Origin: a virus
Taxonomy: Duplodnaviria; Caudoviricetes
IMG/VR virus record: IMGVR_UViG_2541048004_000003
Coordinates: 14,130-78,129 of that record
Direction: 5' to 3' (one strand)
DNA length: 64,000 bases
In this document: positions 1-64,000 of the stretch, piece after piece
How the letters are laid out: each line of letters begins with the position of its first letter
Numbering within the stretch: position 1 is the first letter of the stretch
Made by a program: the position numbers and the translations under genes
Notes under the pieces: generated by a model
Databases searched by the model: none
Seen by the model: the letters and a program-made list of their open reading frames with translations, nothing else
Told to the model about the DNA's origin: nothing

Positions 1-927
1 TGCGGTGGTATTAGCAACCGTTGCGGCGGTTTCTGCCGTTTCTGCAACTGTTGCTTTTGCGACTATCCCCGCCCACCATTCTTTAAGACCATTGAGCGTT
101 ACGAGCTGAAACGCACTATCTTTATTCAAGGTCTGTGCGACCGACTGCATACCCATTGCAATCGCCATCACACTTTGAACCTTTGTCATTACCTTTTGCA
201 GATTTTCGTTTTCTCCTGCAAATAATGATATAGCCCCCGTTGCGGCTGAAAATGCACCTGAAAGCCCTGAAAGCCCCTGAATGAAGCCTTGAAACTTAGC
301 TTCATCATTGGCAAGAATTTTACCTTGTTGTGCAATGTCGCCTTGAATATCTTGCAAGCGTCCTAACTCATTAACAAGGGCTTTGTATGCTTCGCTTTGC
401 TCATCAATTCCTTGGTCAATAAGCATTGCCATTTCCTCTTTTAGTTCTTTAATTCGGAAACGCAAGGATTGATGTGCTTTTGCGTTTTCTTCAACTTGTC
501 TTGTTGCTTCTTCGCGCTTTGCGGCTTCCTTTTCAAGCTCATTAGACAAGTTGCGTGCTTCTTCAAGTGCTTGTTTACGCACCGCAATTTCTCCTTGAAT
601 ACCTGCACGAGTTTCTTCTATTGCCCGGTATTCTTCATCACGTCCAGCCATAAAAGCCGCACTTGCTTCTTGACCAAGTTGCACATATTGCCCCGTGAGT
701 TCCCCAAGTTTCGTTTCGTGTATCTCACACGCTTGCCCTATTTTTCCAAGAGCGTCCCTAATGCCATCGGTCGTTTGCATAAATGCCTTGTCCATCTGTT
801 TACCTCCGGCAACCGTTGCATCTGACAAGCCTTGTACACGGCGCAATGTTTCTTCAATTGCGCTGTTCATTTGGTCGTTCTCCATTACGGATTTGAACGA
901 TAATGCACCTCCGTCTATATTTGCCAT
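1..927 (-). CDS. Tape measure protein, N-terminal part (runs off window)
   Basis: ATG at 927 overlaps the upstream stop (TAATG); open helical Ala/Gln/Glu-rich frame MANIDGGALSFKSVMENDQ; follows the tail chaperone genes. Confidence 0.85.
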   Translation of the reverse strand, partial: MANIDGGALSFKSVMENDQMNSAIEETLRRVQGLSDATVAGGKQMDKAFMQTTDGIRDALGKIGQACEIHETKLGELTGQYVQLGQEASAAFMAGRDEEYRAIEETRAGIQGEIAVRKQALEEARNLSNELEKEAAKREEATRQVEENAKAHQSLRFRIKELKEEMAMLIDQGIDEQSEAYKALVNELGRLQDIQGDIAQQGKILANDEAKFQGFIQGLSGLSGAFSAATGAISLFAGENENLQKVMTKVQSVMAIAMGMQSVAQTLNKDSAFQLVTLNGLKEWWAGIVAKATVAETAETAATVANTTA

Positions 928-1223
928 TACATCAAGCTGTTTACATAATCCATAATATCGTCCCTATTGTGTTCAGACAAGACAATTTCTTCTTCATCGT
1001 CGTTAAAGTCATAGCTTGGTGCATCAAGCATCATTTTCTGCACAATAGACCACGCAATTCCGTTTGTAAGATAGTCCAACGTCCAACCGAAATGGGCGCA
1101 AATTGCACCGCGCCTACCGTGCGGACTTCTTAACCCTCGTTGCTTTCCTCTATCCGAATTGGTATTGTTGTTCGGTCGGCGGACATCAACCGAATAGAGT
1201 TCAAAAAATCCCCTAAATTGCAC
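927..1223 (-). CDS. Tail assembly chaperone C-terminal extension (gpT-like, probably reached by -1 frameshift)
   Basis: -1 frame overlapping the end of 1130..1702; SPHG...FGWTLDYL segment; sits directly before TMP. Confidence 0.65.
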   Translation of the reverse strand: MQFRGFFELYSVDVRRPNNNTNSDRGKQRGLRSPHGRRGAICAHFGWTLDYLTNGIAWSIVQKMMLDAPSYDFNDDEEEIVLSEHNRDDIMDYVNSLM

Positions 1224-1702
1224 ATTGCGTTGATTAGCACATAGAGTTGATACAATTCAGATGGTTTGATTTGCCGGGCAAATAGTCTTGCCAATTCTTC
1301 AAGGCGTTTCGTGTCCTCTTCGTATCTAACAATCCCACCATTTCCCGCTTTCGGTATAAGGTAATCAGAACCAAGAACCGCAAGCGCAATAACCTTTGCA
1401 CACCGCAAGGCGTGCTTTTTTGTCATAATTCGGGCTTGAAGCATACCATCTGTACTTTTGATTGCTTCTTCATCAATCGCCATTTCAACCCATTCAGAAG
1501 AAAGGCGGTCAAGCGTACCAAGTGTAGGTTCTTCGATTACGAAGTTCCGTGTGATAGGTACAAGGACTTTCTTCTTGAATAGCCCCCACAAATATGTTTT
1601 GTGTCGAACTTCGACATCTTGCACCTCAAACGACACCCCCCTACCGATTAGGGCGTTCAGTTCCGAACGTTCTTGTTCAAGTGCTTTCTTTGCTTCTTCC
1701 AT
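1130..1702 (-). CDS. Tail assembly chaperone (gpG-like)
   Basis: Position between tail tube and TMP; 190 aa. Confidence 0.7.
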   Translation of the reverse strand: MEEAKKALEQERSELNALIGRGVSFEVQDVEVRHKTYLWGLFKKKVLVPITRNFVIEEPTLGTLDRLSSEWVEMAIDEEAIKSTDGMLQARIMTKKHALRCAKVIALAVLGSDYLIPKAGNGGIVRYEEDTKRLEELARLFARQIKPSELYQLYVLINAMCNLGDFLNSIRLMSADRTTIPIRIEESNEG

Positions 1703-1715
1703 ACAACATTATTAA

Positions 1716-1757
1716 AAGGAAAGGAAGCCCCGAACACACACGGGGTTGGGGCTTCCT
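1716..1757 (-). terminator. Intrinsic terminator-like hairpin after tail tube gene
   Basis: AGGAAGCCCC (1722-1731) / GGGGCTTCCT (1748-1757) inverted repeat with a T-rich tail on the minus strand. Confidence 0.6.
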
Positions 1758-1781
1758 AAAACAACAATGAAAAAGAATTAC

Positions 1782-2291
1782 TTATGCCTCCTTGGGGTCA
1801 TAAGAACGAAGTGCCTTGCCTGCCGACACTGCCAAAGGCGTAACGGTGAAATCAACAAGGAAGATTCCCTTTGCCGACATATCAGCATTTACAACTGCTT
1901 CAATGTCCGCATTCGGAATTTCAAAGTAAAGACCTTGTTCTGACTTGACAAGGATAGAACGGTTTTCTACTGTTTCGCTTCCATCGAAAGCCCACTTTGT
2001 CTTCTCTGAACCTGCTTTGTTAACCTTTGTACCACCGACATAAGCAACGAGTGTGTCAATGTCAGCGTCCATAATACTGAACGTGAACTTGGGAATCTTC
2101 TTTGACTTCTTGCGTACTTCGGGGGCTGAACGTCCCTCCTCGAAGTGTTCTGTAACTTCTGCCGCGTCTTGATTGAGCTTGGCGGTGTCCTTATACGTCT
2201 TGCCAATCTTCTTCATTGTAGAAGCTGCTGGCATTGTTCCGTTTGGTGCGGCTGCACCCACCAAGATTTCACTTAAACCTAACGTAATCAT
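1782..2291 (-). CDS. Major tail tube protein
   Basis: MITLGLSEILVG...KIGKTYKDTA...FTFSIMDAD; position after tail terminator; start at internal ATG preferred. Confidence 0.75.
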   Translation of the reverse strand: MITLGLSEILVGAAAPNGTMPAASTMKKIGKTYKDTAKLNQDAAEVTEHFEEGRSAPEVRKKSKKIPKFTFSIMDADIDTLVAYVGGTKVNKAGSEKTKWAFDGSETVENRSILVKSEQGLYFEIPNADIEAVVNADMSAKGIFLVDFTVTPLAVSAGKALRSYDPKEA

Positions 2292-2302
2292 ACTATTATA
2301 TT

Positions 2303-2719
2303 TTAATATGTTTGTATATTCCAAGCGATACGAATGTTGCAGAAGTGTTGTTTAATGCTCGCTTCTTGCAGAATTGATTGGCTTTCAGGAATCAACTTCA
2401 ACCCATCAATCCTCGAACCTCGCAACACGTCTAAAACAATCCTTGTCAGCTCTGATAACTTCTCGTGATTAGGCTTCAACTGCTCTGTTCCCTTAATCCG
2501 TCGCTTCTTGTCAGCCACATAGATGTTCACATTACTTGTTGCTATTTGTGGCAAGAAGTCTTGTGTCATCGTTATAGTGTTAATAACAACGTCTTCATCG
2601 GTTGAGCCGTCGGGGCGGTCGTTCTGATAGTAGATTCCGCCTTTTATCGCGCTTTTCAACTCTCTTGAACCACTCAACAACTCAAAAACAATCTTGTCTA
2701 TATCAAAGGAAGTCTTCAT
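2303..2719 (-). CDS. Tail terminator/completion protein
   Basis: Size and synteny in the neck module; GGIYYQNDRP...NVNIYV. Confidence 0.6.
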   Translation of the reverse strand: MKTSFDIDKIVFELLSGSRELKSAIKGGIYYQNDRPDGSTDEDVVINTITMTQDFLPQIATSNVNIYVADKKRRIKGTEQLKPNHEKLSELTRIVLDVLRGSRIDGLKLIPESQSILQEASIKQHFCNIRIAWNIQTY

Positions 2720-3177
2720 TCTGCCGCTTTTTTGATGTTATCAATCAACTTTTCAAGCATTCGGGGCAACTCTCTTTCCGCCAATTGCTCTGCACTCGCA
2801 ATCACATCACGCCCCCGGCTTTCAACATATAGGGCATAATTCATTCCTGCTGTTACAACAAGGCAAACGCCATTTGTGCGTTCACCAATCTTTGCAGAAA
2901 GTTCTTGCCCTGCCTTTGCTCCGATAGTTCCACCGCCTACTTCGTTGTACAAAGTATGCACGGCAACGCCATCAACGAACACGGCATAACCGATAGAAGA
3001 ACGTAGGTTGCCTGTTTGGTCTTCAAAACCTTGTTCTTTCGGTATGGAGCGTGCGTGGTTTACACACATTTCCCCCAGCTTCTGCAATCGTTTGATTTGC
3101 TGTTCTTGAATTTGCCCCAAGAACGCATCGAAACGTTCTTGAACCTCTTCTTTTGTGAATTGTGCTTCTATACCCAT
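2716..3177 (-). CDS. HK97 gp10-like tail completion protein
   Basis: DQTGNLRSSIGY and AGMNYALYVE motifs. Confidence 0.75.
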   Translation of the reverse strand: MGIEAQFTKEEVQERFDAFLGQIQEQQIKRLQKLGEMCVNHARSIPKEQGFEDQTGNLRSSIGYAVFVDGVAVHTLYNEVGGGTIGAKAGQELSAKIGERTNGVCLVVTAGMNYALYVESRGRDVIASAEQLAERELPRMLEKLIDNIKKAAE

Positions 3178-3497
3178 AGCCGTGAATGCAATTGTCCTTT
3201 GTCAAATTTCAATGCAACCCCCTTTATGCGGACATCTGAACCATCTTCATGGTTTGACACAAATACACTTGTACCCTCATCTATCGTCAAAGCCCCCTTG
3301 GGTATCTGAATGATAGCCGAATACTTGCGATAAGTACCATCGGCGGTCTGAATCTCCGAACCTCGACCATCGGTTTCCTCTCTACACATTGATAAGAATA
3401 TAGTTTGTTGGTCTTCATCAGACCAACGCCCGTCTTCCCCTTGTGTTGATTCTCCCGTTATCAAGGCAAACAAGTAGTGTGGGTATTGCTTTACCAT
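3168..3497 (-). CDS. Head closure protein
   Basis: Beta-rich 109 aa in the head-tail joining position. Confidence 0.55.
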   Translation of the reverse strand: MVKQYPHYLFALITGESTQGEDGRWSDEDQQTIFLSMCREETDGRGSEIQTADGTYRKYSAIIQIPKGALTIDEGTSVFVSNHEDGSDVRIKGVALKFDKGQLHSRLWV

Positions 3498-3805
3498 AAG
3501 TTTGACCTGTTGCGGATTTTTGGACGAGCAAACAACACATTGTCAAGCCCTAATTCATTGCAAAGTGCATTGTAATAGAGTTTCACGGCTTCAACATTCC
3601 AAGAGATTGAATACCCACCCTCTGAAACGTTCAGCATTACCCCTTTTAGGATAACCGACATTCTTTGATAGGTTGCGACATCACACGCACGAACGTCTGC
3701 TTCTGCTTCACCGTCAAGTGATGCTTTCAGCAAAACAATGTCGATGTCGTCTTCTGAAATGTTCAGCCCCGAAAGTGCCTTGGTCAAGTATTGTTTGTTT
3801 GTCAT
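3491..3805 (-). CDS. Head-tail adaptor
   Basis: Helical 104 aa directly after MCP; SEGGYSISW motif. Confidence 0.6.
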   Translation of the reverse strand: MTNKQYLTKALSGLNISEDDIDIVLLKASLDGEAEADVRACDVATYQRMSVILKGVMLNVSEGGYSISWNVEAVKLYYNALCNELGLDNVLFARPKIRNRSNLW

Positions 3806-3825
3806 TGCTCCTGATTGATTTTATA

Positions 3826-3862
3826 GGCTTAGGTGGGTATAGTTAAATACCCACCCTTGCCT
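3826..3862 (-). terminator. Hairpin after major capsid gene
   Basis: GGTGGGTAT / ATACCCACC inverted repeat. Confidence 0.55.
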
Positions 3863-3864
3863 TG

Positions 3865-4968
3865 TTAGTTCTTGTTCCAAGAAGTTGCGTTTACCTGCAT
3901 AAGAACCGAGCGACCAGCCAAGTTCCACGCTGGGAAAAGGTTACTGATACCCTCCGTTACCTCCTGCACTGGGCTTTCAGTCGAATACTTCTTGATAAGC
4001 GTATGTCCATGCATCACCTTTTCGGCAACACTTCCGGGCATCTTCTTGGCATCAATAGGACGCTTCCAATAGGTGTTGCCAAGAACCTTGCTTTCAGAGA
4101 AAAGAATAACATCATCTTCAAACGGATTTGAAGTGCTGCGCGTACCGTCGGCAAGCTCAATCGTAATATCTTGGTCGATAACAACGATTTGAAGCCCCTT
4201 GTACAGCTCTTTCTTCTTCGCAAGATAGGCATTCACCGTTTGCAAGTCGGGCGTGTCTGTTGCCCCCGTGATGCTCTCAATCAGTGTTGCACACTTCTTG
4301 ACAACCTCTTCTTGTGATGCGAACTTAGCAAACGTATCAACGTTCATAAACATAAACTTGTAGTTTGCCCCTACGCTCTTTCCTTTCTTCAAGGCTGATG
4401 GAATATCCTTACTCAAAGGCTTGCCCGATGTTCCAGACGCATAAGATGTTGCGACACCGATTTTCTGTTCTTTCGGAATCAGATAATCCACGTCATACTC
4501 GGTTACGATAGCCGCATTGTTTGAGTTCGTGAACTTCACCTTACCAAGTGAAATTTGACGAAGTGCAATCCATTCTGCACGAGCTGCGACACCGTCCCAA
4601 CAGAACTTCGTGTCTTCCGCCCAAAACTCAACAAGTGCTTTCAGGTCGGGATTATCACCCGCCATTGCAACCATAATATCGTATTCCGTCAATTCGTCCT
4701 CGTTCTTTTCACGAGAAATTGAAATCTTAGGAATATCGCCTTGAATGCGACTAATAGCATCACGCATCTTCTTGGGAATTGTCGCACCTCGTGAAACAAG
4801 GTCGGCAGCAATCTTCAAGCCTGCTTGTGCTTCAAGCATCTTCCAATCAAGGCGGTTCGTTTCTTTCAGGGGGAAAAGAGTAGGATAGTAATAATCCTTT
4901 AAGTCGTAAGTGTGAATTACGGCTTCCATATTCTTTTCGTCCAACCCTACCATCAATGATTTTTGCAT
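3865..4968 (-). CDS. Major capsid protein (lambda gpE-like family)
   Basis: 367 aa; RIQGDIPKISISR, WDGVAARAEWIALRQI; follows scaffold and decoration genes. Confidence 0.85.
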   Translation of the reverse strand: MQKSLMVGLDEKNMEAVIHTYDLKDYYYPTLFPLKETNRLDWKMLEAQAGLKIAADLVSRGATIPKKMRDAISRIQGDIPKISISREKNEDELTEYDIMVAMAGDNPDLKALVEFWAEDTKFCWDGVAARAEWIALRQISLGKVKFTNSNNAAIVTEYDVDYLIPKEQKIGVATSYASGTSGKPLSKDIPSALKKGKSVGANYKFMFMNVDTFAKFASQEEVVKKCATLIESITGATDTPDLQTVNAYLAKKKELYKGLQIVVIDQDITIELADGTRSTSNPFEDDVILFSESKVLGNTYWKRPIDAKKMPGSVAEKVMHGHTLIKKYSTESPVQEVTEGISNLFPAWNLAGRSVLMQVNATSWNKN

Positions 4969-4987
4969 ACTGATAAATTGTTAAGGG

Positions 4988-5554
4988 TTACACATATACC
5001 ACACCTTTAAGTGCAGCCTTGATAACATCATTTGTTGCGGGTGCATTACCGTCTTGAACAACACAAATCACCCAAGCTGACACCCAAAGGTTTTCGCCAT
5101 TATCAACGTCTTCATTTGAGCCTGCAATGGCGATAGGGGTTACTTTAAGGGTTGTGTTTGCTCCCTTGCTTTCAAAAGCACAATCCCCAGCCTTTACAAC
5201 CTTTCCAAGCGTTGTTTGAACGGTGATAACGTCCTTTGCTTCATCGTTTCTGTCGATAGACGTAATCACTTGACCCGCACAATCATTAGCCGCAAATCGG
5301 TCGCCCACCTTGAAGTGGTGTCCTTTTGCTACTTCATAGGTCGTTGCGTTCGCTTCGGCTTGCGTAAGAACCTTTGCGGTTTTGCAAACATCGAACAAAC
5401 CGCCATTTCCTTTGCCGATAGGTGTACCCTCCAAGAGTGAAGAACCACCCAAATTAGCAACCGAAACGCCTACACCGCCGGGAATGTCTGCCGTGCGATG
5501 AAGAATGCACTTCACAACGCGGTTGTCTTTCTTTCGTTTGATAGTCATACCCAT
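4988..5554 (-). CDS. Head decoration protein
   Basis: DIPGGV...LEGTPIG; position upstream of MCP. Confidence 0.6.
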   Translation of the reverse strand: MGMTIKRKKDNRVVKCILHRTADIPGGVGVSVANLGGSSLLEGTPIGKGNGGLFDVCKTAKVLTQAEANATTYEVAKGHHFKVGDRFAANDCAGQVITSIDRNDEAKDVITVQTTLGKVVKAGDCAFESKGANTTLKVTPIAIAGSNEDVDNGENLWVSAWVICVVQDGNAPATNDVIKAALKGVVYV

Positions 5555-5573
5555 AGTTGTATTACTTTACTTG

Positions 5574-6281
5574 TTAAACTTCTTTGCCCGTTAGAGCATT
5601 GGCATCGGGCTTTTGTGATGCAATAAAGTCTGATACAGCCTTTGAAACTCCCGCTTCGTTCTTTTGTCCGAATTGAGGTGCGCCACCTGCTCCGCTCAAC
5701 TTTGCATCTGCCACGCTCTGATTTGCGGTTTTGATGTCGGCTTCCTTTTCGGTCAAGTATTCGTTAAAAGAATTGTCGTCGTCAAATCTCATTCGCCCAA
5801 AGTCTTTCAAGGTTTGAGCCTTGAACGTTTCGTCCTTGCACGCCGAAAGTTTGTCTTGCAATGCTTGAAGCCTTGACTTGCCGACTTCCCCTTGTTCGTA
5901 CTTTTCCAATCGGTCTTGAAGTGGCTTTACAGCTCCTGCAACTGCATTGGCTACAATTGTTGCAATGTCGTCGGGCTTTGGGTCTGTACCTCCTCCGCCG
6001 GGTTCGGGGTCGGTCTTCTTTTCCACAAAGTCAAACTTCTTCTTCAAGTTCGTTTCAAGGGTCTTTCCGGCTTCTGAAACCTCCTTGTCCACAACTTTGC
6101 GATACTCCTTTACGAAGTCGTTTACTTGCGCATCAGTAATCTTTTCGACAAGGGATTTCGCTTCTTCTTCGTTGGTGCATTGTAACGCAATAGTGCGTGC
6201 CATCTGCTCCAATCCGTCTTTTTGCACGCCTGAAAATTTGGCAATCAGTAGTGCAAGAATCTGTTGAAAGTTCATATTCAA
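5574..6281 (-). CDS. Capsid scaffolding protein
   Basis: Helical, charged, with a Pro/Gly linker; upstream of decoration gene and MCP. Confidence 0.65.
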   Translation of the reverse strand: MNMNFQQILALLIAKFSGVQKDGLEQMARTIALQCTNEEEAKSLVEKITDAQVNDFVKEYRKVVDKEVSEAGKTLETNLKKKFDFVEKKTDPEPGGGGTDPKPDDIATIVANAVAGAVKPLQDRLEKYEQGEVGKSRLQALQDKLSACKDETFKAQTLKDFGRMRFDDDNSFNEYLTEKEADIKTANQSVADAKLSGAGGAPQFGQKNEAGVSKAVSDFIASQKPDANALTGKEV

Positions 6282-6306
6282 AACATTTAGTGTTACAAAT
6301 CACCCA

Positions 6307-6314
6307 CAAAGGTA
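6307..6314 (-). promoter_or_regulatory. Bacteroidota -7 promoter box for the head operon
   Basis: TACCTTTG on minus strand matches TAnnTTTG, just upstream of the scaffold ATG. Confidence 0.65.
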
Positions 6315-6432
6315 ATTTGTTTTATAGTGATATATCCTTGTTCAGGTGTATAGTTAGCAACTACTTATCAACATTTCACGAATTATTTCGTAATTTCTTC
6401 ACGAAAACGATTGTTTTATTGAATAAAATTGC

Positions 6433-6440
6433 TACCTTTG
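6433..6440 (+). promoter_or_regulatory. Bacteroidota -7 promoter box for the ARH operon
   Basis: TACCTTTG matches TAnnTTTG about 30 bp before the first ORF. Confidence 0.7.
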
Positions 6441-6468
6441 CATTATTAAACAACAACGAATGTGATTC

Positions 6469-6708
6469 TTGATGAACGGAAAAACAATATACCACGTTTG
6501 CTTGGGCGACAATGAACACTATTACTTTGGTTCAATAGCCGCCATTTATGATAAGTTTTCCCCTGAACAAATAGGGGTGTCGCTAAGTCGTCTATGGTCG
6601 TTCGGTATCACCTCGGAACGTCCATATAAGAATAGAATTTGCACGATATTTCGTGGGGTGATACAAAGAAAGAAAGGAAATAGATATGTTAGGCGCGATA
6701 ATCGGTGA
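6469..6708 (+). CDS. Small basic hypothetical protein, first gene of antisense operon
   Basis: 79 aa; HYYFGSIAAIY motif; overlaps the ARH start. Confidence 0.65.
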   Translation: MMNGKTIYHVCLGDNEHYYFGSIAAIYDKFSPEQIGVSLSRLWSFGITSERPYKNRICTIFRGVIQRKKGNRYVRRDNR

Positions 6709-7453
6709 TATTGTCGGTTCTCGTTTTGAGTTCAACAACACCAATAAAACAGATTTTAAGTTGTTTACACCTGAATGTTCATTTACGGACGACACAATAT
6801 GCACGGTTGCCGTTGCTGATGCAATCTTGCGTGGTGTAAGTTTTGAACAATCACTACTTGAATGGTGTAGAAAATACCCTAACCCCAAGGGGGCTTATGG
6901 TGGTTCTTTCGGTCGTTGGGTTCATTCCTTACACCCCGAACCTTATAATAGCTTTGGCAATGGCTCTGCAATGCGTGTATCTCCTTGTGGGTATCTTCCT
7001 ACAAGGCAAGACGTGTTGATGTATGCGAGAAAATCAGCCGAATGTACGCACAATCACCCCGATGGAATCAAGGGGGCTGAATGTGTTGCCGATTGCATTT
7101 ATCTTGCAAGGACGAAAAAGGATATTGGGCTTATCATTGAATTTGTAAAAGACGTTTATGGTTACAACATCAATCAGACGTGCGATGAAATCAGACGTAC
7201 AAACAGATTCAATGAAACGTGCCAAGTAACCGTACCACAAGCCCTCGTGTGCTTTCTTGAAAGTACAGACTTTGAAAGTGCCATTCGGCTTGCTGTATCA
7301 ATCGGCGGCGATAGCGATACAATAGCCGCCATTACAGGTAGTATTGCAGAAGCATATTATGGAATACCTCAGCGCATAATCAAAAAGGCGTTGAGTTATC
7401 TTGATGCAGATATGAAGAACGTAGTAACTAAATTCAAACAGATGTATGGATAA
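6686..7453 (+). CDS. ADP-ribosylglycohydrolase (DraG/ARH family)
   Basis: GAIIGDIVGSRFE, FTDDT, SFGNGSAMRVSP, THNHPDGIKGA, GGDSDTIAAITGSIAEA motifs. Confidence 0.95.
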   Translation: MLGAIIGDIVGSRFEFNNTNKTDFKLFTPECSFTDDTICTVAVADAILRGVSFEQSLLEWCRKYPNPKGAYGGSFGRWVHSLHPEPYNSFGNGSAMRVSPCGYLPTRQDVLMYARKSAECTHNHPDGIKGAECVADCIYLARTKKDIGLIIEFVKDVYGYNINQTCDEIRRTNRFNETCQVTVPQALVCFLESTDFESAIRLAVSIGGDSDTIAAITGSIAEAYYGIPQRIIKKALSYLDADMKNVVTKFKQMYG

Positions 7454-7781
7454 GAAGCAAGCCCTTATAAGGCAATGTCGCTATTACAGTGGTCAAGAAG
7501 AAAGCCCTTTCAACGATGCTACTATGGATTGGTTTTGGGATATGGAGCGCGTGTATGTGTCTTCACAAGGTCAATTTATGGGGGAACGTGATTACTACAA
7601 ACAAATAAACGGAAAACCCTATCCGGGCATTCCGTTTGATTTGCTTATGGTAATGTTCACTTCGTGGGGAAAGACCGCCTATTCAATAAAGGATAGTATC
7701 AACAACTTCTACAAGCTGATGGATGAATACTTGTTCATCGCTAACGACCATTGTCCAGAAGATAAAATCCCCGGTCAATAG
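7446..7781 (+). CDS. Hypothetical protein coupled to ARH
   Basis: Overlaps the ARH stop and, convergently, the MuF-ART stop; 111 aa. Confidence 0.7.
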   Translation: MDKKQALIRQCRYYSGQEESPFNDATMDWFWDMERVYVSSQGQFMGERDYYKQINGKPYPGIPFDLLMVMFTSWGKTAYSIKDSINNFYKLMDEYLFIANDHCPEDKIPGQ

Positions 7782-17343: not shown

Positions 17344-18050
17344 AAATCAAATAGTAATTGTTCGTTTATACTCATATTGCTTAGCTCTTCTTCTGCATCG
17401 AATAAGCGCGGTTGTGCCTGCTGATACAAGATTCTTTGCTTTGCCGCGTTGTAATACTCTGGGTCAAGCTCTATACCTGTCATTTCAAACCCCATACTAT
17501 CAGCGGCAAGGCATATTGCCCCGCTTCCTAAATGCGTATCAAGGATTTTATCACCTCTCTTTGCATAGTTTTGAAGAAGCCAAGAATAAAGCTGTACGGG
17601 CTTTTCTGTTGGGTGTATTGTGTTTTGCTTTGCAAGCACCACACGATTGATAGTGATAAGGCGTGTTGGGCAATTGAACGAAGAATAAGCAAGTTCACAA
17701 TCGGACATCGTAAGCCCGGTTTGCCCCTTAAACCACACAATCCATCCTTTTGTGCCTTTCGTCAAATGTTCAACGAAGTAGTTTGCACCCCAAATAATCT
17801 GATTGCGTGAAACTCGTTCAAGTTCTCTGAAATACTCCGCCGTCGGTGTACTATCGTCCCAGCCTTTGCGTGCGTGAAACTTTCGGTTGTGCTTTGGATT
17901 TTTGCAAACACAAGACTTTTGCCCGTCGATACCAAGCCCATAGGGTGGGTCGCAAATCGCAAGGTCAAACGCATTGTCCGGCAACTCCGAAAGAACACGC
18001 ATACAATCAGCGTTGATAAGCTGAATCTTGCCTAATTGGTCAATAATCAT
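17340..18050 (-). CDS. DNA amino-methyltransferase (N6-adenine/N4-cytosine, beta-type)
   Basis: DPPY, HPTEKPVQL, LDTHLGSG motifs. Confidence 0.9.
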   Translation of the reverse strand: MIIDQLGKIQLINADCMRVLSELPDNAFDLAICDPPYGLGIDGQKSCVCKNPKHNRKFHARKGWDDSTPTAEYFRELERVSRNQIIWGANYFVEHLTKGTKGWIVWFKGQTGLTMSDCELAYSSFNCPTRLITINRVVLAKQNTIHPTEKPVQLYSWLLQNYAKRGDKILDTHLGSGAICLAADSMGFEMTGIELDPEYYNAAKQRILYQQAQPRLFDAEEELSNMSINEQLLFDL

Positions 18051-18610
18051 ACACCTATAATTTTGTATATTTCCCTTGTTAGGTAGATGTCATAAAAAGC
18101 ATCGTGCAACGCTTCATCATCAACATTGACACCCATAAACTTTGCAACTGTCGCCAACTTGAAGTTTTCCATCTCGTGTCGTCGGCTTGCAAGGTGATGT
18201 GATGCAAGAACCATCACGTCTATTGAGTTTGACCAAAACCAAGAGCCGAAATAATTATCTCCGTTCTGTAAGAAGAATCCACGCAAGAACTGATTGTCAA
18301 ACGAAGCGTTGTTGTAACCGACAAGAAAGAACTTGTCTTTCTTGTTGAACTTATCAACATACTTTCCAAGCATTGCCACAAGCTCCTTATACACTTCACC
18401 CATTGAGGGATAAGCAAGCACTTGTTCACGTGTTACGCCCGCAACGGAAAGGGCTTGTTCTTCAATTACTGCTTTCGGGTTCGGTTGAACGTGAAAGTCA
18501 AAACGTTCTTTCTCGACACCATCAATCTCTATCATTCCGCTAATTTGATGAATACCGTTCTTTCCGGGATTTACACCGGTCGTTTCAAGGTCAAAAAATA
18601 GCAACTTCAT
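18047..18610 (-). CDS. DEDDh 3'-5' exonuclease (DnaQ-like)
   Basis: FFDLETTG, GYNNASFD, HDAFYDI. Confidence 0.9.
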   Translation of the reverse strand: MKLLFFDLETTGVNPGKNGIHQISGMIEIDGVEKERFDFHVQPNPKAVIEEQALSVAGVTREQVLAYPSMGEVYKELVAMLGKYVDKFNKKDKFFLVGYNNASFDNQFLRGFFLQNGDNYFGSWFWSNSIDVMVLASHHLASRRHEMENFKLATVAKFMGVNVDDEALHDAFYDIYLTREIYKIIGV

Positions 18611-18643
18611 TATCTTATTTGTTTTATAGTGATATACTCTTTG

Positions 18644-19717
18644 CTAAATTTTTGAAAGCCATTGTTCGTGAATCTGACTTGCTATTTGAGCCATCATAAT
18701 AGGGGGTACGGACATTCCGCAAACGTAATGTGAAGATTGACCTGCAAAATTGTAGTCTTGTGGGAAAGATGAAATGCAACACACTTCACTTTGACCCAAG
18801 AAGCGTGGTTGGTCAAACAACACAAGGCACGTTTCCTTGCTTGCGAGTGTAGGACAAATCTTGTCAAGATAGACGTAACTTTGATTAAAGTTGCTTCCTT
18901 TGCCGTACAAACGCATATTAGCATCACCTTGGTTTACATCTCCAAATTCCCGATGCTCCCAAAGTTTGCGAACAACCTTTGATGTTACTTCACGACCCGA
19001 ATAGTCCACGACTTCACCAAATGGAATCATCGGTTCGTTGAACTCCAAATGAAAGAACGGCAATTGCTCAAACAAACTTGCTTGATACAAGAATGGTTCT
19101 GCAAGGTCTTTTCTTAAACAGATGAAGAACACACGTTCACGGCGTTGTGGCAACCCCATATCTTGACCGTCAAGCAACCAATGCTGACAATAATAGCCTG
19201 CATTGTCGAACGCTTCATAAATTCGACGGACGTAATCTTTTGCTTCACCGATAAGAAGACCTTTAACATTTTCTGCAACAACAACCTTTGGTTGTAATTT
19301 TTCTGCAAGGTCGATGAAGTCAAAGAATAGCGTATCAAGAACTTGTTCCGCTTGCCCCTCCCGGAAATGCTTCATCTTTCCCCACGCTTCCTCTCTACTT
19401 CCAGCCATTGAGAATGTAGAACAAGGCGGTGAACCATCTAAGATGTCAAGATTATAAAGTTCATCGGGCAAGTCCTCTCTTTTCTTGAACTCTTGTATCG
19501 GTTCAAGGAAAGGAAACCTTGGGTCGTGATTCTGACAATAAGTGTACATCATTCGGTGGTCAATCTCATTGCAACCGATAACGTCAAACCCTGCTAACTT
19601 GTAACCCATAGTGCTGCCCCCCCCGCACGCAAAGCAAGAAAAAACCTTGCCTTTGTCTTTTGAGAAGTTAGCGTCTGCCAGCGTCCAACGATAATTGTAC
19701 TTGTGCTTTTTGTTCAT
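18644..19717 (-). CDS. DNA cytosine-5 methyltransferase
   Basis: FACGGG, GSPPCSTFS, ENVKG, QRRERVF, GMSVPP. Confidence 0.92.
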   Translation of the reverse strand: MNKKHKYNYRWTLADANFSKDKGKVFSCFACGGGSTMGYKLAGFDVIGCNEIDHRMMYTYCQNHDPRFPFLEPIQEFKKREDLPDELYNLDILDGSPPCSTFSMAGSREEAWGKMKHFREGQAEQVLDTLFFDFIDLAEKLQPKVVVAENVKGLLIGEAKDYVRRIYEAFDNAGYYCQHWLLDGQDMGLPQRRERVFFICLRKDLAEPFLYQASLFEQLPFFHLEFNEPMIPFGEVVDYSGREVTSKVVRKLWEHREFGDVNQGDANMRLYGKGSNFNQSYVYLDKICPTLASKETCLVLFDQPRFLGQSEVCCISSFPQDYNFAGQSSHYVCGMSVPPIMMAQIASQIHEQWLSKI

Positions 19718-20307
19718 TTGCTTGTTATATTCAATATATTATTTACTCGTTCTGCCATCACTCTGAAAAATTCATTGTAACGTACTTCATCATTGTACTT
19801 ATTCAAGAAGTGCAACATTGAAGAATGGTCGCGGTGAATGTATTTCGCAATGTCCACCAGCTTCATTTTTTCACGCCTGCAATGATAAACGAAAAGCATA
19901 CGAGCAAAGAAGCCGTCACGCTTTCGGCTCTTTGTGTTGTACTGATTCAGTCGTAAGCCCGTAACCTCGTGTATTGCATTTTCAATCTTCAAGACAATAC
20001 CTTGATTGCGTATGATGTTTGACGCAAACAATACAGTCTTGCCCGTCCGAATTGCAAAATCATATTCGACACAAGCACCAACACTATCTTGCCAACCGTC
20101 CATCATATAGATGTAGTTGCATTCGTGCAATAATTCAATATCTCTGCACAAGTGCTTTATCCAATCATCGTCCACCGACAAGCCGTTATTCAAAGGGTTT
20201 ACCGCCTGAATGCCTAAACTTTCCAAGAACTCTTCTGCTTCAAGAAACCTCTTCTTGACCTCCTCGAAGTCAAGACCACTTATTTTTCCACTGATGTACA
20301 CTTTCAT
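19714..20307 (-). CDS. DUF4406-like (nucleoside deoxyribosyltransferase-like) domain plus DnaA-C-like HTH
   Basis: VYISGKISG...WQDSVGACVE; C-terminal RDHSSMLH helix-turn-helix. Confidence 0.7.
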   Translation of the reverse strand: MKVYISGKISGLDFEEVKKRFLEAEEFLESLGIQAVNPLNNGLSVDDDWIKHLCRDIELLHECNYIYMMDGWQDSVGACVEYDFAIRTGKTVLFASNIIRNQGIVLKIENAIHEVTGLRLNQYNTKSRKRDGFFARMLFVYHCRREKMKLVDIAKYIHRDHSSMLHFLNKYNDEVRYNEFFRVMAERVNNILNITSK

Positions 20308-21083
20308 TGCGTTTGCCCTTTCTGATGGTTGTACAAGAATCTATTCACGAAATAGATTTGACCCTTACCCGTTACCTTTGTCGTTGTTCGTACCTTTGTG
20401 TGGTCGCCTACGTTTATTGTAACCTTTCTTATCTCGAATAAGCCCATTTCAAGGGCTTTTTGTGTCGGTTGATTATATCGTTCGCCCTGCTGGCATAGAT
20501 AGCCGTTTGAACGCAACCAAATGAACAACCGCTTTTCGCCCATCTGTACGCCGTTCTGACATATCAACTTTGCGAGTTCCCCAATCAAGATGCTATCTTG
20601 TGATGTTTCGACGGCTTGTGAAAATAACACCCGTGGTCGCTCTTCCTCGATTTGCTTTTGTTGCTTTTCGATTTGTTCAGCTTGTGTGGCTGCCAACCTC
20701 AATGCTTCTGCAAATGTTGTAGGTAGGTTCGGTTGTGATTGTTGTGCTACCTGCTTCACAACTTCTTCCATCTTGTTGAATTGGTCAATGAATGCAACCT
20801 TGAATTGAAGTGCTTTTGCACCTGTCAAACCCATTGCGAGTAACGAAAAACCATCACGATTCATTACGAACATCGGTCTTTGCTTACCTTGTGCATCAAG
20901 ATAGGTTGATTCATAGAACCAGCGTGCGTGGGCTGAATTTTCAGCCGACCCAAGCAAATTGCGAACCGCTTGTATGATATTCTTGTGTTGCTTACCAAAC
21001 ACCCCTGCCACTTTCAATGAATCTGTAACGGGTGTTCCTCGTTCGGTCTTATAGACCACGTTTCGTTCGATTATACCGTTCAT
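20304..21083 (-). CDS. Rha family regulator fused to antirepressor (ANT/KilAC) domain
   Basis: TDSLKVAGVFGKQHKN, MNRDGFSLLAMG, PTTFAEALRLAA, TKVTGKGQIYF. Confidence 0.9.
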   Translation of the reverse strand: MNGIIERNVVYKTERGTPVTDSLKVAGVFGKQHKNIIQAVRNLLGSAENSAHARWFYESTYLDAQGKQRPMFVMNRDGFSLLAMGLTGAKALQFKVAFIDQFNKMEEVVKQVAQQSQPNLPTTFAEALRLAATQAEQIEKQQKQIEEERPRVLFSQAVETSQDSILIGELAKLICQNGVQMGEKRLFIWLRSNGYLCQQGERYNQPTQKALEMGLFEIRKVTINVGDHTKVRTTTKVTGKGQIYFVNRFLYNHQKGQTQ

Positions 21084-21116
21084 TATTTTAAGCTCTATTA
21101 GTTAGTAATACGGTTA

Positions 21117-21854
21117 TCAAATACCCTTTCTCCTGTCTTTCCCCTTTATCTCGAAATAGTTGCACATTTCGACAAGTCTTGACTGCACACGGTCGCCATA
21201 CTTCTCTTTGAGAATTTCGCTTGAAATCCTTAAATTAGACGTTATCATTGTGAGTTCATCGGTTCTGTCGCCGCGATACTCTAAGAGTTGTTGTAAAACA
21301 TTCAAGCGATTCCCCATATAAAGGGTTTCTTTCGGCTCTTGCCCGAAATCCTGAATACCGATAATAGACATTTTCTTGAATCTTACAATTTCTCCCCTTT
21401 CGGAAAATTCTCCACAAATCTCATCGGCTCTGTTGATATTCCAAAACAAAGGACGTTGTGCATTGTCGTCAGAAAATTTGATTTGAAAACCCCAAGCACG
21501 AGCATAAGCAAGCATTACTTCAAGACACCAAGATTTACCCGACCCTGTGTTACCTGCTATGTAAATACCACGCTTGATGTCGCCTTGTTGCTCTTCTCCT
21601 GTGATGGCATTTAATGCTTTCATCGTTGTATCTCCGTGACACCACTTGATGAAGTTTTCATAAGCAAATCGGTTTTCATCGTCTATCACAAACTTTGGGT
21701 TTCGGATTTTCCCTATCGCTTCAACGACTTTCAAGGCGTGTTCAACTTCGTAGTTATCGTAAACGTAACGGTCAAACCCCGAAAAATAGCCACGCTCCTG
21801 AATGAACTGCAAGACCTTTGAAATGTCTGGGTTATATGTCTTCTTTACTTCCAT
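21117..21854 (-). CDS. P-loop ATPase, DnaC/IstB-like helicase loader
   Basis: GNTGSGKS, IQDFGQE, TSNL, RLVEMCN; follows the initiator gene. Confidence 0.8.
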   Translation of the reverse strand: MEVKKTYNPDISKVLQFIQERGYFSGFDRYVYDNYEVEHALKVVEAIGKIRNPKFVIDDENRFAYENFIKWCHGDTTMKALNAITGEEQQGDIKRGIYIAGNTGSGKSWCLEVMLAYARAWGFQIKFSDDNAQRPLFWNINRADEICGEFSERGEIVRFKKMSIIGIQDFGQEPKETLYMGNRLNVLQQLLEYRGDRTDELTMITSNLRISSEILKEKYGDRVQSRLVEMCNYFEIKGKDRRKGI

Positions 21855-22561
21855 TCGTCATTGATGTTATTGTTACTTGATACAGCTTGCTTGCCGTTAT
21901 TTACCTTGTCGCTCTTGTGCCAATTTCTGACGGCTGCTTGCCAATCTTTCATTTTGTTTTTTCCGACCATCCAGCCTTTCGATGTGTAGAAGTCAATGAA
22001 TCTTTCTGCATCAAAAAAGGCATAACCTTTTTCTTCAACATAAACCTTAACTTCTTCAAGTGTAGGTGGGCAAAACCGCTTGGCGGCTTTTGCTCCTATA
22101 CTCTCTACTTCGATAGAAGTAGATTCTTTTATTTCCTTTTCTTTCCTTTCCTTTGGATATACATTGCATTGCTCTTGTTGTGCATTTGCATTGGAATTGC
22201 ATTGCTCTTGTTGTGTTTCCTTTGATTTCCAGCGAGTTTCTGCCGCTTTCTTTCTTCTTTCTGAAATCTCCTTGCGACGATTCAAACGGGCAAGAACCGA
22301 ACTTGACCAAAAGAAAGTGCCATCATTTTGAAACAAATCGAAGTCATTCACAACGCTTTCTACAACCTTGCAATCAATGTGCAATGCAAATGCAATGCTT
22401 TTGCACGCCTTAAAAGGAAGTTTACCACCTTGCTCGTATATCTGTTCGATAACACACCAAAAGACACCGATACCAGCCACTCCGTGTTCAATCAACACAT
22501 CTTGCAACTTTGGGTCGTTGCGTGCGTTGTAGTCGTGTTGAAAGTAGAACGTATCTTTCAT
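21845..22561 (-). CDS. Replication initiator (DUF4373/Lin1244-like)
   Basis: YFQHDYNARNDPKL N-terminus; PPTLEEV..F.DFYTSKGW..GKNKMKDWQAAVRNW C-terminus. Confidence 0.85.
   Translation of the reverse strand: MKDTFYFQHDYNARNDPKLQDVLIEHGVAGIGVFWCVIEQIYEQGGKLPFKACKSIAFALHIDCKVVESVVNDFDLFQNDGTFFWSSSVLARLNRRKEISERRKKAAETRWKSKETQQEQCNSNANAQQEQCNVYPKERKEKEIKESTSIEVESIGAKAAKRFCPPTLEEVKVYVEEKGYAFFDAERFIDFYTSKGWMVGKNKMKDWQAAVRNWHKSDKVNNGKQAVSSNNNINDEWK
22163..22215. repeat. 20-bp direct repeats in the initiator gene (iteron candidates)
   Basis: ATTGCATTGCTCTTGTTGTG at 22163 and 22196. Confidence 0.65.
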
Positions 22562-22622
22562 TGCCTTGTGATTTTAACCCCACCTTGACACGCTTTGGCA
22601 CGAGTCAAGGCGGGGATTTGTA

Positions 22623-23363
22623 TTAAACTTCTATCAATGCGATGTTTGGTGCAACTTCCTTGATTGCTACAATCTGTTCATCAATAACTTTGTTCCTGAT
22701 GTCCTCCAAGGCTTGATTAGCTCCGGGCGAAAGAAGCAAGAAAGAAACTTCACGTCCGCTGATTTGCGCGAAAGTTTCAACCTCCAGCGTTTCGCTTTGC
22801 ATACCCTTGAAGATAGGCATTGCCAAAGTGAATGATGCGGGCAAGTTTGAATTGACAACTTGTGTGAAGTTATCTTTTCTATCGCCATTCTCCTTAACCG
22901 AGCGTTCAAGCGTGTTATTGACAGTCGCCGTGAAGTTCATAAGTGTTGTTACAAGCTCCATATTCGTCTTTCTGTCCGTGAAGAATGCACGGTTCATTTT
23001 GAAGAACATACCAAGTTCGGTTGGTGTCCACACCTTTCCGTTGTTGATGCCAAATTCAATGAACTTGGGGTTGAAGTCCAGCGTGCCAACAATACTGCCT
23101 GAATTGTAGTAATCATCTTCATTGATTACGAGCGACAAGGTTACGTTATCACGGTCAATCAAGATGTGTGAACGCTCTTGCTCGAATTGCCCAGTACCAA
23201 CACGCTTTTTCAAATACTCGAAAGGTGTTCCGATAACCCCTTTGATGTCTGTTTTAATGGGGGCTTTGGGGTCAAGTTCTTTAACCGCTCCGCCCTCTCT
23301 GATAATCAATTCTGCCTTGGTTACATTTTCACCAAAAACAACTTGCAATTTTTCTGATTCCAT
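22623..23363 (-). CDS. Conserved phage hypothetical protein
   Basis: 246 aa ORF in the early operon. Confidence 0.7.
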   Translation of the reverse strand: MESEKLQVVFGENVTKAELIIREGGAVKELDPKAPIKTDIKGVIGTPFEYLKKRVGTGQFEQERSHILIDRDNVTLSLVINEDDYYNSGSIVGTLDFNPKFIEFGINNGKVWTPTELGMFFKMNRAFFTDRKTNMELVTTLMNFTATVNNTLERSVKENGDRKDNFTQVVNSNLPASFTLAMPIFKGMQSETLEVETFAQISGREVSFLLLSPGANQALEDIRNKVIDEQIVAIKEVAPNIALIEV

Positions 23364-23389
23364 TTTCTTTGGATTTTGAATGTTGAACT

Positions 23390-23821
23390 TTAATCGTTAG
23401 TACCTGTTTTGCGTGCCATCGCAAATATCGTAGGTTGCATTTCATCTGCTGTTGCTGGACGCTCTTCTATTAAGTCGCCATCTGCATTGTAGTAACCCGT
23501 TTGCTTGGCTTCTTGGTCGGTGAACTTGTAACAGATTTCACGCACATATTCAGCTTTCGACTTGATATTTGAAACCATTTGGCTTCTCGCTTCTTTAAGC
23601 GGTTTCAATCGTGCTTTATATTCCGCTTGAACCTGTTTCATTTCTGCTTCAATTTCGGCAATCTCAATTGAAGTATTGGCAAGTTCTTCTTTGTGTCCCT
23701 GCAATTGCTCCGGGGTATATGGCTTCATATAGCCTTTTTCCTCCACCGTGTCGCAATTGTCTTTCAAGAATGCTTCACGTTGAACACGGTTTGCATACTC
23801 TTTACCAATTGTTCTTTCCAT
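23390..23821 (-). CDS. Coiled-coil phage hypothetical protein
   Basis: 143 aa; FLKDNCD..EEKGYMK. Confidence 0.7.
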   Translation of the reverse strand: MERTIGKEYANRVQREAFLKDNCDTVEEKGYMKPYTPEQLQGHKEELANTSIEIAEIEAEMKQVQAEYKARLKPLKEARSQMVSNIKSKAEYVREICYKFTDQEAKQTGYYNADGDLIEERPATADEMQPTIFAMARKTGTND

Positions 23822-23845
23822 ATCGTTTTGTTTTATAGTGATACA

Positions 23846-24400
23846 CTACTTGTCAAGCAACAAGAAATCATTATACAGGCTTTCAAATTTCTTTCCGAAA
23901 TCGAATGCACGTTCACGAGTTGCAAAGCAAAGCCGAGAACCGACATCCGCAAACGCAGGCGAAGCCGTCCAATACGTAGCCGCGTACACGAAGCCCGCAG
24001 CATCCTTGTTGTACTCAAACCAAGGGAAATACTTGTATTGGTTTTCGTTAGAGAAGTCTGGCACAAATCCATCTTCTTTATTCCACGCTTCTGCTATTGT
24101 GAACAACTTTGATAATGCCAGCAAAGCCTTTTCGTGATGCTTGTTTACACCACAAATTGTCATCAACGGTTCATCAGATAATCCGAGATACTTCTTTGCA
24201 TCTTCATAGCTGGCAATCTCTTGTACCTCTTCTTCTTGAACATCGAAGTCAAAGATGGACAAGAAGCCATCTTCATCTGAACAAACATCGTCGTTCTTCT
24301 CTGTGATGTACTCAACGAGCTTTTCACTCGCTTGGTTCTTTGTGTCGAACTTTCCCAAGACTTCGTTTGTCGTCTTGTTTCTTACTACATACTTTTTCAT
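23846..24400 (-). CDS. Hypothetical protein with DGR-target-like (CLec-type) C-terminus
   Basis: FPWF...GFVYAATYWTASPAFADVGSRLCF; likely start MKKYVV at 24400. Confidence 0.65.
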   Translation of the reverse strand: MKKYVVRNKTTNEVLGKFDTKNQASEKLVEYITEKNDDVCSDEDGFLSIFDFDVQEEEVQEIASYEDAKKYLGLSDEPLMTICGVNKHHEKALLALSKLFTIAEAWNKEDGFVPDFSNENQYKYFPWFEYNKDAAGFVYAATYWTASPAFADVGSRLCFATRERAFDFGKKFESLYNDFLLLDK

Positions 24401-24413
24401 TGTTATTTTGTTG

Positions 24414-25157
24414 TTAAAAAGGTGATTTATCAAATTCAATTATCATACCCTTGTCGGCAATATGAACGTTCTTTCCCGTTAGCTCCTTAATACCTTTTAG
24501 AAATTCGCTTGCATTACTATTGCCCGGCGAAAGGTGTATCAACACAATGTTGTTCACCTTTGATAAGTCATTAGCAACAAGTATTTCCTTGCAAGTTTCG
24601 TAGCTCAAATGGCTTCTTATTGTTCGGTCGCGTTGCGGTTTGGCAATTCTTCCTGCTTCAACATTTTCTTCTAAAATATCAAGTCGATAGTTGCATTCAA
24701 GCAATATGTTTGAAAGACCATCGAAGCGATACTTCAAATAGTATGTATCAGTAGCAAAAAGAACCGTCCCCATCTCCTTGTGATGAATAAGATACCCGAA
24801 AGGTTCGGCGGCATCGTGTTGAACTGAAAAACCTTGAATGGTAAACCCTCCGAGCTGATAAGGCTTGAACTCTTCTGTACGCCTTACAAGTGCGTTACTT
24901 CTGATTTTCAAAGCCTCTGCCGTCCCATCAGACATATAGCAAGGAATACGAGCATCAAGCACCTTTTGGACGTGCTTTGCGTGGTCGCCGTGTTCGTGCG
25001 ATATAACACACCCCCTTATTCTGCTAATGTCAAAATCAACCGACTTTTGAATGCTCCTGTAAGGCATTCCGCATTCAATCAACAATGCTTCATTGCCATT
25101 GTCGAATAAATAGCCGTTACCAGCCGAACTGCTTCCGAGTATCTTTAATTGCATCAC
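24414..25157 (-). CDS. MBL-fold metallo-hydrolase (recombination exonuclease)
   Basis: LGSSSAGNGY, SHEHGDHAK, HDAAEPFG, LIHLS. Confidence 0.9.
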   Translation of the reverse strand: MMQLKILGSSSAGNGYLFDNGNEALLIECGMPYRSIQKSVDFDISRIRGCVISHEHGDHAKHVQKVLDARIPCYMSDGTAEALKIRSNALVRRTEEFKPYQLGGFTIQGFSVQHDAAEPFGYLIHHKEMGTVLFATDTYYLKYRFDGLSNILLECNYRLDILEENVEAGRIAKPQRDRTIRSHLSYETCKEILVANDLSKVNNIVLIHLSPGNSNASEFLKGIKELTGKNVHIADKGMIIEFDKSPF

Positions 25158-25166
25158 ATTTTAGAT

Positions 25167-26072
25167 TTAGAAGCCGGGAAAGTTTGCTTCACCTTGTTGT
25201 GGCGATTCCGCTTGCTCCTGATTGACGATTTCCCCTGTTTCTGTATCAACGGTTGTCTTTGTTGATTTGTCGCCGTTAGAAGCCCCCAAATCAATTGCAA
25301 TCACCTTTTGGTTTGCATTGTCTGACTTCTCTTGTGCAACCTCTTCTTTTACATCCTTGACTTCTTCAAAATCTGTGTAAATATCTTGTTGCTCCTCAAC
25401 GGTACGCATACCCATAGACAATTCAGGTGCGTATGCACTTGTCCAAAACGATGCTGCACGATACATCAACATCTGCTTTGCCATCGTCTGCCATTTGCTG
25501 CCGTTCTTCGTGTACCACCCCTCCTGAATAGCAAGACGAAGTGAAACGGGGGAACTTTCAAGCACTTGGTCTGAACCCTTTGCGGTTGTGTACGCGACGC
25601 ATTCAATGTCCATTATCTTCTTTCCGTCAAATTGCTTGACAACGGGCTTTTTTGAACGTGTAGCATTATCCCAAACGTAGTCGGTATAATCAACCATACC
25701 CAGCATTCCCTTTTCTGTGAAGCGGTATTGCAAGGGGTTGAATCGACCACAAGTGTTTACCGTTGCGACAAGGAACTTTGAAGACCAAGATGGCTTGCCG
25801 TAAATCGGAACCATATTCTGCATAACCATCAACGGACTTGCACCGATACGTTGTGCAATCTCAATTGCAATCATACAATTGGATATTGCTTTTTCGATAG
25901 GATTCTTGTCGCTTGCCTTGTACATATCAGGCACAAGTTCAGACGAAGCGAACATCTTGCAAACACGTTGCATTGTTTCAAACTGCAAGGGGTCAAAGAA
26001 ATTGACTACTGCTTGCGCTTGGGTTGGTTGCACTGCAACCATACCCGGATTTGTTTTAACTAATTCATTCAT
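25167..26072 (-). CDS. RecT-like single-strand annealing protein
   Basis: NCMIAIEIAQRIG..PLMVMQN...GKPSWSSKF...QMLMYRAASFW; between the ATPase and the exonuclease. Confidence 0.7.
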   Translation of the reverse strand: MNELVKTNPGMVAVQPTQAQAVVNFFDPLQFETMQRVCKMFASSELVPDMYKASDKNPIEKAISNCMIAIEIAQRIGASPLMVMQNMVPIYGKPSWSSKFLVATVNTCGRFNPLQYRFTEKGMLGMVDYTDYVWDNATRSKKPVVKQFDGKKIMDIECVAYTTAKGSDQVLESSPVSLRLAIQEGWYTKNGSKWQTMAKQMLMYRAASFWTSAYAPELSMGMRTVEEQQDIYTDFEEVKDVKEEVAQEKSDNANQKVIAIDLGASNGDKSTKTTVDTETGEIVNQEQAESPQQGEANFPGF

Positions 26073-26079
26073 TGTTGTA

Positions 26080-26325
26080 TTACTTTGATTGGTTGATATA
26101 CGAAAGGAATGTTTGACGGGCTTCTTCAAGGGCTGGTATTGCTTCCTTGACGTGTGAAGAAACCGACACAACGGGTATTCCGTCTATTGCGATGTAGATA
26201 CCGCTTTTGAACTCTCGAAGCTGCACACGTTCTTCAACCATTCTTGCGGTGTACTCCTTGGCGGCTTTTACCTTATCCGCCTTGCGTGCATTGAACCACG
26301 CAATAACTTTCTTAATGTACTTCAT
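26080..26325 (-). CDS. Hypothetical protein
   Basis: 81 aa, same-strand packing in operon. Confidence 0.55.
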   Translation of the reverse strand: MKYIKKVIAWFNARKADKVKAAKEYTARMVEERVQLREFKSGIYIAIDGIPVVSVSSHVKEAIPALEEARQTFLSYINQSK

Positions 26326-26338
26326 TCTGTTTGATGTA

Positions 26339-28309
26339 TTACTTAATAACTAATTGTTTGTCATTCGTTACAACGAGGTTGATTACTTGACTTTGCGTGT
26401 AGATAATCTGATTCACACTTTCGCGATTGTCGATGAAGATTGGGGCGGTGATTCCGTAGAAATTGCAAAGTGCATTGATAATATCAAGACCAGCATTTAC
26501 TTGACCTGCCGTGTTTGCGACCGTGAAAGGAACTCCATTTACAAGCGGAATGCACGTTTCAACGGGATTTTCTTTATTGGCATCTTCAATCGTGTATTCA
26601 AACAGACGGAATGTAACCATTGTGAATAGACCGTTGATGCGTTTTTCGCACTCGTCAATCTTTGCTTTTGTGAACTGCTGAACGGTATATTCTTCACGCT
26701 CTGCATCGGCGATTTGCTGGGCAAGGTCTTTTCCCTTTGCTTCAAGGTCGGCGATTTGCTTTTTGAACTGCTCAATACGTTCACGGTCTGCAAGTTTTGC
26801 TTTGACTTCATCACGATTGCGTGAAAGTTCCTTTTTACGCTCTTGATACTCGCTTGTGTCCACCTTTTCTGTTCCTGCTTCAAGGGTTGCTTCAAGGTCG
26901 GCGATTTGCTTTGTAAGGTCTGAATACTCCTTGATGTTATCGGGGATAATCTCCACTTGTTTAACCTCTGAAAGTGTTGCAAGCTGTTCTTCCAAAGCGT
27001 GAAGTTCTTCTTCCTTTACCTTTGCACCCGAAATGGCGTTATTTTTGTCCTGCTCAACCTCTGAAATGCTCTTATTGACACATTCAATTTCTGCCTTGTA
27101 AGCCTTTCCCTTTGACGTGATTTCTTCAAGGATTCCTTGCTTGTGTTTGTTGAAGTGTTCCCTTGCTTCTTCTTTCATAGATTCGGGCAACTCTTGACCA
27201 CAACAACGACACGTTGTTTCACCATTGAATTGTACTTCGTTTTCTTTGTACCACTCCGAACGTAGAGTATCAGACTTTGAAGTTAAGTCTTGTATCTGCT
27301 TATGAAGTTTTTCAAGCTGTGTATTCGCTGAATTTTCATCTTGAACATAGCCGTGAATCTCCCTCTTAACTACGTTTATTCTCTCTTGAAGTTCGCGGCG
27401 ATTAGAGTTGGCATTGAACGCTTCTTCTTTTGCCTTACTTTGAGCATCGAACAGTACTTGCTGGCGTTGGCTCTTCAATGCGTTAATCTTGCTTTGACGC
27501 TCTTGCACCGCTTCGTATTGTTGTCTTACACGCTCCGTTGCATCGTTCATAGCCTTGTCCACCTTTTCGATTTCTGCTTCAATGCGTGCAACCTCTTCTT
27601 CAAGGGTTGCAAAATCCGTCATTTCGGGCATCAACCGTTGTGTTTGGTCAATTCGTGGCTGAATCTCCGCAAGGTCTGCTTTAAGACGTTTCTTTCGTGC
27701 CGCAAGCTCGCTTTTGAAGTCCGAAAAACTCTTGCCACTAATTTTATCAAGAAGTACCGAAAATTCAGGCTTTAAATTTGCAATCTCTTGGTCTGTTACA
27801 GTGCCTGCAAGCTGGAAGAGTTGTTCACGTTGATTCTTCCAAGGCATAGAAGCAAAGAATAATGGGTTTGTTACCATCTTAAACACGCTATCATCAATGA
27901 TTGTGTTTACTCGCTTCTGATATTCGGTTACGTTTACCGGGGTTTCATTCCAATAACACTCCGTTTTGTTCCCCCTGAACACTTGTTCAACTTGACCACG
28001 TGGTTTAACCCAATCTTCCACAAATGCACGTCGCAACGTGATGTCTTCACCATCTACGTTCAAGACGCCGATAACTTCACATTCGGTTTTCATAAGTGGT
28101 TGCCCGTCCACAACCGTCTTAATGTTGAAATCCTTGCGGTCTTCTTTGTCTTTGCCGAAAAGAAGCCACATAAAGGCATCAAAGTGCCTGCTTTTTCCTA
28201 ACCCGTTCCCCCCTGAAATTGTCGTGCTGATAGGGTCAAATTGGGTTGTTCTACTACGTTCACCCCTCCAATTTGTTAGGGTCAAACTTTTGATAATAAC
28301 CTTTTTCAT
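26339..28309 (-). CDS. SMC/Rad50-like AAA ATPase
   Basis: N-terminal GGNGLGKS, long coiled coil with central CRCC, C-terminal IFIDNRES. Confidence 0.9.
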   Translation of the reverse strand: MKKVIIKSLTLTNWRGERSRTTQFDPISTTISGGNGLGKSRHFDAFMWLLFGKDKEDRKDFNIKTVVDGQPLMKTECEVIGVLNVDGEDITLRRAFVEDWVKPRGQVEQVFRGNKTECYWNETPVNVTEYQKRVNTIIDDSVFKMVTNPLFFASMPWKNQREQLFQLAGTVTDQEIANLKPEFSVLLDKISGKSFSDFKSELAARKKRLKADLAEIQPRIDQTQRLMPEMTDFATLEEEVARIEAEIEKVDKAMNDATERVRQQYEAVQERQSKINALKSQRQQVLFDAQSKAKEEAFNANSNRRELQERINVVKREIHGYVQDENSANTQLEKLHKQIQDLTSKSDTLRSEWYKENEVQFNGETTCRCCGQELPESMKEEAREHFNKHKQGILEEITSKGKAYKAEIECVNKSISEVEQDKNNAISGAKVKEEELHALEEQLATLSEVKQVEIIPDNIKEYSDLTKQIADLEATLEAGTEKVDTSEYQERKKELSRNRDEVKAKLADRERIEQFKKQIADLEAKGKDLAQQIADAEREEYTVQQFTKAKIDECEKRINGLFTMVTFRLFEYTIEDANKENPVETCIPLVNGVPFTVANTAGQVNAGLDIINALCNFYGITAPIFIDNRESVNQIIYTQSQVINLVVTNDKQLVIK

Positions 28310-28327
28310 TGTTGTATTACTTTGTTG

Positions 28328-28531
28328 TTATTTAGTTAGATAATATCCTTCCAATTCATCGCTATATGATACTATCCCCTCACATTGCAATTCCGCAATC
28401 GCCCTGCAAAAGTCACGGTATTGTAGCTCGCATTCAACGGCTTCAATGATATATTTTGTGCTATGATTGCCTTTGCTTATAGCTCTTACTATACGCTTTT
28501 TCAGCGTTTTGTACTCAATAATTTTTGCCAT
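28328..28531 (-). CDS. Small winged-helix-like hypothetical protein
   Basis: 67 aa in early operon. Confidence 0.5.
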   Translation of the reverse strand: MAKIIEYKTLKKRIVRAISKGNHSTKYIIEAVECELQYRDFCRAIAELQCEGIVSYSDELEGYYLTK

Positions 28532-28541
28532 AGTGATATTG

Positions 28542-28820
28542 TTATTTCTTCATTAGTTGCAAAGCAAGTTCAGCATCAACGGCAATCATACGCCCTGATT
28601 GTGATATTGCCTTGTCTATCTTTCCACTTGCCTTGATTCTGTTTGCGGTTGTCATTGAGCAATTGAATAGTTGAGCAATGCCAGCAATGCCATACACAAA
28701 TCTTTTTGATGGCGTGAACTCTTCGTCTTCCTTGGATAATCGTTGGAATACATCAAACAAGACATCTGCAAACTCTCCTATTGACATATCAATTACTCGT
28801 TTGTTCGGGTTGTCAATCAT
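28542..28820 (-). CDS. Excisionase-like protein (DUF3853-like)
   Basis: YGIAGIAQLFNCSMTTANRIKASGKIDKAISQSGR. Confidence 0.75.
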   Translation of the reverse strand: MIDNPNKRVIDMSIGEFADVLFDVFQRLSKEDEEFTPSKRFVYGIAGIAQLFNCSMTTANRIKASGKIDKAISQSGRMIAVDAELALQLMKK

Positions 28821-29041
28821 AAGTCGTCGTCTTCATCATCAGGTAAATCTGCATTCTTAATAAGCCTTGCAGCATTTCCGAAATTGATAACTACTAAAAG
28901 CCCGACAAGTATGCTTGTATCATCACCTATTCCACACACAAGGAATAACGAGATAAAGAAGTACCATACAATAAGGCGTTGCTTAGTTGTGCAGTTAGGC
29001 AAACTTGCTTCTTTCCAAATCAATTTTACTACCTCTTTCAT
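28817..29041 (-). CDS. Small membrane protein
   Basis: Two hydrophobic segments. Confidence 0.55.
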   Translation of the reverse strand: MKEVVKLIWKEASLPNCTTKQRLIVWYFFISLFLVCGIGDDTSILVGLLVVINFGNAARLIKNADLPDDEDDDL

Positions 29042-29052
29042 AATCTATCGTT

Positions 29053-29271
29053 TTAGTTTTCAGCTCCCCAGACGTCCTTTATTCCAAAATCAGCAAAAAC
29101 GCCCTCAATGGCTCTTGCTTCTGAAACCTTTGGTTCTACCTTACCATTTAATCTTGCATTCCAACTTACCCTTGTTGTTAGTCCTAATGCTGACATAATA
29201 CGTTTCTTGACTTCCGAAACGTCCTTTTGTCGGACTTGGGCAAATCCCCTCTTAAAACTGTAATCGTTCAT
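29053..29271 (-). CDS. Cro-like HTH regulator
   Basis: 72 aa, divergent from the repressor, first gene of the early operon. Confidence 0.7.
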   Translation of the reverse strand: MNDYSFKRGFAQVRQKDVSEVKKRIMSALGLTTRVSWNARLNGKVEPKVSEARAIEGVFADFGIKDVWGAEN

Positions 29272-29320
29272 ACTTCGTCAATTTTTTCGTGTTATGCTCG
29301 TTTTTTTCGGCGAAATCTTG

Positions 29321-29406
29321 TAACTTTGCCGTTTACAAGCGTGATACTCTGCCTTGTCTATACGTTAGGCGTTGCTTTACATTTGCAAAGGTACGAAATG
29401 TTTCGT
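29321..29406. promoter_or_regulatory. Lysis/lysogeny switch: face-to-face -7 boxes and operator
   Basis: TAACTTTG (+, 29321), TACCTTTG (-, 29386-29393), palindrome ACGAA-N4-TTCGT at 29393-29406. Confidence 0.6.
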
Positions 29407-29484
29407 GAAATGCAAGCGTTTTCGTGGAAATAATTCACGCAATTTTCACTGCTTAGAATACGAATTTTGATTAAAGTACTGATT

Positions 29485-29835
29485 ATGAATGAATTAGAAG
29501 TAAAAGAAATTAGAGAAAAAATGGGGCTTTCTCAGGAAAGATTTGCCAAACTTCTCGGTGTAACCGCTCGGACGGTTCAAAATTGGGAATCAGGTGGCGT
29601 GATTCCACAGACAAAACAAGAAATACTTCACGAAATGACGATTCGCCCGCAATCGTATTTCGGTGGTGAACAACAAAACGTGAATGGGAACAACATTGCT
29701 GGTAGTAATGTAACGGTTCATCAGACGGACACGGATAAACTTCTTGAACTACTTGCAAGCAAAGAAGCATCTTTGGCAAAAGCACAAGAACACATTGACC
29801 GTTTGATGGACTTAATAGAGAAAATGCAGAAATGA
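29485..29835 (+). CDS. CI-like XRE repressor
   Basis: IREKMGLSQERFAKLLGVTARTVQNWESG HTH. Confidence 0.85.
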   Translation: MNELEVKEIREKMGLSQERFAKLLGVTARTVQNWESGGVIPQTKQEILHEMTIRPQSYFGGEQQNVNGNNIAGSNVTVHQTDTDKLLELLASKEASLAKAQEHIDRLMDLIEKMQK

Positions 29836-30002
29836 GTGTGCGGGTTCTTCGGGCTTCACTTGCCCCAATAGAAATGCAGTTGCCGAAAAGTGTTTTTGAC
29901 AAGATAGAGTTGTACGACTTGAAGATTGCGCTTGGCAAACCTATCTCTGTACACATAGAATTAACCCAGCTTGAATATCAAGCAATCAAAAAACTAATAT
30001 AT

Positions 30003-30185
30003 ATGGCTACAATTCAAATTAAGGTTTCCGATTATTATGGCACACCATCTTATTACTCGGTGATGCCACGTTCTATTTTTGATGCTCTCGAAGTTGCTGC
30101 GTTGAATGGTGAAGAATACATTGATGTCGAAAAAGAACGATTTGACACAATGATTGAAGACTATAATAATAAGGTGGAGATATGA
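30003..30185 (+). CDS. Small hypothetical protein
   Basis: MATIQIKVSDYYGTPSYYSVMP; overlaps the next gene start. Confidence 0.55.
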   Translation: MATIQIKVSDYYGTPSYYSVMPRSIFDALEVAALNGEEYIDVEKERFDTMIEDYNNKVEI

Positions 30186-30814
30186 AGAAGATATTTTTTA
30201 CACTCGTTTCTATATTCTTGCTTGCTTGTTGCACTAATGTACATAATGGAAAGGTAAATTCAGGAATCAAGGAAACCAATATACAAGTTTTTCTTAATAG
30301 TTGCCTTGAAAGTAACCCTAATGCTCGAAACAATGAAATCACAAGGGGTATGCTTGCAGACACGATAAGAACACGACTTCAAGCACAAATAGGAGATACT
30401 CTTGCAATTTTATCGGGTTTGACTTTTGACTTTGAAATGTGCCTTGAATACCATCGCCGGTTTAATACATTTGAATCTGATATTGATAGAAATGCAGGAA
30501 AATATGCCGTAAAGTTTTCTACAAGCAATTTCAACAATGAAAGTATATCGTCCGATAAATTCAATGTAACGCTTCAGGTATTAACTGTAATGAATAAAGA
30601 AGATGTTGCCAACCTAAAAGACAACGGCAAATATCAAATACAAGGTACGTTTGTTGATTTTGCGAACAATTCAGAAGAAACGGGATTTCTTCTACCATCA
30701 GGTGGTTATTTCATAGACTACCCAAGCGTATTTATGGATTCATTAGATGAAGAAAAAATGATAATAAACTTGGGGACAATTATACTTGATAACATCAAAT
30801 TAAAACCGATGTGA
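30182..30814 (+). CDS. Lipoprotein (lysogenic cargo)
   Basis: Signal peptide II MKKIFFTLVSIFLLACC. Confidence 0.75.
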   Translation: MKKIFFTLVSIFLLACCTNVHNGKVNSGIKETNIQVFLNSCLESNPNARNNEITRGMLADTIRTRLQAQIGDTLAILSGLTFDFEMCLEYHRRFNTFESDIDRNAGKYAVKFSTSNFNNESISSDKFNVTLQVLTVMNKEDVANLKDNGKYQIQGTFVDFANNSEETGFLLPSGGYFIDYPSVFMDSLDEEKMIINLGTIILDNIKLKPM

Positions 30815-30818
30815 ACCT

Positions 30819-31103
30819 ATGAAAAAGACCATCAACCCACAAGTGTTAGATATTCAAAGGCGCTTTTTTGAAGCCATTTCCTTGGCAAAGTCGTTGGGCA
30901 AAACAACGGGCTTGAAGTCTTTTTGTGAAGCCCATAATTTGAACCTTGTAAAATACTATCGAATCAAGGGGGATTTGGGTAAACCTATCGAAGAAATGCA
31001 CTACAAGGCAATAGACATAGATGCCTTGTTGTATGTATGTCGTGATTTCGGTGTTTCCCCTGATTGGTTGTTGCTCGGTCGTGGTAAATTAGATATACAT
31101 TAG
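30819..31103 (+). CDS. HTH-like hypothetical protein
   Basis: C-terminal DFGVSPDWLLLGRG, XRE-like. Confidence 0.65.
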   Translation: MKKTINPQVLDIQRRFFEAISLAKSLGKTTGLKSFCEAHNLNLVKYYRIKGDLGKPIEEMHYKAIDIDALLYVCRDFGVSPDWLLLGRGKLDIH

Positions 31104-31108
31104 ACGCT

Positions 31109-32377
31109 ATGTTTATCAAACGTATAGTAAAATTCATTCTGCATAAACGAAAGCCGGGCGAAACAACGTCCCTTGCTATCCGTATGCGTGTAACCCTAAA
31201 AGGTGAACGCCCTTTTGATTTTCCATTAGGGCGAAAGGTTGATTTGAACAAATGGAATGCAGATACGGAACGAGTGATTGAGGGAACAAGTGAAGCCGCC
31301 GAAATCAATCGTTCAATTGAAGAATACAAAACACAAATCAATGAAGTTTTCGCAAGGTTTGAACTGCTCGAAAAGCGAGTTCCGACACCACAAGAAGTAA
31401 AAGACTTGTTTAATGATATGGTAGGCAAGGCTTCCTTGATTGATGAAAATGGCAAACTCGATTTTTGGAATGTGTTTGATGTATTCACCGAACAAGTAGG
31501 GGAAAAGAACCTGTGGACGGATTCGACATTTCAAAAGTTCAGAACATTACGACACCACCTTAAATCATTTGCGCCAACATTATCTTTCCCCTCTTTGACG
31601 GAAGAAAAGTTGCAAGACCTTGTTGCATATTACTACAAAAAGGACTTTCGCAATACAACAATTTCAAAGCAACTATCGTTCTTGCGTTGGTTCTTGCGTT
31701 GGGCGGCTCAAAAAGGGTATTACAATGGAGATTTGCACGAAACATTCAAGCCTAAACTAAAAGGAATTTCCGTTGATTCAAGGGAAATCATTTATCTTTC
31801 ACAAGATGAATTGAAGCAACTTCAAGATTTCCACTTCCAACCGATGCAAGAAGCACTTGAACGTGTCCGGGACGTGTTCTTGTTTCAATGCTTCACGGGG
31901 CTTAGATATTCAGATGTTGCCAAATTGAAGCGTTCTGATGTGAAGAAGGGTGTTGTTCACGTTGTAACAAAAAAGACCGTTGATGGGCTTAGAATTGAGC
32001 TGAACAAGCATTCACAAGCAATCATTGACAAGTATATTGATTGCAATTTCCCCGGTGATAAGGTCTTGCCCGTGATTTCAAATGAAAAAATGAATGCGCA
32101 CCTTAAAACCCTTGGTCAAGTTGTCGGTCTTGACGAGCCAACAAGGATTGTTTACTTCAAGGGCAATAAGCGATATGAAGAAGTATATCCGAAATGGTAT
32201 CTTCTTACTACACACGTTGCACGTCGTACATTCGTAGTAACAGCGTTGCAATTGGGAATCCCCGTTGAAGTTATTATGCGTTGGACGGGACATTCAAACT
32301 TTGAAGCGATGAAGCCTTATGCAAAGATAGTGGACGAACTGAAAGAAAAATCAATGTCAAAGTTCGATGCTCTTTGA
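31109..32377 (+). CDS. int: Tyrosine integrase, NBU2 IntN2-like
   Basis: Arm-binding N-terminus IRMRVT; catalytic TGLRYSD, K, HVARRTF, GHS, Y. Confidence 0.95.
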   Translation: MFIKRIVKFILHKRKPGETTSLAIRMRVTLKGERPFDFPLGRKVDLNKWNADTERVIEGTSEAAEINRSIEEYKTQINEVFARFELLEKRVPTPQEVKDLFNDMVGKASLIDENGKLDFWNVFDVFTEQVGEKNLWTDSTFQKFRTLRHHLKSFAPTLSFPSLTEEKLQDLVAYYYKKDFRNTTISKQLSFLRWFLRWAAQKGYYNGDLHETFKPKLKGISVDSREIIYLSQDELKQLQDFHFQPMQEALERVRDVFLFQCFTGLRYSDVAKLKRSDVKKGVVHVVTKKTVDGLRIELNKHSQAIIDKYIDCNFPGDKVLPVISNEKMNAHLKTLGQVVGLDEPTRIVYFKGNKRYEEVYPKWYLLTTHVARRTFVVTALQLGIPVEVIMRWTGHSNFEAMKPYAKIVDELKEKSMSKFDAL

Positions 32378-32378
32378 T

Positions 32379-32427
32379 GTACACGAAAGAAAGCGTTCAA
32401 ATCAACGTACACGAATTTGTACACGAC
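32379..32427. repeat. Integrase arm-type site repeats
   Basis: GTACACGA at 32379, 32407 and 32419. Confidence 0.6.
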
Positions 32428-32532
32428 CATATAATACCAATGTGATAGTATATGATGTTATTTTTAGCCGAAAAAGCATTGTAACCCCCGATTTGGTATT
32501 GTATGAAACTATATGAAAGTAGGGTCTTGCTT

Positions 32533-32545
32533 CCTGTCTCTCCGC
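32533..32545 (+). other. att core (3' end of tRNA-Ser), right prophage boundary
   Basis: CCTGTCTCTCCGC, recalled as the 13-bp NBU2 target, about 155 bp downstream of the integrase. Confidence 0.8.
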
Positions 32546-32580
32546 TGAACTAACCGGACAAAACCGGACAAAGAACAGCC

Positions 32581-32618
32581 AAGTCCCACAAATTCAACGA
32601 TTTGTGGGACTTTTTTTA
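32581..32618 (+). terminator. Intrinsic terminator after att
   Basis: AAGTCCCACAAAT / ATTTGTGGGACTT followed by a T-run. Confidence 0.8.
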
Positions 32619-32819
32619 TCCCCTTATGTCTGCCCTACCGGACATCATTTAGCCCTTAAAAGACAAAGTTAGTAACCTAACTCGTACCCCCGACAACTGA
32701 AAGTCCAAAAGGGGTACACTTAGTCCGAAATTGGCGAACTTCTGTCGCTATTTGGCGAGTCTGTATAAGCTTCACTTTGAGCTAATTAACGTAGTTTTGT
32801 AACCTAAAAAAGTGAGTTT

Positions 32820-32834
32820 ATGAAGAGTACATTT
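32820..32834 (+). pseudogene. Possible 5' stub of an ICE-type integrase (MKSTF) interrupted by prophage B
   Basis: ATGAAGAGTACATTT after a TAGTTTTG -7 box and arm-like repeats; frame stops at codon 15. Confidence 0.4.
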
Positions 32835-32843
32835 ACAAACCGC

Positions 32844-32913
32844 AAAACCATTTGTGATGCGTAAATAAAACGATTTGTTTAGGTTTAACATCTGATAAGA
32901 CAAAACGAAATGT
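32844..32913. repeat. Three AAAAC(C/G)A(T/A)(T/A)TGT repeats, candidate transposase-binding end sites
   Basis: Copies at 32844, 32867 and 32902, just beyond the last tail gene. Confidence 0.55.
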
Positions 32914-32965
32914 GTTTTTATTTCACACGACCCACTTGTAATGGAGAATAAAAAATAATGGTTTA

Positions 32966-34024
32966 TCAACTCCGTATTCTTACTTGCCTAATAGGTACGT
33001 ACAGGCTGTTTTTATACAGTATCCCATCATCCATGATGTGTGAATCGCTGCCCGCTATGGCGCAGTATATGCTTTCCCAAGCTTCCAATAAAAAACGATG
33101 CCCCTGCTGATTGAATACAACCTCTTTGTTTCCGTTGCTCGCATTGACAATAAGTACAGAATTATCAATGTATCCATCGCATACGACTACTTTATACGTC
33201 GCATCTCCCCTAAGCCGAAACAAGTTAATGTGTTGCCCGTGATCTCCATAAAAATGCCAATTTCTGTTTATCTTCCCGGTATATATTGGGACTGTCATAT
33301 GAGCATAATATTCAAGCCGACCGGGAGTATTCGGCCATATCTCTATTGCGGAGTGCACCGCCCTTCCGAATTCCCCCCTGCACCATATATCTGAAGCGTA
33401 GAACCGGGGTAACCGACCATCTTTGGTTCCCTGATGGAATAAGTCTCCATCCGATACCCACATCTTGCCGTCACTTCCGAATTCGAGAGCTGCTAATGTC
33501 TCGCCTGCTTTATTGACACACTTAAGCTTTTTGAATGAACCGGAAACGCCCGTTAAGTCTCCGGTATAATCCGCATTACCACCGTTGAACTTAAACTTGC
33601 CTCCGCAGAGATGCCCGTCTCCGTTCTCATTAATCAAAGCGTTGAACCCGCCCGGAGCATCAGGGTTCGGACCAGCTTTGAGAACGTTTGCTTCGATGAT
33701 GGTAGCTTTCAGCGTGTCGATAAATGCCTTGTCGGAGATAAGGGTCTTGATTATAGCCTGATGTATCGCTACCTTAGTCAATGTCGAGATAGGACGCCAA
33801 TACTCCTTGTTCGTCACCTCTATACCCTCTGGCACATCCTTAATCGCTTGGTAGTACTGGAAGTTATCCTGCTCATCCTTGACGAACACCGTAGCGCCGA
33901 ACATGGAGTTACCCACATACGATTGCGTCTTGTCATGCGGAACGGGAATAGACGTCATTGGCGTAGGCTTCACATCCTCCGTATCTGATATTGTTATTGC
34001 TTTCGTCTGTATCATTGTATCCAC
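32966..34024 (-). CDS. Tail fiber / receptor-binding protein
   Basis: Last tail gene; beta-rich C-terminus. Confidence 0.6.
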   Translation of the reverse strand: MDTMIQTKAITISDTEDVKPTPMTSIPVPHDKTQSYVGNSMFGATVFVKDEQDNFQYYQAIKDVPEGIEVTNKEYWRPISTLTKVAIHQAIIKTLISDKAFIDTLKATIIEANVLKAGPNPDAPGGFNALINENGDGHLCGGKFKFNGGNADYTGDLTGVSGSFKKLKCVNKAGETLAALEFGSDGKMWVSDGDLFHQGTKDGRLPRFYASDIWCRGEFGRAVHSAIEIWPNTPGRLEYYAHMTVPIYTGKINRNWHFYGDHGQHINLFRLRGDATYKVVVCDGYIDNSVLIVNASNGNKEVVFNQQGHRFLLEAWESIYCAIAGSDSHIMDDGILYKNSLYVPIRQVRIRS

Positions 34025-37000
34025 TGCTTAATGTTCGTATCATCGTACTTGAACTCTACATTATCATCCACGCCGTCTGCATACTCGGTTCCCACGTTCA
34101 GCGTGTCGGTATTGCTTGCCAATACCTGACCGTTCACCAGCCACTTAAACGCTCCGCCATTGTTCATCGCTACCGCCGTGATGTCTTTCAGGCCGTAGGT
34201 GATTCTGGCTTTGAGCTGAACATAGTCCTTGCCTCCTATCCTTACTCCGTTCACGACAGAGCGCACAGGGCGGGGCATGTCGAGTATCTGCCCTGATTCG
34301 TCCGCCTGTTCCCAGCTCGTATGGAACCTGCCACGAACGGTTATCTCGACATCTAATGAGGATTCGCCAGCTTCTCCCGTTTCGCCTTTCAAGTCTTCCA
34401 CATGCGGGATGTATGCGGTGGGGATTTCGGGCTCGCCCTCGAGGACTTGCTCTATCTTTATGTCCTCAATCTTAGCGTTTAGCCATCCCGAACTGGTCGC
34501 GTAATCTGTGCACCACGCATGAATAAAGTATACTTCGCTCATTAATTCAGCCTTAGTCACTTTAATCGGAAGAGTTACATAGATATCTTGAGGTTTCATC
34601 TCATACATCACTCGAACGGTTCGAAACGGTGTTGCTTTATCTTTTTTCCATAAAATAAAATTAGCGTATCTATGAAAGGTCACTCCATTCTGTTCAGCCT
34701 GTGTTATGCTTATCTTGAAGCTCATAATCAATCCGGCTAACTTGTCATCGAATTGCCCGAAGCGAAAAACCTCTATCTTACCTGTATCACCCGAATACTT
34801 GTTTGTTTTTCCCGGCAGTTCATTAATGTTCCATGTAAAGTTGGCAGGTAACATAGAGCGCCTAAGGATATTCGGTCTCACCGCTACTCCGTCCACCTTA
34901 ATGCCCGTATCCTTATAGCCCCTCTTTTCCCCTTGTACCTGTGCGGTCGGGTTCTCTGCGTCATACTCCCACCACGTTTTCGTACGTTGTGAGATGTAAG
35001 GCGAGTTTCCGTTATCACCTTTCGAGGAAAGTCCGCTGTCGACGAGCGTCTTTTGTTCATCGCTCCACAGCTTCCAGTTCTTCGTAACAGGATCGATCTC
35101 CGGCATCTTGATTGCTTTTATTGCGTTCAAACGGGATTCGATATCTTCGGGGGCTTCCGTCCAGTCCAGAGATGTTTTGTTGCCACGAACAAGCTTTATC
35201 CAAGAAATAGACGATTCGCCGGTGCCGGAATTCGGAGCCGCGTACACGCTAAGCTTAGTGTTATTCCCAACATCTGCACCAGATTTTGTCTTCCATTTGA
35301 AAGAAACACATGCGATTCCGCCGACAAGTTTATCTTTTATAACCTTGGCAAGCTCAAAGATCCCACCTGAATTATATAATAAGAAGCTCTGCTTTCCTTC
35401 GCTTAGATTCCCGGCTATGACGACAGTAGCCGTCTCGCCAGCTTCGAGATTCCTTCCCGCCTCTGATATATCATACTCTTTCAGCAAGTAATTCGAATTG
35501 CTGACAGGAACATTAGACTTTAACAGCAGATTGCGCTCGCCCAGCAGAATGTCATCCGCAGCGGCTTGCTTAATCTTCTTGTCAATCGCTTGTCTGCACT
35601 TATCTATGCAGTCCGTCAACGATTTGACGTCAGCCACATATATCTGATACTTCGCATTGTAATCCGCCCTTTCCTGCTCGGTTATCTTGTTGTCCGCGAT
35701 AGCGGTTGCTATTGACTCTTGCAGCTTGTCGATGCTGCCCGTACTTGCTGCGAGAAGCTTCTTCGACTTCGTAGTCAACTCCGACTTCAAGTCAGCTGGC
35801 AAGAACTCGTTGTCGAGGATGTAGTTGACGTTACTTTGCAATTGTGCCTGCTCGATGTCGAGCTTCTTAGACAATTCGCTCAAGTCCCGGCGCTCGGCTT
35901 CGGTGATGATGCTATCACGGAAAGCATCCGCTACTCCGTTCTCTACACCGTTCATCGCATCTGTCAAGTCCTTGATGCTGTTTTTCGCAGTATCGAACTG
36001 CTGTGAAAGCTTCTGAAACTCTTTCTTCAACGCCTCGAAGTCCGCAGCATTCACATACGGATTTATCCAGTCGACGTCTGCAAACGCCGTGTTGTCACGG
36101 ATAGCCCACAGCCGGGTATTCTCGTCTTTCAGCCAGATATCCCCTTTCTTGTAGCCGTTAATCGGCTTCTCTGTATGGATAGTCAGCTTCTCCCTGCCCA
36201 TCTTAGCAATGTCCGCAAGGGCTTTCGTCAGAGCTGTGTTCTGAATTGCCTCCCATTGATACGATGCAGGGTCGGAAGCCGATGCGCCGGGACGCAATAC
36301 GAAGAGATACGATACCGTTGTATCCAAGTCGGTATAGGTGTCTCCCACATGCGTACCGTATACGTCTGCAATCATATTAGGCTGTGTGATGGGCTGTCCC
36401 TCTGCGTCATACAGCCAAGTGTTCGTAGAGCTTCCCTGCATGGTAGGCGCGCCCTTGCCCTGATAGGCGTATACCGCCTTATCTACTTGCTTCTGCAAGC
36501 CCTGAATGAGCTTCAACAGAGCGTCCGTGCTCTCCGATGTGGCGAACTCCTGCTCAATCTTGGTTCCGTCGGGGTTCGTGATGATTATCTTTCCCGCTTC
36601 TACGGTAATCACCGGAGAGGGTGCGTAGTTACTCCAAAGGGCTACCGTGTTGAGTGTGTATTTAGGCTTAAAGACGGACATTTTCTTGGCTGCCGATGCC
36701 ACAGGGTCGAGGATGTTCGAACGCCCGTATATCGCTATCCAGCAGAACCGTTTCTCTTCCGTAGTGGATACGGGGTTTTCATCCCAGCCCGCCTGTCTTA
36801 AGCTGTTGTTCAGTTCGTCTATCGTTCCCCAGCCCGCTTGCTTTGTCGGGGCTTGCGGAGCTACACTGTTAGTTGTCAATATGAAGTACTTCACAGCATT
36901 AGCGTCGTCCTCCGGGACAATGCGTACACCTGAATCTACCCATACCTGTTGTGTGTTATCGAATACCGCCAAGTTGCCATTCGGAAGCAGGCGGGGTGGT

Positions 37001-37050
37001 TGACCGTCCATGCGGTCGGGAATCGTTGTGATTGTCGATTTTGTTGCCAT
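34012..37050 (-). CDS. Long tail fiber protein
   Basis: 1012 aa; coiled coil, ILLGERNLL and RPNILRRS carbohydrate-binding-like modules. Confidence 0.75.
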   Translation of the reverse strand: MATKSTITTIPDRMDGQPPRLLPNGNLAVFDNTQQVWVDSGVRIVPEDDANAVKYFILTTNSVAPQAPTKQAGWGTIDELNNSLRQAGWDENPVSTTEEKRFCWIAIYGRSNILDPVASAAKKMSVFKPKYTLNTVALWSNYAPSPVITVEAGKIIITNPDGTKIEQEFATSESTDALLKLIQGLQKQVDKAVYAYQGKGAPTMQGSSTNTWLYDAEGQPITQPNMIADVYGTHVGDTYTDLDTTVSYLFVLRPGASASDPASYQWEAIQNTALTKALADIAKMGREKLTIHTEKPINGYKKGDIWLKDENTRLWAIRDNTAFADVDWINPYVNAADFEALKKEFQKLSQQFDTAKNSIKDLTDAMNGVENGVADAFRDSIITEAERRDLSELSKKLDIEQAQLQSNVNYILDNEFLPADLKSELTTKSKKLLAASTGSIDKLQESIATAIADNKITEQERADYNAKYQIYVADVKSLTDCIDKCRQAIDKKIKQAAADDILLGERNLLLKSNVPVSNSNYLLKEYDISEAGRNLEAGETATVVIAGNLSEGKQSFLLYNSGGIFELAKVIKDKLVGGIACVSFKWKTKSGADVGNNTKLSVYAAPNSGTGESSISWIKLVRGNKTSLDWTEAPEDIESRLNAIKAIKMPEIDPVTKNWKLWSDEQKTLVDSGLSSKGDNGNSPYISQRTKTWWEYDAENPTAQVQGEKRGYKDTGIKVDGVAVRPNILRRSMLPANFTWNINELPGKTNKYSGDTGKIEVFRFGQFDDKLAGLIMSFKISITQAEQNGVTFHRYANFILWKKDKATPFRTVRVMYEMKPQDIYVTLPIKVTKAELMSEVYFIHAWCTDYATSSGWLNAKIEDIKIEQVLEGEPEIPTAYIPHVEDLKGETGEAGESSLDVEITVRGRFHTSWEQADESGQILDMPRPVRSVVNGVRIGGKDYVQLKARITYGLKDITAVAMNNGGAFKWLVNGQVLASNTDTLNVGTEYADGVDDNVEFKYDDTNIKQWIQ

Positions 37051-37051
37051 A

Positions 37052-39835
37052 CTATTTTAGTTTTTTATACTCGTTTTCTAATATTTCTTCATCGAACACC
37101 GATACAAGGTTACACGCCCACATCACATCACCGGGAGTAAGGCGGTATACGTCCTTTCCTTTGTTCGCCTCGTACCAGTCCTCATCCGATAGGTTGTTAT
37201 CATCATGTCCCAGCGGGTTAATGCGCTTGAACTCATAGAGCCTTAGCGCGCTTCTTTTCATTACATCCGTCACGTCCTGACCGTTACGGACGAATTTCGC
37301 CCGCAGGTCTACCGCTCCGTCTCCGAGTTCGGCGAGCTTTTGATTGCTATTAACGTCTACTGGTGCGCCCTCAATGACGTTCACAGCGTATATGTCCCAC
37401 ACAGGGGGGATGATTTTCTCCACCTCTTGCGGCAGGTCTGTAAGGTTGCTTGCGCCCGTAGAGCCGTCACCGATATTCACAATGCCACGTATCTTAACTC
37501 CACCTTCCGGTGTGTATTCCATGTACGTGCTCTTATCCCTCGCACCTGCGTAGAAATCACCGTATATCATCTGATACGGCTTGCCAGTCACCTTGTCGTA
37601 GCCAAGCTCTATGATCTCTTTGTGAAGCAGGGAATAGCTGTTGATGCCTGCGTAAAATGTGATGGACGGTGCTTTCTCGCTGACGGAAGAGAGCACAATA
37701 GCACCCTGACGGGCGATGTCCGTCTCGTGCCCCAGCCCTACGATGTCGTCCCCCGCTGCGGGTGCGTCGCTGTCTTGGTCGCAATCCGTCTTGCTAAGGT
37801 CTATGTAGTCCCTGCCCACCGCTACCACCTTGCGCCAGTAGTAGCGGTTTGTAGCCCCGATTGATGCCCCCTCGTTGATGTTGTCCTCCTTGCTTATTGC
37901 CAGCGTTCCGGGCGTGAACTCGTTGTGTATCTCTATCCCGTCCTGACGGGCAAGGAAGAAACAGCGGTAGTATTCATCATGCTCTTCCACGCGTATGCAC
38001 TTCATGCCTGCGGGTGATAGTATCTGCTCGCCCCCTACATGTGTCTTCTTTCTTATCTCCAGCGTTTCGAAGTACGCTTTTACCTTTACATAGAGCCTGT
38101 CCACTACCGCCTGTGTTGTGCCATCCGGTAAGACCTCTACTCCGCTGCCGTTCTCTCCGATGTGGATGCCTTTCAGAGCTTCGATGAAGTCTTTTGAGGT
38201 GATTTTGCCTTCCGAAGTCAAGCCTTTCAAGAAGGTGATCAAGCCGGCAGCCGTGTCGTCACTTAGTCGGGATAATGAGCGATGAGCCAACTCTTTGAGA
38301 ATTCTTAAAGCGGAAAAGACCCGATAGTCATTTGGTTCCCGTTCGTCCCAGCTTTTTAATATATCAATTGCTGTTTCCTTCTGCTGTCGCTCAAGCACAT
38401 ATTTCAGTTGCGACAGGCTCGAATCCACCTGCCTCTTCCAGCCCTTGCCTACGCTGTCGGCACACTCTATCGTGGCCATATTGAGGTTATCCAGCTTACG
38501 CACAACCTTAGTCATGCGGCTATGGCGATAACCGCTTGTAAAATACTCGTCACTCAGCAGGCGCACACTCTGACCGATGGCCAACGGTACACCATTCTCT
38601 TCTATATAGATGTAGTCCGTGTCGCCACCATACTTGCTTGCGTCCTCGCTGTGCTTTTCCAGGTAGTCGTTCACGGCCGCCAGATAGTCCTGCTCGGCCT
38701 GCCTCTCGTAGTCCTCGGGCATCTGGATATTCCAAGGGATATACTTGTCACCGACACGGGGTATTAAGTTACCGCCAGGGAGTTGTCGGGTTTCATCCGG
38801 AAAGATAGTGATGATTTCCCACTCTTTTGTCGCACTATTCCAATTGACTTCAAAGTAGTAAGTACCATTCTCGTCCGACCCGTGGCCGTTCAGGTCGCCC
38901 GACTGGAAAGACACCCTTTTCTTCAGGGCAGGGAGCTCATAGATGTTCGGGTCGAAAGCCATTCCGGAATCCTTGAAGTAGTAAATGGTGAACGGCTTGC
39001 CGTTATTGTCTTTTCTCTGGACGGAGCGTACGGCGGTCACGGTTCCGGTATAATGCGGAAAGATATCCGCGAATGCTGCCTCTTCGACATGCTCGTACAG
39101 TCCGTATTGCGTATTGCGGTCAATGTATTTTTCCCTCCCTGGTAACTGAAGCCGGGAGAAGCCATAGCGGGTACGGTCAATGTTCCGGGTGCTACCGAGC
39201 GGTATCAAGCGTGTAAAAAACTTCACGTTGTCGCTGTTCTCAGTTTGCGTCAACGAGGTAAGCCCCTTTAGGTAGCCGAGCGGTATCCGCTGTCCATGTT
39301 CGCAGCGACTCAGATTGATGACGTAACCGTCCACCCACCATTCCGTATCAAAGGCATCCGCCATTTTGCCAAGAGCTTCCCAACAGGATGTGTTATTGTA
39401 ATCGATGGTCTTGCGGGAAGTAATAATTACGTCTCCGACAGACCACTGCGGCCCCCCGGAGATGCGGTTCATATTGTCTGTCCATTTCTGCAAGTGCTCT
39501 CTCGGTGTGCCGTCCAAGCTGAATTGCAGGTTATATTCGCCGTCGGTCAGATACAGGTACTTCACTTGCTCGGCATCGTGGATAGGTGCATACAACTTTA
39601 CCGAATAGCTATAAGTCTGCCGGTTCTTCTGCTTGGGCTTATATTCCTTTTTGACAGAAAACTTAACACCTTCCAGCATTGCATAGTCATTCACCGCTAA
39701 CGGCACGTAGGCGGTATGGGTGAAGGATACGGATAAGGCATTCTCGGCCATCAGTTCCTGATTCCAAGTAGAAGAAGAGGATGTAGAGGCAATCAGCTTC
39801 AACTCCCCGGATTGGTTGTATATTTTAAGCTCCAT
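37052..39835 (-). CDS. Tail hub/spike (Tal-like) protein
   Basis: FFTRLIPLGSTRNI..YG..RLQLP, IIFEE-like hub motif YEHVEEAAFADIFP; follows Dit. Confidence 0.75.
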   Translation of the reverse strand: MELKIYNQSGELKLIASTSSSSTWNQELMAENALSVSFTHTAYVPLAVNDYAMLEGVKFSVKKEYKPKQKNRQTYSYSVKLYAPIHDAEQVKYLYLTDGEYNLQFSLDGTPREHLQKWTDNMNRISGGPQWSVGDVIITSRKTIDYNNTSCWEALGKMADAFDTEWWVDGYVINLSRCEHGQRIPLGYLKGLTSLTQTENSDNVKFFTRLIPLGSTRNIDRTRYGFSRLQLPGREKYIDRNTQYGLYEHVEEAAFADIFPHYTGTVTAVRSVQRKDNNGKPFTIYYFKDSGMAFDPNIYELPALKKRVSFQSGDLNGHGSDENGTYYFEVNWNSATKEWEIITIFPDETRQLPGGNLIPRVGDKYIPWNIQMPEDYERQAEQDYLAAVNDYLEKHSEDASKYGGDTDYIYIEENGVPLAIGQSVRLLSDEYFTSGYRHSRMTKVVRKLDNLNMATIECADSVGKGWKRQVDSSLSQLKYVLERQQKETAIDILKSWDEREPNDYRVFSALRILKELAHRSLSRLSDDTAAGLITFLKGLTSEGKITSKDFIEALKGIHIGENGSGVEVLPDGTTQAVVDRLYVKVKAYFETLEIRKKTHVGGEQILSPAGMKCIRVEEHDEYYRCFFLARQDGIEIHNEFTPGTLAISKEDNINEGASIGATNRYYWRKVVAVGRDYIDLSKTDCDQDSDAPAAGDDIVGLGHETDIARQGAIVLSSVSEKAPSITFYAGINSYSLLHKEIIELGYDKVTGKPYQMIYGDFYAGARDKSTYMEYTPEGGVKIRGIVNIGDGSTGASNLTDLPQEVEKIIPPVWDIYAVNVIEGAPVDVNSNQKLAELGDGAVDLRAKFVRNGQDVTDVMKRSALRLYEFKRINPLGHDDNNLSDEDWYEANKGKDVYRLTPGDVMWACNLVSVFDEEILENEYKKLK

Positions 39836-39856
39836 AAAAAACTATTTAAAGGCTAT

Positions 39857-40300
39857 TTAAAGTTGCGGATTCGGCTCCCGGAACTTGAGTTTCATGCGGC
39901 ATACGACCTCTCCGTCCTCCGTACCGGTCAACGGCTCGTATGCCGTACACTCTTGATAGTAGACTCTATAAGTACGCCCGGTCAGAGAGGTTTCCAGCGT
40001 CAGCCAACCGCTGCTCAGCAATTGCATCACGGCCGTGAAGTTTGCCGAAAACCGTTCGGGGGTGTCGGCCACGATTGCCGCATACAGTTGGAAGTCACGG
40101 GGCTCCCGTTTAGGTCCCGGGAGTGTATCGGGAAGTTTTTCCCCGTTTTCCTCCCGGAAGGATACGGCTGTGTAAGGTTTCATCTTGGACGGCTTCAACA
40201 ATTCCGAGAGATTAAAGTAATCTCCCTGATTCTTCTCCGTCAGATACATGCCATACTCCGTATACATGTCTTTCCCGTTTATCTTCCATTCTCCTTCCAT
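39857..40300 (-). CDS. Distal tail protein (Dit-like)
   Basis: INGKDMYTEYGMYL...LKFREPNP; follows TMP. Confidence 0.7.
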   Translation of the reverse strand: MEGEWKINGKDMYTEYGMYLTEKNQGDYFNLSELLKPSKMKPYTAVSFREENGEKLPDTLPGPKREPRDFQLYAAIVADTPERFSANFTAVMQLLSSGWLTLETSLTGRTYRVYYQECTAYEPLTGTEDGEVVCRMKLKFREPNPQL

Positions 40301-40302
40301 AC

Positions 40303-43300
40303 CTATGCCATTTTTATACCGTTTCTTTCGATCTTATCAAAATACTCTACGACATCCTCCAGCAACTTGCAGTACGCCGTGTTGGCGGCAATCGTACCGA
40401 GTACTTCCAATGCTCGCCCCATAGCGGCGTCAAAGTCATTCATCTTCCTATCAATGGATGAGAGATGATCCTGAGCGGAGGTAAACAAGCCCTCCAATTT
40501 CGTACCCTGCTCCTGTGATATGGCCGTGTATGTTCCCGCACGCGCCTGCTGCTGAGTTGCATCGCTCGGACGATTGAATCCGTTCCGCTCCGCATTCCTC
40601 CAGAACTCTTCTTGAAACTTATTGGCGGCATCTATTTGGCTGCCCAAGCCGCGGAAAAAACCGCCTATCAGGTCGGTAGTCCGTCGGGCTATCTCTTTTT
40701 CCGACAAGCCTTCCGTCGTGTATATCTTCTTGATGTTCTCCTGCAGTCGGTCAAATTTATCCTTCAGGAACAAGGAATACACCATCTGCTTGGCTAAGTC
40801 GGCCAGAACATCCGTCACCCCTTTTTTGAATTCCTGTGCAGCATCCAGCCCATTGTTGAATGCGTTGACGATGCTATTCGTCAGACTATCACCCAAGGGC
40901 CCGAATGTTTGCCGCAGAGATTCTTCCAATTCCTTATAAGCCTTATCCGTTTGTTCTTGAAGGTCTATCAGTGTTTCCAGCAACTTCTTGCTCTCGTCCT
41001 TTAACTGGCGGGTGGACAGTATGGCTTTTGCCATGTTAACGTTCAGCTTGCCATCCTTGCCTATCAATTCCTTGTATTCCGGCATGTCCAGCACAGAGGT
41101 GTAGATATCCCTTCCTCTTCCCCACCCCAAGAGCCCGGTCTTCTTATGTCCGGTCTTCACCTCAATCTTGGAGAGTGCACCTATTCCATCCTTGTAAGCT
41201 TTCAGTTCCTTTGCATAGGAGAAGGGGGCAACGACCAACCTATTTATGGACACGGCCGGAGCGTCTCCCTTCAGCTCACGCTTCAGCTCCACAACGGATT
41301 TCTTATAGGTATCTATCGCATTCAGCGCGCGTCCTATATTGTCGGTTCCAAAGATGTTCGTACCCGACTTATAAGCCAACTGTTCCTCAAGCAGCAACAT
41401 CCGGTATTCGTGCAGGTAGGCTTTCTGTTCCTCCACAATTTTCTTTAAGGCTTCCTTGTGTCGTTTGTTTGCCTGCAGGCCTCCGGCGATAAAGTTCACC
41501 AGTTCCCCTGCAGCTGCCAGCGCACCGCCTACAATACCTCCCTGAGCAAAGCCCGATGCGATATTACCGGCAGCCTCAAGCGCCTTGTCCATGTCTTCGT
41601 CTAATCCGCCGAAAACACTCTTCAGCATACCGATACCTTCCGCCCCCAATCGGCCGCCTTTCTGTATGGATTCAAACAACGATACTGTCTTCTCTTTAGC
41701 CTTATCGCTATCCTTATATATCTTTTGGAAGTGCCCCTGTACAGCCTTGAAAGTCTTCTCATTAAACAGCCCTGCGAGTGAACGACGGGCGTTCTGTTTC
41801 TCAAGCCCTTTCGTCATATTCTCTAACTGCGCGGCTTCTTGTTTATTGCGCTCACCTCCCAATGTTTTCAAGATTTTGATACGTTCCCGGGCATAGCGGA
41901 TAATGATATTGTTGCGCTGTACCTCTGCCAGTTCGTCCAGCGCAAGGCCCTGCATAACGATGGCCTGCCGTTGCAGCTCTACCTGCTCGGCATTGTCCAG
42001 TATCTCTAATTTGGCGATATTCTTCTCCGTGTCTTTCTCTTTTTCACGGGAAGTGTTCAGCGCGTCAATCAATGCTTGGTTGCCTTCAGCCTTCTTTATC
42101 TGCTCATCGTAATGACGGTCGATGTCTGCCAATCGATTCTCTAAGGCGGAGCGGAAGACGGCGTTGGCTTCGTCCCACAGTTCCTTTTCCTGTCGGGTGT
42201 ATTTTTTCTCTATCTCTGAAAATTCCTTGATATAAATATTAGTAGCTCCTTCGCGTTGCGCTTTAGCCTGTTCGGTAACGGTATCTGCTTGTTCTTTAGT
42301 GACAGGGATACCGTTCTTTTTCGCTTTCACCAAAGCGGCTATGCGTTCCCGCTCCTCCGCATCAATACGGGTTAGTTCGTCGTCTAAACGCTTGCGCGCC
42401 TCGGCTTTCTCTTTCTGCGCACCGTCGCGCATCAGTTCGATACGCATGGCCTCTATCTTCCGGCGGGCTTTCACCTCGGCATCGGAGATGGCATCGATTG
42501 TCTGGTCTGCCGTATCTTTCTTTTTCTTCCTTTCGGTTCTTTCCTCGTAATCTGCCACAATAGCATCCTGCATCGTTTTATTATAATTATCCCATGCAGA
42601 TAGTGAGTTTTCTCTTGCCTTCTCCAGCTGCTCTTTTGTCGCCTTACCCTGCGAATGTTGTTCTAATACTTTATCGTAATTGGCATCGGCTAAGGCCAAT
42701 GCTGTTTTCGCAACTTCCTTACGCAGCTCTATTAGCTCTTTTTTCGACTTACCGGCAGCTTCAGCAATGCGTGTGTCAAAATCCACATCATTGGATATCT
42801 GCTGCATAGCTGATTGTGTATGTTCTATCTCCACAGTCAGAGAGTGTTGGGCCTTCTTTGTTCGCTCGGAATATCTATCCCAAAGTATAATCAAGCCACC
42901 GATAACGGCCGATAAGCCCAATGTAAGTGTAGCCATCAGAGCTTTGGCCGCCACATTGGATATACCAAGGGATACGGCAAGGCGGGTGTTCGCCGCGGTC
43001 AGCAGATTCTTTCCTTTGGCCAGCAGCGTGTGCGTAAAAAAACTATCCTTATTTAACGTATTAGCCACTTGTTGTATGCCTATAGTGATAGCCATCACTG
43101 CTTGCAGTTTCGTCTGTATCTGACTCAGCTTTTCTTGTTCAGCCCCAAACAGGGAAGCCACGCCCACTCCTGCTGTCATGGCACCGGTCAAACCGGAAAT
43201 GGCGTCCATCGTTCCCTTGATGTTCTTGTTATCATCCGAGTGGATACGAGCCTGTGTGTTGATATCGCCGTAGCGGTCTTGCAGCTCGCCCAATTTCTGC

Positions 43301-43707
43301 ATGGCGGCTGCATATTCCTTCGTACCCTCCGTCATGCCTGCCATCAACTGCTTCTGCTTGGCTATCTGCGTGCGTAGCGTCTCCTCCTTGTTCGCCGTGG
43401 CCGCAAACTGCTTCTCCAATTCAGCTAATGCCCCTTTTTCTTCCAGCAGCACTTTCTTGGCAGCCCCAAGTTCGGCAGTCAGTTCCGTCTTCTTCGCGCC
43501 GGGCATCGCTTTTTTCAACTGCGTCTCCAACGATTTGATGTCGGATTCCACCTGCTTTACTGCGGCGGATTGCTCCTTCATCCGAGCCTTGAAATCGGCC
43601 GTCGCCTGCTCTACGGTGGAAGCGGTTTGTTTTGCCCCTCTTTGGACGGACTGCCATGCCTCACGTGTCTTGTCACGCATCAATATGTCGAACTCTACAG
43701 ACTTCAT
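40303..43707 (-). CDS. Tape measure protein
   Basis: 1134 aa helical with central hydrophobic Ala/Gly segments. Confidence 0.9.
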   Translation of the reverse strand: MKSVEFDILMRDKTREAWQSVQRGAKQTASTVEQATADFKARMKEQSAAVKQVESDIKSLETQLKKAMPGAKKTELTAELGAAKKVLLEEKGALAELEKQFAATANKEETLRTQIAKQKQLMAGMTEGTKEYAAAMQKLGELQDRYGDINTQARIHSDDNKNIKGTMDAISGLTGAMTAGVGVASLFGAEQEKLSQIQTKLQAVMAITIGIQQVANTLNKDSFFTHTLLAKGKNLLTAANTRLAVSLGISNVAAKALMATLTLGLSAVIGGLIILWDRYSERTKKAQHSLTVEIEHTQSAMQQISNDVDFDTRIAEAAGKSKKELIELRKEVAKTALALADANYDKVLEQHSQGKATKEQLEKARENSLSAWDNYNKTMQDAIVADYEERTERKKKKDTADQTIDAISDAEVKARRKIEAMRIELMRDGAQKEKAEARKRLDDELTRIDAEERERIAALVKAKKNGIPVTKEQADTVTEQAKAQREGATNIYIKEFSEIEKKYTRQEKELWDEANAVFRSALENRLADIDRHYDEQIKKAEGNQALIDALNTSREKEKDTEKNIAKLEILDNAEQVELQRQAIVMQGLALDELAEVQRNNIIIRYARERIKILKTLGGERNKQEAAQLENMTKGLEKQNARRSLAGLFNEKTFKAVQGHFQKIYKDSDKAKEKTVSLFESIQKGGRLGAEGIGMLKSVFGGLDEDMDKALEAAGNIASGFAQGGIVGGALAAAGELVNFIAGGLQANKRHKEALKKIVEEQKAYLHEYRMLLLEEQLAYKSGTNIFGTDNIGRALNAIDTYKKSVVELKRELKGDAPAVSINRLVVAPFSYAKELKAYKDGIGALSKIEVKTGHKKTGLLGWGRGRDIYTSVLDMPEYKELIGKDGKLNVNMAKAILSTRQLKDESKKLLETLIDLQEQTDKAYKELEESLRQTFGPLGDSLTNSIVNAFNNGLDAAQEFKKGVTDVLADLAKQMVYSLFLKDKFDRLQENIKKIYTTEGLSEKEIARRTTDLIGGFFRGLGSQIDAANKFQEEFWRNAERNGFNRPSDATQQQARAGTYTAISQEQGTKLEGLFTSAQDHLSSIDRKMNDFDAAMGRALEVLGTIAANTAYCKLLEDVVEYFDKIERNGIKMA

Positions 43708-43710
43708 CGG

Positions 43711-43953
43711 TTATTCATTGTTTCTTTTCATTTGTGCCCGAAACTGTGCGGCGGTATCGCTCGCACACCTGGCGTCTCGGCCGGGTACTCCGACCCTCTT
43801 TTTATTTCTGCCGCTCTTCACCCACCGTGGAGCGTCTGACAGCATCAGCAGCAAAGTGGGATAAGGCAGTTTCCATAAGATGTAATGCACGCTCCATCCT
43901 GTGGCGGCGGCAATCTGCCAGATAAATCCAAACGGGCTATGGCTGCCCTCCAT
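43711..43953 (-). CDS. Tail chaperone extension (gpT-like)
   Basis: -1 frame relative to 43962..44435; SPFG.IWQIAAATGWS. Confidence 0.65.
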   Translation of the reverse strand: MEGSHSPFGFIWQIAAATGWSVHYILWKLPYPTLLLMLSDAPRWVKSGRNKKRVGVPGRDARCASDTAAQFRAQMKRNNE

Positions 43954-43961
43954 GTGACCGC

Positions 43962-44435
43962 TTAACTCCCGTTTGCCTCGTGGCTCAGCCTCGGCTTCAT
44001 CAGATTCACCGTCTCCACCGAACTGATAGTAATTTGAAAAGGGCGTGTGTCGATGCTCTCAATCAGCAGCAGCATCACGTCACCCAGCACAGAAGGATGC
44101 ACCCGCCACAACAACCACCACGCCACCAATCCGCTGAAGAGGCGGTGAGAGACGAAGCCCCGGCAAAGGGCACAGGCCACGATGCGGGCCATGTCGTGCC
44201 CGTGTGCGGCTATCAGCTTCGCCCAATCGTCCGTGTCGTACTCCTTCATTTCGGCGACCGTCACCCCTATGCGGTTGTAATAGCGTGTCATGGCTATCAG
44301 CGTGCCCGCATAGGGGCGGCGCAGCGTCACCTTGCCCGGTTTCTTTTTCCGCCCCAGCCACCGGAGTGGGCGTACCGGAATCCGTACGCCCAAATCCAGC
44401 AGCAACTCGCAGGAACGCAGTTCTTCTCCACTCAT
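43962..44435 (-). CDS. Tail assembly chaperone (gpG-like)
   Basis: Position between tube and TMP. Confidence 0.7.
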   Translation of the reverse strand: MSGEELRSCELLLDLGVRIPVRPLRWLGRKKKPGKVTLRRPYAGTLIAMTRYYNRIGVTVAEMKEYDTDDWAKLIAAHGHDMARIVACALCRGFVSHRLFSGLVAWWLLWRVHPSVLGDVMLLLIESIDTRPFQITISSVETVNLMKPRLSHEANGS

Positions 44436-44438
44436 ATC

Positions 44439-45167
44439 TTACTTCTCCTGCGTCAGATTGACGGTCACCTTCTTGGATGAATCAGACACCAGTGTCAGTA
44501 TCAATGTGCCCGTCTTGGGACTTGACGTCCCGTTATTGGCAGCCGTGATGACTAAGCAGTTGCCATCCTGCGCCACGGTGAAGTCGGTGTGCGAGCCCGA
44601 CAATGTGAGAGGGCCTGAAGCCGATACGCGAAGCACCTTCGTGCCTCCCGCCTTGGGAAAATTCACCGTTTCCGCATCCACCATCACTCCCGGTGTGGTA
44701 GGCTCGATGGAGTAAGGAGATGAACCGTCGGCCGGGGAAAGCATCTCGGCTTCGCAGTCCATATACAGATTCCCCGAATTGCCCAGTTTGCCACGGATAA
44801 ATCCGCTCAAAGCCACCTTCTTGACACGGATGGTCTGTCCCGTACCCGTCTTGATGACAAGAACACCTTCTTTTGTTTCCATCTTCTCCGGCGCGTCCCA
44901 TTTCTCGCCCGTCACCTTGCCACCCGCGATATCGGCCATGTGTTGTGCTACGAGCTGAATCATCTGAAACGTCAGTGTCGTGGTTCCGGGATTCGATACT
45001 ACTTTCTTCACCGGGCCGGTGCGCACCTGTGCGGCAAAAAGTTTGTTGTAAGTAGGCTTGTCGCCCCCGAATTCAATACCTTCCTCGGAGATGTTTCCAA
45101 GCACCTTGCCGCCGAAGCTCACTTCGTCCAGCAGCATCATGTATCCGTCATTGATTCCATTTTCCAT
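44439..45167 (-). CDS. Major tail tube protein with C-terminal BACON/Ig-like domain
   Basis: Tube core plus VNFPKAGGTK...NNG...KTGTLILTL...VTVNLTQ. Confidence 0.75.
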   Translation of the reverse strand: MENGINDGYMMLLDEVSFGGKVLGNISEEGIEFGGDKPTYNKLFAAQVRTGPVKKVVSNPGTTTLTFQMIQLVAQHMADIAGGKVTGEKWDAPEKMETKEGVLVIKTGTGQTIRVKKVALSGFIRGKLGNSGNLYMDCEAEMLSPADGSSPYSIEPTTPGVMVDAETVNFPKAGGTKVLRVSASGPLTLSGSHTDFTVAQDGNCLVITAANNGTSSPKTGTLILTLVSDSSKKVTVNLTQEK

Positions 45168-45185
45168 AATTCTTTTATTTTTCTT

Positions 45186-45722
45186 TTAACAAATCTTTAA
45201 ACGCCGTTTAATCAACGTTAGAGCAAGGAAAAAAACGGCTATCCTCCCTGTCCATATCTGGAACCACTGCCACCCGGTAGGTTCTCTTATCACCTTTGGC
45301 GGCAGTTCTTTATCCTGCTTCGCGGTCTCGTTGCGGATGCGGGTCAACTCCTCGTTCAGTATCATCACTTCCCGGGCAAGGCTGTCGCAGGTGGCTGTCA
45401 CTTCCAGACTGTTCTCCGATATACGTGTCACGTTCACCGTAGCCCGCCCGCAGCGCTTACTGAATCCCGTCCCCACCGGTATCGCTTTCAGCAAGTCCGT
45501 CGGAAAAGTCGTCTTCGCCATACTCGGCGGTACCGGTTCTTGCAGGCGCACGAATCGTTTTGCGCTTTGCAGACTGTCTGCGCTGCGTTCGTTCCGTGCC
45601 AATCGCCCCGGACTTCTGCAGCTCGTTGCGAATAGGGCAATCAGCATAATACTTGCAAGTGGAAGCCCTCTGAATGGTGCTGTTAAGCTCACGCACCGCC
45701 TTGTATAGTTTAATATTCTCAT
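45186..45722 (-). CDS. Lipoprotein, o-spanin-like (start uncertain)
   Basis: Lipobox LFATSC; overlaps 45457..45900 in another frame. Confidence 0.6.
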   Translation of the reverse strand: MRILNYTRRCVSLTAPFRGLPLASIMLIALFATSCRSPGRLARNERSADSLQSAKRFVRLQEPVPPSMAKTTFPTDLLKAIPVGTGFSKRCGRATVNVTRISENSLEVTATCDSLAREVMILNEELTRIRNETAKQDKELPPKVIREPTGWQWFQIWTGRIAVFFLALTLIKRRLKIC

Positions 45723-45900
45723 TCTGCAGATCGATTATAGTGTCCGACAAATTGTCATACATCTCTTTGTAAGTGTCGTTGCGCTCTTTGGCAGCGAGCA
45801 CTTTCCGATTCTCCCTGTGTCTGAGCCATACCCACAACGAACCGATAAAGCCGCTGGGCAAGAGCCACTGGAGAATCTGCGTTATCAGTTCCGTTGTCAT
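45457..45900 (-). CDS. i-spanin/holin-like membrane protein
   Basis: N-terminal TM helix, coiled coil, CKYYADC. Confidence 0.6.
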   Translation of the reverse strand: MTTELITQILQWLLPSGFIGSLWVWLRHRENRKVLAAKERNDTYKEMYDNLSDTIIDLQNENIKLYKAVRELNSTIQRASTCKYYADCPIRNELQKSGAIGTERTQRRQSAKRKTIRAPARTGTAEYGEDDFSDGLAESDTGGDGIQ

Positions 45901-45902
45901 GG

Positions 45903-46307
45903 CTAACCGTTAATCACTAAATCCCATCCCGCCTCTACGTCCGCCATCACTGCCGGCACGCCGTTCTCAACCCTACTCATCGCCGCTGCCAGACTGCACA
46001 TCGTTCGGCGGTTGTCCACATCGATGCGACGGTCGGCATCCAGCCCGGTGAGCTTGCACACGGTGGATATATAGCCTTTCGTGTCGTTCTCCGAGGGCGG
46101 TGCCCACCGGCTGATGATGGTACGTACCGTGTGGCATCCATACACCAATGAGTAGTTCCGAAGCAGCTTCAGGGCCGCCCGATAGCCGTAGGCCGGAGAA
46201 CGGAACTGGCAGAAGGCTTTGTCCTGCGAGGGGCGAACCTCCCCCTGCCACGGCGTGCGTGACAGGCGGATGTTCAGGGGATTATTATTCTTCAATCCTC
46301 GACTCAT
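45903..46307 (-). CDS. Lysozyme-like endolysin/virion protein
   Basis: RGLKNNNPLNIR, IISRWAPPSENDT, AAAMSRVENG. Confidence 0.75.
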   Translation of the reverse strand: MSRGLKNNNPLNIRLSRTPWQGEVRPSQDKAFCQFRSPAYGYRAALKLLRNYSLVYGCHTVRTIISRWAPPSENDTKGYISTVCKLTGLDADRRIDVDNRRTMCSLAAAMSRVENGVPAVMADVEAGWDLVING

Positions 46308-46309
46308 TG

Positions 46310-47503
46310 CTACTTACCGTTGGCTTGGAACAATTCGATGACTGCTTTCTTGGACGCGCTACCACCGAGTGTCAGCGTCAGCGTACCCGTCTTGTCTGCT
46401 TCCGTGCCGTTGGCCTCCGTCGTTACGCGGACACCGAACTCGGTCTTCTCAGCCTTAAACCCGGAAGGAGCCTCGCCGATGGTATAATCACCTGTTGCAG
46501 TCACAACCCCTATCTGTGTGCCGCCTTCGGCAGGGAATACCAGTTCCTGCGGCTCTACCGTAATGGATGGCTCGGCTGCCGCACCGCGCTTGTCCAGCAC
46601 CACGCACTCCTCGCCGAATGCCACGTTGGTGTCGGCCTTCATCAACATCTTGAAAAAGTAACGCTCGCCGGCGTTGGTCAGCTTGTCGATCTGGATCACG
46701 TCCATGTCATCTTGCAAGTTCACTGCGCCCCAAAGGTTGGTATCGTAGTCCTGTCCGCAGATGGTGGCCACGATCAGATCACTCGGCCAGTTGGCCAACG
46801 GCTCGATGCGGATGCCTTTGAAGCGCTCCACGTTCATGTCCGTATAGTTGGCTCCCTTGTTGGGCTGTGCCGTCAGCTCATCGTCGTACCTGTCGAAGTC
46901 CGCAACGGACATTAGGATACGCAATCCGGGGTTGCTGCGCATGGTCACGGGGATCTTATCCTTCAAGTCCTTCAGGCGGCCGATCATGGTCGACTGGGAA
47001 GAGGTGACGGTGATGCGCTCATTGTTGCTCATGATCCGGGTAACAATACCGTTAAACAGTTTGTCATCTCCCGTTTCGGCGTACACGCCGTTGATGAAGT
47101 GCCCGCCCAACTCGAACTTGACGCACTTGGCCAGTTCGTTCAACAGGGCGTTCTGCGCCTCGGCGGGAAGCTCGGCGAACACGAGGTTGCCCTTGGGCTG
47201 CCACTTGCGCCAGATTTTCTCGAAGCTCCGGGGGTTGAACGTGGTGAAAGCCATGAAGTCCTTTGGTTCCAGCGTCACTTCACTGTAATCGAAGTTACCC
47301 TTGCCGTCCTCGTCGGTGGGCATCTCCTTGCGTTTCTGAAGCATCTTGCCACCCTTCAGGCGGGGAATGCTGAACTTGTCGTTCACACCCGGCTCGATGT
47401 GAATAAGACCTTTTTCTACCAGTTCGTTACCGGTGGCGGCCAGTGTCAGGAGCTTCTCCAGTACCTCGCCGCTGTAATTGGTGTTTTTGATAATTATTGC
47501 CAT
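46310..47503 (-). CDS. Major capsid protein with C-terminal BACON/Ig-like domain
   Basis: Follows the Clp protease; NYSGEVLEKLL start; ITVEPQELVFPAEGG C-terminal module. Confidence 0.8.
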   Translation of the reverse strand: MAIIIKNTNYSGEVLEKLLTLAATGNELVEKGLIHIEPGVNDKFSIPRLKGGKMLQKRKEMPTDEDGKGNFDYSEVTLEPKDFMAFTTFNPRSFEKIWRKWQPKGNLVFAELPAEAQNALLNELAKCVKFELGGHFINGVYAETGDDKLFNGIVTRIMSNNERITVTSSQSTMIGRLKDLKDKIPVTMRSNPGLRILMSVADFDRYDDELTAQPNKGANYTDMNVERFKGIRIEPLANWPSDLIVATICGQDYDTNLWGAVNLQDDMDVIQIDKLTNAGERYFFKMLMKADTNVAFGEECVVLDKRGAAAEPSITVEPQELVFPAEGGTQIGVVTATGDYTIGEAPSGFKAEKTEFGVRVTTEANGTEADKTGTLTLTLGGSASKKAVIELFQANGK

Positions 47504-47509
47504 AACTCT

Positions 47510-48550
47510 TTATTTGTTTTTGTTTCGGTTCCTGATTTCTTCCATCCGGGCATCCCATGCGCTCCGGCCGCTTCCCTGAGGAGGTGTCTGCAAGCTGTTC
47601 TCCACGAATTTCTTCGGCTTCAACGCTTTCAATGCGGCTTCGCCGTTCACGCGGTCAGCCTTCAGCAAGGCCTTGTAGGTGGCGCGCATTGCTGAGGTAA
47701 GGCGCCCGTCTTCCTCGGCATCGTCCAGCATCTGTTCCATTTCCGCCTCCCGGGCTTCCGCTTCCTTGCGGGCATACTCTTCGTTCTCGGTTTTCAGCCG
47801 GTCACGCTCCTCGGTCAGCGAGGATACTTTCTCGGCTTCCTGCTCCAGATGCTCGATGTGCCGGAGCGCATCTTCGTCGGTCGCGCAATCCTTGAACGAC
47901 GGACGTTTTCTCAATTCTTCCAAATTCATATCTGTGTGGTTTTGTGGCTTGTTCAGCCGGTTATTGAATATCCTGTAGATTTGCTCGGGCGTGCTGTCGG
48001 CAGGCACGGGGTCGGCATCGTAGATTTCGTCTATAAGTCCCAGCGTCAATGCCTCCTCGGCTGTGAACCAATGGTCCGTGCCGTCGAACCACTCCGACCG
48101 TATGGTTTCCCTTTCCTTGCCGCAACGCCCGGCGTAGATGTCGCACAGCGTCTCCTCGAGACTCTCGAGCATCGACATGACCGATGCCATTTCGCGGGCG
48201 TTGCCATACGAGCCACCCGAAGGGGCATGTATCATCAGCCGGGCATAACGGCTCATCTTGACCGGTTTTCCGCATGCGGCAATCACGCTTCCCATGGAGG
48301 CGGCTACACCGTCAATATAAATGGTGATGTCCGCCGCGCTCTGCCGGAACGCATTGAAAATAGCAAGACCGGTGAACACGTCACCGCCCACGCTGTTGAT
48401 GCGCACGTCTATCTTTCGGCCGCCGGACTCGGCCTCAATCAGTTCGCGGGCTATGTCACCGCTGTTCACCCGGTCATATTCGCCTATCTCTCCGTACAGC
48501 AGAATGCAGGCGGATTCCTTGCCCGGTATCATGTTGAAATATCTGCCCAT
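47510..48550 (-). CDS. ClpP-like prohead protease with scaffold tail
   Basis: RINSVGGDV, IDGVAASMGS, LMIHAPS, WFTAEEAL.LGLID. Confidence 0.92.
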   Translation of the reverse strand: MGRYFNMIPGKESACILLYGEIGEYDRVNSGDIARELIEAESGGRKIDVRINSVGGDVFTGLAIFNAFRQSAADITIYIDGVAASMGSVIAACGKPVKMSRYARLMIHAPSGGSYGNAREMASVMSMLESLEETLCDIYAGRCGKERETIRSEWFDGTDHWFTAEEALTLGLIDEIYDADPVPADSTPEQIYRIFNNRLNKPQNHTDMNLEELRKRPSFKDCATDEDALRHIEHLEQEAEKVSSLTEERDRLKTENEEYARKEAEAREAEMEQMLDDAEEDGRLTSAMRATYKALLKADRVNGEAALKALKPKKFVENSLQTPPQGSGRSAWDARMEEIRNRNKNK

Positions 48551-48720
48551 GTCTCTTTCGTTTTTTGGGCAAAATTAGGGTATGTCACGTAGCGTGTCAA
48601 GACGTATATTACATGATAAAACTTTATAAATCAATCATGTATGATTGTACTTCCATGCTGCGTTAAGGGTGTTGACTTTCATCCGATATAACACCAATTT
48701 TGCATGAAAAAAGAGACGTT

Positions 48721-49164
48721 ATGGCAGAATTGACGACACAGCAGAAAAAAGAATACGCGGGGATGCTCTACCTGAAAGAGAACCTGACAATGCAAGAGAT
48801 TGCCGAGAAGGTGAACGTGACCCGGCAGACCGTTTCCCGGTGGATTAAAGCCGAGAAATGGGAGGAGCGGAAAGTGGGCATCACCCTGACCCGTGAGGAG
48901 CAGATTGCAAACTTGCACCGGCAGGTGGCGGAGATAAACAAGGTGATCGGAGAAAGGGAAGCCGGCAAGCGGTTTGCCAGCCCAGCCGAAGCCGATACGC
49001 TCGGCAAGTTGGCGGCCGCCATCAAGAAGTTGGAGAACGACGTAGGGCTGTCCGACATCATCAGCGTGGGCATGCGCTTCATCGACTGGCTGCGACCCGT
49101 AGACCTCGAACGAGCTAAGGAGTTCACCGCATTGTGGGATGCTTTTATAAAGGACAGCCTATGA
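48721..49164 (+). CDS. Terminase small subunit-like HTH protein (DUF1804-like)
   Basis: MAELTTQQKKEYA..LY, TMQEIAEKVNVTRQTVSRW; precedes TerL. Confidence 0.7.
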   Translation: MAELTTQQKKEYAGMLYLKENLTMQEIAEKVNVTRQTVSRWIKAEKWEERKVGITLTREEQIANLHRQVAEINKVIGEREAGKRFASPAEADTLGKLAAAIKKLENDVGLSDIISVGMRFIDWLRPVDLERAKEFTALWDAFIKDSL

Positions 49165-50690
49165 AAGCGATAGACAAAGAACATCTGGCCAAGTGGGAGG
49201 TGTTCCGGGAGGACATCTTCCGCGACACGCCCGTGGAGGTTAGCCTGAGCCGGGGCGAGATGGAGAAGCACAAGGCGTACCTGGAGAAGCACCCTTTGGA
49301 ATGGATCAAGTTCTTCTTCCCGAAGGCGGCGAAGTGTGAGTTCGCCGATTTCCAGAAGAAAGCGATTGCACGCTGCACAGAGAATGACGAGTGGTACGAG
49401 GTGCTTTCGTGGGCGCGGAGCCTCGCCAAGAGTACCATCGTGATGTTCGTCGTGCTCTATCTCGTCTTTACCGGCCGGAAGCTCAACATCATCATGGCGA
49501 GCGCCACGCAGGATGCCGCCATCCGCCTGCTGAAACCCTACAAGACACACCTGGAGAAAAACGGGCGGCTGCGCGCCTATTACGGCAACCAGGTGCAGGC
49601 AGGCTCGTGGAAAGACTCCGAGTTCGTCCTGAAGATGGGCGTGTCGTTCCTCGCCGTGGGAGCGGGAAACGCACCGCGCGGCGCGCGTAACGAGGAGGTG
49701 CGCCCGGATACGCTGCTGGTGGATGACTTCGACACCGATGAGGGATGCCGCAACCCGGACACCGTGGAAAAGAACTGGCGGTGGTGGGAAGATGCGCTCT
49801 ACTTTACACGGGACCCGGCACGTCCCACACTTGTGGTGTTCTGCGGAAACATCATCGCCAAGGATTGCTGCATCACCCGCGCCGGGGCCGTGGCCGACCA
49901 CTGGGACATCGTGAATATCCGGGACAAGGAGGGACGGTCTGTTTGGCCGCAGAAAAACTCGGAAGCGGATATAGACAGAGCCATAAGCAAGGTAACGACC
50001 GTGGCGGCGCAGAAAGAATACTTCAACAACCCCATCAGCGAGGGCGAAATATTTACCGACATAACCTACGGCAAAATACCCCCGCTGCGTAAGTTCCCTT
50101 TCCTCGTGATATACGGCGACCCCTCGCCGGGAGAGAACAAGAGCAAGGATTCCAGCATGAAGGCCTGCTGGCTCTGCGGGAAGCTGGGCGGAACGCTTTA
50201 CGTCATCAAGGGATTCCTCAACCGGGGGCTGAACGCCGAGTTCATCGACTGGTACATCAGGCTGAACGCCTACGTGGATGGAAAGACCAACGTCTACTGC
50301 TACATGGAGAATAACAAGCTGCAAGACCCATTCTTCCGGCAGGTATTCTTGCCGTTAGTACGCAAGGCTCGGGAGGAGCGGGGCATAAGCCTGAACATCC
50401 TGCCGGACACCGAGAAGAAAACGGACAAGGCCACGCGTATAGAGGCCAATCTGGAGCCTCTGAACAGGGAGGGCGATCTGATATTCAACGAGCAGGAAGA
50501 GAAGAACCCGCACATGCAGCGGCTGGCCGACCAGTTCAAGCTCTTCACGCTGCGCCTGAAGTTCCCCGCCGACGGTCCTGACTGCATAGAAGGTGCCAAC
50601 CGCATACTCGACAACAAGTTGCTGAAGTCGCAACCTGCCGCCGTCATTCCCCGTAAAGTGCTGCGGGGCAAGAACAAGTACAGAATGTAA
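49161..50690 (+). CDS. Terminase large subunit
   Basis: WARSLAKST Walker A variant, LLVDDFD, YGDPS, DGPDCIEG. Confidence 0.85.
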   Translation: MKAIDKEHLAKWEVFREDIFRDTPVEVSLSRGEMEKHKAYLEKHPLEWIKFFFPKAAKCEFADFQKKAIARCTENDEWYEVLSWARSLAKSTIVMFVVLYLVFTGRKLNIIMASATQDAAIRLLKPYKTHLEKNGRLRAYYGNQVQAGSWKDSEFVLKMGVSFLAVGAGNAPRGARNEEVRPDTLLVDDFDTDEGCRNPDTVEKNWRWWEDALYFTRDPARPTLVVFCGNIIAKDCCITRAGAVADHWDIVNIRDKEGRSVWPQKNSEADIDRAISKVTTVAAQKEYFNNPISEGEIFTDITYGKIPPLRKFPFLVIYGDPSPGENKSKDSSMKACWLCGKLGGTLYVIKGFLNRGLNAEFIDWYIRLNAYVDGKTNVYCYMENNKLQDPFFRQVFLPLVRKAREERGISLNILPDTEKKTDKATRIEANLEPLNREGDLIFNEQEEKNPHMQRLADQFKLFTLRLKFPADGPDCIEGANRILDNKLLKSQPAAVIPRKVLRGKNKYRM

Positions 50691-50709
50691 CATTAAACAC
50701 ACCATACCC

Positions 50710-51135
50710 ATGAGTAGATTTATCGAATTGAAAGATTACGACGCCACGATGCACCGCGACATACTCGATGCGCTGACACGCGAGGACAAGGTCCTGCCTG
50801 AGGTTTGCGCCGACCGCGCCGTGGGCGAGATGCGGGGATACCTCTCCGCCCGATACGACTGTGACAGACTGTTCGCCGCCACCGGCACCGACCGCAACCC
50901 GGTTGTGCTGATGATAGCCCTCGACATTGCCGCCTACCACCTGTTCAGCATCCACAACCCGCAGAAGATGTCGCAGGTGCGCAAGGACCGTTACGACCGC
51001 GCGGTGGAATGGATGAAAGGCGTGCAGCGGGGTAACGTGCTCATCGACGGAGCGCCAAGCCTGCCCGAACCCGGGCGTAGCGGGAACTCGCCCTTTCAAA
51101 TGAGAAGCAATCCCAAACGAAGGAACCACTTTTAA
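50710..51135 (+). CDS. Mu gp36-like head-tail adaptor (DUF1320)
   Basis: AVGEMRGYLSARYD, DIAAYHLF, RYDRAVEWMK. Confidence 0.85.
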   Translation: MSRFIELKDYDATMHRDILDALTREDKVLPEVCADRAVGEMRGYLSARYDCDRLFAATGTDRNPVVLMIALDIAAYHLFSIHNPQKMSQVRKDRYDRAVEWMKGVQRGNVLIDGAPSLPEPGRSGNSPFQMRSNPKRRNHF

Positions 51136-51146
51136 ACCAATACAAC

Positions 51147-52484
51147 ATGAGAAAGAATACATACAGGAAGACTGGCCGGCGGATCACCGCAGGCGGCCTT
51201 CGTCCGCTGCCGGGGCAAAATACGTCCCGCACCATCGTACTGATGCAGCCCAAACGCTTCGGCATAGACATCGACACCGTCGTGTCGGCCATCAACGCAG
51301 CCGAGAACGTGGACTTCTGCCGACGGGCCAAACTCTACGACCTCTATGCCGACATTCTGATGGACGCACACCTGACGGCCGTCATCAACAAACGCAAGAG
51401 TGCCGTGCTATGCACGCCTGTGGAGTTCCACCGAGGCGGAGTACCCGACGAGGAGATATGCGAGATGCTACGCTCGCCCTGGTTCTACCGCTTCCGCAGC
51501 GATGCCATGGACGCCCTGTTCTGGGGATTTACACTCGTACAGTTCCACCGCAACGGACAGTGGCCGGACTATTTCCTCGTGCCCCGCAAGCACGCAGACC
51601 CCGTGCGTGAGGAGATATTCCGCCATCAGACGGACATCACCGGCGAACCCTGGACGGAGTATGACGACCTGCTGTTTATCGGGAGCCGCACCGAACTCGG
51701 GCTGCTGGCGCAGGCGGCCCCCTACGTGGTGTACAAACGCAACACGCTGGCCGACTGGGCGCAGTTCTCCGAGGTCTTCGGCATGCCCGTGCGCGAGTAC
51801 CTCTACGACGCCAACGACCCCGAAGCCCGGGCGCAGATACTCAATGATGCCTATAACGAAGGCGGGGCGGGCGTATACGTGCATCCCAAGGACAGTGAGA
51901 TGAAGTTCGTGGAAAGCAACGGGAAGACGGCCAGCGCCGACCTGTATGAACGCCTGACGGAGCGGTGCAACGCAGAAATATCCAAGCTCATACTGGGCAA
52001 CACCCTGACCACCGAAGCATCGTCCACCGGAACGCAGGCCCTTGGAACGGTACACCGCAAGGTGGAGGACAGGCTGGCGCAAGCCGACCGCAAATACCTG
52101 CTTGACCTGCTGAACTACGAGATGACGGATATCTTCTCCGCCATGGGCATCGACACCTCGGGCGGGAAGTTCCTATTCAAGGAGCCGAAGGACATCGACC
52201 TGAACCAGCGCATGGAAATCGCCTCGAAAATGGATGCACTGGGGCTGCCGTTGGACGAGGAGCAGCTGTACGAGGAGACGGGATTCCGCAAGCCGGCTGA
52301 CTACGAGCAGCGAAAACGTGAACACAGGGATGTTGTTCCTCCCGTACCCGTCGGGAAAGACAAAACGGAGAAGCCGGAAAAGCCGGAAGAGGAACCGGCG
52401 GACGACAAGGAAAAAGGAGTATTCAAGGCCTTGAAGCGTTTTTTCGGCCAAGCCCCCAGAGGCGAGGGGGCTTTAGGCTGGTAG
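51147..52484 (+). CDS. Portal protein (Mu gp29/DUF935)
   Basis: DAHLTAVINKRK, WAQFSEVFGMP, ISKLILGNTLT, ALGTVH. Confidence 0.9.
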   Translation: MRKNTYRKTGRRITAGGLRPLPGQNTSRTIVLMQPKRFGIDIDTVVSAINAAENVDFCRRAKLYDLYADILMDAHLTAVINKRKSAVLCTPVEFHRGGVPDEEICEMLRSPWFYRFRSDAMDALFWGFTLVQFHRNGQWPDYFLVPRKHADPVREEIFRHQTDITGEPWTEYDDLLFIGSRTELGLLAQAAPYVVYKRNTLADWAQFSEVFGMPVREYLYDANDPEARAQILNDAYNEGGAGVYVHPKDSEMKFVESNGKTASADLYERLTERCNAEISKLILGNTLTTEASSTGTQALGTVHRKVEDRLAQADRKYLLDLLNYEMTDIFSAMGIDTSGGKFLFKEPKDIDLNQRMEIASKMDALGLPLDEEQLYEETGFRKPADYEQRKREHRDVVPPVPVGKDKTEKPEKPEEEPADDKEKGVFKALKRFFGQAPRGEGALGW

Positions 52485-53737
52485 TGGAGGACCTGTACTA
52501 CAACGATTCCTGCCCTTCGTGCGCCGCTTTCAGGGGTGAGGCGGCACAAGGATTCACCTTCGATAAAGAAGTGCTTAAACAGGCTTTAAAGACCATTTAT
52601 AAGCAGGACTTTTCTCCTACCGCGGACATCGAGGAGCATCTTTTCGATGAGACCTTCGCCACCTTCGGCCGTGCCATAGACGAGGGGTACGGCAAGCCCG
52701 CGCCGGGGGCATCGAACGAGGGCTTCTATCACGAGCTGCGCCGCAACGCCGCTGTGTTCTCTGCCTTCAAGGTGCACCGCCTGCAGAACGACATCGCCGC
52801 GCAACTGGTGAACGGGAACGGGCAGCTGAAGCCGTTCGAGCGCTTTGCCGAGGATGTCCGCCCCATGCTCGACCACCAAGTGGAACGGTGGCTGCGCACC
52901 GAATACGACACCGCCGTTATCCGTGCCCATCAGGCGGCGGACTGGCGCAAGTACATGGAGCAAGCCCACATCCTGCCCAACCTGCGGTGGCTGCCTACCA
53001 CCAGCGCCACGCCCGACATCGTGCACAAGCAGTTCTGGAGCATCGAACTGACCCTCCCCGTTGGACATCCCTTCTGGAATGCACACCGCCCGGGAGACCG
53101 CTGGAACTGCCACTGCTCGCTCGAAGCTACGGATGATGCCCCCACGCCGGGACACGAGATTCCGAAAACCACTCCGCAGAACAAGTCCGCGCCGGGACTG
53201 GACAACAACCCAGGCACGGACGCGAAGCTCTTCAGTGACACACATCCCTACGTGGCGCATGCCTATAAAGGGGCGAAAAAGGCGGTGGAGAAGTTCATCA
53301 AGGAGAAGTTCCCCGACAAGGCAAGTGTCAAGGTGGAGCCGAAGCACGACGAACCGAAAAGCTATGCCGCGCGGACAAAGGAGATAAAGAAAGCGGCCGC
53401 ACCGCTGAAAGAAGAGATATTCGTAAACAAGCGGTTTAAAAAAGACATCCGCATCACCGGGCGAGGCATTAAAGAATGGCTCAACCAGCCACACGAGCAT
53501 TATGCGCACAAGAACGAACTACTGCTGCGCATGGGCGATGTGATGAAGAAAGCCAAATACATGGGCTACGGAAAGGATAAGCATGACCCTTCTGTTAAGG
53601 CGCATCTGTTCGAGGTGAAGATACTGGGTGATAAATCGTGGATTATCGTGCGCGAGTTGAAACCCGGACGGGTGGAGATTTATAGCATATCGGACAGCCC
53701 GAGGATATTGGATATCATAGAAAAACCGACCTCCTGA
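52484..53737 (+). CDS. MuF minor head protein with C-terminal putative BECR-like (LPD3/PBECR-type) domain
   Basis: WLRTEYDTA, PGDRWNCHCSL, LDNNPG MuF core; about 125-aa alpha/beta extension after about 53350. Confidence 0.8.
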   Translation: MEDLYYNDSCPSCAAFRGEAAQGFTFDKEVLKQALKTIYKQDFSPTADIEEHLFDETFATFGRAIDEGYGKPAPGASNEGFYHELRRNAAVFSAFKVHRLQNDIAAQLVNGNGQLKPFERFAEDVRPMLDHQVERWLRTEYDTAVIRAHQAADWRKYMEQAHILPNLRWLPTTSATPDIVHKQFWSIELTLPVGHPFWNAHRPGDRWNCHCSLEATDDAPTPGHEIPKTTPQNKSAPGLDNNPGTDAKLFSDTHPYVAHAYKGAKKAVEKFIKEKFPDKASVKVEPKHDEPKSYAARTKEIKKAAAPLKEEIFVNKRFKKDIRITGRGIKEWLNQPHEHYAHKNELLLRMGDVMKKAKYMGYGKDKHDPSVKAHLFEVKILGDKSWIIVRELKPGRVEIYSISDSPRILDIIEKPTS

Positions 53738-53838
53738 CAAGGATTCCGCGGAACTGCAATCCGCGGCCTGAATCAGAAAGCCGGCCTTTACACCCAAGCC
53801 ACGGCCGGAACTATAATCCGGCAAGCCTGAAGGTGTAC
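53726..53838 (-). ncRNA. Candidate antisense RNA with two anticodon-stem-loop-like hairpins
   Basis: Tandem structured units; G.U pairs favour the minus strand; TATCTTTG -7 box at 53841-53848. Confidence 0.6.
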
Positions 53839-53840
53839 CG

Positions 53841-53848
53841 CAAAGATA
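53841..53848 (-). promoter_or_regulatory. Bacteroidota -7 box facing the MuF 3' end
   Basis: TATCTTTG on minus strand, with a TTTG 22 nt upstream (53871-53874). Confidence 0.6.
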
Positions 53849-53888
53849 CGACTATTTAATTAATAAACAACAAATTGAACCAGTTTTT

Positions 53889-54482
53889 ATGACTATTAAA
53901 GAATTCCACCAATACGCCAAGCAGAAGGAGAAAGAGCTGGATCGGCTCTACAACGACATCCTGCCCGTCAAAGTGGGGGCAATCGCCAAACGGCATTTTC
54001 AGGACAATTTCCGCAAGGGGGGATTCGTGGATGGCGGCCTCACGCCCTGGCCGGCCACCCGCAGGCAGCAGTCCGGAGGGAAGTCGGCCGCTTCGCGCTA
54101 CGGCCCCTTGTTGAGCAGCCGCACCCACCTGATGCGCAGCGTGCGCGACGTGCCAGGGCGGGCACGTACCACCATTGTCAGCGACCTGCCATACTCCCGT
54201 ATACACAACGAGGGAGGTACCATAGAGACGCATCCCAACGTCACACCCCGCATGCGGCGCTTCGCTTGGGCAAAGTTCTTCGAGGCGGGTGGCGGGGGAA
54301 AGAAAGAGACCGAAGTGCCGGCCGAAGCTCTGAAATGGAAGAAACTGGCGCTGACGCGCAAGGCGAAACTCGACATCCGGGTCTACATCCCCCAGCGAAA
54401 ATTCATCGGGGCAAGCCGGGAACTTGAAGAACGGATATCGGAGAAAATCATCAACGAGACAAGGAAGGTACTGGGGAAATGA
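53889..54482 (+). CDS. Virion morphogenesis protein (Mu gpG-like)
   Basis: FQDNFRKGGF...WP, LPYSRIHNEGG, IPQRKFIG. Confidence 0.85.
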   Translation: MTIKEFHQYAKQKEKELDRLYNDILPVKVGAIAKRHFQDNFRKGGFVDGGLTPWPATRRQQSGGKSAASRYGPLLSSRTHLMRSVRDVPGRARTTIVSDLPYSRIHNEGGTIETHPNVTPRMRRFAWAKFFEAGGGGKKETEVPAEALKWKKLALTRKAKLDIRVYIPQRKFIGASRELEERISEKIINETRKVLGK

Positions 54483-54510
54483 AGACGTTAGACATTTAGA
54501 TTAGAAAAAT

Positions 54511-54960
54511 ATGGAAAAGCTATTCAACATTTTGCAGCGGGTCATTGCCGAGGGCATGTCCGAACTGAGACTGACAGACGAAGACTACGGACAATTAGAG
54601 ATACAGGAAGACCACTATCCCGTGACGTTTCCCTGCGTACTGCTGGCCGTGCCCGAAGTGGCATGGACGGAACTGGCGGGAGGGGCGCAGCGCGGAACGG
54701 CTACCGTCATCACCCGGCTGGCCATAGACTGCTACCAAGACACGCACTACGGCAGTGGAACTGAGGATGAGACCGCACGCCGACAACAGATGCGTACCCG
54801 GCTGCACAGACTTCTGCAAGGCAGAAAACCCCTGTTCGGGTGCGGTGCGCTGGTGCGCCGCAAGAGTAGAGACTACAGTCTGCCCGGAGGAATAAAGGTG
54901 TACGAAACGGAGTATGAGATGACGGTGGCCGACACGCCCTGTGTGGTCAGTCGTCAGTAA
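54511..54960 (+). CDS. Tail terminator-like protein
   Basis: DEDYGQLE, PVTFPCVLL; position. Confidence 0.6.
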   Translation: MEKLFNILQRVIAEGMSELRLTDEDYGQLEIQEDHYPVTFPCVLLAVPEVAWTELAGGAQRGTATVITRLAIDCYQDTHYGSGTEDETARRQQMRTRLHRLLQGRKPLFGCGALVRRKSRDYSLPGGIKVYETEYEMTVADTPCVVSRQ

Positions 54961-55216
54961 AGAAGGAGAGCTGCGAGGCCGATAAGCGAGGCTTGCGCAC
55001 TTTGGGCACGGGACGCACATCAATATCGGTCAGCTTGTGGCAGTTGGCACGGATAATGGACATGATACGCTCCTCAGAGATGAAAAACTCCTCACGGGAA
55101 AGAATTTTCAATGCGTCATCGAAACGAAGACGCTGTATCTCCGTCCAGAAATAGTACCTCTGCAACAGCTTCTTGTCTCTTAGTGATATTAATGTTTTGT
55201 TTCTTCCGCGTGACAT
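54947..55216 (-). CDS. Mor-like/HTH late regulator
   Basis: LSREEFFISEERIMSII helix pattern; last gene of the early/middle strand. Confidence 0.55.
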   Translation of the reverse strand: MSRGRNKTLISLRDKKLLQRYYFWTEIQRLRFDDALKILSREEFFISEERIMSIIRANCHKLTDIDVRPVPKVRKPRLSASQLSFFTDD

Positions 55217-55374
55217 GACATTTTATTTATCACAAAAATAAACGTTTTCTCGATTTTATACACTATAAAAATGAGAAAAACTCCAGTAGCCGATTAGTCA
55301 CCGGAAATTTTGCTCAAAAACAGAAAGGAGAGCCGGAAAAAGTAATACTGAAGAATAAACAGGAAAGGGAAAAA

Positions 55375-55485
55375 GCCCTCGACCGTTAGCATAGATACCA
55401 CTCACATACTAATAAAATGCGCCGCAACGCACAGCCGAGGGCAAGACCTTCGCTGCGTTACGGCGCATTCGTACATGTGAGTGGT
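55375..55485. promoter_or_regulatory. Structured pseudoknotted leader upstream of methyltransferase
   Basis: Three long complementary pairs (see findings). Confidence 0.6.
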
Positions 55486-55519
55486 TGACAAAAGTAATAA
55501 CTATAATAGAAAAAACAAA

Positions 55520-56329
55520 ATGAAAACACCCATTTCTTATTATGGAGGCAAGCAAACAATGCTAAAGCATATCCTTCCTCTGATTCCAAGTCATAAACTA
55601 TACACAGAGGCTTTCTGCGGTGGAGCAGCGGTATTGTTTGCCAAGCGTCCGGCCGATGGCGAGATCATCAACGACATCGACATGGATATAACAAACTTCT
55701 ATTGGATGGCCAAGGCCTATTATCATGACTTAAAGCAAGAGATTGAAAAGACTTTGCACAGCCGGGATATGCACGCCCATGCGGGACATATTCTGCAATA
55801 TCCTCAATTCTTTTCACCGGTGCAGCGGGCATGGGCTGTTTGGGCGTTGTGTAAGATGTCCTTTGCCAGCATGATAGACGGTTCGTTCGGCTATGATTTT
55901 GGCGGCGGAATGCCGAAAAAACTGCGTAACGCAAAGGATGAGTTTACCGAATGGCTATGCGCCCGGCTCGATAACGTGACCATAGAGAACAGAGATGCAC
56001 TGAATGTCATCTCCACTTACGACCCACCTGATACTTTTCATTTTGTAGACCCGCCTTATATCAACAGTGATTGCGGGCATTATGAGGGTACATTCGATGA
56101 GTGTTGCATGGAGAAGCTCCTGCAGTTATTGGAACAGGTCAAAGGTAAGTTCATGCTGACAATGTTTCCCTTGAATATGATAGAAGAATATGCCAATAAA
56201 AACGGGTGGGTCATTCACCAGATAGAAAGAACAATCAGCGCTTCAAAGACAAGCCGAAGAAAGCAAGAAGAGTGGATGATCTGCAATTATAAAAACTCTG
56301 CACATGGGAAACAAACCTGCTTATTTTAA
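55520..56329 (+). CDS. D12-class N6-adenine DNA methyltransferase (Dam-like)
   Basis: MKTPISYYGGKQ, YTEAFCGG, IENRDAL, FVDPPY. Confidence 0.92.
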   Translation: MKTPISYYGGKQTMLKHILPLIPSHKLYTEAFCGGAAVLFAKRPADGEIINDIDMDITNFYWMAKAYYHDLKQEIEKTLHSRDMHAHAGHILQYPQFFSPVQRAWAVWALCKMSFASMIDGSFGYDFGGGMPKKLRNAKDEFTEWLCARLDNVTIENRDALNVISTYDPPDTFHFVDPPYINSDCGHYEGTFDECCMEKLLQLLEQVKGKFMLTMFPLNMIEEYANKNGWVIHQIERTISASKTSRRKQEEWMICNYKNSAHGKQTCLF

Positions 56330-56333
56330 AACA

Positions 56334-56368
56334 AAAACAGCGTTTGAAGGTAGTTTAAACGCTGTTTT
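56334..56368. terminator. Bidirectional terminator
   Basis: AAAACAGCGTTT / AAACGCTGTTTT between convergent genes. Confidence 0.7.
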
Positions 56369-56385
56369 ATTTGATTGGTTTAGAA

Positions 56386-56703
56386 TTATTCTAAAGCTTT
56401 TTTTATGGCTGCTTTAGCGGCTTTTATCTCTTTGTCTGCAAAAGAATAAATAGACTGATCATTGTTATCAAATCGTTCAAGCATCTCTTGCAACGCTTCC
56501 AGTAATTCAGGAGCAGCGGCTATTAGTTTAGCTCTCTTTCGTTGCCTCTCAGTTCCGAGTTCAGGCCTTCCAACTGGAAAAACTACCATAGCTAACGGAA
56601 ATTCTACAGGCGTGTCTTCTTTTATAAAGATTACGCCATCAGGAAAACCTGGAGTAAATGTCTCGACTGTTTTCCATTTTACTAAACTTTCTTTTTTACT
56701 CAT
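56386..56703 (-). CDS. Hypothetical phage protein
   Basis: AKLIAAAPELLEALQ motif. Confidence 0.7.
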   Translation of the reverse strand: MSKKESLVKWKTVETFTPGFPDGVIFIKEDTPVEFPLAMVVFPVGRPELGTERQRKRAKLIAAAPELLEALQEMLERFDNNDQSIYSFADKEIKAAKAAIKKALE

Positions 56704-56719
56704 TCCTTTCTTATTTTAG

Positions 56720-56747
56720 TTGCTCCCGACATTAATGTCGGGAGCAA
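56720..56747. repeat. Perfect 28-bp palindrome
   Basis: TTGCTCCCGACATT|AATGTCGGGAGCAA. Confidence 0.9.
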
Positions 56748-56773
56748 AAGGTTCCATATTACATTGCCTTGAA

Positions 56774-57382
56774 TTAAGTAATTAAATTATTTCTTAAGAA
56801 TCGGGCAAGAGTGTTCCGGTTGACCTTACATATTCCGGCTATCTTACGCTGTGATATACCTTCATTCAGAAGTCCTTTAACCAACTCTTTTTTCCCATAC
56901 AGCTTGTATTTATCGGGCGAGCTCTTTCTCCCTTTAGGGCGTCCTAATATCACGCCCTCTAACTTTTTACGGGCTAAAGCCTCCTTAGTTCGCTGACTAA
57001 TCATGTCGCGTTCGATTTCGGCGGCAATGCCAAAAGCGAACGCGAGAACCTTGCTCTGTATATTGTCTCCCAATTCGTAACCGTCCTTGACGGTGTACAC
57101 CTTTACATCGTGCAGCATACAGAACTCCAATATTCGCATGATCATGAACAGTTTTCTCCCAAGACGAGAAAGTTCGGAAGTTATTATTACATCACCCTTT
57201 TGCAGTTTATTCATCAGTTTTCCCAACAATCGCTTTTCGGGCTCTTTTGTTCCGGATATGCCATCATCTATAATCCAATCATCAACTGACAATCCAAGGG
57301 ATTCTGCCTTCTTGCACACTCCCAACTTCTGATTATTTGAGTCCTGTTCGTCCGTACTTACCCTTAAATATCCGTATATCAT
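56774..57382 (-). CDS. Serine recombinase (resolvase/invertase family)
   Basis: YGYLRVSTDEQ, ELSRLGR, AEIERDMISQRTKEAL..GRP, C-terminal HTH. Confidence 0.95.
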   Translation of the reverse strand: MIYGYLRVSTDEQDSNNQKLGVCKKAESLGLSVDDWIIDDGISGTKEPEKRLLGKLMNKLQKGDVIITSELSRLGRKLFMIMRILEFCMLHDVKVYTVKDGYELGDNIQSKVLAFAFGIAAEIERDMISQRTKEALARKKLEGVILGRPKGRKSSPDKYKLYGKKELVKGLLNEGISQRKIAGICKVNRNTLARFLRNNLIT

Positions 57383-57508
57383 AATACTGACTCTATTAAT
57401 TGCATAGCTTTCGCGCCATAATGTTTAACTACTATATCCTGCATGGACATGCAGTCCCATTCTTCTGGATACATCTTTTCGCCTATTTTAAATCGATTCA
57501 TATCTTTC

Positions 57509-57763
57509 TTATAATTCATTAATATGGATTGGTTTCAGCTGCTTGTTATACAGTTTTACTTTCAACCTTTCCGTCAGGATAAAAACAAAGGAAGCGGCAT
57601 CCGGATTGTCGACGCAAACTCGCACCCCGGTGAGATGTTCCGCTTTCGCTTTCATGAGAGTCACCTTGCAAGGCTTGCCGTAGTATTCCCAATAATACAC
57701 CAGTTGTCCAAGCAAGGCGGTCTCTATCTGTATCACAAGTTCGACAGGTTCTTTATAGAGCAT
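57509..57763 (-). CDS. Hypothetical protein
   Basis: 84 aa, overlaps upstream gene. Confidence 0.55.
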   Translation of the reverse strand: MLYKEPVELVIQIETALLGQLVYYWEYYGKPCKVTLMKAKAEHLTGVRVCVDNPDAASFVFILTERLKVKLYNKQLKPIHINEL

Positions 57764-58130
57764 GGCGGCGGGATGTTTTATACTCGGTCTCCATCCGTTC
57801 TATCTCTTTTTGACAAGCGATCCATCCGGGGAAACCTCCTATGTTCTTATCGTCAATATAGCAATGGGCATATACTTTTCTGCCACCGGGGCCGTATTGG
57901 GCAATGTTTTCCGGGTTATGCTCATTGACCCGGTCAAAGGGAATCCGTCTCTCCAAAAGCCAATTGACGGCTTCCAACAGTCGTTCTCCGGTCCTGCAAG
58001 TCCAGATAATGATATAATGCCCCTGCTCATGCAATCGGCGCAGCACCTCGCCGGCGTAAGGCTGTTCGCCTGCAATAGCCGGGTATTCTCCCCGGCTAAT
58101 GGTCCCGTCAAAGTCTACTGCGATAATCAC
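57753..58130 (-). CDS. HAD-superfamily hydrolase
   Basis: IAVDFDGTI, IIWTCR, YIDDKN. Confidence 0.85.
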   Translation of the reverse strand: MIIAVDFDGTISRGEYPAIAGEQPYAGEVLRRLHEQGHYIIIWTCRTGERLLEAVNWLLERRIPFDRVNEHNPENIAQYGPGGRKVYAHCYIDDKNIGGFPGWIACQKEIERMETEYKTSRRHAL

Positions 58131-58597
58131 ACTTCATCCTCCCCTGACTTTCGTTCCGCAGCCTCGTATGGGAGCACTTCCCAGATAGGAGACTCACACA
58201 CGGATGCGATCTGATAGTCGGCCATAGTGCCTTTCATGCCTTCGTCGAGCTTTTTCACCGCGTCGCGCAAGTCTGCCGCCTGCACCAAGACCTGCGTGGA
58301 AGTCTTTTTCTCCGCTCCGCTCTTTTCATCGAGTGTGATAAAGATGAGCTTGCACTTGAACCATCGGTCTGCGCTCTCTTCATCGCTGGCGAAGAGTTCG
58401 CTGTAGTTGGCGCGTTTTATGTCCGATACGGTAAACTCTCCGCTGATAAATTGCTTGACCTGTTCGATAAGACGCGCTTCCGCTTCAGTGAAACTGAGCG
58501 CATCTACCAGGTACGCTTCGGTTACTTTGACATTCATACCCGCCTCGTTTATCTTCTCGTAGCGGACTTTTCCTTGAAACCAATTGTGCATTGACAT
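58127..58597 (-). CDS. DUF4494-like protein
   Basis: WFQGKVRYEK...YLVDALSFTEAEAR. Confidence 0.8.
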   Translation of the reverse strand: MSMHNWFQGKVRYEKINEAGMNVKVTEAYLVDALSFTEAEARLIEQVKQFISGEFTVSDIKRANYSELFASDEESADRWFKCKLIFITLDEKSGAEKKTSTQVLVQAADLRDAVKKLDEGMKGTMADYQIASVCESPIWEVLPYEAAERKSGEDEV

Positions 58598-58628
58598 AAC
58601 TTTTTTGCTTTTAAATGATTTGATAATT

Positions 58629-59276
58629 TTATTTCATGGCCGCTAAAGAAAGCGGCAGTTTCATCGGATTTCCTTTGGAATCCCGCATCTCCACTTCAAT
58701 GAACTGGCAGGTAGGGACAGGGCGGTAAGCCGCTTTGATTATTGAGATGCCGTCTAAAAAGTCAGGGCTTTGGCTTTTTATGGCCAGTCTCTCCAGTTCA
58801 AGCACCTTATTGGCTTTAAGCGCTCCTTTTCTGTCTTTTGCCAGCAATCCCATTACGGTGTCCACCAGAGCTGCGGTATCTTCATCCTTGGCCAGAGAGG
58901 CAAGATACTTCTTCACTTTTTCCACACCCGCTTCCACTGTATCGTCCCATCCTTCATTCACCCGATTGCCAAGCGTAATGCTGCAAGTTCCGTCCTGGGT
59001 GGTGAACGTATCGCTCCGGCGGTCGCCTTTCACCTTAAAAAGTTCATTCTTCATGCTTATGAGCGTGGCAGCATCGGAAAACACCTCTTGTTTGATGCGT
59101 GTCATTTCCGATGAAAGAACCTGAAGTTTTCTCAGGTTGACAGCTACAAATTTGTCAACCAGTTCCTTGTAAGTTTCACGTTCCTGCTGAACACGGATGG
59201 CTTCCGCACGTTCCTCTGCTTCAAGCTGTAGCTTGAGCTGTTCTTTTTCTTCTTTTGTCAATTTGGAAATTTCCAT
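58629..59276 (-). CDS. Gam-like host-nuclease inhibitor (DUF3164-like)
   Basis: Coiled coil then SDTFTTQDG..SITLG; downstream of GemA-like gene as in Mu. Confidence 0.7.
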   Translation of the reverse strand: MEISKLTKEEKEQLKLQLEAEERAEAIRVQQERETYKELVDKFVAVNLRKLQVLSSEMTRIKQEVFSDAATLISMKNELFKVKGDRRSDTFTTQDGTCSITLGNRVNEGWDDTVEAGVEKVKKYLASLAKDEDTAALVDTVMGLLAKDRKGALKANKVLELERLAIKSQSPDFLDGISIIKAAYRPVPTCQFIEVEMRDSKGNPMKLPLSLAAMK

Positions 59277-59331
59277 ACAGTTCTGTAATTTTAAATAAAT
59301 GGTTCATACTATTTATCGATTAAATTCTCAC

Positions 59332-59556
59332 TCACTTCTTCGAAGCAGCCAGACCGGCTTTCCCCTGTTCGATACGCATGTTCAAATTGTGGAATTCATT
59401 GATCAGATCGTCTGTTTCCTTGCATTTTTCCGTCGTATCTTTTTCCATCAACAAGTCTATTATTTCCTCCATTCTTGCTTCATCGCGCGCGATGCGCTCC
59501 TCCAGTCTTCTGATTTCCCGGAGGCGGAGGCGGCGGTTGGATTCGGTTTCTTTCAT
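59332..59556 (-). CDS. Small coiled-coil protein
   Basis: 74 aa in operon. Confidence 0.5.
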   Translation of the reverse strand: MKETESNRRLRLREIRRLEERIARDEARMEEIIDLLMEKDTTEKCKETDDLINEFHNLNMRIEQGKAGLAASKK

Positions 59557-60149
59557 TCTTCCTGCATTTTTTTACAAGTCCGGTGTTCGCGTACGACTTT
59601 GCTTTTGTCCAATTCCCTTTTGCTGAAATATACCCGGGTACCCTTCTTGTAACCGGTCAACAGCCCTTTATCCGCCCAACGTTTTATGGTGGATTTGCTA
59701 CACCCCACATATCTGCATGCATCTGCTTGACAGATAAGGTCATTTGTTTCCGCTTCCTCCACGGGCTTGCGATTGATCTTCATAGATGCCTTGCGCATGC
59801 CGAGCACTTTTTCCAAACGGCAGACACGTTGCATCAGGCTCAACAGCGTACGGCGCGAAACCATAATCCTGTCCGGGTCCTCCGTTTCCTCATATTCCGG
59901 CACCTCGGCACCGGGTATGAGTTCCTCCAGGGAAAGGCTCCCCGCCAGATAACGCGCCGCATCGCGCGCGGCGAAAAAGAGCTCTTCGTTTTTTTCATCC
60001 TCGGATACCCCTCGGACATATTGATCAAAGACCTGCGCCTCATTATGCCTGCACTCCAAAACGTTTGCCTGTGCGGCGCTTTTTTCGTCTCCGTTTTTCC
60101 GGAGCAGGGAAATGGCATGATTGATTTCCCGGTTGTTTCTTTTCCTCAT
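59553..60149 (-). CDS. Protein with C-terminal HTH_17 (excisionase-like) domain
   Basis: QADACRYVGCSKSTIKRWADKG. Confidence 0.7.
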   Translation of the reverse strand: MRKRNNREINHAISLLRKNGDEKSAAQANVLECRHNEAQVFDQYVRGVSEDEKNEELFFAARDAARYLAGSLSLEELIPGAEVPEYEETEDPDRIMVSRRTLLSLMQRVCRLEKVLGMRKASMKINRKPVEEAETNDLICQADACRYVGCSKSTIKRWADKGLLTGYKKGTRVYFSKRELDKSKVVREHRTCKKMQEE

Positions 60150-60156
60150 GGCTGTT

Positions 60157-60606
60157 TTATTTTAATTCGTTCTCTTTGTACGCTATCTTTTCCAATTGTT
60201 TTTTGAAAGCTTTCAGCTCTTCCAATGTCATCTCCGTGACATTGCAACGGGCTTTGCTGCGGTTGCGCGCAAACACATTCAGTTTCGCCTTGTTCATTTC
60301 AAACTCCTCGGGAGTGTCATTGCTATAATCCTTGTTCAAGAAGGAGATTTGAAACGATAACGCGAAAATGCCCCTGAGCAGGTTCTTTGCGGCTTCCTTC
60401 CGTTTCTTTTCCATATCTCCGTCGAGAAAGGAAAACAGATGCCGTGCTTCCGAAAATGAAATATCCTTCAAGCTGTCCGTACGTCCGCCGGTCAGGGAGT
60501 AGATGCACGAACGCCGTGCCTCTTCATCCATGCCCAGGTTACGGAACTTGGCGTGCAGCGCCTTTAATTGCTGTGGGCTGATGTTTTTTTCGATTGTCCG
60601 TCCCAT
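60157..60606 (-). CDS. GemA/gp16-like protein
   Basis: QQLKALHAKFRNLGMDEEARR..I..LTGGRTDSLKDISFSEA. Confidence 0.65.
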   Translation of the reverse strand: MGRTIEKNISPQQLKALHAKFRNLGMDEEARRSCIYSLTGGRTDSLKDISFSEARHLFSFLDGDMEKKRKEAAKNLLRGIFALSFQISFLNKDYSNDTPEEFEMNKAKLNVFARNRSKARCNVTEMTLEELKAFKKQLEKIAYKENELK

Positions 60607-60611
60607 TTTCT

Positions 60612-61277
60612 TTATTGTTGTTTTTCCTTCCTACCCCAATACTCCTGCGCCCGTTCCGGCCAGATGTCGAAATGTCCCACCGGTCCGATGAACCGTCCCT
60701 TGCTGATGGCTCGGTACCCTTCCACATATATTTTCAGCGCCGCGTCGAACATGACGCTTTTGGCAGATCTCCCGGTTGGGAGCGTGCCGGTGGCATGGCT
60801 GATGAAGATGAGCAGTTTGTTACGGTGTCGCTCCTTGAAAGCGATATATTGCCGGTAAGTCATCTGCGTGTACTGGAAGCTGTCTATTACGATAAAATCG
60901 GGGCTTTTCTGACGTTTGATGCGGAGGCTTAATTCTTCCATGCTCTCGTTGTCAAGTAACAGGAAGCGGCGGTTGACCTCATCCATGCCGAAGCGTCGGA
61001 GCGTGTTCTGCATTGTCAGGCAGGCGCCCTCCTCCATGCTGTTGTAAGCCACCCGGCCGAATCTTGCAAGCTCCTTACAGAGCTGCATGACGAATGAAGT
61101 CTTTCCATTCCCCGAATTTCCCCAGATAAACCATACCCCTTTCCGTTCAGGCGTGCCGAATGCGTCGTACCACGCACCTTCGAACGAAAGAGTTTCGAAC
61201 TTCATGCTGAGCACTTCGCGTACTCCTTTCGCATTGCGGGCGAACGTACGTGCCGTATCCGTCGTAGTTCCGTTCAT
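60612..61277 (-). CDS. P-loop ATPase (RecA/RadA-like)
   Basis: WGNSGNGKTSF, YNSMEEG, IVIDSFQY. Confidence 0.85.
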   Translation of the reverse strand: MNGTTTDTARTFARNAKGVREVLSMKFETLSFEGAWYDAFGTPERKGVWFIWGNSGNGKTSFVMQLCKELARFGRVAYNSMEEGACLTMQNTLRRFGMDEVNRRFLLLDNESMEELSLRIKRQKSPDFIVIDSFQYTQMTYRQYIAFKERHRNKLLIFISHATGTLPTGRSAKSVMFDAALKIYVEGYRAISKGRFIGPVGHFDIWPERAQEYWGRKEKQQ

Positions 61278-62164
61278 CGCGCACCCTCCAATCTCCTGGA
61301 TTCGGCAATGCGCTTGCAGGCGTGCACAACACGCTTTACGCGCCGCAGGTCATGCTCGGCCTGTCCGGCTTCACGCAGCACGCGCTTGATGTCTGCTTCA
61401 TCTGTCAGGCCGTTCGCCCGGCAAATCGCATAGATGTCCTCGCGGGTGGTGGCGGACACTTCATAGAAACGGCGTCCTATGCGAGAGTTGATCTCCTTGT
61501 ATCCTTTCTTATTGTAGCGCAACCCGTTCTCCATCCGCCGCTTGATATAGTCCGTAGAGAGGAATATGATGCCGCACTTGCCCGTCAGCCGGTTATAGAT
61601 CGATATGAAGTAATTAAATACCGAGTCTGTCAGCTTGTCGCCCTCATCGAAAATAAGCAGCGGATTATTCAGGAAAGCAATCATGGATATGGCATACTCC
61701 AGGATGTCACGCAGGTTAGTCCCATCTGTGGGCGCGCCTACCTGTTTGGCTATCTCCCTGACAAAGTCGCTTTTCCGCATGTCTTCCGAGCATAGGATGT
61801 AGAACACGTTGCGGTGCGTGCGGCGGTACTCGATTGCAGTCGCCGTCTTTCCGCATCCGGCGTCACCTACCACCCACGTTACGTTTTTGTACATCTGAGC
61901 GTCGTTCATGGCGAAGGTGATGCGTGTAAAGGTGGCGCTTTCATGCAGCGTCCAGCCCTCGAGGCTGTAGCCTATCTGTACGGAAATGCGGATAAACATA
62001 TCATCGCTGATATTGGTGTATTTGCCGTTCATCAGGGCGGATAAGGTGGCGGCGCTCACACCGTTCAGGCTTTCGGCCGCGCGGTTCTGTGAAGGGTAGT
62101 TGCTGCAATAATCCGCAAGCGCCTCGCGGATGTCATTCTTTTGTTCCTTGGTAAGTTCTTTCAT
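61274..62164 (-). CDS. MuB-like transposition ATPase
   Basis: N-terminal HTH, GDAGCGKT, LIFDEGDKL; follows transposase. Confidence 0.9.
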   Translation of the reverse strand: MKELTKEQKNDIREALADYCSNYPSQNRAAESLNGVSAATLSALMNGKYTNISDDMFIRISVQIGYSLEGWTLHESATFTRITFAMNDAQMYKNVTWVVGDAGCGKTATAIEYRRTHRNVFYILCSEDMRKSDFVREIAKQVGAPTDGTNLRDILEYAISMIAFLNNPLLIFDEGDKLTDSVFNYFISIYNRLTGKCGIIFLSTDYIKRRMENGLRYNKKGYKEINSRIGRRFYEVSATTREDIYAICRANGLTDEADIKRVLREAGQAEHDLRRVKRVVHACKRIAESRRLEGAR

Positions 62165-62212
62165 CTGTTTGAATATTGTTTGAATGATTGTTGAATATTG
62201 CTTGTTTCTCGT

Positions 62213-64000: not shown

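Follow-up and report, generated by a model that had tools for sequence, protein, structure and literature searches.

A small RNA gene opposite the 3' end of a phage MuF-LPD3 gene, and a tentative case for its role as the antidote of the LPD3 domain

The MuF gene and the minus-strand element behind it

The window, that is, the whole 64,000-nucleotide stretch of viral DNA that was analyzed, contains a gene for a 417-aa head protein of the MuF type, flanked by other genes for the assembly of the virion. The match of this protein to Phage_Mu_F is weak, with an E value (1.2e-3) that falls short of the Pfam threshold, although it is encoded between the Mu portal and gpG genes, and its homologues, which have 27–92% identity, share the same portal/gpG context. 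The C-terminal portion of the protein (aa 294–396) matches the Pfam domain LPD3 (PF18798, E 1.9e-13), which is listed among the domains of unknown function by Iyer et al. (2017; PMC5512222). The preliminary description of the locus had referred to this tail as a nuclease, a label that has to be withdrawn, given that LPD3 is not a demonstrated nuclease. The domain comprises 373 sequence clusters, and is scarce in the Bacteroidota, being found in five of 401 genomes. The search of the MuF-LPD3 protein for PBECR domains returned no Pfam match, and a PADLOC search found nothing. The features of the locus are as follows:

51147–52484: Mu-type portal gene, directly upstream of MuF (Portal_Mu, E 1.3e-79)
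52484–53737, plus strand: gene for the MuF head protein with the C-terminal LPD3 domain, 417 aa
about 53309–53734, plus strand: LPD3 domain part of the MuF gene (Pfam LPD3, PF18798)
53889–54482, plus strand: gpG-like virion morphogenesis gene, the downstream neighbor, outside the module (Pfam Phage_tail_S, E 4.1e-7)
53841–53874, minus strand: predicted Bacteroidetes-type promoter (from the sequence, and a box conserved in the family)
53841–53848, minus strand: -7 box, TATCTTTG (the plus strand reads caaagata)
53866–53874, minus strand: TTG/TTTG -33 elements (the plus-strand caaa at 53871–53874 corresponds to TTTG)
53789–53837, minus strand: hairpin unit 1, with UACACC/GGUGUA as its outer stem and G.U pairs in the inner stem
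53804–53822, minus strand: apical hairpin of unit 1, GCCGGA-UUAUAGU-UCCGGC
53726–53785, minus strand: hairpin unit 2, 12-bp outer stem CCGGCUUUCUGA/UCAGGAGGUCGG
53746–53766, minus strand: apical hairpin of unit 2, CCGCGGA-UUGCAGU-UCCGCGG
53720–53725, minus strand: U-run UUUUUC, immediately behind the unit 2 outer stem (from the sequence)

The element on the minus strand (53720–53848) is thus formed by a promoter box, two extended hairpins, and a U-run terminator, and the predicted RNA has approximately 115 nt, extending from about 53835 to 53720. The two hairpin units had been proposed from inspection of the DNA, and their stems, loops, and coordinates all check out in the sequence. The U-run had not been recorded previously. 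It lies inside the last codons of MuF, and its position behind the outer stem of unit 2 points to an intrinsic terminator. The RNA was also said to overlap the MuF stop, and the 3' arm of unit 2 does indeed cover the last four codons of MuF and its stop codon (53735–53737). The overlap with the coding sequence amounts to about 12–25 nt, with the other part of the RNA running antisense to the MuF 3' UTR.

The minus strand is predicted to fold at -63.7 kcal/mol (z -6.4), in comparison with -40.9 kcal/mol (z -3.2) for the plus strand. The G.U pairs, described earlier as specific to the strand, number six in the minus-strand fold of the window, and zero in that of the plus strand. The earlier view that the hairpins are not tRNAs agrees with the results of both ARAGORN, which found no tRNA in the window, and Rfam, in which the best match for positions 53000–54600 (mir-138, E 0.65, with 19 bits in comparison with the 50 of the gathering score) is at the level of chance. 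No conserved open reading frame (ORF) was found in the 151-bp gap between MuF and gpG or in relatives; a gene for a small peptide in this gap was ruled out, as neither the start codon nor the frame is conserved.

Conservation of the RNA and its linkage to LPD3

The RNA belongs to a family whose members range in size from 65 to 115 nt, most of which are single hairpins. Approximately 20 different outer-stem sequences are found in this family, with the pairing being kept in all of them, and compensatory changes are present at four of the six pairs of the apical stem, as expected from the earlier claim that the stems vary and yet stay paired. The outer stems have no sequence in common, and MAFFT aligned the apical hairpin alone, so the outer stems were judged from the folds of the individual sequences, rather than from a covariance model. 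The apical module, GGA-UUGYAKU-UCC, is conserved, with a loop consensus of UUGYAKY in the family as a whole.

The orientation of the element is equally well conserved. The minus strand folds more stably in all 17 units (by a mean of -10.1 kcal/mol), with 59 G.U pairs summed over these units, in comparison with six on the plus strand, and the minus strand was again the more stable in 17 of 17 cases in an independent set. The proposed minus-strand promoter, with TATCTTTG at 53841–53848 and TTTG at 53871–53874, is backed by the family, given that 15 of its 16 RNAs have a TAnnTTTG box at a distance of 3–11 nt upstream from the outer stem, against an expectation of 0.012 per 30 nt. A U-rich tail follows the outer stem in the family members, and is a clear U-run in most of them. 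Overall, the promoter, the covarying stems, the conserved apical module, the terminator, and the conserved lean toward one strand indicate, at the level of comparative sequence analysis, that the minus-strand element is a real, self-contained RNA gene.

The tandem design of the element, as first described, holds for the phage of the window and for a relative with 92% identity, a prophage of Bacteroides heparinolyticus DSM 23917, but does not extend to the rest of the family, in which all the members have a single unit. Unit 2 has one difference from that of the relative, while unit 1 has seven, including G34A, and the AUA triplet of unit 1 is a recent change from G34 to A, since this close relative has GUA. 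Unit 1 has a core that is almost the same as the single-unit RNA of the L007-type phages, and the loop type of unit 2 is also found at loci L030, L059, L099, L170, L171, and L175. The LPD3 tree is star-like, with support only for a clade formed by the window, L002, and L030 (GCA), and for two GUA clades; two columns of the LPD3 alignment separate the GUA from the GCA members, a separation that is confounded by ancestry.

The hairpins are conserved next to homologous domains. In 168 loci, 34 hairpins with the motif were found, each of them immediately behind the stop of a MuF protein with a C-terminus homologous to the LPD3 tail of the window. When 2.9 million viral contigs were searched with the RNA motif only, 49 of the 56 exact 17-mers were found to abut the end of an LPD3 domain (E 1e-19 to 1e-55). 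The RNA is found behind LPD3 in four architectures, that is, the MuF fusion, a protein of 773 aa that follows a portal of the SPP1 type, a 129-aa protein that stands alone, and an 810-aa protein that combines Gln_amidase and LPD3. At loci L059, L107, and L108, the gpG gene is 1–1.6 kb away, and the RNA is still located at the MuF stop. The hairpin is not present in the more distant LPD3 subfamilies (L180–L183). Based on these genomic positions, the RNA goes with the LPD3 domain, rather than with the layout of the phage, and the linkage between the two is two-way. Linkage of this type is not sufficient in itself to establish an interaction, because adjacent elements are co-inherited.

The LPD3 fold and the possible roles of the RNA

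The sister phages provide a context for the position of the RNA. Here, the same MuF core is found with exchanged tails, which include LPD3, Gln_amidase (PF15644), CdiA_C (PF18451), and others, or with none. Behind the MuF proteins with a Gln_amidase toxin tail, a minus-strand ORF of 77–85 aa occupies the slot of the RNA, and when the C-terminal domain is missing, the slot is empty, and the MuF stop overlaps the start of gpG. The 86-aa ORF of locus L171 has no similarity to the ORFs associated with Gln_amidase. Other small RNAs occupy the slot behind the CdiA_C-type tails, and many gut Bacteroidales prophages have such RNAs in this slot where the tail is of the nuclease type. This gene order identifies the slot behind MuF as an immunity slot, and it is because the RNA is located where the sister phages keep an immunity-protein gene that the role of antidote appears to be the most probable one.

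The AlphaFold model of the C-terminal LPD3 domain (pLDDT 91, pTM 0.84) has a helix (H16–35), followed by three short helices and then a four-strand meander. The BECR fold is characterized by one or more N-terminal helices and an antiparallel sheet of 4–5 strands, with a catalytic His/Arg and Thr/Ser. The structural matches of the model are dominated by RNase toxins of the BECR/RelE type, and are headed by BrnT, RelE, CdiA-CT, MqsR, and colicins D and E5, with Z scores of 3–5.1 (3.5–5.1 for the top matches), values that are weak and inside the range that the structure-comparison tool calls common. A Foldseek search of the PDB with this model returned nothing at E <1e-3, with designed NTF2-like proteins in the top rows, and a sequence profile search of the PDB with LPD3 gave no match. 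The model bears a weak resemblance to the RNases of the RelE/colicin (BECR) type, and LPD3 is possibly an RNase. In the Helicobacter polyvalent proteins, LPD3 co-occurs with PBECR domains (PMC5512222).

The reading favored here, which is held tentatively, is that the small non-coding RNA is the cognate partner of the LPD3 domain of MuF, and most likely its antidote or immunity factor. Transcription by the host RNA polymerase would begin at the TATCTTTG promoter and would not depend on the late operon, and the RNA would thus be produced both in the lysogen and early after infection, as a transcript that ends where the unit 2 outer stem meets its U-run. Each hairpin would display the conserved apical module, which would be recognized by LPD3, with its BECR/RelE-like fold and possible RNase activity, and the LPD3 bound in this way would remain inactive. 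The MuF-LPD3 protein would be incorporated into the head, and would probably enter the next cell together with the DNA, where we infer that LPD3 may be toxic, with the RNA protecting the phage-bearing cell. This protection may be widened to the LPD3 domains of related phages by the second hairpin, which is of a foreign type.

The RNA and the MuF mRNA also overlap, at the 3' end of the latter, and an antisense mechanism would fit this arrangement as well. In this case, the convergent RNA would pair with the 3' end or 3' UTR of the late MuF-LPD3 mRNA in cis, as in a type I system, and the resulting cleavage or block would silence leaky toxin in the lysogen, leaving the protein untouched. The txpA/RatA and bsrG/SR4 pairs of Bacillus subtilis, for example, act through 3' overlaps. 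The convergent orientation, the terminator arm within the last MuF codons, and the full complementarity of the RNA to the late mRNA over its intergenic part are all consistent with pairing of this kind, which would also account for the presence of a separate RNA sequence for each tail type. Even so, complementarity in cis survives any mutation, whereas the UUGYAKU loop and the GGA/UCC pairs are constant across lineages with unrelated outer stems, which is more than a purely cis-antisense RNA needs. A YUNR motif is missing from the loops, only about 12–25 nt of the coding sequence are overlapped, and the added second hairpin, with a core that matches the RNA of a phage whose LPD3 is only 55% identical, would have no obvious use in cis. 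Silencing by antisense pairing is thus considered rather unlikely.

The preliminary description had read the two loops as the anticodons AUA (Tyr) and GCA (Cys). On this account, LPD3 would be an anticodon nuclease for tRNA-Tyr (GUA) and tRNA-Cys (GCA), with the hairpins acting as uncleavable or competing look-alikes. Some of these observations stand. The 7-nt loop and U33 are conserved in the family, as claimed, G34 and A36 are invariant in the family loop, and Y35, the sole variable position of the triplet, is the one that distinguishes tRNA-Tyr from tRNA-Cys. The RNA loops match the tRNA-Tyr and tRNA-Cys loops of the nearest host genome (CUGUAAA and CUGCAAA) at U33-G34-Y35-A36, the UU-NNN-GU framework is found in genuine tRNAs of this genome, such as tRNA-His (UUGUGGU), and the anticodon nucleases colicin D and colicin E5 are among the structural neighbors of LPD3. 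Mimicry of a tRNA anticodon by the loops is thus possible, as far as the sequence goes. Positions 32, 37, and 38 differ from the host loops, however, and the supposed rule of a purine at position 37 is not conserved, because this position is either G or U, with U37, which real tRNAs avoid, being present in many members. The apical stems, of about 5–7 bp, are mostly 6–7 bp, rather than 5 bp, and a 7-nt loop with U at its second position is frequent by chance. Unit 1 of the window itself has A34, its AUA being a recent variant of GUA, and the nuclease activity of LPD3 is hypothetical. An anticodon stem-loop mimic is, then, an improbable explanation. The full version of this scheme, in which a virion-delivered LPD3 would cleave the G34-Y35-A36 tRNAs (Tyr, Cys), the small RNA would display an uncleavable copy of the anticodon loop, the loop type (GUA or GCA) would set the specificity, and extra hairpins would be collected against the toxins of rival phages, must be rated a shade more improbable.

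The RNA may also have no partner at all, with the promoter and strong terminator forming an insulator or interference device in the late operon, or the boundary of a mobile cassette that is carried with the tail by recombination. Every unit is built like a long terminator hairpin, and the element is found at the junction where the C-terminal cassettes are swapped. However, the sequence of the apical loop is conserved, although terminators tolerate any loop, and the element is missing where MuF has no tail, and is present beside stand-alone LPD3 genes outside the Mu-type operons. The promoter is, in addition, positioned so that the hairpin alone would be transcribed. All this makes an element with no partner very improbable.

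The last proposal, a decoy against host anticodon nucleases or other host defense nucleases, or a trans-acting RNA with a host target, in either case unrelated to LPD3, would fit an RNA with an independent promoter, as in a moron gene, and phages are known to counter tRNA-cutting defenses with tRNAs of their own (e.g., PMC11464382), but it leaves unexplained both the strict linkage to LPD3, with 49 of the 56 motif occurrences abutting this domain, and the position of the RNA at the LPD3 stop in four architectures, and the search of the window for a second site complementary to the loop module recovered chance-level matches only, so that it is extremely improbable.

To our knowledge, polymorphic toxins and phage-injected effectors are neutralized by proteins in every case described to date. 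If the partner reading is correct, the use of an RNA as the immunity factor of a MuF effector would represent a new solution to the problem of toxin immunity, and would provide the first functional handle on the orphan LPD3 domain, together with a compact pair for protein-RNA recognition, based on a 13-nt apical module. Given the other small RNAs found behind the nuclease-type tails of the gut Bacteroidales prophages, this principle may occur widely in the human gut virome. Should the RNA turn out to be no more than an antisense regulator, it still represents a well-defined new RNA family that is absent from Rfam.

Comparison with known systems

The MuF polymorphic toxins of temperate phages, with immunity genes located downstream (Jamet et al. 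2017; PMC5576092), share with this locus the N-terminal MuF head domain, the swappable C-terminal effector cassette, and the presence of a cognate protective gene directly behind it. One example from Bacteroides, Bxa, has two immunity proteins (PMC11699363). The Gln_amidase-tailed MuF proteins of the present phage clade also obey this rule of a toxin followed by its immunity gene. The LPD3 tail differs in that the place of the immunity-protein ORF is taken by a structured RNA of 65–115 nt on the opposite strand, and in that LPD3 is not an established toxin. Immunity based on RNA is not mentioned by Jamet et al. (2017; PMC5576092), or in the related literature found.

The PBECR/BECR RNases that occur as MuF fusions (Iyer et al. 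2017; PMC5512222) are similar in having a C-terminal domain that is fused to MuF and presumably injected, and the solved folds nearest to the LPD3 model are those of RelE, BrnT, CdiA-CT, and colicins D and E5. They differ in that LPD3 has no Pfam PBECR match, and its structural scores are weak. A predicted structured RNA, HMP2_10280, is also found beside the Phage_Mu_F genes of a Bacteroidetes prophage, in this case in Capnocytophaga (Fremin and Bhatt 2021; PMC8040213, Table S1). This candidate, which was compared by its description only, comes from a different genus, and neither a function nor a link to the MuF tail was proposed for it.

In the type III toxin-antitoxin systems (ToxIN, CptIN, and TenpIN), a small structured RNA directly neutralizes an endoribonuclease, and the logic proposed here is similar, with a structured small RNA neutralizing a probable endoribonuclease. 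The type III antitoxin, however, is located upstream in the toxin operon, whereas the present RNA is convergent and has its own promoter. In addition, there is no array of identical repeats, given that most members have one hairpin, and the window has two non-identical units, and the protein is an LPD3 domain, BECR-like at best, within a component of the virion, rather than a ToxN fold.

In the type I pairs txpA/RatA and bsrG/SR4, as at this locus, a small RNA is transcribed convergently from a promoter of its own, and overlaps the toxin mRNA at its 3' end. Here, however, the protein is a 417-aa head protein, rather than a small hydrophobic membrane peptide, and the overlap with the coding sequence is restricted to about 12–25 nt. 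In contrast with the type I pairs, the conserved apical loop of the present RNA points to recognition in trans.

The locus and its predicted minus-strand RNA

The source record of the window is a 78-kb provirus, and its closest genome match lies in Bacteroides heparinolyticus DSM 23917, as a prophage whose MuF protein is 92% identical. The RNA is located in a Mu-type head module, where its locus fills the 151-bp gap (the "slot") between the MuF gene, which has a Pfam match to LPD3 (PF18798) at its C-terminus (E 1.9e-13), and the downstream morphogenesis gene, gpG:

50710-51135, plus strand: Gp36-like gene
51147-52484, plus strand: Mu portal
52484-53737, plus strand: MuF protein, 417 aa
53720-53725, minus strand: UUUUUC run, directly after the 12-bp outer stem of unit 2
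53726-53785, minus strand: hairpin unit 2
53789-53837, minus strand: hairpin unit 1
53889-54482, plus strand: gpG-like morphogenesis gene

The prophage also has, in its head/tail region, a D12-class N6-adenine DNA methyltransferase gene (55481-56329; Pfam E 4.9e-19).

The preliminary description placed a minus-strand promoter and two homologous hairpins behind MuF, and all its statements on the sequence are correct when checked against the window. The predicted fold of 53726-53850 on the minus strand is a pair of extended hairpins (-63.7 kcal/mol, z -6.4), against just -40.9 kcal/mol (z -3.2) for the plus strand. The UUUUUC run, absent from that description, forms with the outer stem of unit 2 a predicted intrinsic terminator within the last MuF codons. 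Searches of the RNA region for tRNAs and Rfam families returned no match.

Relatives were collected through MuF and gpG from viral and genome collections, and every locus with an LPD3-like MuF tail presents the same elements directly past the MuF stop, on the strand opposite to MuF:

TAnnTTTG promoter box
outer stem of 6 to about 20 bp
internal loops
apical hairpin with a 5-7 bp stem and a 7-nt loop
U-rich tail, with a clear U-run in most members

The box lies 3-11 nt upstream of the outer stem in 15 of 16 RNAs, for a background expectation of 0.012 per 30 nt. The outer stems comprise about 20 unrelated sequences, with the pairing kept in all of them. Compensatory changes are found at four of the six apical-stem pairs, and the closing pairs and loop (GGA-UUGYAKU-UCC) are constant. 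The lean towards the minus strand is strong: this strand is the more stable in all 17 non-redundant units, by a mean of -10.1 kcal/mol, and has 59 G.U pairs versus six on the plus strand. It is again the more stable in 17 of 17 units of a second set, collected by the RNA motif. No conserved reading frame was found in the RNA region among the compared relatives.

Linkage of the RNA to LPD3

A simple hairpin search of 168 loci and the window recovered 35 matches, of which 34 are at the stop of a MuF gene with a tail homologous to the LPD3 tail of the window, the other being a chance match elsewhere. In three loci (L059, L107, and L108), MuF and gpG stand 1-1.6 kb apart, with other genes in between, and the RNA remains at the MuF stop. 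Searching 1.84 billion protein representatives supplied further LPD3 proteins, and the RNA was also found behind LPD3 in a 773-aa protein downstream of an SPP1-type portal, behind a stand-alone 129-aa LPD3, behind an 810-aa protein that combines Gln_amidase with LPD3 (L171, below), and behind a MuF-LPD3 fusion only 34% identical to that of the window.

The reverse test started from the RNA alone, with the exact 17-mer CCGGATTGYAKTTCCGG, which occurs 56 times in 2.9 million viral contigs. At 49 of these sites, an LPD3 domain (E 1e-19 to 1e-55) ends at the hairpin on the opposite strand; one site is interrupted by the contig end, and six have neither LPD3 nor a promoter box. LPD3 itself is rare, being present in five of 401 Bacteroidota genomes. 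At the level of sequence, the preliminary observation holds, and the comparisons widen it to a well-defined family of RNAs whose coupling to LPD3 runs both ways.

The LPD3-type hairpin is absent from the more distant LPD3 subfamilies, one of which has a different RNA-like element in the same position. This element (L183, G042:C1), behind a 169-aa LPD3-like ORF with a YYDH-type C-terminus, has a minus-strand TATATTTG box; structured sequence of about 125 nt comes next, and then a strong terminator that overlaps the stop.

The slot in sister phages

The slot was compared across the Bacteroidales Mu-like phages of this clade, in 116 non-redundant loci. Where the MuF tail is of the Gln_amidase toxin family (PF15644, E down to 2e-22), a minus-strand ORF of 77-85 aa comes next; ORFs of 77-82 aa stand behind two other tail types. 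Tails of the CdiA_C nuclease family (PF18451), together with several without a Pfam match, each have another promoter-hairpin-terminator unit of their own behind them, free of ORFs and placed on the minus strand between the MuF stop and gpG (L018, L026, L045, L080, L090, L132, L135, L140, L142, L152, and others). In tail-less MuF there is no gap, and the MuF stop overlaps the gpG start. In this comparison, its behaviour is that of an immunity slot. At L171:736-3517, an 810-aa protein with a weak Gln_amidase domain and LPD3 is followed by both an 86-aa minus-strand ORF and an LPD3-type hairpin RNA, which looks like one protective gene for each toxin domain; the 86-aa ORF has no similarity to the ORFs behind other Gln_amidase tails.

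The GCUACGGC motif is shared by the RNAs that accompany one nuclease-like type of tail (weak PF18451 matches; L080, L142, L164). A partner is not needed by every MuF tail, given that a tail with weak zincin/metallopeptidase matches (L119:3323-3910) has no gap, and no RNA or ORF ahead of gpG. In L023, L024, and L042, a MuF with a tail of just 23 aa precedes a 259-bp gap that has neither an obvious promoter box nor a conserved ORF and may be the remnant of a lost cassette. In many MuF proteins of the clade (e.g., L101, L107, L108, L131), the core and the variable tail are joined by a Cys-rich linker (KDCYHCPYIDGC-like; alignment A4, columns about 14-30), which may be a zinc knuckle or a cassette recombination joint, and is absent from the MuF of the window.

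Possible functions and known systems

The most likely function of the RNA, still a tentative assignment, is that of an antidote or immunity partner of LPD3. The AlphaFold model of LPD3, built from 71 sequences, is confident (pLDDT 91, pTM 0.84), with a long helix, three short helices, and a four-strand antiparallel sheet. Foldseek returned no significant match for this model. An all-against-all structural search placed BrnT first (Z 5.1), followed by RelE, two CdiA-CT RNases, MqsR, colicin D, the colicin E5 domain, RegB, HigB, and YoeB, a consistent list whose scores all fall in the range where, as the tool cautions, a common arrangement may account for the matches. A BECR-like RNase is, on this model, a reasonable lead for LPD3, and not a result.

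The main rival, a 3'-overlapping antisense regulator of MuF, agrees with the position of the predicted terminator and is rather unlikely. The two-unit arrangement, found only in the window phage and its B. heparinolyticus relative, bears on this reading. Unit 2 (GCA loop, beside the terminator) is shared with the nearest LPD3 clade (L030), and the two phages differ in it at one position. L007-type phages, in which LPD3 is only 55% identical, have a single RNA to which the core of unit 1 is nearly identical. Unit 1 differs from the relative at seven positions, including the G34-to-A change responsible for its AUA loop. We infer that a foreign-type second hairpin is more in keeping with a logic of collecting immunity than with a cis-antisense role.

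The specific version of the antidote proposed in the preliminary description, an anticodon mimic of tRNA-Tyr and tRNA-Cys, is possible, with a smaller chance still. The family loop (U-U-G-Y-A-K-Y) matches the B. heparinolyticus tRNA loops CUGUAAA (Tyr) and CUGCAAA (Cys) at the four central bases, and its sole variable triplet position is the one that distinguishes these two tRNAs. Positions 32, 37, and 38 differ. The UU-NNN-GU framework is present in genuine tRNAs of this genome, among them tRNA-His (UUGUGGU), but position 37 is U in many family members. Together with the fold lead, the resemblance is suggestive, but it is not statistically compelling.

LPD3 was placed among the domains of unknown function by its authors, who found it together with predicted PBECR RNases in polyvalent proteins of Helicobacter; the general view of MuF tails is that they are injected effectors (PMC5512222). 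In Capnocytophaga, an unnamed candidate RNA is listed close to MuF genes in a 2021 catalogue (PMC8040213). Neither the 2017 paper on MuF toxins (PMC5576092) nor the other papers found mention an RNA in the immunity role. The layout is the same as that described for the MuF polymorphic toxins, except that here the position of the immunity protein is occupied by an RNA.
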